Source of the DNA: Desulfatiglandales bacterium
GTDB lineage: Bacteria; Desulfobacterota; DSM-4660; Desulfatiglandales; Desulfatiglandaceae
DNA: 64,000 bases
Direction: 5' to 3'
NCBI GenBank assembly: GCA_963666345.1
Contig: OY762721.1
Coordinates: forward strand, 32,001 to 96,000
Under the pieces are notes generated by a model that was not told the DNA's origin, did not search any database, and saw only the letters and a list, made by a program, of their open reading frames with translations. The position numbers were made by a program, and so were the translations under genes. Positions 1 to 64,000 of this stretch are shown piece after piece. Within the stretch, counting starts at the first letter, position 1, and the number at the start of each line of letters is the position of its first letter.

Positions 1-2
1 AT

Positions 3-815
3 ATCGAACAGTACAAAGACTCACTCCGGGGGCTTATATATGAAGGCGGCGGCATGAGACTCAACACGATGCTTGCAAAAAGGGCAAAGGACCTGGGGAT
101 AGACATATGTTCAGGCTGGGGCATGACGGAGGTCTATACCAAGGTCGGACTTCAGTACCTCAAACCGCATATGTTCGACTGGCCCGAGGAGAAGAAGATT
201 GAGTTTCTGAGCGGAACCGGTATGGCGCCTCCTTTTGTGGAACAGAGGGTAGTCGATGAACAGGGAAAGCATGTGCCGAAAGACGGAAAGACGGTAGGTG
301 AAATCGTTCTCAGGGCCCCTTGGCTTACCATGGGTTACTACGGTGAGCAGGAAAAATCTGAAGAGCTGTGGAGGCATGGATGGATGCATTCCGGAGACAT
401 GGCCACTATTGATTCAGAGGAAAGTGTGCTGATCATAGACCGGTCCAAGGATGTCATAAAAAGCGGAGGAGAATGGATCTCGAGCCTTACCCTGGAAAAC
501 CTTATAAACATGCACCCCAAGGTCCAGGAAGTGGCTGTGTTCGGAGCACAGTCGGAAAAATGGGGTGAAAGGCCTGTGGTCCTCCTGGTGCCGGGGGAAA
601 AATACAAAGATAACATAACCGAAGAGGAAATGAAGGAGCACCTGTACCAATACGTGGACGAGGGTAAAATTTTAAAATGGTGGATACCTGAACGGTTTGT
701 ATTCCTTGACAAGATACCTCGAACGAGCGTCGGAAAGTTCGATAAAAAGGTCATGCGGAAACAGTATGGTGATATACTGGATAAAAACAATGCCGGGACA
801 AAGTTAAGGAAATAG
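3..815 (+). CDS. Acyl-CoA synthetase / fatty-acid-CoA ligase (AlkK/DmdB-like), 5' end outside the window
   Basis: Frame is open from position 3 (IEQYKDSLRGLIYEGGGMRL...). ANL-family motifs GWGMTE, GWMHSGD, DRSKDVIKSGGEWISS and PRTSVGKFDKK. Confidence 0.9.
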   Translation: MEQYKDSLRGLIYEGGGMRLNTMLAKRAKDLGIDICSGWGMTEVYTKVGLQYLKPHMFDWPEEKKIEFLSGTGMAPPFVEQRVVDEQGKHVPKDGKTVGEIVLRAPWLTMGYYGEQEKSEELWRHGWMHSGDMATIDSEESVLIIDRSKDVIKSGGEWISSLTLENLINMHPKVQEVAVFGAQSEKWGERPVVLLVPGEKYKDNITEEEMKEHLYQYVDEGKILKWWIPERFVFLDKIPRTSVGKFDKKVMRKQYGDILDKNNAGTKLRK

Positions 816-823
816 AATTACAT

Positions 824-2359
824 ATGGAAAAGATCAAAGGGCTTCAAAAGAAAAAAAATGCCATTATCAAAGGGCTTGATCCTGATGCGAAGAAAAGGGC
901 CTTTTACGATAAAGGTATGTTTCCGCCCAGAGAGAGAATTGCCAGACTTCTTGATGAGGGCACGTTCAACGAACTGGATATGCTTGCGACTCATCATTAT
1001 ACGGAATTTGGCATGGACAAGAAAAAAATCCCGGCCGAGGGAGTGATTACCGGATTCGGGGAAATCAACGGAAGAAAGGTGGCTCTTTATGCCCAGGATT
1101 TTTCAGCCCTTGGAGGCACCTACGGTGATATGCACGGAAGAAAGATATGCGCAATAATGGACCTGGCGGCAGAGGCCGGTGTTCCCGTAATCGGCATATG
1201 CCACTCGGGTGGACTTAGGCTTCATGAAACTCTTGGCCCTATGGAGATGTTCGGGCAACTTTTCAAAAGAAATAGTATATACTCGGGGGTCGTTCCGCAG
1301 ATATCAATCATCCTCGGAGTCGTGGCAGGCGGCCAGGCCTATTCCCCGGGGCTTACAGACTTTGTACTAATGACTGAGAGAAGTTCTATATACATAGCCG
1401 GTCCGGCATTTGTCAAGGCTCAGACCGGTCAGGAGATAAGCGACCGGGAGCTTGGAGGCGGTGCGATGCACGCCGGAACGAGCGGGCTGGTGGACCTCCT
1501 CGCCAATGACGAGGAAGAGATCTTTCAAGAGGCACGAAAACTTTTCGAGTTTCTTCCTCTTAACTGCCGGGAGTCGCCCCCAGTCCTGCCATGTGACGAC
1601 GACCCTGAAAGAAGAGACGAGTCTCTTAACGCTGTCGCACCCGAAGAGTCTTTCAGACCCTTTGACATGCATAAGGTCATAAATCGGGTGCTTGACAGGT
1701 CGTCGTTTTTTGAGACAAAACAGTTATTCGCAAAAAATATGATCACAGGTTTCGGCCGTCTTTCCGGACGAACCGTGGGGATCGTTGCAAACCAGCCCGA
1801 TTGTCTCGGAGGGGTCATTGACATAAAGGCGGCTGAAAAGGCCGCCCGCTTCGTGAGGTTTTGCGATGCATTTAATATCCCGATTGTTACTTTTCAGGAC
1901 TCCCCCGCCTATCTCATCGGAAAAGATATGGAGGAAGGGGGGATGATATACAAAGGAGCAAAGCTTCTACACGCGTATGCAGAGGCGACCGTTCCCATGA
2001 TAACCGTGATTATAAGAAAGGCTTATGCAGGTGCATATATTGCCATGGGAAGTCAATACATAGGTGCCGATCTCGTTTATGCATGGCCTGGAGCAGAAAT
2101 ATCAAGCGTGTCTCCCAAGACCGCTGCAAGCATTCTTTTCAGAAATGATATTGAAGATGCTGATGAGGAAAGTATCAGGCAATTGCATAACGATTACTAT
2201 GAAAATTATGTGAATCCTTTCAAGGCGGCCTCACTTAGACATATAAATGATATAATCGAACCGGCCGATACAAGACCGGTTATAATAAAGGCACTTTGCC
2301 TGCTTGAAAACAAAAAACAGATAAGGCCTTACAGAAAACATGGCAATATACCGCTATAA
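824..2359 (+). CDS. Acyl-CoA carboxylase/decarboxylase carboxyltransferase (beta) subunit, divergent PccB/MmdA family
   Basis: Motifs RERIARLLD, GVITGFG, QDFSALGG, GIVANQP, KAARFVRFCDAFNIP and C-terminal RKHGNIPL. Confidence 0.92.
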   Translation: MEKIKGLQKKKNAIIKGLDPDAKKRAFYDKGMFPPRERIARLLDEGTFNELDMLATHHYTEFGMDKKKIPAEGVITGFGEINGRKVALYAQDFSALGGTYGDMHGRKICAIMDLAAEAGVPVIGICHSGGLRLHETLGPMEMFGQLFKRNSIYSGVVPQISIILGVVAGGQAYSPGLTDFVLMTERSSIYIAGPAFVKAQTGQEISDRELGGGAMHAGTSGLVDLLANDEEEIFQEARKLFEFLPLNCRESPPVLPCDDDPERRDESLNAVAPEESFRPFDMHKVINRVLDRSSFFETKQLFAKNMITGFGRLSGRTVGIVANQPDCLGGVIDIKAAEKAARFVRFCDAFNIPIVTFQDSPAYLIGKDMEEGGMIYKGAKLLHAYAEATVPMITVIIRKAYAGAYIAMGSQYIGADLVYAWPGAEISSVSPKTAASILFRNDIEDADEESIRQLHNDYYENYVNPFKAASLRHINDIIEPADTRPVIIKALCLLENKKQIRPYRKHGNIPL

Positions 2360-2514
2360 TTATCGCCTGGGCCGGGACGATTAATTTCTTAATCTCACAT
2401 AATGAGTTTGTGACAACTTATTATAATCGTTGTGGTTTGATGCCTTTTAACAGGGATGCCACAAAATTTTATCGCCTTTAGCCCATCGTGATTGGTTTCT
2501 ATTGGAGGTAGTAG

Positions 2515-3687
2515 ATGGATTTTGAATTTACCGAGGAAATAAAGGCCATTCAAGAAACGGCAAGGATATTCGCCCGCAAAGAAATCCTTCCCAGGGTGTC
2601 AAAGGATGAACAGGAGCACCTCTTTCAGCGGGATATTATAAAAAAGATGGCTGAACTGGGATTTTTCGGCTGCCCTATACCTGAAGAATACGGCGGATCA
2701 GGCCTCGGATTTCTGGCTCACGCCGTGGTAACCGAGGAAATTTCAAGAGTAAGCGGATCGGTCAGGGCCGCATTCAACATGCAGACAATGGGAACGGCCA
2801 GGGAGATATCCCAGTTTGGAACCGTAGATCAAAAGCAAAGATATATCAAAGGACTTGTAAGTGCTGAAAAGCTGGGATGCATCGGTATAACCGAAGCAAA
2901 CGCAGGTTCCGATGTGGGTGCCATAAAGACAAGCGCTGAGAAAAAGGGGGACAGGTATATCCTGAAAGGATCAAAGAACTGGATTACCTACGCCCAGGTT
3001 GCCGATATCGGTATCATATATGCCTACACGGATCCCTCTGTTCGCTATAAAGGAATGTCGGCATTCATCGTTGAACTTGACTCAAAAGGAGTAAGTTCAG
3101 GGCCGAGCGCTTCAAAGATGGGCTGGAATTCATGCCCCACCGGGGAACTTTTCTTTGACGACGTGGAGGTGCCGCGTGAAAACCTTCTTGGAGGTGAAGA
3201 AGGCAAAGGTTTCGAACATGTAATGTCAAGCCTGAACAATACCAGGCTGACAGCTGCCGCCGGTGCCGTGGGTGTCTGTCAGGGTCTCATAGATGAGACG
3301 AAGTTATACGCGACTCAGAGGGAACAGTTCGGCAAAGAGATAGGTGAATTTCAGATGGTGCAGGAGGAACTGGCCCGTATGCTGGTCGAAACAGAAGCGG
3401 CGCGGCTGATGGTCTACAAATCCGCTGCCCAGAAAGACAATGGAAACACCGGAAACGTGCTTGAGACGGTGATGGCCAAGTATTACTCCTGTGACGTAGC
3501 CTCCAGGGTTGCTGACAGTGCTTTAAGGCTTATGGGGGCATACGGCTATTCAACCGAGTACCCTGTAGAAAGGATGTTCAGAGAGGCAAAACTTTACCAG
3601 ATCCTGGAAGGATCCGCAAATGTCGGTAAGATGATAATAGCTACCGATGCCTTGGGCTACAGGAGGGCGAACAGGCAGACAGTGTAA
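2515..3687 (+). CDS. Acyl-CoA dehydrogenase resembling non-decarboxylating glutaryl-CoA dehydrogenase (Acd type)
   Basis: ACAD motifs IPEEYGG, ITEANAGSD, REQFGKEIG. The C-terminus GAYGYSTEYPV...EGSAN.KMIIA.D.LG.R.ANR matches my recollection of the Desulfococcus enzyme. SD GGAGG upstream. Confidence 0.85.
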   Translation: MDFEFTEEIKAIQETARIFARKEILPRVSKDEQEHLFQRDIIKKMAELGFFGCPIPEEYGGSGLGFLAHAVVTEEISRVSGSVRAAFNMQTMGTAREISQFGTVDQKQRYIKGLVSAEKLGCIGITEANAGSDVGAIKTSAEKKGDRYILKGSKNWITYAQVADIGIIYAYTDPSVRYKGMSAFIVELDSKGVSSGPSASKMGWNSCPTGELFFDDVEVPRENLLGGEEGKGFEHVMSSLNNTRLTAAAGAVGVCQGLIDETKLYATQREQFGKEIGEFQMVQEELARMLVETEAARLMVYKSAAQKDNGNTGNVLETVMAKYYSCDVASRVADSALRLMGAYGYSTEYPVERMFREAKLYQILEGSANVGKMIIATDALGYRRANRQTV

Positions 3688-4323
3688 TGCCAGGAATATT
3701 TTGCTTGACTAGGCCATTTAAATATCAATATATTACATGAAAATGCTCATTAAATTCATAGGTTATATGTCTTTTTCGGTTTAATCGCCTGGATTTCCTC
3801 TTCTCTTCTCTTTTTTCTGCCTTTAGCTCCTATCAGGCGAAACAAGTAACCCTAACGTCTACACCCTGGTTACAAAGATCGTTAGTGCTGTCTGTCATCA
3901 AAACCCCTTGGAATTTGACGAGTGGTCCTGCAGGCATTGGTTTCGGTTTATATGTCGCTCTTGCCTTGGTTGAGGGGGCCCATCAAAATAAATCTGTTTC
4001 ATTATAAGGGGTAAATTCCAAGACGCTTTTATTTTATCCATAAACATATAGGCTTAAAAAAAGAAGCACTCTTGACATATCCTAATCAGTTATGTAGTGG
4101 TATAACAACAGACATTACAAAATGACACAGCGCTTTCATCAAAACCAGCATTAAGACAACGCAAAGGGGGTGGTAAGTCCTCTTAGGAGGTTGGTTTATT
4201 TACCTTTCTGTTTCCTTATGCTTCAGCAATAAGACTTCCAGCCGCTTTTAAGAGCGGGAAGAATCTGTTTGCGTATCAGGAAACAGGTCTCAAATCATTC
4301 ACACCCAAGAAAGGGGGATCATT

Positions 4324-5376
4324 ATGGTAAAGGCATCAAATAAACACACATACGTTACCCTTTTGTTATCCTTAACCATCATTGCGGCTCTTCTTTTCAG
4401 CCTCGCTCCTCAAGCAACAGCAGGAAAAGTACATGAATGGAATTTCTCCCTGTGGGGCGGAAAAAGGGCGTGGAGTTCACCCCTTCATGAATGGGCGGCA
4501 GATATTGAGAAATTTACCAACGGCGGCTGGAAAATCAAACTCCATTATGGAGGAGTTCTGTCACCTCCCAAAGAAAACTGGGACGGAATAAGGGCTGGAA
4601 TGTTCGAGGCGGCGGGGATATGCTGCGCCTATCAGCCAGGTAAAAACCCCCTGCATACCGTAAGCGAACTTCCTTTTATCGCACCTACAGAGAATCGGGA
4701 TATTATACAGATGATGGTGGAGTTGTGGAAGCACCCTGCGCTCAAAAAGGAACTGATGAAATGGAATGCCGTTCCTCTGCTTCCAAGCGCATTGTGCCAG
4801 TATCACATCATGGGCAATAAGCCGGTAAGGACCGTAGCGGATTTGAAAGGTTACAGGATCAGAATGGGAGGAGAAATTGCCAAAGTATTGAAGGAGTTTG
4901 GAGCCGTACCGACCCTGGTTCCCGCTCCCGAAGTATATGAGGCGGTATCCAGAGGCACCATCGATGGCGCGGGTTTCCCCTATACCTATGGCTACGGTGC
5001 GTTCAAGACCTATGAAGTTTCCAAGTATTTGACCATCCCGATGTCTCTTGGAACCATGTCTTGTATCTATGTGGCCAACAAGGATGCCTGGGATGCACTG
5101 CCGGCGGAATGGAAGAAATACCACATGGAGAAATGGTACTACAAAGCACCGGAGATATGGCATCAGGAATTTAAGAAGGCGGATGACAAGTGGATCCCGA
5201 TCTTCAAAAAGCATCTGGAGTTCATAGATTTTCCGAACTCGGAAAGAGAAAAACTGGTTGCCAAGGCCAAAGAGGTCTATGAGAAATGGATTAAGGCTCG
5301 AGAAAAAGAGGGCCTTCCCGGAAGGGACGTCCTTAACTATTACCTGGAAAAAAGAAAAGAATTGATAGGACAATAG
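4324..5376 (+). CDS. dctP: TRAP transporter substrate-binding protein
   Basis: Signal peptide; ELPF, DLKGYRIR and EVYEAVSRGTIDG motifs; followed by dctQM. Confidence 0.92.
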   Translation: MVKASNKHTYVTLLLSLTIIAALLFSLAPQATAGKVHEWNFSLWGGKRAWSSPLHEWAADIEKFTNGGWKIKLHYGGVLSPPKENWDGIRAGMFEAAGICCAYQPGKNPLHTVSELPFIAPTENRDIIQMMVELWKHPALKKELMKWNAVPLLPSALCQYHIMGNKPVRTVADLKGYRIRMGGEIAKVLKEFGAVPTLVPAPEVYEAVSRGTIDGAGFPYTYGYGAFKTYEVSKYLTIPMSLGTMSCIYVANKDAWDALPAEWKKYHMEKWYYKAPEIWHQEFKKADDKWIPIFKKHLEFIDFPNSEREKLVAKAKEVYEKWIKAREKEGLPGRDVLNYYLEKRKELIGQ

Positions 5377-5382
5377 ACCATA

Positions 5383-5419
5383 AAAGACGCCGGAGGAGTT
5401 TCAATCCTCCGGCATCTTT
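5383..5419 (+). terminator. Hairpin between dctP and dctQ (partial terminator or mRNA stabiliser)
   Basis: AAAGACGCCGGAGGA-GTTTCAA-TCCTCCGGCATCTTT inverted repeat directly after the dctP stop. Confidence 0.65.
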
Positions 5420-5451
5420 GAGTCGGAAGAACAGAACCATATGAGGATGAA

Positions 5452-6030
5452 ATGACAAATGAAAAAGATGCCCCTCAGGAGATACTGGATCAACCTGCAT
5501 GGAAACGTTGGGGCCTTGTAAGGGTAATCAACAGCAAGGTCAGGATAGTTGAAGATTGGCTCAATCTCTGCTCGGTTTTCATAATTATGTTCCTCATGTT
5601 TTTTGCAACTGCAGAGATCATAGGCCGCTATGTCTTTAACTTTCCTATTCCGGGCCACGTCGAGATAGTCGAGCTCATAATGGCGGGTATCGTGTTCCTC
5701 GGCATAGCATATACTCAGCGGGTGGGTGGGCACATCAGGATGGAACTCTTTGTCACGCAGGTCCTTAAAGGCAGGGGCTATCATATGGCTGAAATCATTA
5801 CCTCCACCCTATCCCTGTTCGTATATATATTCATAATGTATTATTCCTTCAGGAGTACACTTTATTCTATGGAAGTCGGAGATACTACCGCTTACCTTTA
5901 TTGGCCCACATGGCCGTCAAAAATGCTTATACCCATAGGCTGCCTTTTTCTGTGCATTCGATTCATGATAGAGATCATTCAGCACCTGTGCCAGTTCATT
6001 GCCGGAACTGAGATGAGAAACCTTGATTAG
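5452..6030 (+). CDS. dctQ: TRAP transporter small permease
   Basis: About 4 TM segments; GRYVFNFPIPG and GGHIRMEL motifs. Confidence 0.9.
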   Translation: MTNEKDAPQEILDQPAWKRWGLVRVINSKVRIVEDWLNLCSVFIIMFLMFFATAEIIGRYVFNFPIPGHVEIVELIMAGIVFLGIAYTQRVGGHIRMELFVTQVLKGRGYHMAEIITSTLSLFVYIFIMYYSFRSTLYSMEVGDTTAYLYWPTWPSKMLIPIGCLFLCIRFMIEIIQHLCQFIAGTEMRNLD

Positions 6031-6048
6031 ATACCGGGAGGATAGCTT

Positions 6049-7353
6049 TTGGAACCAATAACAATGGGTATATTTGGCCTTTCAGCCATCTTTATCCTTG
6101 TAGTGCTGGGAATGAGAATCGCCTTTGCCACAGCCCTTGTAGGTTTTGTCGGAATATGGTCCATGAAAAATATCGTGGTGGCAGGCAAAGTGCTCGGCTT
6201 TCTGCCTCATGCCATAGTAGCGCACTACTCACTGAGCGTCATCCCTCTTTTTATCATTATGGGATATTATGCGTACTACGCAGGCTTGACCGATGACATA
6301 TTTCATACGGCCAGACAGTGGATCGGCCACCTGCCCGGAGGGCTGGCCATAGCGACCGTATTCGGATGCGCGGGTTTTGCCGCATGCACAGGCGCCAGCA
6401 CGGCATCGGCTGCCATAATGGGAAGGGTAGCCATCCCTGAAATGAGGAAGTATGGATATCACCCCCGGCTTGCTGCCGGTGTTGTAGCAGCCAGCGGCAC
6501 CCTGGCATCACTAATCCCCCCGAGTGTCGTATTGGTGATATATGGAATAATAACAGAGCAGTCAATCGGTGCTCTGCTAATAGGCGGTTTCATACCTGGT
6601 GTAATATCCGCCGTCATTTATGCGGGCATGATATATGCCAGAGTAAAGATAACGCCTGAACTCGGTAAGTTGCAACCTGCGGTTTCCTGGGGGGAAAGGT
6701 TCAGGTCCCTGAAGGGGACATGGGGCGTGATGTTGCTGATAATACTTATCGTAGGGGGGATCTATTCGGGGGTGTTTACCCCCACCGAGGCTGGGGGGGC
6801 AGGGGCATTTGGTGCCTTTCTAATGGCCCTGGCCATGAGAAGACTTACATTGGCCAGGTTCAAAGAGTCCCTCCTTGAAACAGGCCATACCACAATCATG
6901 ATTTTTTCCATAATAGTCGGAGTGCTCATATTCGTAAGGTTCCTTGCCCTTACGGGGCTTCCCAGGGAGTTTTCCGAGTTTGTACTGGAGCTTCCCCTGC
7001 CGCCTATTGTGGTGATTTTCATGATTCTAGGGATATATGTTTTTCTTGGAATGTTTCTTGATGCCATAGGGATGATGATGCTCACTCTTCCTATTGTTTT
7101 CCCCTCGGTCGTTGCCCTCGGGTTTGACCCTATATGGTTCGGGATAATTCTTGTAAAGATGTGCGAAATCTGTCTTATAACTCCTCCGGTTGGGCTTAAC
7201 GTCTATATCGTGAGAAGCGTTGCCCCTGACATCCCGCTGGAAGAGATATTCAGAGGGATAATCCCTTTTCTTGCAATGGATATACTAACTGTTATACTCT
7301 TTGTCTTGTTCCCTCAGATTATTACCTTTCTGCCGGGCAAGATGGGAATGTAG
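6049..7353 (+). CDS. dctM: TRAP transporter large permease
   Basis: IPLFIIMG, GTLASLIPPS, FTPTEAG and ITPPVGLN motifs; TTG start after a GGAGG SD. Confidence 0.93.
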   Translation: MEPITMGIFGLSAIFILVVLGMRIAFATALVGFVGIWSMKNIVVAGKVLGFLPHAIVAHYSLSVIPLFIIMGYYAYYAGLTDDIFHTARQWIGHLPGGLAIATVFGCAGFAACTGASTASAAIMGRVAIPEMRKYGYHPRLAAGVVAASGTLASLIPPSVVLVIYGIITEQSIGALLIGGFIPGVISAVIYAGMIYARVKITPELGKLQPAVSWGERFRSLKGTWGVMLLIILIVGGIYSGVFTPTEAGGAGAFGAFLMALAMRRLTLARFKESLLETGHTTIMIFSIIVGVLIFVRFLALTGLPREFSEFVLELPLPPIVVIFMILGIYVFLGMFLDAIGMMMLTLPIVFPSVVALGFDPIWFGIILVKMCEICLITPPVGLNVYIVRSVAPDIPLEEIFRGIIPFLAMDILTVILFVLFPQIITFLPGKMGM

Positions 7354-7748
7354 GCTCCCCCGGTTTCTTCACCGGGCTGGGGTATATGACCAGCCATCCC
7401 CCTTTTCAAAGGGGGATGTTGCCGCCCCGCATTATTCGATAAGAAATTTGTTCAATAGACAGAATGACTAACCCAAACCGGTAAGCAAGGGTTGCTGTTG
7501 CCTAAGGGATATGATTTTATCTTATAATTTGGCTGCAAACAACTTTTCCTCCGGCAATGTCTTGGATGCACGATTGACAAAATGTTTTATTACGAGCAAT
7601 TGGCATCGAAAAGTTCTTAAAGCAAAAGAGGGAATTGGGCTTCTTGAGAAATTATATTTACACGAAATTTTCCTTCGTATATATTGTTTCAATCATTAAA
7701 GATTAACAAGCGCCGGAAGTTTAAATCACTCATTTTTGCTGGAAAGCC

Positions 7749-8213
7749 ATGAAAAGACTCAACCCCGAATATGTAAGAGCTGCGACAAAACTGGTTAACG
7801 GTAATCCATACTTCAATCTCCTTTCAATGGAAATGAAAGGCTTTGAACTTGAAAGTTGCACCATGGAGGTGGAGATTCAAAAAAAACACCTCCAGAATTT
7901 CGGCATCGTTCATGGAGGAGTTTGTTCATCTCTTGTCGATGCCGCGGCTTTCTGGGCCGTTTATCCTCAGATAGAAGAAGGCCTTGGAATGATAACTGTC
8001 GAACTGAAGATAAACTTCCTTGCCCGTGCCATGAGCGGATATCTTACGGCCAGGGGAAAAAGCATAAAGGTGGGGAATACGATCTGCCTTGGTGAGGCTA
8101 CGGTTGAAAATAATCAAGGAAGGCTTCTTGCACACGGGACTTCGACAATGATGGTATTAAAAGACCTGGGTATTAAGGGGAGTGAAAGGTTTCCTCCGAA
8201 ATTTCTCGATTGA
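7749..8213 (+). CDS. PaaI-family (hotdog fold) thioesterase
   Basis: QNFGIVHGGVCSSLVD and TVELKINFL motifs. Confidence 0.9.
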   Translation: MKRLNPEYVRAATKLVNGNPYFNLLSMEMKGFELESCTMEVEIQKKHLQNFGIVHGGVCSSLVDAAAFWAVYPQIEEGLGMITVELKINFLARAMSGYLTARGKSIKVGNTICLGEATVENNQGRLLAHGTSTMMVLKDLGIKGSERFPPKFLD

Positions 8214-8260
8214 TTTTTAATTTCAGGTTCAATTTTTTTGTCTCTATGTGAGAGGTTTTC

Positions 8261-8818
8261 ATGGATAAATTGATTCAAGATACTCATCCTTTCCGGTTAC
8301 CTTATTTTTTAAGGTGCGTAAGAGGGGTACTTTGTTTTCTGTTTCTGTTTATCCCGGAAAGCGGATCGTGCGGGCAATTCATGATTTATGAGGTGCTGAA
8401 CGGAGGCACAGTCATGGCAGGTGGATACGACCTGAACTGTCTTCCCTGAAAGGATATTGCCGTTGAGGTCGGTCTGGCCGGAATTGAAACACCTGGTGCC
8501 TCATCCGATAATACCCTGACCAGACATGTTTCCATGTTGGGACAAGAATTTCTCTCGGACATGCTGCTTGATGAAATTGTAGAGATAAAGGGCTATGGGC
8601 TGGGCAGGGATGATGTCCTTCTGGGCGTTATTTTTCTTGAAGGGGCAAATGTAAATCTGGAAATGCTTAGAAGGGGACTGGCAAGAGTGAGCTGTGACAT
8701 GCCCCCCCAAGACTTTGACCTTGCGCCTTACATGTCCGCACAAATGGAAGCAAAAAGGGGTAAACGGGGGATCTGGGCTAAGTCATCTGAACTCTCCCCA
8801 CTCCGTTCAAACAACTGA
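8261..8818 (+). pseudogene. Thermonuclease (SNase-like) gene interrupted by an in-frame TGA at 8447-8449
   Basis: ORFs 8261-8449 and 8534-8818 share a frame. The linker reads KDIAVEVGLAGIETPG. The C-terminus NVNLEMLRRGLA...EAKRGKRGIW is SNase-like, but catalytic motifs are degenerate. Confidence 0.7.
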
Positions 8819-9655
8819 TTCAAGCATCCTGTCCTTATGCTCGGATTTCAGGGAAAGTATCGACCTGGCTTCATCAGGGGATGCCGGTTCCCTGCCTGTC
8901 TCGTTGGCAATACGAACTATCTTTTCTACAAGAAGCGGGTTTGAGGCGTGTGATCCGTCAGGCATAAACAGATTGTCTTCCATTCCCACCCTGACATGAC
9001 CTCCCATGATGGTTGCTGCCGCTGCCATATTTATCTGTGCCCTGCCTATGCCTGCGACCGTCCAGGTCGAACCTTGAGGTATGGAATCGGATAAGAACTG
9101 GAGGTTCTTTACTGTGGCAGCCATAGCTCCCGGAACGCCCAGAACAAAATTAAAGTGAAGCGGCAGATTGAGAAGACCTTGTTTCTGAAGGTAAAGCGCG
9201 TTCGTTATCATTCCGGTTTCGAAGATTTCTATTTCAGGTTTTACGCCCGTTTCAAGAAACACGCGTGAAAGGTATTCAATGAACTGAGGTGAATTTTCAT
9301 AGATAATCCCAGGCATATTGTTGGAACCGGTAGTAATGGATGCCATTTCAGGCAATAGTCGTATCGGGTTGGCTCTTGCCTCCCAGTCTTTGCCTGCCCT
9401 GGCACCTGTAGAGAGCTGGATTATTACATCCGGGCAGACGGCCTTTATCCTTTTGGCTATCTCCCTGTAATACGATATCTCAAGGGTAGGGGCAGACATA
9501 TCGTCCCTGGCGTGAACATGAAACAGTGACGCCCCTGCATCGGCGCACCGCTTGACATCATCTGCGATCTCCCGCGCGCTGACAGGCAGATGGGGATTCA
9601 TTTCTTTGGTAGGAACATTGCCGGTAAGGGCAACGGTGATAACAAGCTTTTCCAT
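8807..9655 (-). CDS. Beta-keto acid cleavage enzyme (Kce/DUF849 family)
   Basis: MEKLVITVALTG start, HVHARD Zn ligands, QLSTG and GGHVRVGMEDN. Start placed at 9655 after an AAGGA SD, which avoids overlap with the MFS gene. Confidence 0.9.
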   Translation of the reverse strand: MEKLVITVALTGNVPTKEMNPHLPVSAREIADDVKRCADAGASLFHVHARDDMSAPTLEISYYREIAKRIKAVCPDVIIQLSTGARAGKDWEARANPIRLLPEMASITTGSNNMPGIIYENSPQFIEYLSRVFLETGVKPEIEIFETGMITNALYLQKQGLLNLPLHFNFVLGVPGAMAATVKNLQFLSDSIPQGSTWTVAGIGRAQINMAAAATIMGGHVRVGMEDNLFMPDGSHASNPLLVEKIVRIANETGREPASPDEARSILSLKSEHKDRMLESVV

Positions 9656-9666
9656 CTCTTTTTCCT

Positions 9667-10884
9667 TTAAATCCTCCTCTTCCCCTCTCTTACGAACCCT
9701 ATAAGGAGAAGACAGATAAACCCTATGATGGTGAGTGAGATCCATGCCCATGTGTAGGACCCTGTGGTATCCACGATATATCCAAATACAGGCGGACCGA
9801 TGGCGGAGCCTGATATCCCGACCATTCCACCAAGGCCAACCGCCTTTCCCGCTCCGCGTTTTCCTCCGAATTCAGCCAACAGGGTTAACCATATTCCGCC
9901 GAAGGCTATGCCTCCGAAGCCGAATAGTATTAGGACAGGGTAAAGCCCCCAGGACAGATATGATCCTGCGAAGGCAAGCAGAGCGCACATGAGGGTCACT
10001 GTTCCCGCCATGAGAAAAAGCACCTGCTTTCTTTTTCCATTAAAAATCCTGTCGCTTATGATTCCGCTGCATGGTCTGGCTATTGCACCGGAGATTTCCG
10101 TAATTGCAAGAAGACCCCCTGCCGCTATTACACCGAACATGAGAACCTCTGTAAGATAGAGCACAAGGTGTGCAATCATGGCCATTTCGATCCAGGTAAA
10201 ACAGAGCCCGCAGAGGGCGGTAAGCCAGATCTCTCTGCTCTTGAGGATCTCAGAAAGGGGAAGAGCGTTTCTGGACGGTTTTTGCTCCGGCCTAACAGGG
10301 TCTAATTGAGGTTCTCTGTAAAGAATAAGGGCCAAGGTGCCGATGACCGCGGCCAGTATGCCCAGGAAAAGAAAACCGTAACGCCAGCCGAGAGCCAGCG
10401 CAATAGCCGGTAGAGTAGCGGCACTTACGATTCCGCCTATATTTACCGCAGTCTGCTTAAGGCCCATTACCGTCGCCCTTTCCCGCATGGGGAACCATGA
10501 TATTACCGCCTGTGTGGTGGAAGGCATAAGAAAACCGCATCCAAATCCTGTTACGAACATCAGAGCCAGAAGCCAGGTGTAAGAGGGGACGAAAAAAAGC
10601 ATTATCATGCAGGCCCCGGCAATGAATTCACCGGCCACGATAGGCCAGCGAGCGCCGATTTTATCTACAATCCAGCCGGTGGGGAATATGCTTACAAGAT
10701 AACCGAATGAGGCGGCAGACATGACGAGACCTACCTGGGTGCTTGACGCGGAAAGGTCCTCTTTGAAAAAAGGGCCCAGAGGGCCAACGCTCAGCCTGTG
10801 AAGAAATACGACTACATAAGTGGCCCAGAGTACACCGAGTATGATCCACCTGTAACTGTCGGCGCTCTCCGCCTTGTTTTCCAT
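9667..10884 (-). CDS. MFS transporter
   Basis: About 12 hydrophobic segments; GWIVDKIGAR motif A; WFPMRERAT. Confidence 0.9.
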   Translation of the reverse strand: MENKAESADSYRWIILGVLWATYVVVFLHRLSVGPLGPFFKEDLSASSTQVGLVMSAASFGYLVSIFPTGWIVDKIGARWPIVAGEFIAGACMIMLFFVPSYTWLLALMFVTGFGCGFLMPSTTQAVISWFPMRERATVMGLKQTAVNIGGIVSAATLPAIALALGWRYGFLFLGILAAVIGTLALILYREPQLDPVRPEQKPSRNALPLSEILKSREIWLTALCGLCFTWIEMAMIAHLVLYLTEVLMFGVIAAGGLLAITEISGAIARPCSGIISDRIFNGKRKQVLFLMAGTVTLMCALLAFAGSYLSWGLYPVLILFGFGGIAFGGIWLTLLAEFGGKRGAGKAVGLGGMVGISGSAIGPPVFGYIVDTTGSYTWAWISLTIIGFICLLLIGFVREGKRRI

Positions 10885-11213
10885 GCCGCCCCCTTGATTA
10901 TATAGATGGTTCTTCCAAAAAAAAGAATCCTAGGAAAGGGTTTCAGAAAACAGGATCCAGTATGTTTTGCTATGTAAGGCCTGTTTCTGAAAGCCAGGCT
11001 GGAAGATATGGTGCTACCTTATTGGATCGGGAAAAGTGCCTATGGCGCGCTAATCAGTATCCCTTAAACTCCCGCATTATAGATATTTCAGCTCACTCCT
11101 TTAGGCATCTTTAGCCCCGGAATGACACTCCGGACCCTTTTAAGTGCACAAAAAGCTCCGTGCCCTGATCCGGTTCCCTAATGTATGTCCGCAGTTTGAT
11201 TGCCACTAATAAT

Positions 11214-11753
11214 CTAGATCAAGTCTTTCCGGTCGAGTCGTTGCAGATTGGATTTATAGTCCCTTGCAAGGTCGCGATACATCTTTTTGGCCCAGATCCA
11301 GTATTCCTTATGCTTTTGGGTAACCTCCCCTATGCTGACAGCAGGTATTCCCGCGACAATGGTGCCGGGCTCTACAGATTTTCCCGTTGGGACAACGGCT
11401 CCCTCAGCGACAATAGACCATTCGCCTATGACAGATTGCCTGCCAACGACAGCGCCCATTCCGACCACGGCGAAATCTCCAAGAGAATCACCATGAACAA
11501 TGGCACCGTGACCGAGTGTCACCTGTTTGCCAAGTGAATAGAGCGCACCCACCCTTGCATGAATTACTGCGTTTTCTTCTATTGCCGACCCAAAGCCTAT
11601 TCGTATTTTTCCATAATCTGCCCTTATTATCGCCCCATGTCCTACATAACAGCCTTCACCCAGAATCACGTCTCCTATTACCCTGGCAGAATCGCTTATA
11701 TAGCAGTGTTCGCCGATCTGGGGAACCGCATCCTTATATCTGTAGATCGCCAT
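11214..11753 (-). CDS. Gamma-carbonic anhydrase family (hexapeptide repeat, PaaY/CaiE/YrdA-like) protein
   Basis: SARVIGDVILG, IRADYGKIRIG, VIH and GHGAIVH His ligands. Start re-set to MAIYRY at 11753. Confidence 0.88.
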   Translation of the reverse strand: MAIYRYKDAVPQIGEHCYISDSARVIGDVILGEGCYVGHGAIIRADYGKIRIGFGSAIEENAVIHARVGALYSLGKQVTLGHGAIVHGDSLGDFAVVGMGAVVGRQSVIGEWSIVAEGAVVPTGKSVEPGTIVAGIPAVSIGEVTQKHKEYWIWAKKMYRDLARDYKSNLQRLDRKDLI

Positions 11754-12031
11754 GCTTCCTCTCTCTGGGTTGCTTGGGGTTTTTGTGTAATTTATTTTGA
11801 TGATCAGGGTTAAAACGCAAAGATAAACAGGAATTAATCTAAATAGCTCAGGAAGAATAAAATATACCCTGATACCTGTCAAGCACGGATGCATTTAAGG
11901 CAGTTTTCTCAGACTTTGACGGATAAAGATTGGTTATCTGCAATTTGTCATGTTGAACTTGGAGAGCATATGAAATGATGAGTTTATGGCAGGGAAAGCA
12001 TTAAACTTCCCCTGACATATTAGTGGCTGTC

Positions 12032-13381
12032 TTAAGCGACAAGAACAATACGCAGATCCATTACGTTAGTGTTTGTGGGTCCTGTGATAAGCAGGTCGTT
12101 TATTTTTTCAAAGAAGTGGTATGAATCATTTTGGCCCAGAAAGGCGATAGCGTCCGCTCCCGCGGCAGTTCCTCGCGAAATTGTGGTCGGATCCACTATT
12201 GCGCCCGCTGCATCAGTGGGGCCGTCGTTTCCGTCTGTTCCGCCGCTTAAGATAACTACCCGTTCAGGTAGGTCCTTAATATCGATGGCGGCTGCAAGAC
12301 AGAATTCCTGATTTCTTCCGCCCAGGCCTTTTCCTTTTATGGTAACCGTGGTTTCTCCACCGGAAATAATACAGGCGGGAGTCGGAACAGGCCTTCCGCT
12401 AGATATAAGCTCCTTTGCTATGCCGGCATGCACCATTGCCACATCCCTTGTTTCGCCCTCTATCATTGAAGAAAGGATAAGGGTGTTGTAACCCAGCTCG
12501 CGAGCCTTTTTTTCCGCAGACTCACACGCCAGGATATTGCTCCCGACAATTATATTATGGACTTTTTCAAAGATCGGATCTTCGGCCTTAGGTGTCTCCT
12601 CGATCTTGCCGTGCACACCTGCCTGTATGTGCGATACTATGTCAGGAGGCAGGTCTTTCAGGCCATATTTTTCAAATATGGCCTGAACATCTCCGTAAGT
12701 GGATCCGTCAGGCGTGAAGGGTCCTGAGGCTATTACGTCCTGTTTGTCGCCAACAACATCTGAGAGCATAAGGTTGACAGTGGTGGCCGGATAGGCCGCC
12801 CTTGCCATCTGCCCCCCCTTTGAGGAAGAAATGTGTTTTCTTACCGCATTTATCTCATCTATTACCGCCCCGCATTCAAGAAGCTTCTGTGTCACGGTCT
12901 GTTTCTCTGAAAGTGTGACATTTCCTGCAGGGCTTGGTAACAGTGCCGAACCCCCTCCCGATATAACCGAAAAGATCAGGTCTCTTTCCCCCGCCTTTTC
13001 AAGGATGTCAAGAATCATCTCTGTGCCTTTGACCCCCTGTTCTCCAGGAACAGGATGCTCAGCCTCGATAAGCTCTGTAAAACGCAAATCCTCGGTAAAA
13101 CCGAATTTTACGTTCACGAGTCCTCTTGTTACTCTATCGCCAAAAATTTCCTCAATGGCGCGGGCCATGGGAGAGCTCGCCTTGCCTCCTCCAACGATAA
13201 AGATTCTGTCGAAGTCTTTGAGGTTGATTGATTCCACGGAATTATCGGAAGTACCAAGGTAAAGCTTGTCTCCCTCAATATTTACAAAGCGTTTTACAGC
13301 CTCATAAGGGTTTACCGGTTTAAGAGAGTGAAGAAAGATCTCTTTTGCATCATCTTTGAGCTGTTCTATGTTTTTTTTCAC
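12032..13381 (-). CDS. Glycerate 2-kinase (MOFRL/TtuD family)
   Basis: GGGKAS, ISGGGSAL, SDVVGD, GGETTV, GGRNQE, GTDGNDGPT and TGPTNTNVMD motifs. Confidence 0.93.
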   Translation of the reverse strand: MKKNIEQLKDDAKEIFLHSLKPVNPYEAVKRFVNIEGDKLYLGTSDNSVESINLKDFDRIFIVGGGKASSPMARAIEEIFGDRVTRGLVNVKFGFTEDLRFTELIEAEHPVPGEQGVKGTEMILDILEKAGERDLIFSVISGGGSALLPSPAGNVTLSEKQTVTQKLLECGAVIDEINAVRKHISSSKGGQMARAAYPATTVNLMLSDVVGDKQDVIASGPFTPDGSTYGDVQAIFEKYGLKDLPPDIVSHIQAGVHGKIEETPKAEDPIFEKVHNIIVGSNILACESAEKKARELGYNTLILSSMIEGETRDVAMVHAGIAKELISSGRPVPTPACIISGGETTVTIKGKGLGGRNQEFCLAAAIDIKDLPERVVILSGGTDGNDGPTDAAGAIVDPTTISRGTAAGADAIAFLGQNDSYHFFEKINDLLITGPTNTNVMDLRIVLVA

Positions 13382-13623
13382 GCGTTTGCCTCCAGGTCAT
13401 GATTTTGGACTCCATAGGTCTAAATAACACAGCAATGGCCTCTTTGCAACTTGCAGAAAGGTTCTTGAATCCTATTTCAGTCCGAATCTGGAATAAAAAA
13501 ATCAGGGGAAAAATCATTGTTTGACCAGTTGTCGATTTTCAAGTAGAAGGTTAACCGAGTAATTGGTAAATTTATTCTGGAACAATATTTGAAAATTTAA
13601 ATTTTTGGCTTGAGGAATTAAAA

Positions 13624-14547
13624 TTGATTGTTTTGAACAGTATTTTTCCCGTATTCATGATTATCTGTATGGGGAGAATTTTAAAAAGATTTCACCTGAC
13701 AACCGATGAATATCTAAGAATATCTGACAGACTCATTTACTACGCCTTTTTCCCAGCAATGATGTTTTGGAAAATAGGTGCGCCAAGCACCTCTGTTTCT
13801 TTCAACTGGCCTCTGATATTGGCATCACTGGCAACCGTCCTCACGATATATATTTTGAGCCTGACCTACATCAGAGTGGCAAAAGTTGCCGCATTTGAAA
13901 CAGGAACCTTCTCGCAGTGCAGCTACCGTTTCAATACCTATGTGGGTATGGCTGTTATTCTCACGGCTCTCGGGGATCACTCTGTGAGAGAATTTTCAAT
14001 CATGATAGGACTAACAATACCATTTATAAATATTCTGGCTGTTTCAACCCTGATCTGGTTTTCAGGCGATGCCAAAAGAGGGGCGGATAGGATAAGGCTT
14101 ATCATAAAGGAGGCTCTTTCAAATCCTTTGGTTATCGGATGTTTTGCGGGTATTATTTACTCCAGAATCAAGATGCCATTTCCTCTTTTTATGGAAAACA
14201 GCTTTAAAATGATCTCCCTGATGACACTTCCTCTTGCGCTTATTTCAGTGGGGGGCGCGCTCAAACCTTCGAGATTCAAACGGTATTTTAAAAATGCATT
14301 TGTCTCAAGTTTTTTCAAGCTGGCCCTGCTTCCCCTGGTGGGTTATGTTTTTCTGAAAATTGCAGGTGTTGACGATGATTCCTTGAAGGTGGGAATGATA
14401 TTTTTCGCACTCCCCACTTCCACTGCAACTTACATCCTGTCTTCCCAGTTACATAGTGATACAGAGCTGGCCTCGACATCGATATTTCTGTCTACCCTGT
14501 TTTCCGCTTTATCCCTTTCAATTGTTATTTATTTATTTGCGTCATGA
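13624..14547 (+). CDS. AEC-family (auxin efflux carrier-like) transporter
   Basis: About 10 TM segments; RFNTYVG, NPLVIG and ALPTSTATY motifs. Confidence 0.88.
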   Translation: MIVLNSIFPVFMIICMGRILKRFHLTTDEYLRISDRLIYYAFFPAMMFWKIGAPSTSVSFNWPLILASLATVLTIYILSLTYIRVAKVAAFETGTFSQCSYRFNTYVGMAVILTALGDHSVREFSIMIGLTIPFINILAVSTLIWFSGDAKRGADRIRLIIKEALSNPLVIGCFAGIIYSRIKMPFPLFMENSFKMISLMTLPLALISVGGALKPSRFKRYFKNAFVSSFFKLALLPLVGYVFLKIAGVDDDSLKVGMIFFALPTSTATYILSSQLHSDTELASTSIFLSTLFSALSLSIVIYLFAS

Positions 14548-14931
14548 GATATTCCAATTATAACCAATTTTTGGCAGTTGAATCATTCGGGTAAATCAGG
14601 CGCTCCTGCTGCGTGACGGTGGAAACTTTGAAAAAAGCCTTGATTACAGATGAAATGGCGTGAAAAGTGATGGACGTATCTGAGGCCAGTCTTCGATATT
14701 TATGAGGTAACCATCCTATTTAATTGAAATAAGAAACGCCTTGTGATATAAAAAAATCATTATGGATACTTGAAGATTTATCGATCTTAGGGCATCCAGA
14801 CATGATAGAGAGAATGTATAGATTAGCTGCTGGATTGTTGTTACCTCGATTCAAAGCGATGATCGTCTGATAAATGAATCTTGTTAAGAAGATCAATTTA
14901 AAAACTCACAATTTGATCGGAGGAGAAGGCA

Positions 14932-15423
14932 ATGCCTGAGGGTAGTCTTATTAAAGGAAAAAGGATTCTTATCGTTGATGACGAACCAGATGTGCTTGAG
15001 ACGTTGGAGGAACTTCTCGATAAGTGTGAACTGGTAAAGGCTGCAAGTTTCGATGAAGCCAAGGCTTTTCTCGAGAAGGAATATTTCGATATCGCCATCC
15101 TTGATATAATGGGTGTTAACGGGTACAGGCTTCTTGAAATGGCAAATGAAAGAGAAATTATAGCTGTAATGCTGACCGCACATGCGTTGAGTCCTGAAAA
15201 TGCGGTTAAATCATTTAAAGAGGGTGCCGCCTCATATGTGCCCAAAGATGAGATAGTTAATATAGAAACCTTTTTGGAAGATATACTGGATGCCAAACAG
15301 AAGGGAAAAAATCTCTGGTGGCGGTGGCTCGACAGGCTGGGAAACACCTACTTTGTAAACAAATTCGGCCCCAACTGGCAGGATACAGACAAGGAATTCT
15401 GGAAAAAGTTCAACTATCTCTGA
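14932..15423 (+). CDS. Response regulator (receiver domain with Trp-rich C-terminal tail)
   Basis: ILIVDDEPD, ILDIMG, MLTAH and YVPK receiver motifs; GGAGA SD. Confidence 0.9.
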   Translation: MPEGSLIKGKRILIVDDEPDVLETLEELLDKCELVKAASFDEAKAFLEKEYFDIAILDIMGVNGYRLLEMANEREIIAVMLTAHALSPENAVKSFKEGAASYVPKDEIVNIETFLEDILDAKQKGKNLWWRWLDRLGNTYFVNKFGPNWQDTDKEFWKKFNYL

Positions 15424-15510
15424 TATCTTATGCATTTTTAATGCGGGAGATTTCGTCACGGGCATCCTTGCCCGAGACGCCAGCTTCTAATCGAATCGGG
15501 GACATCATAA

Positions 15511-16008
15511 ATGAAATGTGCGGTTTGCGGAGATGAGTTTGAAGGCATTGACAAATGCCCCCACTGCGGTGCTTTTGTTGTTGAAAAACTGATAAGGTCC
15601 CATCTGTTTGACCTCGAATATTTGGCAGGAATTCTTGACAAGCTTGGTTACAGGGTCGAGCTTTCCCCGGCAGACGATAAGGGATTATACGCCAATCATG
15701 AGGAAAGGGCTAACCTTCTCGTAAATATCGACCGGGATATAGGCATAATAATGATCAGAACCCCCTGGAAGATGCAGGGGCCGGAGAATGGATCGGAAAG
15801 GGAAATGTATGAGGCTGTCAACAGGGCCAATGGTTTGACAAGGCTAAGCACGTTTTATCTGGACGAAGGAATGAAAAGCCTTATGGTTTATACCCACATA
15901 ACCCTCGGAGAAATGATTTCAGAAGAGGTCATTTGTGATTTCCTCGAAGAGTATGACCGTGAGATGGTATTTGCAATGGGTGAATCCGGCCTTTTGAAAT
16001 ATGGTTGA
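15511..16008 (+). CDS. Zinc-ribbon plus YbjN-like domain protein
   Basis: N-terminal CAVC...CPHC; the remainder (EAVNRANGLTRLSTFYLD) resembles YbjN / T3SS-chaperone-like folds. Confidence 0.6.
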   Translation: MKCAVCGDEFEGIDKCPHCGAFVVEKLIRSHLFDLEYLAGILDKLGYRVELSPADDKGLYANHEERANLLVNIDRDIGIIMIRTPWKMQGPENGSEREMYEAVNRANGLTRLSTFYLDEGMKSLMVYTHITLGEMISEEVICDFLEEYDREMVFAMGESGLLKYG

Positions 16009-16185
16009 AAAAATGAGTTTTCCATCCACAGAACTTTGATCCCTCCGATAGCCTAATCACGTTAATGGTTGATTAACGTTATTCCATGAAATCTGTCTGA
16101 AAAACCTTTATCCGCTGTCTCAAAGACCCTATAACCGTTACAAGGCAGGCGAGAAGTAAAGGCCGTAGAAAAAATCTTAAACAGC

Positions 16186-16512
16186 CTATGCCTCTGATTT
16201 GTCAATCAATCGAAGACCGACCATAAAGTGGTTTTTGAAACGATTATCCGATGCCTCTGTTATATGGACCAGCTGCGTGTCGAACTCATTTATTCCATAT
16301 TTCGAATCAGTCGGATAATATTTCATGGCGTAGGATTCACCTACCTTTAGAAATTTTAGGATCTCCGAGTCTCTGCCTATGATAATGCAGACGCCGTTTT
16401 TCGAGATATTCCATATCTTGAACTGATAAGACATGCCAAGTCCGGGGGGCGACAATTCAACACTGTAAAAGCGGTTAATTATCGATCTGGGTTCGGCTCT
16501 TCTCTCTTCCAA
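16186..16512 (-). CDS. PilZ-domain protein
   Basis: ERRAEPR (RxxxR) and NISKNG (D/NxSxxG) c-di-GMP-binding motifs. Confidence 0.8.
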   Translation of the reverse strand: MEERRAEPRSIINRFYSVELSPPGLGMSYQFKIWNISKNGVCIIIGRDSEILKFLKVGESYAMKYYPTDSKYGINEFDTQLVHITEASDNRFKNHFMVGLRLIDKSEA

Positions 16513-16750
16513 AATAATCCGTCCCGTTTGGGTTTCCAGCCATAAGCAGGTTGTGTAAATCTTAAGACACTCTGTTTCCTTTATAAGGAAGCAAGGTGAT
16601 TTAATGTTTACCTTATTAATGCGTTGTTTTCAATCAGAAAGAGTTCCTGTTACGCGCGTGAACAATAGTCATGAGTTTTTCGAATGTGATGTTTACTTTT
16701 TTCTTGAAATATCATTTGAGATGTTTTAGCCCTATATAAAATTAGATATC

Positions 16751-16804
16751 GCAAGTTATGTTCAGGCAGATGGCCATCCCGACTTGCAGGGGTGGCCATT
16801 TTTT
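16751..16804 (+). ncRNA. Candidate HMP-PP (thiS motif) riboswitch with terminator-embedded aptamer
   Basis: Terminator ATGGCCATCCC/GGGGTGGCCAT plus a T-run immediately before the SD. 5' GCAAGTT (16751-57) is complementary to loop GACTTGC (16781-87). The core ATGTTCAGGCA..GGCCATCCCGAC resembles the thiS consensus as I recall it. Confidence 0.6.
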
Positions 16805-16821
16805 ATGGAAAGGGGTCGGTA

Positions 16822-18453
16822 ATGACAGTAAGACTCGCTGTAATATTTGGATACTTTATGGTTCTTCTTTCAATCGGCTTTCTTACCAGGACAAGATGGA
16901 AAGCCACGCCTGATGAGTATTTCCTGGCAGGAAGAAGACTTGCAGGGTTTCTGCTGCTGGGTACCATGGCCGCCACCAATTTTTCGGCCTTTACCGTATT
17001 CGGAGCGTCAGGGGCCGGGTACAGGCACGGCTACGCCTTTTTTCCGATCGTTGGTTTCGGTACCGGGTTCATGGCGCTGACATTCTGGCTGATCGGAAAA
17101 AAGGCCAGGGAACTGGGAAAGGCAAATGCCCTTATCACTCCGGCTGAGCTGGTTGGGAATCTCTACTCAAACAGGTCTCTTTCCCTTGTTTTTTCAATCG
17201 TCATGATAATATTCACCATCCCCTACATAGCGCTTCAACCGATTGCAGGCGGGTATGTGCTTAACAGACTTTTTGATCTGCCTCAGGCGGCTGGTGCCTG
17301 CCTTGTAACTTTAATAATCGTAATATACACATTCAGGGGAGGGCTAAGGGCGGTTGCATGGACCGATATGTTCCAGGGTTCTTTGATGGTTGTCCTTCTG
17401 ATCGTTGCCTTTTTTCTGGTTTCAAGCCATCATGGAGGCCTGGGAAAGGCAAACGAAACGCTGCGTCTGGCAAATCCCGCTCTTCTTTCAAGACCGGGGG
17501 GGGTGGGGGCATTCGGTCCTGCCATGTGGTTCAGCTATCTCATGCTCTGGTTTTTCTGCGATCCGATGTTCCCGCAGCTATTCCAGCGCTTTTTCAGCGC
17601 GAGAAGTGAAAAAGCGCTAGCCAGGACCATGCTCTTTTATCCCTTTGTATGCACGCTTGTGTTCCTGCTGCCCGTAAGCCTGGGCGTAATGGGGACACTC
17701 ACCTTTCCAGGTCTTTCCGGTAAGGAGGCTGATCAGATCCTTCCGATCCTGTTGACCGAGATCTGCGGGGATTTCATGGGGACACTTATCATGTCCGCCG
17801 GTCTAGCAGCTCTTATGTCAACCATGGATTCTCAACTATTGACCCTCAGCTCAATTTTTACAAGGGACATATATCCTGCCGTCACAGGGCAGAAAGTAAA
17901 AAGCGCGATGCCCGGGAAGATTTTCGTCTTGGTCCTTGCAGGTCTGGGAGTCCTTATGGCGATAAATCCTCCCGGTACGATCCTGAAGATCGCCACTCAG
18001 ACATTCACCGGGCTTGCGGTGCTTTTCCCTACCGTGCTGATGGGACTATACACCAGAAGACCTGACCCGGTTGCGGCTATAACGTCCATTATTTCCGGAG
18101 AGGCGCTTGTGCTGCTTTCCTATGTGGGAAAATTTCCATCTGGAGGCTTTCTTCCGGCGGTCCCGATAATAGTGCTGGCCTTCGCGGTTTACTTCGTTGT
18201 GTCTTTTACACGCGGAAAGGGGGGTGTCGGTATCCTGCTTCCATCGAGGAGGACAATGCTGTTTTCCTTGCTTTTTCTGTCTCTGTTCGTCCTGGCAATA
18301 GACTGGTGGTGGTGGAACGATTCCGCCTCTTATCTGTGGGGATTTCCCTTTTGGGTAATATACTTTATTATTCTTTCGGCCATACAGACACTGCTTATGA
18401 GATGGTGGCTGAAAAGTGGCAGGCCACACCCCTTTGATCCGCCTGTTTCATAA
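16822..18453 (+). CDS. Sodium:solute symporter (SSS, PanF/PutP-like) with fused C-terminal small membrane domain
   Basis: EYFLAGR, ATNFSAFT, GGLRAVAWTD, PQLFQRF and AALMSTMDSQLL motifs. ATG 16822 follows GGAAAGGGG; the upstream GTG at 16792 lies inside the terminator. Confidence 0.9.
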   Translation: MTVRLAVIFGYFMVLLSIGFLTRTRWKATPDEYFLAGRRLAGFLLLGTMAATNFSAFTVFGASGAGYRHGYAFFPIVGFGTGFMALTFWLIGKKARELGKANALITPAELVGNLYSNRSLSLVFSIVMIIFTIPYIALQPIAGGYVLNRLFDLPQAAGACLVTLIIVIYTFRGGLRAVAWTDMFQGSLMVVLLIVAFFLVSSHHGGLGKANETLRLANPALLSRPGGVGAFGPAMWFSYLMLWFFCDPMFPQLFQRFFSARSEKALARTMLFYPFVCTLVFLLPVSLGVMGTLTFPGLSGKEADQILPILLTEICGDFMGTLIMSAGLAALMSTMDSQLLTLSSIFTRDIYPAVTGQKVKSAMPGKIFVLVLAGLGVLMAINPPGTILKIATQTFTGLAVLFPTVLMGLYTRRPDPVAAITSIISGEALVLLSYVGKFPSGGFLPAVPIIVLAFAVYFVVSFTRGKGGVGILLPSRRTMLFSLLFLSLFVLAIDWWWWNDSASYLWGFPFWVIYFIILSAIQTLLMRWWLKSGRPHPFDPPVS

Positions 18454-20338
18454 CGGGTTCTTCCCTTTGGCAGATCTCCTGCCTTTTAGGACAAAAAGGG
18501 TAAAAGGCGCAACCTTCAATATCCTCTGTTAGCCGCAGATGATCAACACTCACCTTACATGTCCCTGATGCGCTTTCAATCAGAAGCATGGTATAGGGAT
18601 GGACAGGCCGGGAAAGGATGAGGGAGGCCCGTCCAAACTCCACAATCCTTCCTTTAAGCATCACCGCAATTTTATCGCTTACCTTTCTGGCAAGGCCGAC
18701 GTCGTGACTTACAAAGATGGTGGTAAGGCCTTTTTCTGTCTGGAGATGCAAAAGCAGCTTTAGGACCTTTGCCTGAACGCTTGGGTCAAGAGAGCTTGTA
18801 GGCTCGTCCGCTATCAGAAGGGAAGGGGAAAGAACAAGGGCCCTGGCGATGCAGACCCGCTGAAGAGCACCCATGTTAAGCTCATGGGGGTAACGGCCAA
18901 GAAAGGAATCATCTGTTGAAAGATGAACCTCTGACAGGGCCTTTTGTACGAGATCTTTGACTTTGTGCCGGTCAGCCGCCCTGCCATGGATCCTTAGAGG
19001 TTCGGCTACCGCATCAAAAACGGAAAACCTGTGGCTTATTGATTCAGCCGGGTTTTGATATATTATACCTATCCTCTTTGAAAGGCTTTTAAAGTCTCGT
19101 TTAATCCATGTATCCATATCCTGAGCTTCAAAGGATCGTTTTCCCTTGTCAGGTTTTATGATACCGGCCGCTGTCATGGCCAGAGTGGTCTTGCCCGAGC
19201 CCGTCTCTCCGACTATAGAGACAAATTCCCCTGCCTTAAGGATGAAATCGAGCGGCTTAAGGGCAATGATGTCGCCGTAATTTTTGGATACACCATTGAG
19301 ACTCAAGATATCCACGATACCTTTTCTGAGGCACCTGAGCTGGTGGGTTCCAACTTGCTCGATTTCCACAAAACCATGTCCGCATTCTTCTGTCGCCTGT
19401 GTGCACCTGTCGTAAAAAAGGCATCCCGTGGGAGGGGCGTGTCCGTCTTTGTGGGCTGATTCAGGGGCCTTTATGTGTGAGTGTCTGTAGCGTTCCCTGT
19501 CTTTGTGGCCATGCTGGTGTATGAGCCTGTAAAAGGCGTCACCCTTGATCCCGCCCAGATCCCTTGCGGTATCCATTGAGGGGAAAGACCTTCCCAGGGC
19601 CATTGTGTATGGATGAGAGGGGTTTGAAAGCATCTCGGCAGAGGGGAGCGTTTCCATGACCTGGCCCAGATAGAGGAGCGCCATCCTTTCTGAATTCCGG
19701 ACGGCGAATTCAAGGTCATGGGTTATCAGAAGTATCGATTTACCTCTGTTTGTCGCCTTTCTTATGATCTCCGCGACAAAATCCTTGCTTAGGACATCGA
19801 GGGCGGATGTGGGCTCATCGAGTATAATCACCTCCGGATCGAGTATGTTGGCCATGGCTATCAGACAGCGCTGCACCTGGCCGCCGCTCAGCTGGTGTGG
19901 GTATTTTCGGTGGTACCGGCTGGAAAGGCCCATCTCCTCCAGAGCCGTGGCTGCAATTTGGATGGCCTCCCTTTTACCTGAACCCCGGTGCTGTAAATAA
20001 GGCTCGGCTACCTGATCCAGTACGGTATAGACCGGGTTAAGACTGGCTGCACCGTCTTGAAAAACCATTGAAAGCCTTTCCCACCTCAGCCGGTTAAGTG
20101 AATGCTCGTCAGAATAGTCGATTTTTTCCCCGCCAAGCAGTATGTCACCTTCTTTGTCCGCGTTTTCAGGAAGAAGACCGAGGCATGCCTTTCCCAGTGT
20201 GGTTTTACCTGAGCCTGATTCTCCCACCAGGGAAAGGCATTGCCCAGGTTTTATCTCAAGACTCACTTTCTCAATGGCCTGTATGCTGTGCCCGCCGTCT
20301 TTATACACGACGCTTATGTCCCTTATTTCTAAGCTCAT
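18395..20338 (-). CDS. Fused double ABC ATPase (OppD/F, NikD/E type) with His-rich linker
   Basis: Two Walker A motifs (GESGSGKT, GETGSGKT), DEPT twice, YPHQLSGG, Cys-rich C-terminal domains. ATGA overlap with the upstream permease. Confidence 0.92.
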   Translation of the reverse strand: MSLEIRDISVVYKDGGHSIQAIEKVSLEIKPGQCLSLVGESGSGKTTLGKACLGLLPENADKEGDILLGGEKIDYSDEHSLNRLRWERLSMVFQDGAASLNPVYTVLDQVAEPYLQHRGSGKREAIQIAATALEEMGLSSRYHRKYPHQLSGGQVQRCLIAMANILDPEVIILDEPTSALDVLSKDFVAEIIRKATNRGKSILLITHDLEFAVRNSERMALLYLGQVMETLPSAEMLSNPSHPYTMALGRSFPSMDTARDLGGIKGDAFYRLIHQHGHKDRERYRHSHIKAPESAHKDGHAPPTGCLFYDRCTQATEECGHGFVEIEQVGTHQLRCLRKGIVDILSLNGVSKNYGDIIALKPLDFILKAGEFVSIVGETGSGKTTLAMTAAGIIKPDKGKRSFEAQDMDTWIKRDFKSLSKRIGIIYQNPAESISHRFSVFDAVAEPLRIHGRAADRHKVKDLVQKALSEVHLSTDDSFLGRYPHELNMGALQRVCIARALVLSPSLLIADEPTSSLDPSVQAKVLKLLLHLQTEKGLTTIFVSHDVGLARKVSDKIAVMLKGRIVEFGRASLILSRPVHPYTMLLIESASGTCKVSVDHLRLTEDIEGCAFYPFCPKRQEICQREEPVMKQADQRGVACHFSATIS

Positions 20339-21195
20339 CGGTTTTTTCCTATAAGGGCCTCTCTCAAACGTGGATCAAGTGCCTTTTCAAGACTTATTGC
20401 AAGAAACGTGGCCGTCATAATAAGCAGAGAGAGACAGATTATCGGTGGAAATATCCAGTTCCACCATATATCCATGTAATAAAATTTGATGGAATAACTG
20501 ATCATCATTCCAAGTGACTTGCGGCAAGGATCAAACAGGCCTAGAAAGGCAAGGGACGCCTCCATAAATATGGCCATTCTGGCCTTTGCAGCAAAACCTA
20601 TCAGGTAGAGCGGGTATAGCTCCGGAAGCAGATGACGAATGATAATGTAACAGCTTCCTCCACCCATTTGTCGGGCGGCCCTAACGTGCAGGCTGTTTTT
20701 AAGTGAGAGGGTCTGGGCGCGGATCGCTTTGGCTATAGTGGGCCACATGAGTCCGGATAGTATTATCGCCAGAATTTCCGGCGAAGGCCTGAATAGTGCT
20801 GCTGCGAGTATAAGGACCATTATCGCCGGTATTGCAAGGAGGATGTCCGCGAGCCGCATAAGAAGCGAGTCGGCAATACCCTCGAACCAGCCTGAAGCGG
20901 TGCCTGCAACAACTCCTATCACAAGCGCTGCAAGTCCGCTTAAAAGCCCGAATGCCGTGGTGTTCCTGACCGCAAAGATCAATTCGGACAAGATGTCCTG
21001 GCCCCCGTCGTTTACGCCCAGCAGGTGCGTGCCTGTAGGCGCCGATATGGGTGAGAAGGACATTTCCCATGGATCGTAAGGCGCCACAAAAGGGCCCAAG
21101 AAGGCGATTGCAGAAAAGAACAGGGCCAGAGTAAAGCCTGCAACAAAAAAGGGATCATGCATTATGTAACTGCGCATGCTAACGTGCATTTCCAA
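20335..21195 (-). CDS. Peptide/nickel ABC permease (OppC/NikC-like)
   Basis: HLLGVNDGGQDILSELI, RHLLP and EASLAFLG motifs. Confidence 0.9.
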   Translation of the reverse strand: MEMHVSMRSYIMHDPFFVAGFTLALFFSAIAFLGPFVAPYDPWEMSFSPISAPTGTHLLGVNDGGQDILSELIFAVRNTTAFGLLSGLAALVIGVVAGTASGWFEGIADSLLMRLADILLAIPAIMVLILAAALFRPSPEILAIILSGLMWPTIAKAIRAQTLSLKNSLHVRAARQMGGGSCYIIIRHLLPELYPLYLIGFAAKARMAIFMEASLAFLGLFDPCRKSLGMMISYSIKFYYMDIWWNWIFPPIICLSLLIMTATFLAISLEKALDPRLREALIGKNR

Positions 21196-22165
21196 TCCTT
21201 GGATCGATCATCCTGTAGGTGTGCTCCATGCCTAGTATGACGGCCAGGACCATTACCGAAGAAGCGAGCACAACAGCCTGAATCACGGGCAGGTCCCGAG
21301 CCTGGATAGCGTTGAAGAGAAGTGTGCCAAGGCCGGGGTATGAATTTATTCTTTCAACCACAAGGGCGCCTGTGATCATGAAGGCGAACCTTAGGCCGAA
21401 GCGGGTTACGACAGGTAAAAGGGCATTTCTGGCAGCGTGTTTATAACGTATCTTCAGCGGTGGTATGCCTTTTGCTTTTGCCGTAATAATGAACTGCGCC
21501 TTTATAACCATTATCATACTGTTTCTGGTCAGAAGGAAATTACCGGGCACATAGGCGAGGACAAGAGTCAAAAGGGGTAGAACCAGATGATGGCCGAGAT
21601 CTAAGATCCTCTCAAAAAAGGCATTCTGCGCATATGCGGTTTCAGCACCTGAGGCGGGAAACCATTGAAGATGCAAGGCAAAAATCACAAGAAGGATGAC
21701 GCCAGAGCAGATTTCTGGTATCCCCTCGAGAAGAGTCATCCCGCCTACCATCAATTTTTCGAACCGGCTGTTTTGACGCCAGACAGCCTCCACTCCCCCT
21801 ATAAATCCCACGAGAGTTGATATTATGTGGGCCGATCCCATTAGAAGAATCGTCCATAGAAGCGCGCTGAAAAACAGGGGGGCTACCGGAGTAAGAAAAG
21901 CGTAGGAATATCCCCAATCAAGACTCAAGATCCTTATAAGGTAGGACAAAAACCCTCTGTCCTCGTTATAATAGGCCTTGAGTTCTGTCTCCTGCTGTGC
22001 TGTAAGAGTGACATTTGAACTGCCGTACATGGCGGTGATAAAGTCACCCGGCAGAAGACTCGGAATCTTATAGCTGAGATATATCATAAGAAGGGCTGTG
22101 ACACAGAAAGTCACGATAATGCCGGCCCTTCTTTTTAGTTTATCTGAACCGGCCTTTGTTTTCAT
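21179..22165 (-). CDS. Peptide/nickel ABC permease (OppB/NikB-like)
   Basis: LPGD, DWGYS, TAKAKG, HAARNALLP and YPGLG motifs. Start MKTK at 22165 overlaps the SBP stop as ATGA. Confidence 0.9.
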   Translation of the reverse strand: MKTKAGSDKLKRRAGIIVTFCVTALLMIYLSYKIPSLLPGDFITAMYGSSNVTLTAQQETELKAYYNEDRGFLSYLIRILSLDWGYSYAFLTPVAPLFFSALLWTILLMGSAHIISTLVGFIGGVEAVWRQNSRFEKLMVGGMTLLEGIPEICSGVILLVIFALHLQWFPASGAETAYAQNAFFERILDLGHHLVLPLLTLVLAYVPGNFLLTRNSMIMVIKAQFIITAKAKGIPPLKIRYKHAARNALLPVVTRFGLRFAFMITGALVVERINSYPGLGTLLFNAIQARDLPVIQAVVLASSVMVLAVILGMEHTYRMIDPRIGNAR

Positions 22166-23757
22166 TTTCTTATCAGTGACAGTTTGTTCTGGGCAATCGG
22201 TATCCCGAGCGATATGCCTCCTTTTGTATAAAACCACTTGATTCCACTTTCAGGATTGTATGCCGCCATGGAAGCGGGGTAGTAGAGGGAGATTGCAGGG
22301 AGTTCGTCCGCATAGATCTCCTGTATCTTGTAGACCAGGGCCTTTCGCTTTTCAATATCCATCTCAGTTATCTGTGACCTTAGCAGGTCCAGAAGTTCTT
22401 TGTTGGCCCCGAAACGAGCCGAATTAACCGATCCGGTGATGTTGGGATTTATCATTCTGTTAAGTATGCGGGCGTCTCCCAGGAGGCCGCCGTGACCCGA
22501 TATCGCAAGATCGAACTGCCACTTTTTGACCCTGGCGTCGGTTGTGGCCTGCTCCATGTTTGCAAGTTCCACCTTTATTCCCGCCTCCTCGAGTTGTTTC
22601 CTGATCACTTCGCCGTCCCTGTCTGCGACCGATTCCCCAGCCACTGTGATGTTTGAAGACAGCAACCCCACTTTCAACGGCTTTCCATCCCTTTCATAGA
22701 AACCATCTGATCCTTCCTTATAGCCCAGGGCTTCCAGCACCCTTCGTGCCCTTGAAGTGTCATGATTGTACTGAGGGGTGTCAGGGTTGTAAAACTCATG
22801 ATCGGGGGAAAGAAGACCGAAGGACGCAGGTGATCCAAAACCTCGGTGTGCCTTCTCTATTATTTCCTGGCGGTCGATTGCGTAGGCCAGGGCTCTTCTG
22901 AAGCACTTGTCGTCAAGCGGGGCCTTTTTGTGATTTATCATCAGCTTTTTATTCCAGCCCCTTGCGTTTTCAATTATTGTCATTCCCTTTTCCAGGAGTG
23001 GCTTTGCCATGTCGGGCTTTATGTTTGCCATGTCCGCATTTCCGGTCAAGAGGGTCATTATGGGATTTCCCGCCTTTATGTATATAAGGCGATCTGTAAG
23101 AGGTCTTCCCATATAATATTGTCTGTTCGCCTCGTAGAGATAAGTCCCTTTTGTCTTGTCAAAATCGATGAATTTGAATGGGCCGGAGCCTATAAATGCC
23201 GCTGGTTCATTGAACTTCCTCGGTTCATCTACGTTTTCCCATATATGCTTCGGGATAATGGGCATGGTACCCCCGATATAGGCTATAAAGGGGGCGTAAG
23301 GTTTATGGAGGGTTATTGCAACCTCATTAGGGCCGACCTGCTCTGCCCCTTTGACCTGTTCCATCGGAACCCAGTTGTACGGGTGTTTCTTGAAATATTT
23401 TACCGTAAAGACGACATCATCCGCACTGAAAGGAGTTCCGTCATGCCATTTTATGTCGTTTCTGAGCCTGAAGACAAAACTCAATGTCTCCGGCCTGTAT
23501 TTCCAGGAAGAGGCAAGGGCGGGTAGATAACCTTTTTGGTCCTTCCAGATAAGGGTGTCAAAGACCCAGCTCATCCTAATATAACCGGGCCCTCTCGGGT
23601 AATGGCGGTAGGGATTGGGATATCCCCAGTCTCCCTTGCTGTCGGAGATGCGAATCTCTTTTAAAATCTCCTGGGCCATGAGCTGAGAAGAACTGCTTAA
23701 AATGCCAAGAATCAAGAAAGAAAAAATAAAAGTGCAAATAGTTAATCTCAATTTCAT
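22162..23757 (-). CDS. Family-5 ABC substrate-binding protein (NikA/DppA/OppA-like)
   Basis: Signal peptide; KWHDGTPFSADDVVFT, IGSGPF and RRALAYAIDR motifs. Confidence 0.92.
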   Translation of the reverse strand: MKLRLTICTFIFSFLILGILSSSSQLMAQEILKEIRISDSKGDWGYPNPYRHYPRGPGYIRMSWVFDTLIWKDQKGYLPALASSWKYRPETLSFVFRLRNDIKWHDGTPFSADDVVFTVKYFKKHPYNWVPMEQVKGAEQVGPNEVAITLHKPYAPFIAYIGGTMPIIPKHIWENVDEPRKFNEPAAFIGSGPFKFIDFDKTKGTYLYEANRQYYMGRPLTDRLIYIKAGNPIMTLLTGNADMANIKPDMAKPLLEKGMTIIENARGWNKKLMINHKKAPLDDKCFRRALAYAIDRQEIIEKAHRGFGSPASFGLLSPDHEFYNPDTPQYNHDTSRARRVLEALGYKEGSDGFYERDGKPLKVGLLSSNITVAGESVADRDGEVIRKQLEEAGIKVELANMEQATTDARVKKWQFDLAISGHGGLLGDARILNRMINPNITGSVNSARFGANKELLDLLRSQITEMDIEKRKALVYKIQEIYADELPAISLYYPASMAAYNPESGIKWFYTKGGISLGIPIAQNKLSLIRK

Positions 23758-23788
23758 GAGGATTCTCCCTGTTACGTTAAGATAAAAT

Positions 23789-23841
23789 AAAAAAAGCCAT
23801 GACAGGCACCTTCTTCAGGGAAGGTATCGCCTTCATGGCTT
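23789..23841 (-). terminator. Leader intrinsic terminator upstream of the ABC operon
   Basis: Minus strand AAGCCATGAAGGCGATACCTTCCCTGAAGAAGGTGCCTGTCATGGC followed by T7, about 30 nt before the SBP ATG. Confidence 0.75.
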
Positions 23842-23921
23842 GTATCCTTGTTTATTCCAAATTTTCGGTTTTTACTTCTGATTCAGTTGGATGCGGGCTT
23901 CCTGCCCGAGATATCCGCTAC

Positions 23922-23950
23922 CTTTTATTTTAACTCGAAGGTTTTGTCAA
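23922..23950 (-). promoter_or_regulatory. Sigma70-type promoter of the ABC operon
   Basis: TTGACA-17 nt-TAAAAG on the minus strand. Confidence 0.55.
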
Positions 23951-24035
23951 TGACTTTTGGGTGTTAGTAGTAGTAAAACAGATCTAATATTAAAAGAATG
24001 AAGGAGATATTTATCTGAAGGTGTAAGGAGAAAGC

Positions 24036-24227
24036 TTGAATATGAATGAAAGGAATGTGGAATTTCTTATATGCCCCAGAAAGAAGGGAAATCCGAGAAT
24101 GCATGTGGATCTGTGCAGCGTGTGCAGGTGGAATCTGAAATGTCCCGCTTATGGTGAATACCGTCAACCGTTGCTTCTCATGAATTATAGAGATGAAGGC
24201 AGGAAAAGAAAAAACAGGCACCGTTAG
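24036..24227 (+). CDS. Small Cys-rich hypothetical protein
   Basis: AAGGAG SD; C-x13-CxxC-x5-C pattern; ends 26 nt before the URO-D-like gene. Confidence 0.55.
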   Translation: MNMNERNVEFLICPRKKGNPRMHVDLCSVCRWNLKCPAYGEYRQPLLLMNYRDEGRKRKNRHR

Positions 24228-24253
24228 ACGAAATATTAAAAAAAGGGCAATCC

Positions 24254-25330
24254 ATGGAATGTAAACCGGATTTTAATCGGTTCATAATGGCTGCTAATCA
24301 CAGAGAGGCGGACAGGGTTCCTCTATGTGAAGGCACTATCGGATATGCTATCCAGAGCAGGTTCCTGGGCTGTGAGGTAAAACCGGAGGATCTTGCGTCA
24401 CAGGTGCGCTTTTATGCCGAGGCGGGATATGATTATTTTCCGGTTGTGATTGCGCTGATCAGACCGGGAAAGGTTACGGAAGAGTCTAAGATCACCAGGC
24501 TCTTAAAAAAAATGGTCCTGGAAGAGAACCCGAATGAAACAGACCCTAAAAAATGGAACCTTGAATGCACGAGCTTCATCCATGACCGTATCGATTTTGA
24601 ACGTTTCCCATGGCATGCGGCCGAGATAGATTACCAACAGCTCGAAGACGTTCAGGAACTTCTGCCTGAGGGGATGAAGGTTATGGCTATAAATGGAAAG
24701 ATTTTCACTTTGACATGGATGCTAATGGGTTTTGAAAATTTCTGTATGAAACTTATGCTGGAACCTGAGCTTGTGCAGGATGTGCTTGAAAAGGTGGCGG
24801 ATATCCATTTTAGGGCGCTTGACGCCATATTGTCGAAGGAATTCGTGGGTGCGGTACGCGTAACTGATGATCTGGCATTCGGGAGCGGGCCCATAGTTGA
24901 TCCGGAATTGTTTAAACGGTTTGTACTTCCATGGTACAGAAAAATGGCTGATAAGTGTCACGAAAGAGGTCGCCTATTTATCATGCATACGGACGGAGAT
25001 GTAAGTGAGTTGATGGAAGACCTCATTGATACCGGTGTGGACGTGCTGCATCCGGTAGATCCTACATGTATGGATATATTTAAAGTAAAGAGGAAATGGG
25101 GCTCTCGGATTTCACTTAACGGAAATGTCCCTAATGAGATGCTTAGAAACGGGAGTGCTGAAGATGTAAGGAGATACACCCTAATGCTTTTGAAAGAGGT
25201 GGCTCCGGGCGGAGGATATTTTCTGGGAGCTGGAAATTCGGTACCTGATTGGTCTAATTTTGAAAATTACATGATTATGCGTGAAACAGCCATAAAAGAG
25301 GGCGCCTATCCTATAATTGTGAAGATTTGA
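24254..25330 (+). CDS. Uroporphyrinogen decarboxylase / MtaA-CmuA methyltransferase superfamily protein
   Basis: EADRVP, WMLMGFENF, DDLA, MHTDG, GNV and GGGYFLGAGNSVP motifs. Confidence 0.85.
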   Translation: MECKPDFNRFIMAANHREADRVPLCEGTIGYAIQSRFLGCEVKPEDLASQVRFYAEAGYDYFPVVIALIRPGKVTEESKITRLLKKMVLEENPNETDPKKWNLECTSFIHDRIDFERFPWHAAEIDYQQLEDVQELLPEGMKVMAINGKIFTLTWMLMGFENFCMKLMLEPELVQDVLEKVADIHFRALDAILSKEFVGAVRVTDDLAFGSGPIVDPELFKRFVLPWYRKMADKCHERGRLFIMHTDGDVSELMEDLIDTGVDVLHPVDPTCMDIFKVKRKWGSRISLNGNVPNEMLRNGSAEDVRRYTLMLLKEVAPGGGYFLGAGNSVPDWSNFENYMIMRETAIKEGAYPIIVKI

Positions 25331-25368
25331 GAATAGGTTTCTTTCCTCCTGCCCTTTTTAAATATGTG

Positions 25369-26292
25369 TTACTTTTGTTCCGAAAACCTTGTGAAGGACT
25401 TTGCATTGGCCTTGCCCTGCGCGTATATATCATGCCAGCCTTCGGGAACGGGCATTTGTTCATAGAGGCTGGTCCTGTCTGCTTCAAGCAAAAGGCGTGG
25501 GCTTTTCATGAAGTCTGCTGCGCAGAGAACCTTTTTCCCTGATTTTCTTGAAAGATCTTCCAGCCATTTAAGACCCTCCCTGCTTCTTAAAAGATGATGG
25601 TCAAGTATTAACCTGTCCACGAATGTGGCGAGTCTCAACGCGTTATTCCATGCCCTGTCACGTTGTTTATGGCTCAATCGTCCAAGGTATAATGCCGGGC
25701 CGCCGGCAATGAGGATGTCCGGCTTCCATGATACTATAAGGGAAACCGTTTTATCATCAAGGAGCTGGATGTCCGATGCATGGACAAATACCTTATCTTT
25801 TTCAATTTTGCTCATCATAACGGTCTCACGGGCGGGCGTTTCCTCTCCGTGCGGTACGGGATCGGAGAAGCTGACAGGGCCATTGCTTGTATTTCCAAAC
25901 CTCCAGTCAGCGTTAAATAGGCCTCTCAGTGAATCGAAACGAATTTTTTCGGTTTGTGACAGGCATTCAGGCCTTTTGGTCCAGATATGGACTGTTTCGG
26001 CCGGTTTGAGTAGGCTGCGTACGTCCAGTTGGTAGGGATTGGCATTCGTAAGGGGAACATGATCACCGTGAAAGTGACTGAACACGATGTCGGTGGCCTT
26101 TGCCCATACATTGATAATCCTTTCACGCACAATCTCGTCAACCGCTATCTGTGCGGGGTGTGGAGAAAGCCCGTTCCTAACGTATCCTAGGGATATCCCC
26201 GGATCGATCAGTATCTTTCGGTCACCGGCCTTTACATAACAGCAGAGGCCTCTTACGCCTAGAGACTCGGCTCCTATAATTTCAATTTCCAT
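25369..26292 (-). CDS. Metallo-beta-lactamase-fold hydrolase, UPF0282-like
   Basis: GAESLGVRG, LIDPG, SHFHGDH, HASDIQ and ILDHHLLR motifs. Start re-set to MEIEII. Confidence 0.82.
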   Translation of the reverse strand: MEIEIIGAESLGVRGLCCYVKAGDRKILIDPGISLGYVRNGLSPHPAQIAVDEIVRERIINVWAKATDIVFSHFHGDHVPLTNANPYQLDVRSLLKPAETVHIWTKRPECLSQTEKIRFDSLRGLFNADWRFGNTSNGPVSFSDPVPHGEETPARETVMMSKIEKDKVFVHASDIQLLDDKTVSLIVSWKPDILIAGGPALYLGRLSHKQRDRAWNNALRLATFVDRLILDHHLLRSREGLKWLEDLSRKSGKKVLCAADFMKSPRLLLEADRTSLYEQMPVPEGWHDIYAQGKANAKSFTRFSEQK

Positions 26293-26499
26293 AATGCGAG
26301 GCCTCTTAAAAAAACTGTTCTTTTTTGCCCATTTCAATTTTATGATCCTTGAACGTTTCTGGAACGAAACAAACCACGCCATGGTCTCTTTCTGGTCAAG
26401 ACACTTGTATCATAACCCGTTTTCTGGTAGGACATCCACAGTTTTAATAGGTCCGCCTTTGTACGAAAGCGGATAATTTATTTTCTTTGGAGCAGAAAA

Positions 26500-26802
26500 A
26501 TGTCCGGGTTCACGGAAGTCATACTGATTGTCGCTCTCATATTGGGGATTCTCCTTGTCCCCAGGATCATGAATAAAGAACAGGAGGCCAGGGTCGTGAA
26601 GAGACCGGGAAAAGGGCTGAAGCTTGCCGGCTGGATACGGCTTGGCATCCTGGCATCTTTCGTATGGCCGGGCATTATCGCAGTCTATTTGAAGCCGTGG
26701 AACGGCCATTGGCAGAGTTTTTTATGCATAGCAATCGGTCCGGTAGCCTTGGCATGGGGCATTTTCTGGGTGTCTTCAGGTTTTAGAAAAAAAGGAATAT
26801 AA
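26500..26802 (+). CDS. Small membrane protein, hypothetical
   Basis: Three hydrophobic segments; GGAG SD. Confidence 0.7.
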   Translation: MSGFTEVILIVALILGILLVPRIMNKEQEARVVKRPGKGLKLAGWIRLGILASFVWPGIIAVYLKPWNGHWQSFLCIAIGPVALAWGIFWVSSGFRKKGI

Positions 26803-27092
26803 CAAGGTCAATAAATGTCAATCTTTTGATCTTACAGTTGTTTTGCCTTCTTGTCGGTTTTTCTCCACTCAACCCACTGTTGGGATCATCGCAGGCACCT
26901 CAATTTTAAGACATGAAAATTGTTTCATCAGATTATCATAACAAAATAATCTTTGTAATAATAAGTTTGTACTGATATTAAGGATAATTAATAATAAACA
27001 ATAAGATATAACGCTAATAGATTGAGCTAATATAGTATATTGTGTTATATTTGTAATTATTTACAATATTAGATAGAATCGGAGCTGAAAGG

Positions 27093-29567
27093 ATGGAAGC
27101 CGAAAGTAAGAAATATATACTCACAGAACTAATTGACATGGAAAAAAGCCAGCGGCTGCTTGATAACTTCTGTGGTGCGGTAGAAATCGCGGGAGCGATT
27201 ATCGATCTGGAAGGTGAAATTCTTTTAGAGTCCGTGGAGGGAAGAATCTGCAAGGATTTTCATCGAGTGCATCCGGTTACTTGTGAAAAATGTACCAAGA
27301 TTGGTAATCGAATTACCAACGAGTTGATTGAAGGAAAAAGGCTTTCAATATATTGTTGCCCAAACGGTTTGAACGATGCCTTCTCACCCATAATCATCGA
27401 GGGTCAACATATCGCCTATGCCTTTTTAGGGCAGTTTCTGATGGCACCGCCAGACGTCGGTTTTTTTAGATTGCAGGCGGCAAAATACGGTTTCAATGAG
27501 AAGGCCTATCTTGAGGCACTAAATGAAGTGCCTGTAATCAAGGAAAAAAAGCTTTCATCCATATTGGGTTCTATTACTATCTGTGCCGAATTTCTGGCCT
27601 CTCTGGGACTTTCAGGGCTTAGGCATCTGGAGGCCGAACGGGCACTTCGTTCCAGCCAGAGGCGTTTCAAGGAAACGATTGAACTCCTTCCGACGATCGT
27701 CTGCGAGTATGACAAAAAGGGTATGTTCACATATCTCAATATGCATGGACTTGATGCATTAGGGTTTTCCTCCGCTGACCTGAAAAAGGGATTATATGTG
27801 AAACAGTTGTTTCCGGACCCGGAAAAAGAGAAGTTCAACAAACGCCTTTTGTCCCTGTTAAAAGGAGCGAAGCAGGAACCGATAGAATATAGGCTCAAAA
27901 AAAAGGACGGATCGATTCTTGAGGTTATAATTACTTCCGCCCCTGTCTACGAAAAAGACAGGATAGTCGGGGGCAGGTCCTGTATTACAGAAATTACCGA
28001 GTTCAATCGCACCCAGGAGGCCTTGAGAGAAAGTGAAAAGCGGTATAAGGAGTTGAGTGATTTCTTGCCTCAGGTCGTATTTGAGACAGATAGGGAAGGT
28101 TGTCTTACCTTCGCCAATCTTAATGCGTTTAAGGCATTCGGTTACACCGAAAGCGATTTCAAGAAACGGCTTTATGTGCTTGAAATGCTTGTCCCGGAAG
28201 ACAGGGAAAGGGCCGGTAGCAATATTGAAAAGATTCTGTCCGGCAAAAATATGGGAGGCATTGAGTACACCGCACAGAGAAAGGATGGAAGCAGATTTCC
28301 GGTTTTGATACATTCAAACTGCATTATGCGGAAGGAAATGCCCGCAGGTTTGAGAGGTATAATAATCGATCTTTCAGAAAGCAAGCTGGCTGAAAAGGAA
28401 AGGTTGAAGCTTGAGGCCCGGCTTCAGAGGGCCGAAAAAATGGAGGCCATAGGAACCCTTGCAGGGGGTGTGGCTCATGATCTCAATAACGTCCTGTCCG
28501 GTATTGTAAGCTATCCGGATCTTTTGTTGATGCAGCTGCCTGAGAAAAGCCCGTTAAGAAATCCTCTGATGACAATTAAAGGGGCGGGGGAAAAGGCTGC
28601 CGATATAGTTCAAGATTTATTGACCCTGGCAAGAAGGGGCATTACCTATAGCGAAGCGGTCGATTTGAACGAAATAGTGTTGAATTATATGAAAAGTTTT
28701 GAGTATGACAGGCTGCTTTCGTACCATCCTGATGTCGAAGTAAAGGTAGATCTATGTGCTGATCTGCTGTATTTTCTGGGCTCAACCGTGCATCTTTCAA
28801 AGACGGTTATGAACCTCGTGGCAAATGCGGCAGAGGCCATGCCTGACGGTGGAATGATTTTTATCTCAACTGAAAACCGATACATTGAACGGCCGATCGC
28901 CGGTTTTGATGAACCCAAGCAGGGTGACTATGTCGTACTTAATGTCTCAGATACAGGGATAGGCATATCACGAGATGATATGAAAAGAATATTCGAACCC
29001 TTTTTTTCAAAAAAGAAAATGGGTAGAAGCGGAACCGGACTCGGCATGTCGGTAGTGTGGGGGACGGTAAAAGACCATAACGGGTACATCGATCTTCAAA
29101 GCGTTGAGGAAAAAGGTTCCACTTTCATCCTCTATTTTCCCGTAACGAGAAAGGGGCTGGAAAAAAATCGTTCCGAGTTTTCAATTGAAAAAGTTTCCGG
29201 CAACATGGAGACCATTTTAGTCGTAGATGACGTGCAAGAGCAAAGAGAGGTAGCTTTTAATATCCTGTCAAGCTTGGGATATTCAGTTTTCACATCATCA
29301 AGCGGGGAGAAAGCCGTTGAATATCTGAAAAGGAGCAGGGTGGATCTTGTGGTCCTGGATATGATTATGGAACCCGGCATGGATGGCCTGGAAACGTACA
29401 GAAAGGTTCTTGAGCTGTATCCGGGTCAGAAGGCTATCATAACGAGTGGCTTTTCAGAAACAGAACGGGTAAAGGAGGCTCAGGAACTTGGAGCAGGAGA
29501 TTATGTGAAAAAGCCATACACCATTGAAAAAATCGGTGCTGCAGTTAATAAGGAATTGAAAAAGTGA
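27093..29567 (+). CDS. Hybrid sensor histidine kinase (PocR + 2 PAS + HisKA/HATPase + receiver)
   Basis: PocR-like Cys pattern (ICKDFHR..CEKC..CPNGL), two PAS segments, AGGVAHDLNN, DTGIGI, GTGLG and C-terminal VVDD/LDM/KP. Confidence 0.93.
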   Translation: MEAESKKYILTELIDMEKSQRLLDNFCGAVEIAGAIIDLEGEILLESVEGRICKDFHRVHPVTCEKCTKIGNRITNELIEGKRLSIYCCPNGLNDAFSPIIIEGQHIAYAFLGQFLMAPPDVGFFRLQAAKYGFNEKAYLEALNEVPVIKEKKLSSILGSITICAEFLASLGLSGLRHLEAERALRSSQRRFKETIELLPTIVCEYDKKGMFTYLNMHGLDALGFSSADLKKGLYVKQLFPDPEKEKFNKRLLSLLKGAKQEPIEYRLKKKDGSILEVIITSAPVYEKDRIVGGRSCITEITEFNRTQEALRESEKRYKELSDFLPQVVFETDREGCLTFANLNAFKAFGYTESDFKKRLYVLEMLVPEDRERAGSNIEKILSGKNMGGIEYTAQRKDGSRFPVLIHSNCIMRKEMPAGLRGIIIDLSESKLAEKERLKLEARLQRAEKMEAIGTLAGGVAHDLNNVLSGIVSYPDLLLMQLPEKSPLRNPLMTIKGAGEKAADIVQDLLTLARRGITYSEAVDLNEIVLNYMKSFEYDRLLSYHPDVEVKVDLCADLLYFLGSTVHLSKTVMNLVANAAEAMPDGGMIFISTENRYIERPIAGFDEPKQGDYVVLNVSDTGIGISRDDMKRIFEPFFSKKKMGRSGTGLGMSVVWGTVKDHNGYIDLQSVEEKGSTFILYFPVTRKGLEKNRSEFSIEKVSGNMETILVVDDVQEQREVAFNILSSLGYSVFTSSSGEKAVEYLKRSRVDLVVLDMIMEPGMDGLETYRKVLELYPGQKAIITSGFSETERVKEAQELGAGDYVKKPYTIEKIGAAVNKELKK

Positions 29568-29879
29568 GGCACTCGATACCTTTTCCGGCTTGATCCTCCC
29601 TCTTGATATCCAATGTTTTTTGTTTCTGTCTAACAACCTTTGTCTCTGATTGTTCGCAGGTCGGTAGAACTTTTTTTTGATACGGAAAGGCTAAGGCTTT
29701 TACCGAGACCTTCGGGATAAAAATGTTTGTATCTGCTTATCTTCCACCTGACTTAACCGCACGCATTATCAGCGAACTGGGTGATAAAAAGATGCGTGAG
29801 GGCACCTTGGCCCTGTACCCTCTGTAAGATGGTATACACGAATGTTCGGAATATGGGAAACGGGGATGGCTCTCATGGG

Positions 29880-29912
29880 AAAATACAGGCTATCCCGTGG
29901 GGCAGCCTGTAT
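29880..29912 (-). terminator. Hairpin/terminator downstream of the DsrE-family gene
   Basis: Minus strand ATACAGGCTGCCC-CAC-GGGATAGCCTGTAT followed by Ts. Confidence 0.55.
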
Positions 29913-29990
29913 ATCCTATTATCCGGGGGAAGAGTATACGGGGAGGTATCCGGCCCGCTGCGCCGGCTTTGTGCGCTGAAACCTGTTAGC

Positions 29991-30341
29991 CTAAAAATTA
30001 AAGACTTTTGAGTCAGCGGCCAGATCTATCAAATTGGGGCCACCGCTGAGTACCATGTTGGAGAAAAATCCTGACTCGTCAACCTGACGATTTTTTGCGC
30101 AGGGGATTCAGACTCCCACGGGGACTTCATTCTCGACAAGATAGGGCAGGTAGTCATTGGGGCAGTCTGCTGTGCCGGTCTTTAGGTCTAAATCCCTTCC
30201 GGAATCCGCCCACATAACCCCGCCGTCAATGAAGAACAGGTTGGTTTTGTGCCCCTTTGTGTGTGCGATCTTTGCGAATTGAAAACATCTTGTAGCAGCC
30301 TCATTGTCATCTTTACTCAAAACAAACAAGAAATTAGCCAT
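29991..30341 (-). CDS. DsrE/F-family selenoprotein (UxxC motif), 116 aa
   Basis: The frame continues past TGA 30108-30110 as U-IPCAKNRQVDESGFFSNMVLSGGPNLIDLAADSKVFNF to TAG 29991-93. This completes a normal DsrE fold. A SECIS-like hairpin follows the UGA. Confidence 0.88.
30068..30107 (-). promoter_or_regulatory. Bacterial SECIS-like element
   Basis: After the UGA: ATCCCCTGCGCAAAAAA-TCGTCA-GGT-TGACGA-GTCAGGAT. The apical stem starts 17 nt after the UGA and has a G-first loop. Confidence 0.7.
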
Positions 30342-30442
30342 TTCCTATCTCCTTCCCTTTGTCTATATTCGTTAGCCTTTCCCAAGGGCTATACCACTAT
30401 TTGCTAGCGACAAATCTCTGTCAACATTTTTTTGCACACACA

Positions 30443-33400
30443 TTAAGGTTTGGTCTTTACCTCGATATTTAATGTCCTTTTGTTATTTTCCTGATTAGTA
30501 TCGGCCTTACATCCTACTTCGGCAGTTATCGTATGTTTGCCGGCTTTGGCAGGTTTCCATCGAACCGATGTTTTCTTTATCTTTTGAGGATACAAGACAA
30601 GCTTTTTATCCTCTGAAAACCCGTCGCTACCCTTTATCAAAAGATGCGCCTCACTTATTTTGAACTCGGATCGGTTATCAATCTCAAACCTGATGGTAAC
30701 GCTTTTCCCTTCAACCGGTTCCTTCGAAAGCGTCATCCCGGACAATATGATATCTGCCTTTTCTTTCTCCTGCGCAGGTGTTTGACCACTTGGCTTTGTA
30801 CTGCTGCCGGGGTTTTCGGTTGAAGTAGCGGGGGAGTTGCTCGATTTTGATATTACCTCTACATCTATAGTCTTTTTGTTGTTTTCCTGATTAGTATCGG
30901 CCTTACATTCAACTACGGCAGTTATCGTATGTTTGCCGGATTTTGCAGGTTTCCATCGAACTGATGTTTTCTTTATCTTCAGAGGATACAAGGTGAGCTT
31001 TTTATCCTCTGAAAGCCCGTCACTTCCCTTTATCAAAAGATGTGCATCACTTATCTTGAACTCGGATCGGTTATCAATCTCAAACCTGATGGTAACGCTT
31101 TTCCCTTCAACCGGTGCCTTCGAAAGCGTCATCCCGGACAATACGATATCTGCCTTTTTGTTCTCCCTGTCAGGTTGTTTTTCAGCAGCGGTTTTCTGCC
31201 TGGTATCTGGTTGAGGGTTTGTCTCTTCTTGCGATGTTGCTGTCTGTTTGCCTGCAGCAACACGGCCGGCAGGGCCAGCCTCTCTTCCTTGAGTTCCTGC
31301 CACAGACTCGAAACGAGTGTCCTGTGCTGTTGATTGAATGACATTCGATGATGCGGACGGGGGAAGGGGGGTGCCGTTTTCATTGATCTTAAAACTGACC
31401 CTTTTCATGTATTCAATATTTTTGGAATCAACGACCTTAAGAATAGCCTGTAATCCGCCCCTGGCCGCCATGACATAGTAATGTGAAACATCTTTGTCAA
31501 CATTTCCGCTGTCAGACAGGGTTTTGCCGTCTCCGAAATCAAAGGTCCATGTTAGTGGATAGGAACCTTTTAGGATTTTTACATGAAAGATCTGATCATT
31601 TCCATATCCGCGAGTGGTATCCCTGCTGAGGGATAATGTGGGCTTTTTCACTTGAACGGTGACATTTTTTGTAATGGGGGTTGAATCGATTTCAATTTTG
31701 TTATCGATCATATATTTGAGAACTGCATTTATAGTATATTCCCCATCATTTTTATAAATGTGTTCTAGTGGGAAAAAGGGCTCTTTTTTTAATGAAACAG
31801 GCAGATCATCGATCTGTTTGTCACCCCAATCTATTTTGTAAACTGGAGATTCTTTGACCGCCTCTCTGTTTAGAATCTCGATTAATCCTTCGTATGTCTC
31901 TCCTGCAAAAATGACCGCAGGGGCCTCTTTCCAACTAATTCTGGGACGTTCAATGGCCAAGACTTTTATATCAATCTTTGATTCGCTAGTGCTTTTTTCA
32001 TCATATGCATAAAGGACAATAGTTGTTTCGCCAGGTTCTTTAAATGTAAGGGATGTGTAAAGATTGTACGAAGAACCTGAAATGGACTGCTTGAAAAGCG
32101 CGTCTTTATCTTTCTTGAGAAGAATACCCACACCCTTTAAAGAACTGTCAGGGTCGGTGATTTTTGCCTTTATCGTGACAGGTTCACCCGCTAGAACAAT
32201 GTCAGGTGTCAGGCTCACATTGCTGATAACAGGCGGAGCGCTGATTGTCTTAAATCTCAATGATTGCGCTACGCTTATTCCCTGTTTGGAAGCGCCTGGT
32301 GCGGTCGCCTGAATGCTGACCTTATAATCCGTATTTGCATTAAGGTTGTTGAGCTCAAGAGATGTCTTGGAAACATCTGATACAAACACATCTTCTTTTT
32401 GGCTTTCTTGCCCTAACGGATGATAGGATATCTTATAAGCGCCAAATGCTGAATTTCCTTCGAAAAGATTCCATATTAACTTAGCACTTGATCGAGAAAC
32501 AGCACTAATGTGAAAGTTGAACATATCCCCACCGAACATGGTGAACAGGTAAAAAGGAGACTCGGAAACATTGCTATATTGATCCCTCAGGCGGGTTTTG
32601 ATTTTGTAGGTTCCTGGCACCGTATTGACAATGGTGTGAGTGAAACTGGTCGATCCTTGCGCGCTGGATGAATTTTGCCACGGTCTTGTCGTCGTTTGCC
32701 CTTGTGGTGTTATGAATTCAATCTGTGAGCTGTTCGCCCCGTCATTTGTCGTGACTTTCGTTATGATTTGATGGTTTCCATAAATGTGCACGTTGCTTAT
32801 TAAAGGAGCCTGGTTGTCTTCACTGCAGGTAAGGGCAACCGTTTCTGTTATTCCGCCGGTGACTTGAGTTGTTGCAGATGCAGAAGATATGTTGCTTGAT
32901 GAGGAAGGGGTAATGTGAAAAGAAACATTAAAGGTTCCCTCATTTCCGAAGTCATGATTAAAGGTTGCTTTTCCCTGGTTGTTAGTATTCACGGTTCCCA
33001 CGGTACAATTTGACTTTTTGATTGTAACAGGTGCATTTTTAACCGGAGTTCCATAGTCGGTTTGAGCGGTTATATTTATGGTCGTAACGGCATTTGAAAG
33101 ACAAGCCGAGGGGGCTGAAAACAGACCGTAAGGTGAAATTGATGCGGCTATCGATTTTGTTCTGAAACCAGATTTTGAAATATCGAGCGTGTAAGTACCT
33201 GATTGAATGTTTTCAAACGTATAATGCCCTTGACTGTCTGTCTGGGTTGTCTTGTTTTTCCCGCATACAGAAATCTGAGCGCCTGAAACCGGACTTCCTG
33301 AGGTATTGTAAACGTAGCCTCCCGGGCTTGTCTTTTTTGTGGGGGATATGACATAGGGGCTGAGTAAACCTGTTGCACTTGAAGGGATTGTCATTACAGA

Positions 33401-35434
33401 GTCTGTTTTTAAATTCCAGATGGATTCGGTAACCGAGACGTCATATTGCTTCCCTTTCTCAAGTGTGATTTCAGGGGTAACTCCGTTGGAATTTGTAACG
33501 AGATTGAGGGGCACGGCTCCAGTACTTCTCTTTTTTACTGTAACAAGGGCGTCTTTAACCGTCTTACTTCCACATGCAACCTGGATGCGTCTTGAAGGAG
33601 GAATTGCCCCCTGTTTTGTCGAAATAGATCCTACATATCCCAGCCGGACTCCTGGGTTTTTCGTGGGGTCATTATCCTCGAATGTCCAGGATACGATTTG
33701 GTAGTAATATGTTGTACCTGGTTCAAGATCCCCTATGGAAATAGTATGGGTCTTTACCATCTCCCTTTCTCCAAGGGCACTGCCTATATATCCTACCGAA
33801 ACAGAACCTGTGTTCTTTTTGATAGCTGCCGTGTAATTATCCCCCACATCCGGAGCGACTCCAAGGAAGACTTCGGTTGAGGCCTTGTGGCTTGTATTCC
33901 ATGAAAAATTTAAACCCGTCTGAGTCGATCCGGCCTGCATGTCAGTCATGGAGTAGGTATTTTTAGAGCCACTAACCGATGTCAGGGTGGTTAATGAACG
34001 ACCCGCATCTTTTTTTGTCTTTGCAGTGACAGGAGGAGTGGTATCGTAGACATTTCCGCTGCTGTCAACGCACGCCATCTTGAAGGTGTAGGCCGTGTCT
34101 TTCGCAAGGCCTGCAAAAGGAACATTATGAGATGTCTTTAAATTCGATTCGGTCTTAGCGGCTATAAGTTGGGTTCCTTTGAAGACCTTGACCGTTCCCT
34201 TTAGCGGGATATTCGGGCTTGCCCATCGGGCCGTGGCAGAGGTTACACCCTTGCAGATATGATAGTCTAGGATGGCCGCATTAGATGCTTGTATAGGAAT
34301 ATTTAGTTTGAATTCGTTTTCACTATATGTTTTCTCGGTTTTTACGAAGTTGACCACCTTTGTGGTATTAATAAGATTTATATTAGGGGCAATAGAAATT
34401 CCCGCATCAAAATTAAGGACCTGTTTTATTCGGAACTCATATTCGATTTTATCGACCACAACATGAAGTTTATCGCTTTCGCTGATAAAGAGTGGAAGTG
34501 GGATGTCAAGGTGGAATAATTCGTTTCTCGATGTAAAACGCTTTGGATATGTGCCGCTCAATTTTCCAGGGACCCAGTATCTGAAGTGTACTATGAGCGC
34601 GGCATCGTCTATCCAGTACTGAGGATCACCTATGATGGACACGCTTCCAAGGGAGGCGAGTTTGTCTACCCCTTTTTCTATAAGATTCTTGGCGAATGCC
34701 TCGGCACCGGCGTTGTTAACATCCTTGAATAATTTTATGGCTGAAATAAGTGTGTTTCGTTTACTGCTAGGGATTTTACTGAAAATGTTGTTTACTGCCT
34801 GGGTTTTTTTTGTTTCACTTACAAAATCATTGACGCTTACACTTATAAGGGTCCTTGTATCTTTATATTTTTTGAGGGCCCCCACGGGAAGGGAATCGCT
34901 TGACGACATGTTGACTCCGATGTTGTCCTGAGCGCTTGCGATGCTATCTCCCACCTTGGGCACCAGTGCCACCAGTTCCCAAAAGTCAAGGGGCAGATCA
35001 AACCATGGGAGTATGTCCGGTATTCCCGCAATATTGAAAAATCCTGCCTGTAAATTGTTAGGCAGGTAAACGCCGAATGAGCTTTCGAATGTGTTGCTTG
35101 AGCCGCCTTTGGGATTAGCCTCCAGCGTGAGGCGTAATGTATTGCCCGCCTTAGCCTGGGAAGGGTTGTATGTGCACAAAAGTCTTACATCGTCATTGAC
35201 AGCGATGGTGCCTGTTGAAAACCGAATGCCCAGGTCATAACGAAAACCAGCGGTAACCAGCGGAAGCCATGGAGACCAGTAGGTTTTTGGAGTGGGTTTG
35301 CCATTGTAGTTCCATGAAATGGCGTTTGAAAAATCATGTGTGATTGTTGAAGCTGACGGCGAGGTTATTTTTAAGGAAAAAAAGGCAAGAAAAAAAACAA
35401 TGACAAAGATCAGAAAGAATTTCATACGTGCCAT
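30443..35434 (-). CDS. Large secreted/surface protein with FN3-like, carboxypeptidase-regulatory-like, PKD-like and two CARDB-like domains
   Basis: Signal peptide; Ser/Thr-rich beta domains; DLEPGTTYYYQI and LNANTDYKVSI (FN3); WTFDFGDG (PKD); D..ENNK-ended repeats (CARDB). Confidence 0.8.
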   Translation of the reverse strand: MARMKFFLIFVIVFFLAFFSLKITSPSASTITHDFSNAISWNYNGKPTPKTYWSPWLPLVTAGFRYDLGIRFSTGTIAVNDDVRLLCTYNPSQAKAGNTLRLTLEANPKGGSSNTFESSFGVYLPNNLQAGFFNIAGIPDILPWFDLPLDFWELVALVPKVGDSIASAQDNIGVNMSSSDSLPVGALKKYKDTRTLISVSVNDFVSETKKTQAVNNIFSKIPSSKRNTLISAIKLFKDVNNAGAEAFAKNLIEKGVDKLASLGSVSIIGDPQYWIDDAALIVHFRYWVPGKLSGTYPKRFTSRNELFHLDIPLPLFISESDKLHVVVDKIEYEFRIKQVLNFDAGISIAPNINLINTTKVVNFVKTEKTYSENEFKLNIPIQASNAAILDYHICKGVTSATARWASPNIPLKGTVKVFKGTQLIAAKTESNLKTSHNVPFAGLAKDTAYTFKMACVDSSGNVYDTTPPVTAKTKKDAGRSLTTLTSVSGSKNTYSMTDMQAGSTQTGLNFSWNTSHKASTEVFLGVAPDVGDNYTAAIKKNTGSVSVGYIGSALGEREMVKTHTISIGDLEPGTTYYYQIVSWTFEDNDPTKNPGVRLGYVGSISTKQGAIPPSRRIQVACGSKTVKDALVTVKKRSTGAVPLNLVTNSNGVTPEITLEKGKQYDVSVTESIWNLKTDSVMTIPSSATGLLSPYVISPTKKTSPGGYVYNTSGSPVSGAQISVCGKNKTTQTDSQGHYTFENIQSGTYTLDISKSGFRTKSIAASISPYGLFSAPSACLSNAVTTINITAQTDYGTPVKNAPVTIKKSNCTVGTVNTNNQGKATFNHDFGNEGTFNVSFHITPSSSSNISSASATTQVTGGITETVALTCSEDNQAPLISNVHIYGNHQIITKVTTNDGANSSQIEFITPQGQTTTRPWQNSSSAQGSTSFTHTIVNTVPGTYKIKTRLRDQYSNVSESPFYLFTMFGGDMFNFHISAVSRSSAKLIWNLFEGNSAFGAYKISYHPLGQESQKEDVFVSDVSKTSLELNNLNANTDYKVSIQATAPGASKQGISVAQSLRFKTISAPPVISNVSLTPDIVLAGEPVTIKAKITDPDSSLKGVGILLKKDKDALFKQSISGSSYNLYTSLTFKEPGETTIVLYAYDEKSTSESKIDIKVLAIERPRISWKEAPAVIFAGETYEGLIEILNREAVKESPVYKIDWGDKQIDDLPVSLKKEPFFPLEHIYKNDGEYTINAVLKYMIDNKIEIDSTPITKNVTVQVKKPTLSLSRDTTRGYGNDQIFHVKILKGSYPLTWTFDFGDGKTLSDSGNVDKDVSHYYVMAARGGLQAILKVVDSKNIEYMKRVSFKINENGTPLPPSASSNVIQSTAQDTRFESVAGTQGREAGPAGRVAAGKQTATSQEETNPQPDTRQKTAAEKQPDRENKKADIVLSGMTLSKAPVEGKSVTIRFEIDNRSEFKISDAHLLIKGSDGLSEDKKLTLYPLKIKKTSVRWKPAKSGKHTITAVVECKADTNQENNKKTIDVEVISKSSNSPATSTENPGSSTKPSGQTPAQEKEKADIILSGMTLSKEPVEGKSVTIRFEIDNRSEFKISEAHLLIKGSDGFSEDKKLVLYPQKIKKTSVRWKPAKAGKHTITAEVGCKADTNQENNKRTLNIEVKTKP
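30478..31158 (-). repeat. Near-identical direct repeat, about 285 bp x2 (30478-30762 and 30874-31158, offset 396), encoding two CARDB-like domains
   Basis: ADIVLSGMTLSKAPVEGKSVTIRFEIDNRSEFKIS... versus ADIILSGMTLSKEPVEGKSVTIRFEIDNRSEFKIS...; the DNA is also nearly identical. Confidence 0.95.
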
Positions 35435-35525
35435 ATGTATAACCTCTGTGAGGGTTAGTTTTTAACTCGAATCTCTTAACCCGTGAAGCCGTTTCTGTGG
35501 CTGGTAAGTCATGCTTGTTTCCCTG

Positions 35526-36038
35526 CTACATAAGGCGGTCTGATTTTCCTATCTTATAAGCTTTTACCTCTACCTTCTGTTTGACGGTATCCATTGAAAC
35601 GACAAGAGAATAGCCTTTTCTCAGAAAAGACATGAGGATTCTCTTGCGTCCCTGTGGTTTGGAGCCTAGACGGGGGCTCATTTTAAAGTGCAAGGCAAGA
35701 CAGGCCTTGTGAAGGTCCCTTGCATCCTGTTTGTCGAAGAGTTTGCGTACTATGTATCGCAGAATGACGATGCCGTCTTTTTCATGTTCGGCAAAACCTG
35801 TGTCCTCTGAGATAAATTTGACGTCGCCAAGCGTTTCTTTTAAAGGAGGCCTGATAAGCCTGTCTATTTCTTTTGCGACAAGGCTCGTTGGAACTTGATT
35901 CTCTAGACTGAAAAATTGAGGATTGTCCGAAATATGTTTTATCTCTGAGGCTCTTGGCTGGGTATGTGCGGGAATTAAGAAAATAAAAACAGGAAGAAAC
36001 AAGTGAAACATGAAAATCTTTTTAACGGTCTTTTTCAT
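35526..36038 (-). CDS. Exported hypothetical protein
   Basis: Signal-peptide-like N-terminus; GAAGGAGA SD; co-oriented upstream of the large surface protein. Confidence 0.7.
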   Translation of the reverse strand: MKKTVKKIFMFHLFLPVFIFLIPAHTQPRASEIKHISDNPQFFSLENQVPTSLVAKEIDRLIRPPLKETLGDVKFISEDTGFAEHEKDGIVILRYIVRKLFDKQDARDLHKACLALHFKMSPRLGSKPQGRKRILMSFLRKGYSLVVSMDTVKQKVEVKAYKIGKSDRLM

Positions 36039-36111
36039 TTTCTCTCCTTCAATTTTCAGCTTCTTTTTATGTGCTCCTTTTCATAAGGGATGTTTCGGTA
36101 GCAATGGAGGA

Positions 36112-37683
36112 CTAGCAGCGCATACCCCGTTTTTTTATCCCCAGGTTTTTCTTTTCCAGGTTATAGGCCATCTCAACCCATTCGCACAGAAGTGATCTGG
36201 TGTCTCGCGGGTCTATGATATCTTCTATACCGAATGCCTCGGCCGTCCTGAATGGGGAGCAGATTGCACGGTATGAATCCAGAAGATCCTTGAGGTATGC
36301 ATCGGGGTCTTCGGCCGCCTCTATTTCCGCACGGTGTGCCGCGTAAACCCCTCCCTCAGCCGGGATGTTGCCCCATACGGCAGAAGGCCAGGCGTATCGC
36401 CAGCTGAGCCGCATGCCGCTTTTCTGGGCGCCTCCGGCAACGCCGAAACATTTTCTTAGATATACCACGGCCAGGGGCACGGTCGCCTGTACGAGCGCGA
36501 AACTTGCCCGCACACCTTTCCGTATGGTGCCCATCTCTTCACTCTTTTTACCGATCGTAAAACCCGGCTGATCAGGCAGATTCACCAGAGGCAGGTGAAA
36601 TGTGTCACACATGTCTATGAAGCGCTGAAATTTTTCGGCAACATCAAAGTCGAAAGAGCCTGCCATGAACCTGCAGTCATTGGCAAGAACCCCCACAGGA
36701 TAACCGTTTAGCCTTGCAAGCCCTGTTATCTGAGAACGGCCCTGGTATTTTCCGATCTCAAAGAAGGAGCCCTTATCCAGAATCATGTCGAGGATACGGC
36801 GGATATCATAGGTCTTTTTCCCGTCCTTGGGGATAATGCCGGTCAGTTCCTCCTCCTGTCGCCGAGGGTCGTCCTTTTCGGCGTCTTTTCGTTCCGGCAT
36901 CTCCCACACATTGGGTGGCAGATATGACAGGAAACGTTTGGCCTGGGCCAGGGCGTCCTCTTCGTCTTCAGCCTCGTTATCCACAACGCCTGTAAGGCGC
37001 GTGTGAAGTCTGTAGCCCCCAAGCTCCTCTTTTGTCATGTCTTGACCGAATGCCGCTTTTACAAGGGGAGGCCCCCCAACAAAAACATGGGCCTTTTCCT
37101 TGACCATGACCGAAAAGTGGCTTTGGACCATATACATGGCTCCTATTCCAGCAACCGAACCGAATCCAAGGGCCACAACAGGTATTTCAGAGAGGATTTC
37201 CACCCGGTTCTGGGTCGTTTCATCCCCGGAACTGGGAATTTCCGTGTAACCTATATCCAGTATCTCGCGGATTGATCCGCCGGCGCCTTCCAGAAGCCGG
37301 ATCATGGGCAAACGGAAGGTGCGGGCCATCTTAAGGAAATAGGCCCCCTTGCTCTTGTACATGCGACCGACCGAGGCCCCTTTTACCGTGAAGTCATCAC
37401 CGTGGATTGCCACCCTGCGCCCATCTACGAACCCCAGGCCCATGATGAAGGGGCATGGAATAACGTCCTTCAGCTTGGACTTGTCTGTGTCATCGTAGGT
37501 AGCCACTCCAGCCAGAACGCCCCGTTCACGAAAGGATTCCTTGTCACACAAGCAATCGATCCTCTCCCTGACGGTCATCTTGCCGTGCCGGTGCTGTTTT
37601 TCGACATTAGCCTCTCCGCCCATCTGGTAGGCGATCTTTTTTCTTTCCTCAAGTTCTTCCAGCTCTTGATCCCACATCCGCAT
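36112..37683 (-). CDS. Acyl-CoA carboxyltransferase domain protein (second, distant paralogue)
   Basis: GKMTVRERI, DDFTVKG, FVGGPPLV, EELGG, CDTFHLP and EDIIDPRDTR motifs. Confidence 0.9.
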   Translation of the reverse strand: MRMWDQELEELEERKKIAYQMGGEANVEKQHRHGKMTVRERIDCLCDKESFRERGVLAGVATYDDTDKSKLKDVIPCPFIMGLGFVDGRRVAIHGDDFTVKGASVGRMYKSKGAYFLKMARTFRLPMIRLLEGAGGSIREILDIGYTEIPSSGDETTQNRVEILSEIPVVALGFGSVAGIGAMYMVQSHFSVMVKEKAHVFVGGPPLVKAAFGQDMTKEELGGYRLHTRLTGVVDNEAEDEEDALAQAKRFLSYLPPNVWEMPERKDAEKDDPRRQEEELTGIIPKDGKKTYDIRRILDMILDKGSFFEIGKYQGRSQITGLARLNGYPVGVLANDCRFMAGSFDFDVAEKFQRFIDMCDTFHLPLVNLPDQPGFTIGKKSEEMGTIRKGVRASFALVQATVPLAVVYLRKCFGVAGGAQKSGMRLSWRYAWPSAVWGNIPAEGGVYAAHRAEIEAAEDPDAYLKDLLDSYRAICSPFRTAEAFGIEDIIDPRDTRSLLCEWVEMAYNLEKKNLGIKKRGMRC

Positions 37684-38158
37684 GTCTCCCTTTAAATAAG
37701 ATCTCCCCGTCCATATTGTATGTAAATTTCTGTTGCTGATGAATCTTTGATGGTGCAGTCCAAAGGTGGATAAATGCCGTTGTGTGTCCCGGAATAATTA
37801 TTTCTTGAATTTATGAGAGCGTGAGTTTTCCACCAGGAGACCTCAAGGCTCCACCCAATAGTTGCGGGGAATTATTTACGGTTATTGATAAGAACTTGTA
37901 TTTTATGAGATGAAGTATGAAAATTTTTTTGTTTTATGTCAATTAGAAAGGCAGATATCGGTTGGGTATGGCTGCACAACTCAGCTGATGATGTATGTTG
38001 TACAAATAAGGCTTTAGGCAGCATATCGGTAACGATAATTCAAGACGCACTGCGGCGCGGCATTAATCCTGGTGGGCTTCGTGATTGAATTACTTGTGGA
38101 GATGAAAATGATAATGTGAGTAGTAGTCTTAAACAGAATTCTGATATTTATTTTCACT

Positions 38159-38188
38159 TTGACATATAACATATAAAATCAGTATAAT
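38159..38188 (+). promoter_or_regulatory. Sigma70 promoter
   Basis: TTGACA-18 nt-TATAAT about 200 nt upstream of the 38388 ORF. Confidence 0.6.
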
Positions 38189-38387
38189 AATATTTGATAT
38201 TTGAGCGAAGGAGGGTCTGCTGTTTTGCGGGGTAGATGCCTTTTATAATCCCAAGTCACAAAGTCTTCATGCACTTTTTTCCCCTCCTTCACACGGAAAG
38301 TGAAAATCCGGGGAACCTCCTTTAAGGAAAGGGGCCCGGTTAACACGATTCTATCCGCCTAAGTCTTCAATATAAAGAGAGAATGCC

Positions 38388-39092
38388 ATGAAATCCCTGA
38401 AACGAATGGTAATGTTTTTTGCTGCTCTGTGTATCCTTTCACCCTTCGGCAATTTTATCACCGCTTACGGGCAGGCCTCCTCCGTAAGCACTCTGGCAAT
38501 CCTGCCTTTCGACAATAACTCTGTCACTGACCCCGAACGCTACACCCCTTTGACGAACGGGCTTCCAGCCATGCTTATAACCGATATGAACAGGGAACAA
38601 AACCTTCTCAAGGTCATTGAAAGGGACAAAATCCGTTCTATTTTGGAGGAAATCGAATTCAATCAGACCGGCTTAGTGGACAGGGAAACCATGATTCGCG
38701 CCGGAAAATTGCTTGGCGCCCAGTCTATCGCATTCGGTTCCTTCATGGTAATGGGGGACATGGTCCGGATTGATGCTCGACTGGTAAAAACTGAAACCGG
38801 CGAGGTGCTCATGGCCGAGTCGACGAGCGGTAGCGCGAAACGCTTTCTTGATCTGGAAAAGGACCTCGTTCGAAAGATCGCACAAAATCTCGGGATCGCA
38901 CTTGAAACCGTTCAGACCGGAGGGAAAGAAAAAACGGGTTCCGATATCCAGGCGGCGCTTTTGTACTCCAAGGGTCTGGAGGCTATGGATAAGGGTGATA
39001 ACGATGAGGGACGGAAGTTTTTCAACCAATGTATCAAAGCGGACCCCTCATATCGGGAGCGCATTTCAGGTATCAAGGGTTTTCAGCAGTAA
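38388..39092 (+). CDS. Exported CsgG/FlgO (TolB-N-like) domain protein with C-terminal TPR
   Basis: Signal peptide; LAILPFDN, KVIERDKIRSILEE, GKLLGA and RIDARLVKTETGEV motifs. Confidence 0.8.
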   Translation: MKSLKRMVMFFAALCILSPFGNFITAYGQASSVSTLAILPFDNNSVTDPERYTPLTNGLPAMLITDMNREQNLLKVIERDKIRSILEEIEFNQTGLVDRETMIRAGKLLGAQSIAFGSFMVMGDMVRIDARLVKTETGEVLMAESTSGSAKRFLDLEKDLVRKIAQNLGIALETVQTGGKEKTGSDIQAALLYSKGLEAMDKGDNDEGRKFFNQCIKADPSYRERISGIKGFQQ

Positions 39093-39198
39093 CCCGGTTC
39101 GGCGTATATTCGAGTTCGATTGCCCGTTGGGGAAGAATGATCCCAGCGAAACCATATTGATGTCAGGCAATTTAACACCGTTGGAAGGAGGAGAACTT

Positions 39199-40425
39199 AT
39201 GTTGAAAAGAATTTTCTCCGTATTGGTTGGTTTGTTCATGATTGTCTCGTTTTTTTCCGGGTGCGTGACTATGGTGGAAAGTGAGGTGTTGTTCTCCAAA
39301 GGAAAATACAATGAAGTTATACCGATCTACAAAAAGAGCCTTGTTGAAGACCCGGATAATATTATGTTCAGGTCCAAACTGGGTTTCGCGTATCTCAAAA
39401 CGGGTCGAATTGACGAAGCTGTAAGCGAACTGGAGACCGTCCAGAGGATCAAGCCGGGAGAAGCCTACTCCGCCCTCTATCTGGGTATGGCTTACCTGAA
39501 TAAAGGAGATCTCTCTGATGCCATAAGGATATGGAAGGGGTACAAAAATGATTCCGCACCCATCGTGGAAGCGGAAATCAAACGTCAGTTGACTCTTCTG
39601 CTGATTGCCGATTCTCAGCGTCAGGCAAAAAAGGCCCTGGACACGGAGAAAAAACTCAAGACCGTTAAACCGGATCGTTATACTGTAGCCGTTTGCTACT
39701 ACGATGATCTTTCACCGGACAAATCTCTGAGTGCATTTCAGAAGGGTCTTGCAGTCATGGTTATAACGGACATGTCCAAGATCAAGTCGCTGAAGGTTGT
39801 GGAGCGGATACGACTTCAGAGCCTGCTGGAAGAAATGCAGTTGGGTCAGACCGGAATAGTTGATGCAAGCACGGCGCCTCGAGTGGGGCGTCTTCTGGGA
39901 GCTGAAAATCTTGTCGTTGGAAACATCATGATCGGCAGTTATACTGCGACCACTTCTTTATCCTCAACAAGCGCAGGGGATGTTATGGGAACCGGGCAGG
40001 TTACCGTACCGCAGAATCAATTCTTTGAGTTGCCGAAAAGTATTGTAACGCAGGCCACCGACATAATGGGTGTGCCCCTGTCCGCCCAGGAAGAAGCTGC
40101 CTTGGCCGTAGCGCAGACAAAAAGCTTCGAGGCGGTAACATTTTTCGGACAGGCCCTTCAGGCCATGGATGCAGGCAACTATGGAAACGCCAAGGCACTT
40201 TTTGCCATGGCCCTGGCAGAGGACCCTAATTTTGTTGCAGCACAAGAAGGGCTTGCTTCCTGCCCTAGTTCCTCTGCTCCCTCAAAAGACGCGCTTGAAG
40301 ATATGAGCATGTCAGAGATTGCAGATTCGATTAGCGCAGCGGTTGAATCTGCGCAAGACTCACAGGGGCAAAGTGATTCTGAATCGGACAGTGAAGGCGG
40401 CGGCGGAGGCGGAGGCGGATATTAA
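39199..40425 (+). CDS. TPR lipoprotein with CsgG-like domain
   Basis: GGAGG SD; lipobox FSG-C; TPR repeats; VVERIRLQSLLEEMQLGQTG and VGRLLGA; acidic Ser/Gly tail. Confidence 0.8.
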   Translation: MLKRIFSVLVGLFMIVSFFSGCVTMVESEVLFSKGKYNEVIPIYKKSLVEDPDNIMFRSKLGFAYLKTGRIDEAVSELETVQRIKPGEAYSALYLGMAYLNKGDLSDAIRIWKGYKNDSAPIVEAEIKRQLTLLLIADSQRQAKKALDTEKKLKTVKPDRYTVAVCYYDDLSPDKSLSAFQKGLAVMVITDMSKIKSLKVVERIRLQSLLEEMQLGQTGIVDASTAPRVGRLLGAENLVVGNIMIGSYTATTSLSSTSAGDVMGTGQVTVPQNQFFELPKSIVTQATDIMGVPLSAQEEAALAVAQTKSFEAVTFFGQALQAMDAGNYGNAKALFAMALAEDPNFVAAQEGLASCPSSSAPSKDALEDMSMSEIADSISAAVESAQDSQGQSDSESDSEGGGGGGGGY

Positions 40426-40544
40426 GTGGGCATCTGTTTGAAATTATTGTCCCCCAACTGGCTCGAAATCATCGTGAGAAATTGTCTGAGCCGCCTCCGG
40501 GGAATTTGTAAAATTTTAAAACTTTAACTGTTTTCAGGATATTG

Positions 40545-42206
40545 TCACTTCTCATTAAAGGTAATCCGACCGATAGTTTGCGCCGAACGATTGACAAATT
40601 CCGGAATGACCGCTGCCAATTGTGGACTGGCAAGCCGCGACAACAATACCGGCGGGCTGTCGTTACCATCAGCATCGATGTGGGTTAAAAATAGTTCGGA
40701 AAAGGGTGTGTTGACTTTGGAGGTAAACACCAGCCAGCGACTGTTGGGTGCCCAACTGTGCCAGGAGTTGAACAAAAGGGTATTACAACGCATCACCCGC
40801 GCTGGCCCGCCGCCGGCGGGCACCATCATCAGACGGCTGTCGGGCTGGGCCACCAATCCTGTTTTACACTGGGTAAATACAATCCAGCGACCGTCCGGAC
40901 TTACTCGGGGGAAATAATTGCTCATTTGATTATTGCTGGCGCCCGTTAATGGCTCAGCCGCTCCGCCAGCGCCATCATTGAAGGGTACCCGGTAAATATC
41001 GTATTGAATCCGGTAACGTTTGTTCAAGGTATGGATGTCCGTACCCGGCCGTACCTTTAACAGCCGTTTGGAACCGATGGCATTATGCAGGCCCTTATCC
41101 ACGGGCGCCCGGGCGAAATAGAGCGTTCGGCCGTCCGGGCTCCAAGCCGGGCTGGCCTGGACATAGTTGGGATCATCAGCGCCGGGTAACAGGTTGAACT
41201 TTTTGCTCTGGCGGTCATAAATGGCGATGCGGCCGGAAATAGGGAAAAAGAGCTGGGAAAAATCTAGACGATCCAGAATCGCCATGAATGGCTTTTCACC
41301 GACCGATGCAGCTACATAGCGGCCTTCGGGTGATATTTTCGCGAATAGCCCCATATTGGGTAGCTTTTCGATCACCGGCAAATCATTCCAGCTGATCACA
41401 TTCGATGGATCCATTTCCGGTTTTTGGTCAATGTCCGTCATCAAATAGCCGCCCTTATCGCCATGAAAATCCATGTCCAGACCAATTGTTTTACCATTAG
41501 CCGATACGCTATGGCAAAATGCACACTTGGGCATGTTTTTAATGACCGTACGCGGTTTTTGGTAACTGCAAAGATCGGCCAGACGCCATCGAAACTTTTT
41601 GGTGTTTTTAAATGCGTACTCAAACGGCAGGGGAATCTGCTGATATAACAGCGGCGCAACCACCTTATCCGGTGATATTGTAAACGAAAGATCGGCGTGT
41701 GAAACCACCTCTGCCGCTTCCTGTCCCAATCCCAAAACAGTCAGGCGTATTCCTCCTTTTTGGCCAAACACCTTTATGCGCTCCCATATTTCGCGTCCAG
41801 GCCGCCATTGAGTTACCCTGCTAATTACCCGGATACCATGGAAATGGGATTCAAAGTCGATTTTTATCAACCATTTGTTAACAGTCTTTGCCGTTTCCTT
41901 CCAAATAATATCGGGCGCTGCCAAATCAGCCGGAAATACGGACCCGTCAAAGGGATGTGTAATTTGCACCGATAGAGATGGTCGGCCCTGTTGTTCCGCC
42001 GCAAGGATAGTTTTTAATTGCCGCTGTAATGCCGACCGGTGATTCTCGAATAGGCCGAGTTTATGCCCTAAAATCAGATCGCCGGATTCGAGGTCCGGGG
42101 TTACGGTCATGGTGGTACAGGCCATTATCACAATAAGGCCCAACACAATCGATATATACAAAACAACTCGAGTAAGGTTCCGTGATTTCCGCCCGATTTC
42201 TTTCAT
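40545..42206 (-). CDS. TolB-like (PD40 beta-propeller) lipoprotein with a CxxCH motif
   Basis: Lipobox-like IMA-C; repeats PAWSPDG, PRVSPDG and HSWAPNS; CAFCH. Start is uncertain (42206 or 42236). Confidence 0.78.
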   Translation of the reverse strand: MKEIGRKSRNLTRVVLYISIVLGLIVIMACTTMTVTPDLESGDLILGHKLGLFENHRSALQRQLKTILAAEQQGRPSLSVQITHPFDGSVFPADLAAPDIIWKETAKTVNKWLIKIDFESHFHGIRVISRVTQWRPGREIWERIKVFGQKGGIRLTVLGLGQEAAEVVSHADLSFTISPDKVVAPLLYQQIPLPFEYAFKNTKKFRWRLADLCSYQKPRTVIKNMPKCAFCHSVSANGKTIGLDMDFHGDKGGYLMTDIDQKPEMDPSNVISWNDLPVIEKLPNMGLFAKISPEGRYVAASVGEKPFMAILDRLDFSQLFFPISGRIAIYDRQSKKFNLLPGADDPNYVQASPAWSPDGRTLYFARAPVDKGLHNAIGSKRLLKVRPGTDIHTLNKRYRIQYDIYRVPFNDGAGGAAEPLTGASNNQMSNYFPRVSPDGRWIVFTQCKTGLVAQPDSRLMMVPAGGGPARVMRCNTLLFNSWHSWAPNSRWLVFTSKVNTPFSELFLTHIDADGNDSPPVLLSRLASPQLAAVIPEFVNRSAQTIGRITFNEK

Positions 42207-42727
42207 AACCAGTCTCCATAAATGACTTTTTGCCATGCACACCAACTCTTGAATGGGATAAGAGTAGCATAAAAAAGTCAAGCTTTTTTCCAAGAGTTTT
42301 TGTCAGACGACTTATCCTCTAGCAATCCGGGTTGTTTTTTCAACCTGAAACGAGCGTAAAGGTTTAGGAAAGTAAGCGTGAAAGATTTCGACGTAGCCGT
42401 CTGACGGCCAGATGAATTCAACAGTAAATGATTTCAATGATTTAGAATGCTGGATTTTAATGGATTGCGACGAATTATGGTGTGATTTTGCACCCTATAA
42501 GCAGCCTGAGAGGAAAGAAAGTAAATATTCGACCCCAGAGGGGCCGGCTTTGAGTTAACCCCTATAAGGGGATAAATAGCCTTGCCCCCTGAGGAGGCAA
42601 GGTTAAGTTGTCCCCAGTTCTTGATTAGTATTCGGATTTCTCAGAGGCCTTTTCTCTTGGCTCTTGATATGGCAGATAAATTAGGGAGATATTTTTAATG
42701 ATTACTTGGTTTAAAATTGAAGTATTT

Positions 42728-42766
42728 AAAAAAAGGGCTTCAAAAGTATAATCTTCTGAAACCCTT
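42728..42766 (-). terminator. Terminator after tRNA-Val/tRNA-Asp
   Basis: Minus strand AAGGGTTTCAGAAG...CTTTTGAAGCCC followed by a T-run. Confidence 0.65.
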
Positions 42767-42774
42767 GTTATTCG

Positions 42775-42853
42775 TGGCGGGGACGACGAGACTCGAACTC
42801 GCGACCTCCGGCGTGACAGGCCGGCGTTCTAACCGAAACTGAACTACGTCCCC
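42775..42853 (-). tRNA. tRNA-Asp(GTC)
   Basis: Cloverleaf GGGGACG/CGTCCCC, anticodon loop CTGTCAC, TTCGA T-loop, encoded CCA. Confidence 0.97.
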
Positions 42854-42866
42854 GGGTTTTTTTATG

Positions 42867-42942
42867 TGGTAGGCGGAACGGGGATTGAACCCGTGACCCC
42901 CGGCTTGTAAGGCCGATGCTCTCCCATCTGAGCTACCCGCCT
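42867..42942 (-). tRNA. tRNA-Val(TAC)
   Basis: Cloverleaf AGGCGGG/TCCGCCT, anticodon loop CTTACAA, encoded CCA. Confidence 0.97.
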
Positions 42943-42992
42943 AAAGCGAAGAGAGATGTTTACCAGTTAAACACTGCCTTGTCAAGCTAAAT

Positions 42993-45476
42993 TCAATGCG
43001 CGGTTATGTCTTTATTCCGCACTTTCTTGGTTGAGTCCTTTTCAGCACTAGTAATGTCGGTAAGACAGAAGGGGGCACGTTCATCCTTCGGTGCAAAGAG
43101 TTCTTCCCCCGGTGAAAGTACAAGCGCGTTTTCAAGGACGCTGTCAATATGGTCCACAAGAACAAGCTCAACCTTTTTTAGAATTTTCTTGGGTATTTCT
43201 TCGATATCCTTTTTATTTTCGAGTGGTAAAAGAACTTTTTTAACATCTCCTCTGTGGGCTGCCAAGATCTTTTCCTTGAGTCCTCCAATAGGAAGAACAC
43301 GTCCCCTCAAGGTTATTTCACCTGTCATGGCGATGTCCCTGTATACCTTTTTTCCGGTAAGCGCAGATACAATGGACGTAGCGAGCGTTATTCCCGCAGA
43401 AGGGCCGTCCTTTGGAATGGCACCTTCAGGCACATGCACGTGAATGTCCATTTTTTCATAAAAATTGTCAGGAAGCCTTAACTGGCGGGCTCGCGATCGT
43501 ACGTAGCTGAGTGCGGCCTGGGCCGATTCCTGCATTACCTCTCCAAGCTGACCGGTGAGAACCAAGCTGCCCTTTCCCGGCATTATGGTGGCTTCCGTCT
43601 GTAGTAATTCGCCTCCCACCTCGGTCCAGGCGAGTCCTGTGGTAACGCCCACGGCATTGCTTTCTTCAGTTCGTCCATACCTGTATTTTTGCACCCCGAG
43701 GTATCGGTGAATCGACTGGGCCTTTACCGATATCGACATGCCTTCCTTACCCGCCACTATCTTTCTGGCAACCTTCCGGCAGATAGAAGCGATCTCCCTT
43801 TCGAGATTTCTGACTCCTGCCTCTTTGGTATAGTTTCTTATAATGGTAAGTATGGCTTTGTCACTGAAAGAGAGCTGGTCCGGCTGAAGTCCGTTTTCAT
43901 CAATCTGCTTTCTTATGAGAAACTGTTTGGCAATATTGAGCTTTTCAAGCTCCGTATAACCTGGAAGCCTGATAATTTCCATTCTGTCCTGCAGCGGCAG
44001 AGGTATATTATGCAGGATGTTGGCGGTAGTAATAAAGAAGACGTCAGACAGATCGTAATCGAGATCCAGATAATGGTCGTTAAATGCGTAATTCTGCTCT
44101 GGATCAAGGACCTCGAGGAGTGCTGAAGATGGATCTCCCCTGAAATCGGTACTCATCTTGTCTACCTCATCCAGACAGAATACAGGGTTGTTCGATTTGG
44201 CCTTTTTTAAAAATTGGAGTATCTTGCCGGGAAGCGCCCCTATATATGTCCTTCTGTGCCCCCTGATTTCCGCCTCATCTCTGACTCCTCCAAGAGAAAG
44301 CCTTACAAAGTTGCGGTCTGTGGCCCTAGCAACGGATTTTGCAAGAGATGTCTTTCCAACTCCGGGAGGTCCGACCAGGCAGAGTATGGGACCTTTCATC
44401 TTCTTGGTGAGATGCTGAACTGCAAGATATTCGAGAATCCTCTCTTTCGGCTTTTTGAGCCCATAGTGATCCTGTTCGAGGATCGTTTCGGCCTCTTCGA
44501 TATCGAGTTTGATCTTAGTCTTATCAAACCAGGGAAGGGCGAGTATCCAGTCTATGTAATTTCTTACGACAGTTCCCTCGGCAGACATGGGGGACATCAT
44601 CTTAAGTTTCTTGAACTCCTGTTTCACCCTGAAATGGGCCTCTTTTGTGAGTCTTTTTTTCTTTATCCTCTTTTCCAGTTCATCCAGTTCCGCCTTGAAA
44701 TCATCCTTGGTGCCCATCTCCTTCTGTATCGCGCGCATCTGTTCGTTCAGGTAATAGTCCTTCTGGGTTTTCTCCATCTGTTTCTTGACCCTGGTCCTGA
44801 GGCGATTTTCAAGTCGAAGTATGTCCAGTTCATTGTTGAGGTTTCCAAATAAGCGCTCCAGGCGTTTGTTGAGATCCAGCATCTCAAGCAATTCCTGCTT
44901 ATCGCTTACCTGGAGTGCGAGATGCCCGGCTATGGTGTCCGCAAGTCTCCCGGGGTTTTCAATTGAGGTCACGGTGGTTACGACCTCTTCGCTTATCTTG
45001 TTGTTTAACTTGGCATATTCCTCAAAGTTGCTGTTTATTGACCTCATGAGGGCACGGGTCTCGTTGTCTATCTCGGATCTGTCCTGAAAGGTAACGGCAT
45101 TAACCATGAAAAAGCCGTGGAGCTCCTGGAAATTATCTATCTTGCCCCTTTTTTTCCCTTCTATAAGGGCCTTTACAGTGCCGTCGGGAAGCTTGAGGAG
45201 TTGTAAAACACTGCTCAACGTTCCGAAAGAATAGATATCCTCGGGTGAAGGGTTATCCACCTTGGCGTCCTTCTGTGTGGCGAGGAAGATTTCCTTATGA
45301 TGAGCCATGGCATATTCCAGGGCCTTTATCGACCTCTCCCTGCCCACAAAAAGAGGGACTACCACGTTGGGAAACACGACAACGTCTCTCAAAGGCAGAA
45401 GAGGATAGAATATCCTTTCAAGATTATCGATATCTGGTACGTCTTTATTTGTTGAGTTAAACATGTCATCAACCAT
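42993..45476 (-). CDS. lon: Lon protease
   Basis: [29 protein letters not shown] and IGGLKEK motifs. Alternative start at 45464. Confidence 0.98.
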
Positions 45477-46719
45477 ATTTCACCTTGTTTTCATAGAGGA
45501 TAAGAGGCGATTCTCCATTAGTTATAACCTCTTCTCCTATTATGCACTCTCTTATTTCTTTGTTAGTGGGGATATCGTACATGATGTCCAGCATGACGGA
45601 CTCCAGTATGGCCCGAAGTCCCCTGGCCCCTGATTTTCTTTGGAGGGCATCTTTTGCAACAGCCGTCAGGGCCTCATCCGTGAATTTGAGTTCTACCCCT
45701 TCAAGCTCGAATAGTTTTTTGTACTGTTTTACAAGTGCGTTTTTGGGTTCAGTAAGAATTCTGACGAGAGCATCAAGACTTAATTCATCCAGTGTCGCGG
45801 CAATAGGTATCCTGCCGATGAACTCCGGGATAAGGCCGAATTTTATCAGGTCTTCAGGCTGAACTTGAGACATCACCTCGTTGACGTCGATGTCACCTTC
45901 CCCCTGAATATCCGCCTCGAACCCCATCATCTTGCTTCCGATCCGGTTTCTGATGATCTTATCAAGTCCGTTGAACATGCCCCCGCAGATAAAGAGTATG
46001 TTGCTGGTATCGACCTTGACGAAATCCTGCTGAGGATGTTTTCGGCCGCCTTTGGGCGGAACATTCGCCATCGTTCCCTCGATTATCTTTAGCAGTGCCT
46101 GCTGAACGCCTTCACCCGATACGTCGCGTGTTATAGAAGGGCTGTCCGATTTACGGGCGATTTTGTCAATTTCGTCAATGTAGACTATACCCTTGCAGGC
46201 CTCATCCACGTCATAGTCTGCCATTTGGACCAGGTTGAGGATTATATTTTCCACATCCTCACCCACGTAGCCGGCCTCAGTGAGCGTTGTGGCATCTGCA
46301 ATGGTAAATGGTACGTTGAGCACCCTTGCCAGTGTCTGAGCGAGAAGTGTCTTTCCGGATCCTGTCGGACCTATGAGAAGGATATTGCTTTTCTCTATCT
46401 CCACACCCTCCATGTCGATTTTTGTGGCAATCCGCTTGTAATGGTTGTGTACAGCCACGGAGAGGACCTTTTTTGCCTTTTCCTGCTCAATAACGTACTG
46501 GTCAAGGATATCCTTGATCTCTGCAGGTTTGAGCAATTGAGCCTTCGAGTCCTCCTCTTCTTCCTGAGTGTATTCCTCAGCTATTATCTCGTTACAGAGC
46601 TGAATGCACTCGTCGCAGATGTATACTGAAGGACCGGCTATCAGCTTTTTAACCTCTTCCTGACTCTTTCCGCAAAAGGAACAGAGAAGTTCGTCACCGG
46701 TATCTTTGTTATTACTCAT
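45469..46719 (-). CDS. clpX: ATP-dependent Clp protease ATPase subunit
   Basis: CSFCGK..ICDEC zinc domain, GPTGSGKT and [10 protein letters not shown]. Confidence 0.98.
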
Positions 46720-46733
46720 ATCTCAGGTAACCT

Positions 46734-47339
46734 CTACTTTTTTTCTGATAAGTGCTGTATTTCTCTTGTGGTTATGACCTTGTCAATTATTCCGTATTTT
46801 TTTGCCTCTTCACTGCCCATGAAGTAGTCGCGCTCGGTGTCTTTTTCTATCTTTTTAAGGTTTTGCCCTGTGTGATCAGCAAGGATTTTGTTGAGAGACT
46901 CCCTTACCTTGAGTATCTCTCTGGCGTGGATGTCTATGTCTGTAGCCTGGCCCTGAGCACCTCCAAGAGGCTGGTGTATCAATATTCTTGAATGGGGAAG
47001 GGCGTAGCGCTTTCCTTTTGCACCTGCAGCAAGAAGAAGCGCGGCCATGCTGGCCGTCTGTCCTATGCATATGGTTGTGATATCAGATTTGATATACTGC
47101 ATGGTATCATAGATGGCCATGCCGGCTGTCACCGAACCGCCGGGGGAATTTATATATACATTTATGTCTTTATCCGGGTCTTCAGATTCCAGAAACAGCA
47201 TCTGAGCAATAATCGTATTGGCCATGCCGTCATTTATCTGATCACCCATAAATATAATGCGGTCCTTTAAAAGCCTTGAGTATATGTCATAGGCTCTTTC
47301 GCCGCGGCTCGACTGTTCTATAACCATTGGTATAAGCAT
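46734..47339 (-). CDS. clpP: Clp protease proteolytic subunit
   Basis: [22 protein letters not shown] and IHQPLGG motifs. Confidence 0.98.
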
Positions 47340-47348
47340 TTTGATGTC

Positions 47349-48680
47349 CTAGGCTCCCTTTTTTTCAGGATCTTGCTCTTCTTCAGTTATCTTTTCTACT
47401 TCAATAACGTTAGCATTCTCAATAAGGTAATTCAATGTTTTTTGCTCCAGAAGGCTCTCTGTGAGCGAGTCCACAAGGCCTCTTGCCTCGTAGTATTTCT
47501 TTACTGTTTCAAGTGACTGACCTGTTGAAAGGGCAATGTCTCTGAATCCCGTTTCAATGTCTTCATCTTCAAGTTCGAGCTTTTCGTTTTCCGCAACCTT
47601 TCCGAGCACAAGCATTTCCTTGCACCTGGTCTCCGCCTGAGGTCTGAAATCTTCCCTCAGTTTTTCTTCTGTAAGCCCCGCTTTTTCAAGACTGGATCCT
47701 CTGTTCATCAGATTCTGCATCAGATTCTGTATGGCATACTGTATTTCTGAATCCACAAGGATTTGAGGCAGTTCAAAGTCAACGGGAGCGGAGATCTTTT
47801 TGATCAGCCTCTGTTTCAGGTCCCTTTCTACCCTGTTTTTCTCCTCCGACTCCAGGACCGCTCTTATTTTATCTCTCAGGCCCTGAAGATTTTTGATTTC
47901 AGGCCCAAGTTTTTCTGCGAAATCGTCATTCAGCTCTGGAATCTCCACCTCTTTGATGTCACCCACCTTTACCTTGAATGTCACTGTTTTTCCCGCAAAC
48001 AGTGAGTGATGATAATCATCTTCAAAGGTAATTTCTATCTCCTTTTCTTCATCCTTTTTTACCCCTATAAGGGAATCTTCAAAAGTGGGATGAAAATCGG
48101 AACTGCCAACTTCAAGGAGGAAATTCTTGGAACTCATCTCTTCAACCGGTTCACCCTGCTCAAAGCCCTCGTAATCTATGACCGCCAAGTCACCTTTCTG
48201 AACGCCTCGGTCCTCCTCTATCGATCGAAGTTTCCCGTTCGCCTTCTGAATCTGTTGTAGACGTTTTTCCACTTCTTCATCGCTCACGTTGAAAAGTTCT
48301 TTTTCAACCTCGACTCCTTTGTAGTCCTTTACCTCAAATTCGGGCCTTACCTCTATGACGGCTGAGTAGGTAAAATCGTGTCCCCTTTTCAACTCTTCTT
48401 TTTCAAGAAGCGGTGTTCCAAGGGGGATGGCGCTTGTTTCTTGAAGTGCCTTTGGAAAGGTCTCATTTATAAGATCCCTTGTTACATCCTCTTCCACCTG
48501 GGTACTGAAGCGGCTTTCAAGTATGCTCTTGGGTATTTTACCAGGCCTGAAACCGGGCACTTTGGCCCTTTTTGAGAGGTCCTTATAGGCCCTGTCAAGT
48601 TTAGTGTCGACTTCCTTTGATCCAAGCTCTATTATTACCTTCTTTTTTACGGATGTTATCTCTTCCAGGCTGGTCTTCAT
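47349..48680 (-). CDS. tig: Trigger factor
   Basis: PGFRPGK signature; tig-clpP-clpX-lon order; start MKTSLEE after GAGGAG. Confidence 0.96.
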   Translation of the reverse strand: MKTSLEEITSVKKKVIIELGSKEVDTKLDRAYKDLSKRAKVPGFRPGKIPKSILESRFSTQVEEDVTRDLINETFPKALQETSAIPLGTPLLEKEELKRGHDFTYSAVIEVRPEFEVKDYKGVEVEKELFNVSDEEVEKRLQQIQKANGKLRSIEEDRGVQKGDLAVIDYEGFEQGEPVEEMSSKNFLLEVGSSDFHPTFEDSLIGVKKDEEKEIEITFEDDYHHSLFAGKTVTFKVKVGDIKEVEIPELNDDFAEKLGPEIKNLQGLRDKIRAVLESEEKNRVERDLKQRLIKKISAPVDFELPQILVDSEIQYAIQNLMQNLMNRGSSLEKAGLTEEKLREDFRPQAETRCKEMLVLGKVAENEKLELEDEDIETGFRDIALSTGQSLETVKKYYEARGLVDSLTESLLEQKTLNYLIENANVIEVEKITEEEQDPEKKGA

Positions 48681-48935
48681 TTTTCTCCTCATTTTCGGCC
48701 TCATAAAGGATAAATTGCAAAATTCCAGGGGTCTAAGCAACGCAGGAACATGAATCCTTTGAAAGGTCCTTTTTAAATGTTCAAAAAAGTTAATTATGAT
48801 TGTTCTGTTTTCAAGGTTCTATCTGTTAAAGAGCATTACAGAAACAGGGAAAGGGCTGTCAATATCAAACTATAACAGAGGAAACAAGGAAAAGTTTCTG
48901 AAATGTACAGAAAATTCTGGCAAAGGGGGTTTGAA

Positions 48936-49020
48936 TGGTGCGAGAGAGGGGAGTTGAACCCCTACACCGTTTGGTACTGGATCCTAAATCCAGCGCGTCT
49001 ACCAGTTCCGCCACTCTCGC
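48936..49020 (-). tRNA. tRNA-Leu(TAG)
   Basis: GCGAGAG/CTCTCGC acceptor stem, anticodon loop TTTAGGA, long variable arm, CCA. Confidence 0.97.
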
Positions 49021-49069
49021 AAATTTTCAATCAACTATAATTGAAAAATGTAGATCTCATGTCAAGATA

Positions 49070-49801
49070 TTATGGGTTGTTGAACTTTTCTTCATATTCC
49101 TGAGAAAAGCCTTTTATTATCCCCTGGTCCGCAAAACTGAAATAGTTATTGTGGCCTATGATGATATGATCCAGTACCTGAATCATGAGCAGCCTTGATG
49201 CCCAGACAAGATCTCTTGTAAGTCTCCGGTCCTCGGGAGAAGGACAGGGGTCTCCCGAGGGATGATTGTGAACAAACACGAGTGCGGCCGCACCCCTTTC
49301 AAGAGCCATAGTAATTATCTCACGCGGGTACACTGCACTTCCGGTCAAGGTTCCGAAGAAGAGGTCCCTGTCAGAGAGCAGTTCATTTTTTCTGTTAAGG
49401 AAAAGGACCTTGAAGATCTCTCTTTTTTTATCCCTCATGTAATGAAACAGATAATCGAACACGGCCCTTGAGGAGTCAAAAAGCGGCATACTACTAGCCC
49501 TGTCCTTGAGGTATCTGCCGGCGACCTGGTGAACCAGCTTGAGGTAAAGCGCGTTTTTTGGCCCAATTCCCCTTATTTCCGTCAATTTTTCAAGTGGTGC
49601 GGAAAGCACGCCTGAAATACCTCCATATCTCTTAAGGGCTTCCCTTGCCTGAATTTTCAGGTCTCCTCTCGGTGTACCGAGGGTAAGAAGAAATTCAACA
49701 ACCTCTTCATCTGAGAAGCGTTCAAGCCCACCGTTCATGAACCTCTTTCTGAGCCTTTCTCTGTGGCCGATGCCCCTTTTCTGCCATTGCTCCTTGTCCA
49801 T
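49070..49801 (-). CDS. radC: RadC (JAB domain) family protein
   Basis: GHRERLR, VYPRE, HNHPSGDPCPSPED and LDHIIIG motifs. Start re-set to MDKEQ. Confidence 0.93.
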   Translation of the reverse strand: MDKEQWQKRGIGHRERLRKRFMNGGLERFSDEEVVEFLLTLGTPRGDLKIQAREALKRYGGISGVLSAPLEKLTEIRGIGPKNALYLKLVHQVAGRYLKDRASSMPLFDSSRAVFDYLFHYMRDKKREIFKVLFLNRKNELLSDRDLFFGTLTGSAVYPREIITMALERGAAALVFVHNHPSGDPCPSPEDRRLTRDLVWASRLLMIQVLDHIIIGHNNYFSFADQGIIKGFSQEYEEKFNNP

Positions 49802-50357
49802 GGATTTCGTCCCTGTTGATTGTTTTGCAAAAGGGATAAAAAACTCTCCTGTCTGCTGATCCCTGTCCAGGTTTTTAAAACCTAATTTATACCACATGAA
49901 ATAGATTCTTCAAATTTATATTAGAATATTCGCAGGCCAATGCGGAATAAACAGCCCAGATGGCTCTTTTGGCTGGAAATGGATATTAACGGACAGTTCG
50001 TTTTTTTTACCGGCTTTCGCCATGCTTAACGGGGTGGCGATATCATGAACGTGTTTTTACAAACGCTAACCTAGCGGATGAGGCATCGGGGGAGAAAAAC
50101 CCTGGCTGCATTGAAATTACCTTTCTAAACTATTTCTAGAATAGGGTTTTTCATCGATACGGATTGAATAATAATTAATGATACTTATAATTCTACACCA
50201 CCAAGCAACCGCAAAAATCAAATTCATGACAACCCGTTGCCTGGTTATGCAAATCTATGGCTAAAAATTATTGAAGAGCCTATAGCGAAGTGTTAGAATT
50301 AATTCAAAAAAGAGATGGCACGGACATGTGAACGATCGTGCAGAAAGTTAAATTATA

Positions 50358-51176
50358 ATGGGTGTTAATGCCTTAAGGTTTTTTTCAGTTTTTATAGTTG
50401 CTCAGTTCATATCGCCTGAAAGTGTGTTAGCCTGGGGGCCGGGTGTGCACACTGTCACTGCGTTAAACGCGCTGAGCAACGCCGAGACGCTTCTTCCCTC
50501 AATCGCGGCCATAATTACTTCCTTTCCAAAGGAATTCATTTACGGCTGTCTTTCAGCAGATTTTTTTATCGGCAAAGGGATAGGTAGAAACTCTTCACAT
50601 CCTCACGATTGGAATGGGGGGTTTTGCTTTCTAAAGGGAGCGGGAAATGACAAGGAAGCATCGTTTTCCTACGGGTTTCTAAGCCATCTTGCTGCCGACG
50701 TGGTGGCGCATAACTTTCTTGTACCGCAGCTCATCAAGTCGCATCCGGCCACCGGAAGGCTGAGGCACATCTACTGGGAGATGAGGGCTGATTATCTTAT
50801 GGAAGCGGCCTATACCAGTATCGCCAGGCATATCCTTTCCATGGATCATGTCGCATGTGACGAACTTCTAAACAATATGGTAGAAAAGAGAGTGCCCGGT
50901 CTTGGCGTAAAAAAACGGATATTTACCAACTCGGTTTATTTCTCAGAATACTGCCATTTGACACGGGAGCTTTTTTTTACCGTAAGGCCGGATTCCATAA
51001 ACAGAATGAATAGTTATCTAACCGCCATGGTTGAGTTTTCCTGCCGCATGGTAAGGGATTTCTTGACAAACCCCTATTCATCCGGCTGTCTGAACTACAG
51101 CCCTATTGGAAAAAGGGATGTGCATGGATCTGGAAGGTTCAGGACCCTTAGAAATTTATTCAAGCCTAAAAAATAA
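50358..51176 (+). CDS. Zinc-dependent phospholipase C family protein
   Basis: Signal-like segment then AWGPGVH; YGFLSHLAADVVAHN; HIYWE. Confidence 0.82.
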   Translation: MGVNALRFFSVFIVAQFISPESVLAWGPGVHTVTALNALSNAETLLPSIAAIITSFPKEFIYGCLSADFFIGKGIGRNSSHPHDWNGGFCFLKGAGNDKEASFSYGFLSHLAADVVAHNFLVPQLIKSHPATGRLRHIYWEMRADYLMEAAYTSIARHILSMDHVACDELLNNMVEKRVPGLGVKKRIFTNSVYFSEYCHLTRELFFTVRPDSINRMNSYLTAMVEFSCRMVRDFLTNPYSSGCLNYSPIGKRDVHGSGRFRTLRNLFKPKK

Positions 51177-51211
51177 AGGCCGTCACTTTTTTAAGAGAAG
51201 AAGCCCAAGAC

Positions 51212-52927
51212 ATGAGCAGCGTCAGAATTTTACCTGAAGAGGTCGCAAGCCAGATCGCAGCTGGGGAGGTAATTGAAAGGCCTTCCTCTGTGGTGAGAGA
51301 ATTAATAGACAACAGCATAGATGCAGGTGCGGATCGGATAGTTATTAATCTCGAAAACGGTGGGAGGCGTCTGGTTAGCGTGGCGGACAACGGAAGCGGT
51401 ATGTCGAGGGACGATCTGCTTTTGTGCATCGAAAGGCACGCCACAAGTAAAATATCCACTTCGGAGGACTTGTTTTCTATAAGGTCTCTTGGATTCAGAG
51501 GAGAGGCAATCCCGAGCGTGGCTTCTGTTTCACGACTTCACATAAAGACACGGCAAAAGGATGATCTATCCGGCCACAGCCTGAAGATAAACGGGGGAAG
51601 ACTCATATCGATAGATGAAACAGGTTCGCCTCCAGGCACCACGGTAGAGGTGAAAGACCTGTTCTATAACGTACCTGCACGCAGAAAGTTTTTGCGGGCC
51701 GCAAAGACGGAGACGGACAGGATCGCCGATGTCGTATCAAGGATTTCAATCCCCTACAATGATATATATTTCAGCCTGGAGCAGGGGGGCAATCCGATCC
51801 TGAATCTGCCGCCTGCAGACGATGAACTTTTCCGGCTTTTTTATCTCCTCGGCAAGGACGTTGCCGAATCCATGTTGAAAAGAGAGGAAAAGGGTAAGAG
51901 TGTCTCAGTAAAGGCTTACCTTGCACCCCCGGAATTCGCGAGAAAAAGAGGGGACAGGTTGTTCGTTTACGTAAACGGCAGAAACGTGAGAGATAGGCTT
52001 ATAACAAAGGCGATAATGGATGGTTTCGGAAGCCGCCTCATGAAGGGCCGGTACCCTCAAGCGGTTCTATTTCTTGAAATCGAGCCGAATCTTGTCGATA
52101 TAAACGTGCATCCAACCAAACAGGAGGTTAGGTTTTCCGACAGTGCCATGATATTCAAGAGAATAGCCTCCACGGTAGATTCGGTCCTTGGAAGTGCTTT
52201 CAGCCGTTTTGAGGGTCTTGTTGACCCCTGGAGGGAGAGCAGCTTTACCGGAGTAAAGGAAGACTCGCTGCACCGAGATGCCTGGGAATTTGCTCCTTCA
52301 GATCAGAGGGGTATGCTTGATGTCGGCACGGGGGAAAGGGACACCCGGGTGATGCCTCAAACAAGGGTGATAGGCCAACTAGCAAACACATATATCCTTT
52401 GCCAGATGCATGACGGGCTTTTGATGGTGGATCAACACGCGGCCCATGAAAGAATCATCTTCGAGGGTCTTTCAAAAGGTTTTGAGAATTCCAGGATAGA
52501 GTCTCAGCAAATGCTTGTTCCGTTTGAGCTTGAACTGACACTAAAAGAAAAACAGATAGCAGTTGAAAGGGCCGATGAATTACTTCGGCTAGGAATGGAA
52601 CTTGAACACTTCGGAGGCAATACTTTCCTTCTGCGATCTTTTCCTGTCATACTTTCGAAGGTGGATTGGGGGGGCTTTATCTCTGAATTGCTGGTTGAAA
52701 TGGGTAAGGGTGAATTGGAGGATAAAAAGGTATTTGAGTGTGTGATTACGATCATGGCCTGTCATGGCGCCATAAAGGCGGGTGATAGGCTCTCGGAAGA
52801 GGAGATGTATCAGCTCCTTGTCGAATTGGAGGAAATGGAAACCCCCACCAATTGCCCGCACGGAAGGCCGATTTTCAAACATTTCACCTTTTACGACCTG
52901 GAAAAGATGTTCAAAAGAGTGGTGTAA
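51212..52927 (+). CDS. mutL: DNA mismatch repair endonuclease MutL
   Basis: IAAGEVIERP, GFRGEA, DQHAAHE and CPHGRP motifs. Confidence 0.97.
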   Translation: MSSVRILPEEVASQIAAGEVIERPSSVVRELIDNSIDAGADRIVINLENGGRRLVSVADNGSGMSRDDLLLCIERHATSKISTSEDLFSIRSLGFRGEAIPSVASVSRLHIKTRQKDDLSGHSLKINGGRLISIDETGSPPGTTVEVKDLFYNVPARRKFLRAAKTETDRIADVVSRISIPYNDIYFSLEQGGNPILNLPPADDELFRLFYLLGKDVAESMLKREEKGKSVSVKAYLAPPEFARKRGDRLFVYVNGRNVRDRLITKAIMDGFGSRLMKGRYPQAVLFLEIEPNLVDINVHPTKQEVRFSDSAMIFKRIASTVDSVLGSAFSRFEGLVDPWRESSFTGVKEDSLHRDAWEFAPSDQRGMLDVGTGERDTRVMPQTRVIGQLANTYILCQMHDGLLMVDQHAAHERIIFEGLSKGFENSRIESQQMLVPFELELTLKEKQIAVERADELLRLGMELEHFGGNTFLLRSFPVILSKVDWGGFISELLVEMGKGELEDKKVFECVITIMACHGAIKAGDRLSEEEMYQLLVELEEMETPTNCPHGRPIFKHFTFYDLEKMFKRVV

Positions 52928-53011
52928 GCAATAGATGGCAGGGCGCTTTTCAAAGGGTGTGAGTGAGACATTAATCTTTTGATGATAAAGCCTTGCGAAA
53001 GATCCGGTACC

Positions 53012-53950
53012 ATGGAAATACCAAATAGGGCAAAGGTAATTATCATCTGCGGGCCAACTGCTACAGGAAAGACATCCTTTGCTGTTGAACTGGCCCAATA
53101 CTTGGGGGGAGAAATTGTAAGCGCTGATTCCATGCAGGTATACAGGCATATGGATATAGGTACGGCAAAGCCGACCGAGGAGGAACAAGGTGGAATCCCT
53201 CACCATATAATAGATGTTGCAGATCCTGACGAAGACTTTAATGCTGCAACCTATAGAAGGCTTGCCATTGATGCCGTGAACGATATCACTGCAAGAAAAA
53301 GGGCATGCCTTGTGGTGGGAGGAACCGGCCTCTATATCAAAGGCCTTACTGAAGGGCTTTTTGACTGCCCGGCGGCTGAGCCTGAGGTAAGGGAACGACT
53401 ACAGAAAAAGTGGGACTTGGAAGGTCCTGAAAAGATTTTCGAGACCCTTATTACCATTGATCCTGAATATGCTGCAGGGATACACAGAAACGACAGGATG
53501 AGAATACTTAGAGGTCTTGAAATCTTCGAGCTTACAGGTAGCAAGCCCTCAGAGCTTGCCAGAGTGCATGGCTTTTCAGACAGGCCCTTTCAAACGATCA
53601 GCCTCTGCCTGGAAATGGAAAGGGAAAGGCTTTATAATAGGATAGACAGAAGAAGTGAATTTATGGTCGAGTCAGGATTACTTGAAGAGACAGAGGGGCT
53701 TCTCAAAAAAGGCTATTCTCCCGACCTGAAATCCATGAAGGCTATAGGGTACAAACATATGGTAAATCATATTGAGGGAAAATGGGGTCTGAAAGAGGCT
53801 GTCGGGTTTCTTAAAAGGGATACCAGGAGATACGCCAAAAGACAGACCACATGGTTCAGGGGACAAAGAGATGTAAGCTGGATATCTTCTGATGACATTA
53901 ATCCCGCATTGAAACGGATAAAGGCGTTTTTGAGGGAGGACCTTAAATGA
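53012..53950 (+). CDS. miaA: tRNA dimethylallyltransferase
   Basis: GPTATGKT, ADSMQVY, VGGTGLY and YAKRQTTW motifs. Start is uncertain (52979-53012). Confidence 0.96.
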   Translation: MEIPNRAKVIIICGPTATGKTSFAVELAQYLGGEIVSADSMQVYRHMDIGTAKPTEEEQGGIPHHIIDVADPDEDFNAATYRRLAIDAVNDITARKRACLVVGGTGLYIKGLTEGLFDCPAAEPEVRERLQKKWDLEGPEKIFETLITIDPEYAAGIHRNDRMRILRGLEIFELTGSKPSELARVHGFSDRPFQTISLCLEMERERLYNRIDRRSEFMVESGLLEETEGLLKKGYSPDLKSMKAIGYKHMVNHIEGKWGLKEAVGFLKRDTRRYAKRQTTWFRGQRDVSWISSDDINPALKRIKAFLREDLK

Positions 53951-55107
53951 GCAGGTTTGCGAGAACACTTTTAACAGGGATCACGCTTTTTTTAATATCT
54001 TTACCTGTCTACTGTAATGCGCTCGAAGAAACAACCCGGGATATTCTGGCCATGGGTTCTGCAGAAATATCAGAGGGTAATGTTGCCTCTGCAAAAAAAT
54101 TGGCCTTAAGCAGAGGTCTTCAAAAAGGGGTTGAGGGATTTCTGGTAAACAGGCTGGGAGGACAGGGTGCCGTCAACAATTTTGAAAGGTTGATACTTGA
54201 AGTTTTACCTAAGGCAGAGGAGCTTATAGAAAACTTTACCATAATCAGCGAGTATCAGTCCGGAAAAAATCTAAATCTGCTAGTAAGGCTAAAAATCGAT
54301 GAGACCATGATGGAGGAGCGATTTCGTATGGCAGGCCTGCTTGTCAATGAAGGAGCCCCTTTAAAGGTTTTGTTCATGGTGGCGGAGATAAGAGAAGGCA
54401 CACCATCCTTCTGGTGGGAAGAGCCCGAAGCGAGCAGGATTATGGGGTCGACAGAGATTATCCTTCAGAACGTCTTCAGGGAAAAGGGTTTTGAACCGAT
54501 AAACTGGTTGCAGAATATTCCAGACGCCGACATCCCTGAAGAGGTTAGGGTCCTTGAACCGGAAAATGCTTCTATCGCAAAACTGGGAAGGCTATATGAG
54601 GCGGATCTGGTGATACATGGAAAAAACAGGATTTCATCGGACTCGGTGGGACTGGCCGTTTCAGTAATAGGGGCGGATGACGGTCTTTTCATGGGCGGTG
54701 GGACTTATTTTGTGGACATAGAGGAAGGTATTACCTCCCAGGATCAGCAAATGGAAATACTCAAAAAGCTTGCAGTCTCCTTTGCAGATGACGTTACGCC
54801 TGAGATACTTTCAAAAACAGCCGAGACCCAAAAAAAGATTAATTCCCTCACTGTTTCCCTGGAGGGCCTGAGTTCTTTTAAGGAATTACTTGTTTTCAGA
54901 GATTTTCTGAAAAATAGTGTAAAAGGCGTGGCTTCAGTCAAACAGAAAAGGGTAAAAAGAGGGTCAGCATCACTTGACGTGGAATTTAAGGGAGAAAGGG
55001 ACCTGTTTGTAAGCAGAGTGATGAACCATGAAGACCTGCCTCTTCCCCTTATGGAAGGAAAGGGAGACGGTGAAGGCATACTGTTTTTGATCGAGAACAT
55101 AAGGTGA
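53947..55107 (+). CDS. Exported hypothetical protein (FlgT-N-like start)
   Basis: Signal peptide; GSAEI..GNVASAKKLAL; ATGA overlap with miaA. Confidence 0.7.
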   Translation: MSRFARTLLTGITLFLISLPVYCNALEETTRDILAMGSAEISEGNVASAKKLALSRGLQKGVEGFLVNRLGGQGAVNNFERLILEVLPKAEELIENFTIISEYQSGKNLNLLVRLKIDETMMEERFRMAGLLVNEGAPLKVLFMVAEIREGTPSFWWEEPEASRIMGSTEIILQNVFREKGFEPINWLQNIPDADIPEEVRVLEPENASIAKLGRLYEADLVIHGKNRISSDSVGLAVSVIGADDGLFMGGGTYFVDIEEGITSQDQQMEILKKLAVSFADDVTPEILSKTAETQKKINSLTVSLEGLSSFKELLVFRDFLKNSVKGVASVKQKRVKRGSASLDVEFKGERDLFVSRVMNHEDLPLPLMEGKGDGEGILFLIENIR

Positions 55108-55235
55108 TCTGAACGATTGAAAAACAGGTCCCAGGAACCTTTTACAGGATTGAATCGAAGAAAAACCATAACCAGAGATATTTAACTTGGAGCAACCTTT
55201 ATTTTCTGTCTTTTCTCATTTATATATAAATCATT

Positions 55236-55790
55236 ATGCCTATCGCCAGAGATATAACTGTCCCTAATGTTATAACCATACTCAGGATAATTCTTGCCCC
55301 GATATTTGTAATATACCTGATACACGAGCAAGTTACATCGGCCCTTGTAGTGTTCATACTGGCAGGGATAAGTGACGGGCTGGACGGATTGATCGCAAGG
55401 GCTTTCAACCAGAAGAGTGAGATGGGGGCCTATCTGGACCCGTTGGCAGATAAACTGCTTCTTATCTCCGCTTATGTGGCGTTGGCTGCCAAGGGCTTTA
55501 TGCCCGCCTGGTTGACCGTAATAGTGATAAGCAGAGATGTACTCATACTTTTGGGTGTTCTTATTCTTTTTCTAGTAAAATCAGGTTTTACTGTAAAGCC
55601 TCTTTTCCTTAGCAAGATAACCACATGTTTTCAGATTGCATCAGTCATCGTTGTACTCACCATGGGGCAATTCTTTTTTTCCCAACTTATTTATAAGTAT
55701 CTATATTGGGCAACCGGTATAGTAACGATTTTGTCGGGGCTTCAGTATATAAGACAATGGCTGGGGTTGATGGATGAGGAGGGGCTTTAA
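55236..55790 (+). CDS. CDP-alcohol phosphatidyltransferase (PgsA-like)
   Basis: PNVITILR and DGLDGLIAR...GAYLDPLADK motifs. Confidence 0.92.
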   Translation: MPIARDITVPNVITILRIILAPIFVIYLIHEQVTSALVVFILAGISDGLDGLIARAFNQKSEMGAYLDPLADKLLLISAYVALAAKGFMPAWLTVIVISRDVLILLGVLILFLVKSGFTVKPLFLSKITTCFQIASVIVVLTMGQFFFSQLIYKYLYWATGIVTILSGLQYIRQWLGLMDEEGL

Positions 55791-55861
55791 GAGCCGGTTC
55801 CAATAAATACGGCTTGACATCACGCAGCCAGATTGATAATTAGGCTTTTAACATTTCAAAC

Positions 55862-55936
55862 AGGCACGTAGCTCAGGGGGAGAGCACTACCCTGACACGG
55901 TAGGGGTCAAGGGTTCAAATCCCTTCGTGCCTACCA
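55862..55936 (+). tRNA. tRNA-Val(GAC)
   Basis: AGGCACG/CGTGCCT acceptor stem, anticodon loop CTGACAC, CCA. Confidence 0.97.
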
Positions 55937-55944
55937 GTAAATTC

Positions 55945-55978
55945 AAGGGGTTACGGTTTTTGACCGCAACCCTTTTTT
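55945..55978 (+). terminator. Terminator after tRNA-Val(GAC)
   Basis: AAGGGGTTACGGT...ACCGCAACCC followed by T6. Confidence 0.7.
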
Positions 55979-56034
55979 GATAAAATCACCAACTTTGATA
56001 CCTACAGTACACTCGCGATCGGTTTGCTTTTATA

Positions 56035-56667
56035 TCATGCGGGTCCGATTGAATGATAAGTTATGAGATAATTGAGCTTTTCGAGCTGAAAAGGGGAAAG
56101 GTTAAGAAATTTTACCCCCCTATGCCGGAGATGTTTTGTAATAAACGAGTCTTCGGCCTGAATATCGAAATCAGATACGGTCCTAAAAGGTACTCCCTGC
56201 AGATTGAACCCGTTTCCCCTTAGAAATATATCCATCTCAAAGGCTTCTACCATAGAAGATCCTTTTGGATTGTATCGGAAGGCAAGGCCACCCAGGCTTA
56301 TATCTCTGACATTTCCGTAAATACTTGTCATCTTGGGCCTTGCAATCACCCCCCCCGTTAGCAGGTGTCTTAAATGTCTTCTTTTCTCAGCGCTGTGTGT
56401 CTCGGCTGAAGTAAAATTGCCTGGTTTGCCGTAATGAGATACCGAACCATTCGGTTCAGAGGAGAGGGTGCTTCTTATCAAGACCCTTTTTGTCCCTTCG
56501 GTTCTGAACCACTGGGGCAGTTTTCCAGGAGTATCTCTCCTTTGAGCACATTTACGTCGTTCAATACCGTTTTTGCGAAAATAGTCAAGGTCGTAGGACT
56601 TCCTTCTGTCTCTGTTTTTTCGTCTTTCCATATCAACCATACACCTTCCGAAAAATAAATGGTCCAT
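56035..56667 (-). CDS. PilZ-domain protein with N-terminal ERR/DRR repeats
   Basis: EKRRHLR and DISLGG motifs; N-terminal ERRKNRDRR..ERR..QRR. Start is uncertain. Confidence 0.78.
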   Translation of the reverse strand: MDHLFFGRCMVDMERRKNRDRRKSYDLDYFRKNGIERRKCAQRRDTPGKLPQWFRTEGTKRVLIRSTLSSEPNGSVSHYGKPGNFTSAETHSAEKRRHLRHLLTGGVIARPKMTSIYGNVRDISLGGLAFRYNPKGSSMVEAFEMDIFLRGNGFNLQGVPFRTVSDFDIQAEDSFITKHLRHRGVKFLNLSPFQLEKLNYLITYHSIGPA

Positions 56668-57296
56668 CCGGGTAACGAGTACAACTAAAAATAACTTAGT
56701 ATTAACTAATTATATTGACAAGCTATTCATCTATCAAAGCATCATTAATCATGTACAAGGGATTAAAATCATAAAAGCCGCTATGCAATAGAGTTATTGT
56801 GAAAAGTTTAAACCGCAGGTATTCATTAACCGGAAGATCGAAATAAATTTTCCAATACAAATTTTTGATAGAATTATACCAAAAACATTACTGAAGAGCA
56901 ACTTTATTGTTGAAAAATTGACCTTAAGCACATTTCTTGGGTTTTTATCCGAGTTTACAGAAAGAGTCTGCGCTATTATTCCATGATAAAAAAAGCAGTG
57001 CACTTTTTTTCTGAGGAAAGTCGCGAAAAAATTGTGCTGTCTTAATGGATCGGAAAAAGTGCCTGAAACCGTGGAACTGCTTAGTTCCGCTGTGTTTTGA
57101 AGTAGCGGAATCCATTAACCCAAGGCGTTATAGACGCTTTAGAATGCTTTTAGGCATTATGAAATATTTGGCATAACGACCTGCCTCATTTCAAAGGTCA
57201 ACCCGCCATGGCCTGTGGGTGGAATTCTATCCGGAATAAGGTGGCGACGAATATGGCTTGAATTTACAGAGTGAATTTAAAAACCGTGATGCCGGG

Positions 57297-57325
57297 TTGA
57301 CAGTAAAACTATTTTTCCATATATT
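57297..57325 (+). promoter_or_regulatory. Sigma70 promoter of the trpS leader
   Basis: TTGACA-17 nt-TATATT. Confidence 0.7.
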
Positions 57326-57371
57326 TGATCAACGTTTAAAGTAACAAAACATACCAAGGGCAGTAACAATC

Positions 57372-57461
57372 ATGAACAACTCCTATTCAAGAGAATTTCT
57401 ACTTTGGCGTGTTTGGCGCTTAGGAGATGTTTGTGCAATCTGCCTGATAGATTCTGTTTGA
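57372..57461 (+). CDS. Trp leader peptide (29 aa) of the trpS attenuator
   Basis: MNNSYSREFLLWRVWRLGDVCAICLIDSV* with two Trp codons; lies between the promoter and the terminator upstream of trpS. Confidence 0.75.
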   Translation: MNNSYSREFLLWRVWRLGDVCAICLIDSV

Positions 57462-57485
57462 CATCGTTAATAAAAAGATCAACAG

Positions 57486-57522
57486 AAGCCTCAGGCTGGA
57501 AAAGGTGCCTGGGGCTTTTTTT
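57486..57522 (+). terminator. Attenuator terminator upstream of trpS
   Basis: AAGCCTCAGGC...GCCTGGGGCTT with T7; the 5' arm can alternatively pair with GCCTGA (57442-47). Confidence 0.8.
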
Positions 57523-57558
57523 ATTGTGCATATAAATTACCTCGGAAAGGAGCAGTAA

Positions 57559-58536
57559 ATGGATAAAGGGATAATAATGAGCGGAATTCAACCTACGGGA
57601 GATATACATATAGGAAATTATTTGGGGGCCATACGCCAGTGGGTTGAATTGACAAAGGATCATGAGTGCTTTTATGTGATAGTGGATTACCATGCCATTA
57701 CGATTGATTATGATATTGAAAATTTTCAAAAAAATATCTTTAATGCAGCCATGGTCAATATCGCATGCGGACTGGAACCTGGAACCTGTCACCTTTTCAT
57801 CCAATCCCATATCCCCGAAATCCTTGAACTCAACTGGATTTTGGCTTCCTGCACAATGGTGGGACGATTGACCAACATGACGCAGTTTAAAGATAAATCG
57901 GCTCAGCACGAGGCCAATATAAATGCGGGTCTTTTGAATTATCCCATCTTGATGGCGGCAGACATATTGATCTATAAGGCATCTCTTGTACCTGTGGGAG
58001 AGGACCAGTTCCAGCACCTCGAATTCTCAAGAGAGGTTGCTCGCCGATTTAATTCCCGTTTTGGACAAACCTTTGCGGAGCCAATTCCGTGTGGTAAACC
58101 TGGACGGGTACTCGGGCTGGACGGGAAAGATAAAATGTCGAAAAGCCGCAATAATTATATCGGTATCATGGATAGTCCCGAAGATGCGTGGAAAAAGCTG
58201 GCACCGGCAAAAACCGACGTCCAGCGTGTCCGCAGATCCGACACTGGAAGACCCTGGATGTGTAACGTCTATTCCTATCATGAATTTTTCACCCCAGAGG
58301 ACGTCCGGAAAGGCTGTTATGAAGACTGTCAGAAAGCAAAAATCGGGTGTGTGGACTGTAAGAAGATCCTTCATAGATACATGACGGAGGCCCTTAAGCC
58401 TATCCAGAAAAGATACAGAGAATTGGAAAAACAACCGGATGTTGTAAAAGATTTTCTTATGCAAAGTGCGAGCGAAGCAAGACAGGTCGCACGTAACACA
58501 ATGGAAGAGGTGCGGAGGAAGATGGGAACCAGATAG
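57559..58536 (+). CDS. trpS: Tryptophanyl-tRNA synthetase
   Basis: SGIQPTG.IHIGNYLGA, YPILMAADIL, VPVGEDQ and KMSKS motifs. Confidence 0.97.
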   Translation: MDKGIIMSGIQPTGDIHIGNYLGAIRQWVELTKDHECFYVIVDYHAITIDYDIENFQKNIFNAAMVNIACGLEPGTCHLFIQSHIPEILELNWILASCTMVGRLTNMTQFKDKSAQHEANINAGLLNYPILMAADILIYKASLVPVGEDQFQHLEFSREVARRFNSRFGQTFAEPIPCGKPGRVLGLDGKDKMSKSRNNYIGIMDSPEDAWKKLAPAKTDVQRVRRSDTGRPWMCNVYSYHEFFTPEDVRKGCYEDCQKAKIGCVDCKKILHRYMTEALKPIQKRYRELEKQPDVVKDFLMQSASEARQVARNTMEEVRRKMGTR

Positions 58537-58806
58537 ACATGTTTCAATCTTTTAAGAATATCTATTGAATGAAATCAAGGTGGTAAAAAAGGGACCGGGC
58601 ATACTGCCTGAAATGAAGAATTCCGGCGCGGATGACGACTGGGGTGGGGCGTTGGTCTATCCTTGAGAGGGTTAAGTGTGGCGTGTCAGCGCTTAAAATG
58701 CCTAAAGTGATAAGGTGCATGGAATGGATGAAACCTAGGAATTTTGCAATTTTTCCCCGAGCCGGACCTCTCAAGTCCTCCTTAATGAAACAGCCTGATA
58801 GCGTTT

Positions 58807-59616
58807 TTAAAGTGAAGGCGATGAATTTAGCCCTATCCGATCTCTCAGATAGCGGTAGAAATGGTGAAATTCGTTTGTTTCTTTTCTTCTGGGTCTTTTA
58901 AGCGATACATCAACAATCAACTTTATGCTACCGGGATATTTATCCATTACAAGTATACGATCTGCCAAAAAAGCCGCTTCCGTGATATCATGAGTCACAA
59001 AAATAATCGTATGCCGGAGTTCCTCCCAGAGAGACAAAAGAAGACTCTGCATCTCTTCTCTCGACTGGGCGTCAAGGGATCCGAAAGGTTCATCCATCAG
59101 CAGAAGTTTCGGGTCTAAGACAAGGACCCTTGCGAGGGCAACCCGCTGTTTCATTCCGCCTGAGATCTCTGACGGAAGATATCTTCCGAAACCTTCAAGC
59201 CCCGTCAGGTAAAGAAATTTCCCAACCCTTTTTTTGATTTCTCTTTTATTTATTCGGCCCTTGAGACCAAAAGCGATATTTTCTTCAACTGTCAGCCAAG
59301 GGAAAAGGGCATCTTCCTGAAACACAATGCAGCGTTCAAATCCAGGCCCCGATATGGGGACGCCATGAGTCTCAATGCGGCCGCTGCTCGGCTTTATAAA
59401 TCCGGCGACGATCTTCAGAAGGGTGGTTTTTCCACAACCGCTCGGTCCAAGAATGCAGACCAATTCTCCTGAATTAACCGAAAGATTTATATTTTCAAGT
59501 ACTTTTATGAAATGGTTACCCATGGGAAAAATTTTGCCAAGTCCCACAGATCTTAACAAAGGATCTCTGTGTGCTTTTTTCTTAACTGATATCAGCCTGA
59601 AGTCATGTTCTTTCAA
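58807..59616 (-). CDS. ABC ATP-binding protein (SsuB/TauB-like)
   Basis: GPSGCGKT, LFPWLTV, SGGMKQR and MDEPFGSLD motifs. Confidence 0.93.
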   Translation of the reverse strand: MKEHDFRLISVKKKAHRDPLLRSVGLGKIFPMGNHFIKVLENINLSVNSGELVCILGPSGCGKTTLLKIVAGFIKPSSGRIETHGVPISGPGFERCIVFQEDALFPWLTVEENIAFGLKGRINKREIKKRVGKFLYLTGLEGFGRYLPSEISGGMKQRVALARVLVLDPKLLLMDEPFGSLDAQSREEMQSLLLSLWEELRHTIIFVTHDITEAAFLADRILVMDKYPGSIKLIVDVSLKRPRRKETNEFHHFYRYLRDRIGLNSSPSL

Positions 59617-60485
59617 TAAGTCCTCCGTGCGCTTTTAAAGCAGAGACGAAGAACGGCCTTTAACGACAGGTCGCTTATCCTGCCCAGAACGGCAATAATT
59701 ATAACGCCCACAAGGATTATATCAATACGCCCCAGCATGCGGGCGTCCATGATAACGGCACCCAGACCGTCCGGCACCCCGGTGAGTTCACCAAGAACAA
59801 GATATGCCCAAGCTATTCCCAGGCCCAATCGTAATCCGGTAATTATCTGAGGCATGGCGGCGGGAAGAAGGATTGCATATATCCCTCTTATTTTCCCTAC
59901 CCCCATCATCGCCCCTGACTGATATAATAAAGGATTTATAAGACGAGCACCTGATGCCGAATTTATGTAGATCGGGAAAAAGGCTGCCAACGCTACCAGA
60001 AAGACGGTTGTCTTTATTCCTATACCGAACCATACGAGAGCGAGCGGCAACCAGCATATACCGGGGACCGCCCTTATGGCGTTAAGCGTACTGCTTATGA
60101 AAAGCTGGAACGACTTCAGCCGGCCCGAAAGAATTCCAAGGGGAATGCCGAGAAAGGCCGCAATACCGAAGCCGATAGAAACTCTCAGGATACTGTAGCT
60201 TACGTCGTTAATAAATCGGCCTGCATAGGGGCCGTCCACTGGATTTCCGAAAATGTAAAAATATGCTGATTCGGCTATGTTCAGGGGATGAGGAAAAAGG
60301 TATGGAGTGGTTAGCTTTAACTCGGAAATGACGACCCATATGAGAAGCAATAATAGGGGTATGATCCATGGGAGCGCCTTTTTGCTGGCCCATGAAACTC
60401 CTTTTTCACCTGATGCGCTTCTATTCATGAGTAAAGGCAGGTCTCCTTTATAACTGCTTAAAATCTTTTTGGATGCGTTCCACAA
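59613..60485 (-). CDS. ABC permease (SsuC/TauC-like)
   Basis: WLPLALVWFGIG and ITGLRLGLGIAW motifs. True start may be 60428. Confidence 0.9.
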   Translation of the reverse strand: MWNASKKILSSYKGDLPLLMNRSASGEKGVSWASKKALPWIIPLLLLLIWVVISELKLTTPYLFPHPLNIAESAYFYIFGNPVDGPYAGRFINDVSYSILRVSIGFGIAAFLGIPLGILSGRLKSFQLFISSTLNAIRAVPGICWLPLALVWFGIGIKTTVFLVALAAFFPIYINSASGARLINPLLYQSGAMMGVGKIRGIYAILLPAAMPQIITGLRLGLGIAWAYLVLGELTGVPDGLGAVIMDARMLGRIDIILVGVIIIAVLGRISDLSLKAVLRLCFKSARRTY

Positions 60486-61416
60486 AACTCATGTCAAATA
60501 GCTTTTTATAGTCAGGCTGTCTTGTTATCACTTTAAGCTCCATCATGCGTTCTCCAAGGTTCATGGCCTTAATTAAGAAATCCTCGTCCATCTTCCAGGA
60601 AAGTTCCATATTGGCAGCGGCGCTTTCAAGGATCTCTCGTGAGGTGCCGAAGGTGGAGGCCTTTTTTAACCAACCGTCCCTGTCTTGAGTGAGAAATTTT
60701 GTGGCGGCCGCATGGGCCTTAACAAGTCTGTGGACCGCTTCCCGGTTTTTTTCTATAAACCTGCGGGTTACCAGCATCCCGGCATTTATGGTTCCTATGG
60801 CGTTGTCATAATAAGGATAGGAAAGAATTCTGCCGTAACCCTTTACAGTCGCGATAGTAGGGAAGGGTTCGCCTGATAGAAATGCATCTATACCTCCCTT
60901 GGCAAGAGCTATACCCATGTCGAAGAAATCGACCCTTGTTAGTTTTACATCGGTGTTGGGAGAAAGTCCGTTTCTCTTGAGTGTTTCCCTTAGAAGAATT
61001 TCATGCATGGTTCCAGGGACGTAACCTATTTTTCTGCCCCTTAGATTTGAGACTGTTTCAATGGGGGATTCTTTTCTTACCACGAGGGCCGAGCATTTAT
61101 TGCACAGCGATGCTACAAGAACTACGGGCTGCCCAAGGGATGCTGAATGAATGGCATGTGCAATTGTGGTACCGCACATGTCAAGGCTGCCTGCAAGAAG
61201 GCCCGTTTTCTGATCAGCCGGGTTGGTAAAACTGAAAACCTGGCATTTGTCACCCTTAGGAAGAAAGTCTTTATAGAAAAATGGTTGAATAGTCTGAGGC
61301 GTTTTCCATGTCCCGACCTTAAATTCCTCTCCAGCACTGTTATCTGGAGAAAAAAAGATATAAACGATAAGAAAAAGCGCAAAAAAACTTTTGTATCGGG
61401 ACATGACAATTTCCAT
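60448..61416 (-). CDS. ABC substrate-binding protein (SsuA/NMT1/NrtA-like)
   Basis: Signal peptide; NLRGRKIG and ALAKGGIDAFLSGEPF motifs. Confidence 0.9.
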   Translation of the reverse strand: MEIVMSRYKSFFALFLIVYIFFSPDNSAGEEFKVGTWKTPQTIQPFFYKDFLPKGDKCQVFSFTNPADQKTGLLAGSLDMCGTTIAHAIHSASLGQPVVLVASLCNKCSALVVRKESPIETVSNLRGRKIGYVPGTMHEILLRETLKRNGLSPNTDVKLTRVDFFDMGIALAKGGIDAFLSGEPFPTIATVKGYGRILSYPYYDNAIGTINAGMLVTRRFIEKNREAVHRLVKAHAAATKFLTQDRDGWLKKASTFGTSREILESAAANMELSWKMDEDFLIKAMNLGERMMELKVITRQPDYKKLFDMSFVERIQKDFKQL

Positions 61417-61441
61417 GGCTTATTTTGAAAAACCTGTTTGT

Positions 61442-62482
61442 TCAACTTAAGGTAACTGAAACAAGTCTTTTGGCAACATTGTTTTCAAAACAGTTTGAAG
61501 GCAGATCAGGATTCCACCCTGTTTCCATGTGCATTTTTCTACATTTGTCTGTCCCATATCCGCGCCCCTTTTCAGTATCCGCATTACAGTCACGGGGACT
61601 TGAACCCACCTCAGGAAAAAAGAGATTGGCACCGGCCACGAGAGCGAGTTTGTTAGGTTCGTGGGTGCAGTGGGCCCTCGGCTGATTTCCCATCACCAGC
61701 CTTGATACGGCGACAAGCCTGGCCATTTCAAGCTCGGTTATCATTCCGTAGCATTCCATCGGTGAACCAGGAAAGTTTATCCTTCTCATAACGCCGCTGT
61801 ATGTCGCCTTATATTGCCTGGCCAGAAGCATCAACTCGGCTATTTCTTCATGACCGTGTTCAGGTCCCACCGGTTCGATGCAGTTCATCCATCTAAGTCC
61901 CACGTCATTCAGAACCTTAATCGTGTTTATTCGTTTCTGCGGGGAAAGGGGGGTATCGCGTCCCTCTGCAAGACGGAGAGCATGGTAGGCGCCTACAAAT
62001 CCGGCCTCCAGCAGGGCCTCAGCTTCTTTATGGGTGATATCTCTCGTGTTTGCAACAAGCGGAGTCGAAACGCTTTGTTTTAAAATTGAGCCTATTTTAA
62101 GAAGCCTTTTAAAGCTGTAGTTGCCTGTGGTCATTAAATTGAGTGCATCAGCGCCTTGGGCTTCTGCTCCTTTTGCCCAGTTGATGACCTGTTTAAGGCT
62201 GAAATCAAGAGAATCGGTAAAGGCACCTGTTTTTTCAGCCAATGAGCAGAATTTGCAGTTCACAGGGCATGGTGCCACATTGAGGCCGATATGAAAATGG
62301 TTTTCTCCTTTGTCATTGAATTGATCGTGGGACATAGCATTGGCGGCTTGAAGAAGTGCGTATATCTCCTTGCCGTATAGGGGTAGAGATAAAAGATGAA
62401 GGATATCCTCTTTCTTAAGCGGTTCAAAATCGATTGCCTTTGCAAGAATGTCTTCAACCTTTTGTGATATACGCCAGCTCAT
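61442..62482 (-). CDS. Radical SAM protein, BioB/HydE/PylB-like, function unknown
   Basis: CPVNCKFC (CxxxCxxC); BioB-like N-terminus; C-terminal CTHEPN..AGANLFFPEVGSSPRD. Confidence 0.88.
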   Translation of the reverse strand: MSWRISQKVEDILAKAIDFEPLKKEDILHLLSLPLYGKEIYALLQAANAMSHDQFNDKGENHFHIGLNVAPCPVNCKFCSLAEKTGAFTDSLDFSLKQVINWAKGAEAQGADALNLMTTGNYSFKRLLKIGSILKQSVSTPLVANTRDITHKEAEALLEAGFVGAYHALRLAEGRDTPLSPQKRINTIKVLNDVGLRWMNCIEPVGPEHGHEEIAELMLLARQYKATYSGVMRRINFPGSPMECYGMITELEMARLVAVSRLVMGNQPRAHCTHEPNKLALVAGANLFFPEVGSSPRDCNADTEKGRGYGTDKCRKMHMETGWNPDLPSNCFENNVAKRLVSVTLS

Positions 62483-62522
62483 TTATAACCCCTTCGATTG
62501 ACCTTTACGGGATTTATGAAAT

Positions 62523-62538
62523 AACAATCTTTATGCCA
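62523..62538 (-). promoter_or_regulatory. Possible sigma54 (-24/-12) promoter
   Basis: TGGCATAAAGATTGTT about 40 nt before the radical SAM ATG; the -12 element is GT rather than GC. Confidence 0.4.
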
Positions 62539-62695
62539 TCTTTCTGATTCCAGGGGTTAAGGGCCCGGCAAAGCACATATAGCTTTATCAAATCTGTAGA
62601 TATCGGTCTGGAAGAAAGGCATCTTGAAAAACTATCAAGCGTGTCTGATATTATAAAGAATTTGATCTTTTATTCAAAGAATAATTCATCGGCAT

Positions 62696-62971
62696 TTATT
62701 CACCGCATGAATATCGAACCGACCTTGGACCGTATCTGTCAGGTGCCCATCCCACGATGATCGCAGTTATACAAAAGGTAGACATATTCATAGAGAAGAT
62801 ATCGGAGGTACCGCTTCTGGATATGCTGAATTCATTTTCAATGGGAACAAGAAAAACACCATAACTGTAACGCACACCAAGGCCTGCTGTCGCAAAAAAC
62901 AGCCCTGCGGCAGTAATGAGCCAATCGCAGAATATCTTATTTTTTTCATCGCATAGCAGAAAAAAACGCAA
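62696..62971 (-). pseudogene. Truncated MFS transporter fragment
   Basis: Only the first two TM helices and motif A are present (RYSYGVFLVPIENEF...GWAPDRYGPR), then a stop. Confidence 0.65.
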
Positions 62972-63236
62972 AAGGATTAAGGAGATTTCATGAGAAATAT
63001 AGCATTATTGATAAAAGGTTAGCTGTTTATAATAACATTAATGGATGTATTTCCCCGGTTTCAGTAAGGGATGAAAAGCAATCCGTTACTCTGTTTGTTG
63101 TCCTCATAACTTTACAAAAAATGGAGTTTTTGAAATACTCCAAATAATTTACGTTTAGCAACGGCTCTCAACAAACATATAAAAAGGAAGTTTCACGTAC
63201 CGGTAATGAAAACATAGACCATCGGAGTTGGAAATT

Positions 63237-64000
63237 TTGAAACGTGTTTTAATAGCATTTCTGATACTCATTACGCTGGCTGTCCTTGCTGCTGGCTGCA
63301 CGGGCGGATATCTGTGGTATGTCTGGTCAAGCAACCTGCCCTATGTGGGCGTTGTAGAGGAATACCGTCCCCCCATAATAACTGAAATCTACAGCATGAA
63401 AGGTGAAACAATAGGAAGGTTCTGGGATGAAAAACGTATGGTAGTTCCTCTTGAACAGATGCCCGGACATCTGATTCACGCTTTTGTCGCTGCAGAGGAT
63501 TCACGATTTTTCAAGCATGAAGGGGTTGATATAAAGAGTATCTTCAGGGCATTTTTAAAGAATATCAGCGCCGGAAAGATAGAACAGGGAGGAAGTACAA
63601 TAACACAACAGGTAACAAAGTCCCTTCTCCTGAAGAATACGGAAAGGACTTACAGGAGAAAGGTAAGAGAAGCCATCCTTTCCGTTCAGTTAGAAAAGAC
63701 ATTCTCAAAGGAACGCATCCTTTTTCTGTATCTGAACCAGATTTACCTGGGGCAGGGCGCATACGGCGTGGAAGCTGCGGCCAGGACATATTTTAATAAA
63801 TCGGTGGGTGAACTTGATATCTCTGAATCTGCAATTTTGGCGGGGCTTCCCCAGGCACCGGCAAGATATTCTCCCGTCAAACACTTCGAACTGGCAAAAA
63901 AAAGACAGTTGTATGTGCTGGAAAGGATGCTTAAGGAAGGGTATATAAGTGAAGGCGAGCACAAAAAGGCCCTGAACAAGCCGCTTTTGATACAGGAAAA
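63237..64000 (+). CDS. mrcA: Penicillin-binding protein 1A (transglycosylase domain), runs off the window
   Basis: Not in the ORF track. TTG start after GGAG; N-terminal anchor; AAEDSRFFKHEGVD, QGGSTITQQ, RKVRE and YLNQIYLG motifs. Confidence 0.93.
   Translation, partial: MKRVLIAFLILITLAVLAAGCTGGYLWYVWSSNLPYVGVVEEYRPPIITEIYSMKGETIGRFWDEKRMVVPLEQMPGHLIHAFVAAEDSRFFKHEGVDIKSIFRAFLKNISAGKIEQGGSTITQQVTKSLLLKNTERTYRRKVREAILSVQLEKTFSKERILFLYLNQIYLGQGAYGVEAAARTYFNKSVGELDISESAILAGLPQAPARYSPVKHFELAKKRQLYVLERMLKEGYISEGEHKKALNKPLLIQE

Follow-up and report, generated by a model that had tools for sequence, protein, structure and literature searches.

A conserved terminator-embedded RNA hairpin associated with PABA synthesis genes and putative PABA transport genes, mostly in Desulfobacterota

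THF riboswitches switch genes OFF and are represented in Rfam by the THF-I and THF-II models, and the ZTP (pfl motif) riboswitch turns genes ON in response to a symptom of folate shortage. THF-I and THF-II (folE motif) sense the end product of the folate pathway and control folT or folE together with other fol genes, and THF-II is a small hairpin-type aptamer (PMC6800512 and PMC11317127, in the parts consulted). The closest described system in architecture is the thiS-motif HMP-PP riboswitch, for which we rely here and below on parts of PMC6478431. Its aptamer is built on a run of G residues that form G.U wobbles with a U tract, together with conserved loop pyrimidines, with G26 and C35 being essential, and the two experimentally validated members share GGGGU(A/G)CACCACC..GGGUGUA as well as a G/U-wobble base. 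In both of its states the terminator retains its tip (P2), and a pseudoknot connects the G run to the loop. This motif, reported from two phyla including several Firmicutes classes, associates exclusively with genes for the synthesis or use of the thiazole HET-P (such as thiS, thiE and thiW). Of the two branches of its vitamin pathway it is tied to only one, an indication that it senses the precursor made by the partner branch.

The window analysed here, a stretch of 64,000 nucleotides from a Desulfatiglandales genome, carries a leader of 54 nt (16751-16804) upstream of an SSS-family symporter gene. An earlier note had read this leader as a thiS-type HMP-PP riboswitch controlling a thiazole importer, on the strength of a 7-bp pairing between GCAAGUU and GACUUGC in the loop of a strong terminator just before the Shine-Dalgarno sequence. 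The sequence bears out the leader and this pairing, and the features of the region are as follows.

16700..16750, + strand: AT-rich presumed promoter region, proposed from sequence only, with TAAAAT at 16737-16742, about 8 nt 5' of P1
16751..16757, + strand: 5' strand of P1, GCAAGUU; the outer pairs covary and G-U-U is near-invariant
16758..16764, + strand: internal-loop strand J1/2, AUGUUCA; consensus AUG, 0-5 nt, (C/U)A, with length variants
16765..16775, + strand: predicted P2 hairpin, with GGC at 16765-16767, loop AGAUG at 16768-16772 and GCC at 16773-16775
16776..16780, + strand: internal-loop strand J2/1, AUCCC; variants AUCCA and ACCCA
16781..16787, + strand: 3' strand of P1, GACUUGC, inside the terminator loop, from sequence and covariation
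16768..16806, + strand: intrinsic terminator, with 5' arm 16768-16780, loop 16781-16788 and 3' arm 16789-16801
16799-16804, + strand: U run of the terminator, six U, followed by A16805 and U16806
16807..16815, + strand: Shine-Dalgarno-like GGAAAGGGG, recognised by its letters alone
16822..18453, + strand: gene for an SSS-family symporter of 543 aa (P0001; Pfam SSF), with ATG at 16822; candidate PABA importer

P1 comprises seven pairs (G16751-C16787, C16752-G16786, A16753-U16785, A16754-U16784, G16755-C16783, U16756-A16782 and U16757.G16781), the last of which is the only G.U. The terminator has a stem of 13 bp, and its 8-nt loop at 16781-16788, GACUUGCA, holds the 3' strand of P1. ViennaRNA folded 16740-16825 into this terminator with -28.3 kcal/mol (z = -2.92; a fold as good arose in 1 of 200 shuffles). 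It was not listed in the terminator scan, which may be because the stem extends into the U tract, and a scan of 16000-18800 found no sigma-70 promoter.

A 7-bp match in a single sequence is weak evidence, but the comparative data show that the pairing is real. An exact pattern with 22 specified bases was searched against 185,579 species genomes and matched 99 stretches, compared to about 0.5 expected by chance according to our own estimate. We retrieved 80 of these and examined them for downstream genes, and the structure statistics were obtained from 92 distinct sequences, the related genomes among the carriers not being independent. P1 was kept across the 92 sequences with heavy compensatory change. 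Pair 7-41 was GC in 55 sequences, AU in 36, GU in 1 and unpaired in none, while pair 6-42 was AU in 43, GC in 36, UA in 4, GU or UG in 3 and unpaired in 6. The covariation score was 0.299, compared to 0.130 in shuffles, and was reached by 0 of 500 shuffles. Moreover, a conserved P1 pair changed from U-A to C-G in 2 sequences. Loop bases A11, U12, G13 and A18 were invariant, and the invariant core of the class reads GUUAUG..CAGGC..GCCAUCCCGAC. The GGC/GCC of P2 was retained in 91 of the 92 sequences, with one G.U, around a loop variable in both length and sequence, and 66 of 67 truncated leaders had P2 in their MFE structure. Because this near-invariant stem showed no covariation in the 92 sequences, we infer P2 rather than take it as observed.

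Using model R2, the motif was found in 39 of 151 genomes sampled from the class of the window, with one match each, and with model R1 it turned up in 12 of the 151 genomes of a phylum sample. Most carriers belong to Desulfobacterota, the kind of lineage the earlier note had supposed for this DNA. The motif occurs in several orders, and also in single MAGs that bear the labels Leptospirales and Dehalococcoidia. The leader is a real, widely conserved structured RNA switch.

Our results also suggested the direction in which this switch works. Full-length leaders fold as terminators (mean -29.1 kcal/mol), with stems of 9-17 bp in the related leaders, and 62 of the 67 distinct truncated leaders fold as P1 plus P2 (mean -9.0 kcal/mol). 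In 72 of the 80 related leaders the 3' arm of the terminator pairs 8 of 8 with GCCAUCCC. The gap between the 3' strand of P1 and the 3' arm of the terminator is at most 1 nt in 35 of 80 leaders, the two overlap in 19, and the 3' strand of P2 falls within the terminator arm. A coexisting H-type pseudoknot, made of P1 and the full terminator, was ruled out by these linker lengths. Since P1 and the terminator are mutually exclusive in many leaders, a ligand that stabilises P1 and P2 should prevent termination. In these modelled folds the RNA is arranged as P1, a conserved internal loop and P2, and its overlap with the terminator implies an ON switch, the type of logic that the earlier note had proposed. 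A conserved structured 5' leader, covariation, overlap with the expression platform and a coherent regulon are general riboswitch features, and all are present here.

In the mechanism that we propose, the RNA would form a hairpin of about 37 nt, composed of P1 (3-7 variable pairs followed by G-C, U-A and U.G), an asymmetric and near-invariant internal loop with the strands AUG..YA and AUCCC, and P2 (GGC/GCC closing a variable loop). The 3' half of this hairpin, GCCAUCCC-GAC-N, doubles as the 5' arm and loop of the terminator. By default the terminator would prevail and transcription would end ahead of the gene. Stabilisation of the hairpin, for which a small molecule occupying the internal loop is the likeliest agent, would keep the terminator from forming and allow the gene to be read.

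Downstream genes were called by longest-ORF selection and tblastn. The 80 loci comprised 53 with SSS orthologues, 11 with a LivJ-type binding protein and permeases (ABC), 8 with pabA, 3 with an MFS protein and 5 with none; loci L076, L077 and L091 have no fitting downstream gene. The pabA loci are pabA-pabB-pabC operons, with the Pfam order GATase, Chorismate_bind, Aminotran_4, so that the chorismate enzyme follows a class-I amidotransferase and precedes a class-IV aminotransferase of the PabC type. All four of the chorismate enzymes tested passed the NCBIfam pabB cut-off (TIGR00553, 328.4), with scores of 328.9, 354, 332.9 and 341.5, and failed as trpE (366-391 against the trpE_most cut-off of 517.7). 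Both of the MFS proteins tested matched the aromatic acid/H+ symporter family best. No thiamin gene was found downstream at any of the 80 loci, nor were one-carbon or purine genes. The gene context is PABA synthesis and transport.

We consider it likely that the leader represents an undescribed class of cis-regulatory RNA, mostly of Desulfobacterota, that acts as an ON switch for PABA supply. PABA (p-aminobenzoate) is the aromatic arm, or building block, of folate, and what the RNA governs would be pabA-pabB-pabC at some loci and an importer, of one of three kinds, at others. With such a set of genes, the signal should mean PABA shortage. Our best guess for the ligand would be the pterin co-substrate of dihydropteroate synthase, 6-hydroxymethyl-7,8-dihydropterin diphosphate (DHPPP), a logic that would parallel HMP-PP switching on thiazole supply, and the SSS protein encoded at 16822-18453 would import PABA in a PABA auxotroph. 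The fuller reading is possible though doubtful: that the leader stands for a new class of riboswitch which binds DHPPP, or the unphosphorylated form of it, and balances the two arms of folate synthesis in the way HMP-PP riboswitches balance that of thiamin, and that the SSS, LivJ-type ABC and AAHS-like MFS proteins include the first dedicated bacterial PABA importers.

How does this class compare with the described ones? The likeness to the HMP-PP riboswitch, as far as the consulted parts of PMC6478431 describe it, is considerable: a very small aptamer lying almost wholly within the terminator, loop bases engaged in the alternative fold, ON logic, and a tie to just one of the two branches of a vitamin pathway. 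This much of the architecture recognised by the earlier note stands, and it is what speaks for a thiS-motif riboswitch driving a thiazole importer. The core does not. By eye, neither GGGGU(A/G)CACCACC..GGGUGUA nor the G/U-wobble base is present in 16751-16806 and, conversely, GUUAUG..CAGGC..GCCAUCCCGAC is absent from both validated thiS RNAs, for which we used the C. sp. Maddingley and C. lundense constructs in supplementary file 3 of the same paper. Instead of a terminator tip kept in both states and a pseudoknot from G run to loop, the leader has a 5' strand that forms an ordinary closing helix with the terminator loop. The regulons differ as well, PABA genes (pabABC and transporters) replacing the thiamin thiazole genes, and so does the distribution, mostly Desulfobacterota compared to the two phyla reported for thiS. 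Thiamin genes were at 0 of 80 loci, thiazole is not supported as substrate of the symporter, and we regard the thiS reading as almost certainly wrong. In an Rfam 15 cmscan, no riboswitch matched in the window at the gathering score, nor in 16650-16850 at E <= 10, and 20 further motif loci gave no match; the matches obtained were tRNAs and others at chance level. For thiS this search had no positive control, because the presence of a thiS model in Rfam 15 is unconfirmed. THF-I and THF-II, which share the folate pathway with our class and, for THF-II, the small hairpin-type aptamer, had no match in the window or in the 20 other loci, and they respond to the end product and control folT or folE with other fol genes, whereas the leader class is confined to PABA supply. 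Literature searches for an RNA element linked to PABA or pab genes found none, and such an element is unmentioned in the consulted parts of the main texts of the discovery papers PMC8632094, PMC11109978, PMC5737381 and 10.64898/2026.10.21.760802.

The same RNA could also work in the opposite direction, with PABA or a folate end product favouring the terminator and shutting off PABA synthesis and uptake. End-product feedback would give the same regulon, restricted to the PABA branch, and most biosynthetic riboswitches are OFF switches (PMC6478431, in the parts consulted). However, the conserved hairpin shares sequence directly with the terminator arm, with no separate antiterminator visible, and the terminator, at a mean of -29 kcal/mol, outcompetes the hairpin, at -9, without help. 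Together with the incompatibility of P1 and the terminator in many leaders, where linkers of at most 1 nt occur in 35 of 80, this makes the OFF reading unlikely. Still less probable is that the hairpin, rather than binding a metabolite, is bound by a trans-acting factor, a protein or another, which would block termination as in PyrR- or TRAP-like attenuation. In so small a motif the invariant bases could just as well serve for recognition by a protein, but the co-directional downstream genes vary between loci and include no recurring regulator candidate. Moreover, the motif occurs in several orders and in the Leptospirales and Dehalococcoidia MAGs, a spread that would come more easily to a self-sufficient cassette, and its size and architecture fit known small riboswitches. 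Finally, an ON switch could respond to ZMP/ZTP, a general alarmone of folate shortage, rather than to a branch-specific pterin precursor. The ON logic fits and PABA shortage leads to folate shortage, yet from a general signal one would expect control of one-carbon and purine genes too, which are missing from the 80 loci. The ZTP riboswitch differs in its fold, which is larger and pseudoknotted, and in its regulon, which spans one-carbon and purine genes broadly, and the leader has no Rfam pfl/ZTP match; we judge this reading very unlikely.

If the leader is confirmed as an ON switch for PABA supply, it would add a riboswitch class of well over a hundred representatives, and would provide a second terminator-embedded ON aptamer and possibly a second sensor of a partner precursor. 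PABA uptake would then be a testable function for an unannotated SSS subfamily and for the ABC and MFS sets, and many Desulfobacterota would be PABA auxotrophs that make their own pterin arm, which would be of relevance to cultivation and to vitamin cross-feeding in sediments. Should the fuller reading, with DHPPP as ligand, be true, it would explain how PABA-auxotrophic sulfate reducers are supplied with PABA.

P0001 itself matched Pfam SSF (PF00474) over residues 33-426, covering profile positions 1-406 of 406 (E = 1e-47, 163.4 bits). Its best NCBIfam model was panF (TIGR02119), in agreement with the PanF-like character assigned to it before. However, although it shares the SSF profile with the PanF- and PutP-type symporters, it scored far under both equivalog cut-offs (189.3 bits against 328.05 for panF, 158 against 515 for PutP) and was under every other NCBIfam equivalog cut-off too. 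Its relatives are named just 'sodium:solute symporter family protein', and its orthologues are preceded by the same leader. Co-regulation with pabABC and genome content point to P0001 as a candidate PABA importer. We know of no SSS protein to which PABA has been assigned as substrate.

Classical Desulfobacter species require 4-aminobenzoate. PMC2996986 deals with PABA auxotrophy in Geobacter and not with an RNA. In the genome of the window, FolP (288.7 bits) and FolK (118.8 bits) were found, and there was no match to Chorismate_bind or to the pabB model. The absence of PabB was rejected as a test within the class of the window, as 99 of 112 motif-free genomes also lack it (over the cut-off in 13 of 112). 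Among the 42 genomes with the motif before a transporter, FolK was found in 39 and PabB over the cut-off in 1, an absence that does not discriminate within the class because PabB is rare there, the contrast being with the phylum sample, where 77 of 151 genomes have PabB. Within the class sample, PabB passed the cut-off in 0 of the 18 motif genomes without PabB adjoining the motif, and 21 of the 39 motif genomes had a PabB-like gene downstream of the motif, at a distance of up to about 2.2 kb.

The leader upstream of the sodium:solute symporter (SSS) gene was re-read from the sequence, and the description and coordinates in the earlier note, including a 7-pair helix reaching into the terminator loop, proved correct. 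Its parts are:

16751-16757, + strand: 5' strand of the helix (P1), GCAAGUU, pairing with GACUUGC (sequence)
16781-16787, + strand: 3' strand of P1, GACUUGC, inside the 8-nt terminator loop (sequence)
16768-16780 with 16789-16801, + strand: terminator stem of 13 bp (sequence and fold)

On inspection, the final pair of P1 is U.G. After the stem come six U and an SD-like GGAAAGGGG, and a 543-aa ORF starts with the ATG at 16822; folding the 86-nt stretch yields this terminator, with an energy of -28.3 kcal/mol (z = -2.92). Pfam identifies the product as a sodium:solute symporter (SSF, E = 1e-47), and the NCBIfam model that fits it best, panF, scores 189 bits vs a cut-off of 328; all 120 relatives listed for the symporter carry either no name or generic SSS names. 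Note that an Opp/Dpp-type ABC transporter operon (18395-23757, minus strand; SBP_bac_5, two permeases and a fused double ATPase with oligo_HPY) is convergent with the SSS gene, its last gene sharing 59 nt with the SSS 3' end.

The earlier note had taken this leader for a probable thiS-motif HMP-PP riboswitch controlling a candidate thiazole importer. PMC6478431 describes the thiS RNA as a terminator with a conserved loop and a G run that forms G.U wobbles with the U tract, reports an essential G26/C35 pseudoknot, and defines the class by its exclusive association with thiazole genes; supplementary file 3 gives GGGGU(A/G)CACCACC..GGGUGUA as common to both validated HMP-PP RNAs. Neither this sequence, nor the wobbles, nor the pseudoknot was found in the window's leader. 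At the gathering score, a cmscan of the window against Rfam 15, a collection not confirmed to include a thiS model, returned four tRNAs and nothing else, and at E <= 10 the region 16650-16850 gave chance-level matches only. Since the thiS core is missing and the exclusive association with thiazole genes fails in the regulon described below, membership of the HMP-PP family was rejected; a mechanistic resemblance between the two remains.

The leader is conserved. SSS orthologues with 55-60% identity occur in four relatives, and two of them have the same leader immediately before the gene, its 5'/loop pairing preserved by compensatory changes (GCAAGUU/GACUUGC, CAAAGUU/GACUUUG and AAGGUU/GACCUU in the window and these relatives), as the earlier note had proposed to check. 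In a third relative, G011, the leader (variant GUAAGGC/CCCAAC; locus L151:1501-1540, minus strand) lies ~330 nt before the SSS start, behind inserted repeats: about three copies of a 60-70-nt unit, every one of them ending in a GC-rich hairpin. The exact pattern GTTATG-N(1,2)-CAGGC-N(3,6)-GCCATCCCGAC, with 22 fixed bases and ~0.5 chance matches expected by our own estimate, matched 99 stretches in one genome per species across 185,579 species. Among the 80 loci fetched, 75 are labelled Desulfobacterota or 'delta proteobacteria', two Pseudomonadota or Proteobacteria, and one each Leptospirales, Dehalococcoidia and 'bacterium'. A covariance model built on 80 instances found a single copy in the window's genome and, in a phylum-wide sample of 151 genomes, divergent variants in 12; with a second model, 39 of 151 genomes from the class to which the window belongs gave one match each.

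All instances share one order: variable P1 bases, G-U-U, AUG, 0-5 nt, (C/U)A and GGC, then a loop of 3-8 nt, GCC, AUCCC (or AUCCA/ACCCA), G-A-C and the variable 3' strand of P1. In the MAFFT alignment of the 80 sequences, pair 7-39 of P1 is GC in 54, AU in 25 and GU in one, and never unpaired, while pair 6-40 shows five pair types and is unpaired in 6/80. The covariation score was 0.260 vs 0.118 in shuffles (0/500 reached it), and 0.299 vs 0.130 when 92 distinct sequences were aligned by fitting to the model, an alignment biased towards the assumed structure; there, the conserved U-A pair of P1 becomes C-G in two sequences. The predicted P1 helix is therefore strongly supported by covariation. 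The P2 hairpin is invariant (GGC/GCC in 91 distinct sequences, GGU/GCC in one), and only strand complementarity, the variability of the loop that separates the two strands, and the energy argue for it. When the leaders were cut back, P1 and P2 folded together in 62 of 67 distinct sequences, and P2 formed in four more.

This hairpin would compete with a terminator. An 8-nt arm fully complementary to GCCAUCCC lies downstream in 72/80 leaders, with at least 6/8 matched in all 80; the 5' arm of the terminator therefore holds the 3' strand of P2 together with the internal loop's 3' half, and the terminator loop contains the 3' strand of P1. Terminator stems measure 9-17 bp, mostly with a U-rich tail. 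The gap between the P1 3' strand and the terminator 3' arm is at most 1 nt in 35/80 leaders and negative in 19. A pseudoknot combining a 4-10-bp P1 with the full terminator was rejected, the linker being too short as judged from general pseudoknot geometry. The mean fold energy is -9.0 kcal/mol for the cut-back hairpin vs -29.1 for the full leader, so termination is the default state. Any factor locking the hairpin would give read-through, and from this we infer an ON direction for the leader.

One RNA motif precedes either genes for the synthesis of p-aminobenzoate (PABA) or one of three kinds of importer, as assigned by tblastn with exemplar proteins.

First co-directional gene downstream of the motif (80 loci, tblastn)
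SSS orthologue: 53/80
LivJ-type binding protein: 11/80
pabA: 8/80
MFS transporter: 3/80
No fitting gene: 5/80 (two at contig ends; L076, L077 and L091 unexplained)

Branched-chain-type permeases follow the LivJ-type protein in 8/11 loci, the other three being too short to show them. By Pfam, the pabA loci encode GATase, then Anth_synt_I_N with Chorismate_bind, then a class-IV aminotransferase; the four chorismate enzymes tested all exceeded the NCBIfam pabB cut-off and failed trpE. Both MFS proteins that were tested came closest to the aromatic acid/H+ symporter family, with scores under its cut-off. The divergent variants show two of these contexts again, pabA-pabB or SSS, and neither they nor the 80 loci place the motif beside thiamin, pterin-branch or one-carbon genes. 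Among the unexplained loci, L076:1-29 and L077:2501-2529 are two copies on one contig, 2.9 kb apart; the L077 copy has minus-strand ORFs on both sides and, over 2.5 kb, is followed by no gene from a known family in its own direction; it may be orphan or decayed. The copy at L091:2501-2529, whose P1 is weak at 4 bp and whose terminator arm matches at 6/8, precedes a NiFe hydrogenase small-subunit gene by 172 nt, a misfit to a PABA regulon.

The importer-linked genomes make the pterin arm of folate and not PABA. The window's genome, one contig and 96.7% complete, encodes FolP (288.7 bits) and FolK (118.8 bits), and neither the pabB model nor Chorismate_bind (PF00425; control positive in 14/14 genomes) matched anywhere in it. 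It thus lacks not just PabB but also TrpE and MenF/EntC-type enzymes, and tryptophan auxotrophy is a further possibility. The survey of PabB and FolK covered 50 of the 80 motif genomes. A PabB-type match was present in 8/8 pab-operon genomes (seven over the cut-off, one split into two ORFs) and in 1/42 transporter-linked ones, that one a 12.5-Mb record. A lower-scoring TrpE-like match was kept in 33 of the other 41, so genome incompleteness is not the cause of the PabB absence. FolK was found in 47/50, including 39/42 of the transporter-linked genomes. In the class sample, the motif is followed within ~2.2 kb, on its own contig and strand, by a PabB-like gene in 21/39 genomes that carry it, and the remaining 18 have no PabB over the cut-off anywhere. 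PabB is uncommon in this class anyway (13/112 genomes without the motif, vs 77/151 in the phylum sample); the contrast is therefore weak within the class, which counts against the reading proposed below. The genome sets compared here overlap and hold related genomes, so that their counts are not independent.

Read most simply, the motif-linked transporters, the window's SSS protein included, would be PABA importers, and the RNA would switch on the supply of PABA at times of shortage. If PABA is missing, its co-substrate at dihydropteroate synthase, 6-hydroxymethyl-7,8-dihydropterin diphosphate (DHPPP), would pile up, a natural branch-specific signal for an ON switch. By this logic and by analogy, DHPPP could be what the leader senses, a proposal we regard as doubtful. 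DHPPP would then be to PABA supply exactly what HMP-PP is to thiazole supply. An OFF switch sensing PABA or folate is possible, as are a leader that binds a protein and a sensor of a general alarmone.

As with the window's leader, Rfam 15 gave no match to the motif at 20 other loci; full-text literature searches found no RNA element for PABA or pab, and the main texts of riboswitch-discovery papers mention none. We regard the motif as a riboswitch-like class of its own, one whose principle is known but whose regulon is new.

Some further observations concern single genes. At L041:3231-4564, a frameshift or an assembly error divides the pabB linked to the motif between two ORFs that overlap. 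Downstream of the motif-controlled aromatic-acid-type MFS transporter of locus L049 lies a DUF5996 gene (51-968, minus strand; 278.6 bits), which may form one PABA-related unit with it. Finally, two related genomes (G035 and G038; loci L006 and L007) carry a distant SSS paralogue, 25-26% identical to the window's SSS protein, with two in-frame TAG codons, which could reflect pyrrolysine, read-through of the stops, splitting of the gene or an artefact of the alignment.

Follow-up and report, generated by a model that had tools for sequence, protein, structure and literature searches.

Four genes lie side by side on the minus strand of the window, the 64,000-nucleotide stretch of DNA that was analysed, and form a conserved operon-like module. 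The first encodes a radical SAM enzyme (62482..61442, an open reading frame of 346 aa) from an unnamed family of the BioB/HydE/PylB structural class. It is followed by genes for a secreted binding protein of the NMT1/SsuA (NitT/TauT) type (61416..60448, 322 aa), an ABC importer permease of the BPD_transp_1 family (60485..59613, 290 aa as listed) and an ABC transporter ATP-binding subunit of the ABC_tran family (59616..58807, 269 aa). An earlier note, made from the sequence alone, had described the genes as tightly packed and co-oriented, and the list of open reading frames bears this out. A gap of 25 nt separates the enzyme from the binding protein, the binding protein and permease frames overlap by 38 nt, and those of the permease and ATPase overlap by 4 nt. 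An internal ATG at 60428 is an alternative start for the permease that would turn the 38-nt overlap into a 19-nt gap. As the note also observed, no bio, hyd, thi or pyl genes adjoin the module; the genes around it are trpS, an MFS remnant of 91 aa and a transglycosylase gene. The host is a sulfate-reducer-type bacterium.

Conservation of the module and its upstream region

The gene order was compared in the best 80 of 117 related genome loci, of which 79 are informative. The earlier note had allowed that the linkage to the ABC genes might not be conserved; it is conserved, with ABC genes adjoining the radical SAM orthologue in 74 of the 79 informative loci. The order enzyme, binding protein, permease, ATPase is co-oriented in 58 of the best 80, and 12 more loci are co-oriented up to the contig end that cuts them. 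At four Syntrophales loci the ABC genes are adjacent to the enzyme gene on the opposite strand, and five of the 79 informative loci have no ABC genes. The binding-protein orthogroup parallels the enzyme orthogroup, with parallel identity ranges. Of the 151 genomes in the phylum sample, 4 have orthologues of the module; the genomes of the same family and the same order lack it, in a comparison of related genomes many of which are incomplete MAGs. Desulfosarcina alkanivorans and Desulfatibacillum alkenivorans are among its cultured carriers. Because the four genes have been kept together in many related genomes, they probably import and convert one small compound.

The possible sigma-54 promoter of the earlier note is a TGGCAT-N5-TTGTT sequence (62538..62523, minus strand) located about 40 nt upstream of the start codon of the enzyme gene, and its match is imperfect, with GT in place of GC at -12. 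The pattern was found in 0 of 77 orthologous loci searched from -300 to +90, a looser pattern is not enriched (12 of 77 loci, against a background of 0.21 per stretch), and only 8 of the 80 loci have a gene for a sigma-54 activator upstream. It is doubtful that this sequence is a functional element. A sigma-70-like pair, TTGAAT-16-TATAAT (62650..62677, minus strand), also lies upstream of the operon but is only a candidate, since such matches come at chance frequency in the upstream region (6 found, 8.0 expected). Searches with Rfam gave no regulatory RNA between positions 55000 and 64000 of the window, where the only match was a tRNA, and none in 20 orthologous loci.

The radical SAM enzyme

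The enzyme is a member of the radical SAM superfamily, as it has both the cluster motif and a TIM-type barrel. The motif, C72-x3-C76-x2-C79, is invariant in 71 of 71 family sequences, and the Pfam Radical_SAM model (PF04055) matches weakly, with 20 bits against a cut-off of 29.5. The barrel of the AF2 model (pLDDT 95.9) matches BioB and HydE. Foldseek gave TM scores of 0.81 for type II BioB (8vdw), 0.77-0.80 for HydE and 0.78 for PylB, and type II BioB 8vdw is also the best profile match (E 4.6e-24). However, the curated models do not recognize the protein. The BioB model (TIGR00433) scores 49.4 bits against a cut-off of 225, the PylB model (TIGR03910) 18.4 bits against 348.2, and the HydE model of NCBIfam (TIGR03956) has no match at E 0.01. 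The earlier note had left room for clustering with one of these three enzymes; by the models and the structure search the protein clusters with none of them, and it is not BioB, HydE or PylB though it shares their full barrel fold.

BioB has auxiliary-cluster cysteines on beta-2 and beta-3 and an Asn-rich dethiobiotin motif. Both BioB types (type I 1r30, type II 8vdw and 8vcw) share with the enzyme the full (beta-alpha)8 barrel, the place of CxxxCxxC and a cysteine at the end of beta-5. They differ from it in that the beta-2/beta-3 positions are N115 and V143/A144 in the enzyme, with no Cys, and the substrate motif is another one: where BioB has YNHNLD or YHSNIE the enzyme reads YHALRL, so that the BioB YNHNLD/ET motif is missing as the note had stated. 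The only cluster cysteine retained is C201, which aligns with the beta-5 cysteine of both types. HydE has the same fold but different conserved residues. HydE works by addition of the 5'-dA radical to sulfur, which is a possible model for the chemistry of the enzyme, and the HydE structure entries among the Foldseek matches include one with the S-adenosyl-L-cysteine product. PylB, like the enzyme, has many conserved charged residues along the barrel, which fits a small polar substrate; no pyl genes are found near the module.

The enzyme also has sequence features of its own. The motifs listed in the earlier note, namely CxxxCxxC, YHALRLAEG (residues 166-174), CTHEPN (272-277), GANLFFPEVGSSPRD (284-298) and the LCNKC of the binding protein, were all recovered in the translations and are conserved in orthologues. 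The several extra cysteines that it mentioned are likewise kept, C201 and C272 in 81 of 81 orthologues each, C331 in 77 and C314 in 70. In the wider family of 71 sequences C201 is kept in 45 and C272 in 32, and since the extra cysteines are not conserved across this wider family, an auxiliary cluster in the enzyme is uncertain. A selenocysteine version was rejected, because across 80 loci no in-frame stop aligned with any conserved Cys of the four proteins.

The unnamed family comprises 540 clusters at 50% identity, and its relatives in the ESM Atlas bear only the generic name "radical SAM protein". Relatives at about 40% identity often lie beside rhodanese, TusA/DsrE, glycosyltransferase or DedA genes, with rhodanese near 5 of 10 annotated loci; TusA-DsrE, DsbD-thioredoxin, a sulfite-oxidase-like enzyme, a Psr-like enzyme or a sulfotransferase occur at others. 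Some family members are fused to AhpC/TSA, to a DUF5714/MbdU-like domain or to PadR domains, and some are tandemly duplicated.

The binding protein and its importer

Judged by their sequences, the other three genes encode a binding-protein-dependent ABC importer, complete with permease, ATPase and secreted binding protein. The binding protein matches Pfam NMT1 with 71.8 bits (cut-off 20.5) and NMT1_2 with 65.3 bits, and by inspection has an N-terminal signal peptide (residues 1-29). Among solved structures it is closest to E. coli SsuA (2x26, E 3.5e-11), and its score with the NCBIfam model SsuA_fam (TIGR01728) is 126.9 bits, below the cut-off of 163.5. The permease and ATPase exceed the Pfam cut-offs for BPD_transp_1 (68.6 bits) and ABC_tran (111.8 bits), respectively. 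The best NCBIfam models for the permease are SaoP (131.6 bits), SsuC (122.4) and TauC (109.4), and for the ATPase SaoA (239.7) and the taurine ATPase model (230.3), all with scores below their cut-offs.

The module thus shares the three-component architecture and protein families of the SsuABC and TauABC sulfonate and taurine importers, but none of its subunits reaches the cut-off of an equivalog or subfamily model. The enzymes that work with those importers, SsuD/SsuE and TauD, are oxygenases, whereas the importer described here goes with a radical SAM enzyme. A second difference is found in the cysteines of the binding protein, where an invariant one at the hinge is usually joined by two others. 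C105, within the LCNKC motif (residues 104-108), is present in 69 of 69 orthologues, C81 in 61 and C108 in 51, the latter two being replaced by Thr, Ser or Ala in some orthologues. In the alignment with X. citri SsuA, C105 falls at the hinge residue Thr109, and C81 falls three residues ahead of the sulfonate ligand Gly86. An excerpt of the X. citri SsuA study (PMC3839906) gives Gln36, Gly68, Gly86 and Ser141 as the residues that coordinate the sulfonate. In the HMMER alignment Gly86 corresponds to T84 and Ser141 to M137, beside T136, while Gln36 and Gly68 are beyond the aligned stretch. The binding protein has Gly/Thr-rich helix starts, G82-T83-T84 and G135-T136, at the sulfonate-ligand positions within the aligned stretch.

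Cysteines are also known from another SsuA-like binding protein. In the SAO system, according to an excerpt of the Haft preprint (10.1101/2022.07.06.499078), the SsuA-like binding protein has conserved cleft cysteines, and SaoP and SaoA are the best matches of the permease and ATPase. However, the module proteins do not reach the SaoX, SaoP and SaoA equivalog cut-offs (56.7 of 300, 131.6 of 295 and 239.7 of 360 bits). As far as that excerpt describes the SAO system, the cysteine positions differ, and the module has neither selenocysteine nor other sao genes.

Possible substrates and chemistry

The earlier note could name no characterised system of this composition, and full-text literature searches likewise found no paper on a module of a radical SAM enzyme with an NMT1/SsuA-type importer. 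Its proposal that a small molecule, perhaps a sulfur compound, is imported and converted by radical chemistry stands as the best reading on the basis of the linkage and the neighbourhood themes; the part that named a cofactor precursor is disfavoured for biotin. The transporter and the enzyme probably share a substrate. The secreted SsuA-type binding protein, permease and ATPase would import a small, probably anionic compound, and the cytoplasmic enzyme would then act on it. Its chemistry would most likely be that of a 5'-deoxyadenosyl radical at a soft atom (S, Se or As) of the compound, which is plausible if slightly short of probable. It could be an adenosylation of the soft atom, as carried out by HydE and ArsS, or a BioB-like making or breaking of bonds in which Cys201, Cys272 and Cys331 take part. 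Most likely the product would then feed into the route served by the TIGR04282/TIGR04283 transferases, where the module would take over from ArsS. Taken as a whole, import followed by radical conversion at S, Se or As and delivery into the TIGR04282/TIGR04283 pathway is our best explanation, though a tentative one.

An excerpt of 10.64898/2026.04.29.721666 describes ArsS as adding the 5'-dA radical onto an organoarsenical. The ArsS and TIGR04282/TIGR04283 set, which is of the arsenosugar type, resembles the module in that a radical SAM enzyme lies beside the transferase pair in some genomes. It differs in that ArsS is from a different radical SAM family (TIGR04167), is often a selenoprotein and has no importer, and in that the module adjoins the transferase genes in only 5 of 80 loci, at one of which (L077) they directly follow the ATPase gene; they also adjoin a relative at locus L090. 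The genome of the window has a TIGR04282/3 fusion 1.8 Mb from the module and no ArsS. The enzyme was rejected as an ArsS member, since this genome's best TIGR04167 matches, at 44.9 and 35.5 bits against a cut-off of 300, are located at 3.42 Mb, away from the enzyme gene. The distribution of ArsS and the module is of an either/or kind. ArsS exceeds the cut-off in 6 of 44 module genomes and in 48 of 68 TIGR04283-positive genomes of the phylum sample, and within one family in 1 of 17 genomes with the module against 10 of 24 without it (Fisher p 0.014, although kin are not independent). That family has 34 TIGR04283-positive genomes, ten of which lack both ArsS and the module. TIGR04283 itself is present in all 44 module genomes, but this was rejected as specific to the module and is a lineage effect, because within the one family it is equally common with the module (14 of 17) and without it (20 of 24). 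A literature search found no functional study of TIGR04282/TIGR04283.

That the module stands in for ArsS is conceivable but doubtful. We consider it unlikely that in many anaerobic Desulfobacterota the importer and enzyme replace ArsS as the entry to the TIGR04282/TIGR04283 pathway by hinge-cysteine binding, import and adenosylation. In such a route the hinge cysteine of the binding protein would capture an external organoarsenical, selenium or sulfur species for import, and the enzyme would adenosylate this compound by addition of the 5'-dA radical. This would be a second, evolutionarily independent enzyme for such carbon-heteroatom bond formation. If the either/or pattern is functional, sediment sulfate reducers would have a new route for the uptake and transformation of organo-arsenic, selenium or sulfur compounds, one relevant to metalloid and sulfur cycling. 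Among the radical SAM reactions known, some of the most unusual belong to the BioB/HydE/PylB class, and the present family is a further widespread one in this class that has no assigned reaction. Since the dedicated binding protein can be used to fish out the substrate, the question is tractable at the bench.

Why would an SsuA-like importer be kept beside a radical SAM enzyme? One improbable answer is the anaerobic use of organosulfonates, in which SsuABC-type import would supply an oxygen-independent C-S lyase or mutase that frees sulfite for respiration. The nearness of SsuA to the binding protein and the residues at its sulfonate-ligand positions favour this, as do the sulfur-metabolism genes near relatives of the enzyme and the patchy occurrence of the module, which is expected of an accessory catabolic trait; anaerobic desulfonation by glycyl radical enzymes is known in the literature as excerpted. 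However, the binding protein falls short of SsuA_fam, no aldehyde-, sulfite- or amine-handling genes recur beside the module, and a cysteine-lined hinge is no feature of the SsuA structure in the excerpt of PMC3839906. There is also little probability that no substrate is shared, so that the enzyme matures a cofactor or protein and the transporter supplies an unrelated nutrient within the same regulon. The five informative loci without ABC genes would fit such an arrangement, and so would the 12 of 12 loci of relatives (30-42% identity) that have no ABC transporter genes and the PadR fusions and tandem duplicates, which are unlike a simple catabolic enzyme. Against it are an adjacency that extends over several orders and outlasts the inversion of the ABC genes in Syntrophales, and the parallel identity ranges of the enzyme and binding-protein orthogroups.

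It is very improbable that the enzyme is a third type of sulfur inserter resembling biotin synthase, one that would let a vitamin auxotroph finish an imported desthio precursor, for instance by turning dethiobiotin into biotin. Type II BioB is the closest solved structure and sequence, C201 is aligned as in both BioB types, and dethiobiotin salvage is documented in BioB-only bacteria in an excerpt of PMC9561691. The genome of the window has no BioD, and no BioB or BioA over the cut-off, yet has birA-bioY. Of 44 module genomes 17 carry canonical BioB, a lower share than in the phylum sample, where 105 of 151 do. However, this depletion is a lineage effect, because within one family BioB is equally common with the module (7 of 17) and without it (12 of 24), and 17 module genomes have canonical BioB as well. 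The low BioB score, the missing beta-2/beta-3 cysteines and YHALRL in place of YNHNLD also argue against sulfur insertion. The perfect BirA-type palindrome of the genome is at birA-bioY, with two one-mismatch sites elsewhere and none near or upstream of the module, which, unlike BioB, has neither bio gene context nor a BirA operator. A biotin role is unlikely, given the missing BirA box and the equal frequency of BioB.

Extremely remote, finally, is a divergent but true BioB, HydE or PylB, an identity largely refuted by the model scores, by a genome (96.7% complete) with no match to HydE or HydG at E 1e-5 and by a Foldseek identity of about 16% to the structures of each, even though the fold class and the position of CxxxCxxC are identical.

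The radical SAM gene and its importer

The earlier note described an enzyme gene in an operon-like set with an importer, and this arrangement is real. Four minus-strand genes lie within 58807-62482 and encode a radical SAM protein of 346 aa (62482..61442), a binding protein of 322 aa (61416..60448; NMT1/NMT1_2 over cut-off in Pfam/NCBIfam), a permease of 290 aa (60485..59613; BPD_transp_1 over cut-off) and an ATPase of 269 aa (59616..58807; ABC_tran over cut-off). The 38-nt overlap between the permease and binding-protein genes disappears if the permease starts at an internal ATG at 60428. The motifs quoted for these proteins were all found, and no bio, hyd, thi or pyl gene adjoins the module, which is flanked by trpS (convergent), an apparent MFS remnant and a transglycosylase gene. 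The remnant is a 91-aa ORF just upstream of the module (62696-62971, minus strand) with a weak MFS_1 match (22 bits, below cut-off), and it looks like the N-terminal part of a transporter gene. A tRNA gene (55862-55933, plus strand; Rfam 69.9 bits) is flanked on one side by a CDP-alcohol phosphatidyltransferase gene and on the other by a 210-aa ORF that gave no Pfam match.

Of 117 relatives found in species-representative genomes, the best 80 (56-68% identity, nearly all Desulfobacterota by record title) had their loci compared for linkage, with the ABC genes scored by tblastn. All four genes are co-oriented at 58 of the 80 loci, and at another 12 they are co-oriented but broken by a contig end. 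In Syntrophales (4/80) the ABC genes adjoin the enzyme gene on the opposite strand. The binding-protein gene is absent at 6/80 loci, one of which ends 175 nt past the enzyme gene and is uninformative. The linkage on which the earlier reading depended is conserved at 74 of the 79 informative loci, which is far beyond chance, and a median of ~63 nt separates the enzyme gene from the binding-protein gene. No such transporter was found at 12 loci of distant relatives (30-42% identity). Directly upstream of the Desulfamplus magnetovallimortis orthologue, at a locus without the transporter, there are two copies of a ~130-nt repeat (L009 7740-8000).

The module is an accessory, patchy trait. In an evenly drawn phylum sample, 14 of the 151 genomes carry some member of the family (E<=1e-20) and only 4, the window's own counted, have the orthologue; it is absent from the phylum-sample genomes of the window's own family and order. 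The family of Desulfosarcina alkanivorans has it in 17 of 41 genomes.

The possible sigma-54 promoter proposed from the sequence (TGGCAT-N5-TTGTT, 62538..62523, minus strand) is not conserved: the pattern occurs in 0/77 orthologous upstream regions, and a looser pattern is not enriched. A sigma-54 activator gene lies upstream of the module at 8/80 loci. At three loci with such an activator upstream (L029, L031 and L063), the enzyme gene is preceded at ~100-150 nt by a common sequence, TTTACATTTTTT..GATGCGTTATCTTTG or a variant of it, that may be a promoter or operator. Rfam searches of window positions 55000-64000 and of 20 orthologous loci were negative for riboswitches.

The enzyme and the binding protein

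The enzyme represents a new family within a class that is already known. Its Radical_SAM match is below threshold (20 vs 29.5 bits, Pfam), and with the curated NCBIfam models it scores 49.4 against a cut-off of 225 for BioB and 18 against 348 for PylB, with no match to HydE. Foldseek placed an AF2 model built from a 71-sequence alignment (pLDDT 95.9, pTM 0.93) with type II BioB 8vdw (TM 0.81), HydE (0.77-0.80), PylB (0.78) and, at 0.73, E. coli BioB, with 15-18% identity to each. The family profile finds 8vdw at E 4.6e-24, HydE at 1.5e-18, 1r30 at 3.3e-17 and PylB at 9.3e-14. Given the failed curated models and the low identity, the enzyme does not cluster with BioB, HydE or PylB, in keeping with the earlier view of it. 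An exhaustive search (E<=1e-3) gave 540 50%-identity clusters, of which only P0121 is close (63% identity) and the next are at 30-44%; the sources call its members only 'radical SAM protein' or, by automatic annotation, 'biotin synthase'.

C201 of the enzyme aligns with the beta-5 cluster cysteine of both types of BioB, but the beta-2 and beta-3 cysteines are missing and YHALRL stands in place of the BioB substrate motif. C201 and C272 are present in all 81 orthogroup sequences, C331 in 77 and C314 in 70, whereas across the wider family these cysteines are not universal (C201 45/71, C272 32/71, C331 35/71). The orthogroup enzymes may therefore have an auxiliary Fe-S site. N145, Y166, H167, R170, E173, E203, H209, R234 and R297 are nearly invariant in the 71-sequence alignment. 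Some proteins of the family carry an additional fused domain, which is a second radical SAM domain, AhpC/TSA, DUF5714 or a PadR-type winged helix (P0122, P0211, P0224, P0248, P0201, P0206, P0169), and there is one tandem duplication. The fused DUF5714 matches the model of the metal-binding selenoprotein MbdU.

The importer is of an ordinary type, and its binding protein is unusual in bearing cysteines. By inspection the protein appears to have a Sec-type signal peptide, and its nearest solved relatives are E. coli SsuA and X. citri SsuA. In the residue numbering of PMC3839906, Thr109 of X. citri SsuA is the last residue of hinge 1 and Gly86 is a sulfonate ligand. The invariant C105 aligns with Thr109, T84 aligns with Gly86 with C81 three residues before it, and M137, the neighbour of T136, aligns with Ser141. 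C81 is replaced by Thr in 8/69 binding proteins and C108 by Ser or Ala in 18/69. These alignments suggest that the helix-start architecture of an anion site is retained and that the cleft has gained thiols.

Neighbouring genes and the presumed imported compound

The only recurrent extra genes at the 80 orthogroup loci encode a MerA/Lpd-like FAD disulfide oxidoreductase (17 loci, upstream of the module), DUF547 (10), Zwf (6), DUF3047 (5), Gnd (4), AhpC (4) and TIGR04282/TIGR04283 transferases (5). A DedA-DUF547-MerA-like triad, for which we know of no assigned function, follows the module at one locus (L078) and lies away from it in the window's genome (C1:1885840-1888760). Relatives at ~40% identity have rhodanese at 5 of 10 annotated loci; their other loci have TusA-DsrE, DsbD-thioredoxin, family 2 glycosyltransferases, DedA, a sulfite-oxidase-like enzyme, a sulfotransferase, and Psr-like molybdoenzymes with a TrsS-like radical SAM protein. 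Judged by gene content, the thread common to neighbours and fusions is sulfur/selenium trafficking and thiol redox. The best-supported candidate mechanism is that the importer would bring a compound in and the radical SAM enzyme would then act on it at a centre of the sulfur, selenium or arsenic type.

One such role would be an alternative entry into the pathway of ArsS (TIGR04167) and its usual partner transferases. ArsS is over cut-off in 6/44 module genomes. The phylum sample has 68 TIGR04283-positive genomes, of which 48 have ArsS, at least 19 of these having it <=5 kb from TIGR04283 (tables compared by eye). The module's radical SAM family occurs in 7/20 sampled genomes with TIGR04283 and no ArsS, in 1/48 with both and in 6/83 without TIGR04283. 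In the Desulfosarcina family ArsS is found in 1/17 module genomes vs 10/24 others (Fisher p 0.014, the genomes being related). Transferase genes directly follow the module ATPase at L077, and at L090 an enzyme relative occupies the usual ArsS place. ArsS is described as appending the 5'-dA radical to an organoarsenical (10.64898/2026.04.29.721666), and HydE, a structural neighbour of the enzyme, adds it to sulfur according to PDB titles. Together the distribution and chemistry make this entry a lead, albeit an improbable one, and it is held as such because the compared genomes are related and many are MAGs. The presence of TIGR04283 in all 44 module genomes is ruled out as a module-specific signal, since 20/24 module-free genomes of the Desulfosarcina family also have it. 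In the window's genome a fused TIGR04282/TIGR04283 transferase gene (L094, G000:C1:1863000-1881000) adjoins a DVU0298-family HEAT-repeat protein; a nearby formate dehydrogenase alpha subunit is read as two ORFs (L094 5965-7023 and 4321-5952) that a selenocysteine codon probably links. Many Desulfobacterota ArsS matches, from several genomes, have one in-frame TGA, which fits a selenoprotein form.

Dethiobiotin salvage is disfavoured. It had seemed attractive because BioB, BioD and BioA all lack a match over cut-off in the window's genome (a single contig, 96.7% complete) while birA-bioY is present, which gives the organism the look of a biotin auxotroph. A 17-nt inverted repeat that contains the perfect palindrome TTGTCGACC-N14-GGTTGACAA lies upstream of the birA (HTH + BPL)-bioY pair (L085 337-382; G000:C1:1269739-1269784) and is likely a BirA operator. 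A search of this genome found no such palindrome near the module; copies with one mismatch were located at C1:925814 and C1:3917596. Of the 44 module genomes, 17 also have a canonical BioB, which in the phylum sample occurs in 105/151. This depletion is only apparent, as within one family BioB is found in 7/17 genomes with the module vs 12/24 without. The remaining BioB-like matches in the window's genome are LipS1, LipS2 and LipA, and the genome has LipA/LipB plus LipS1/LipS2-like genes (L082-L084).
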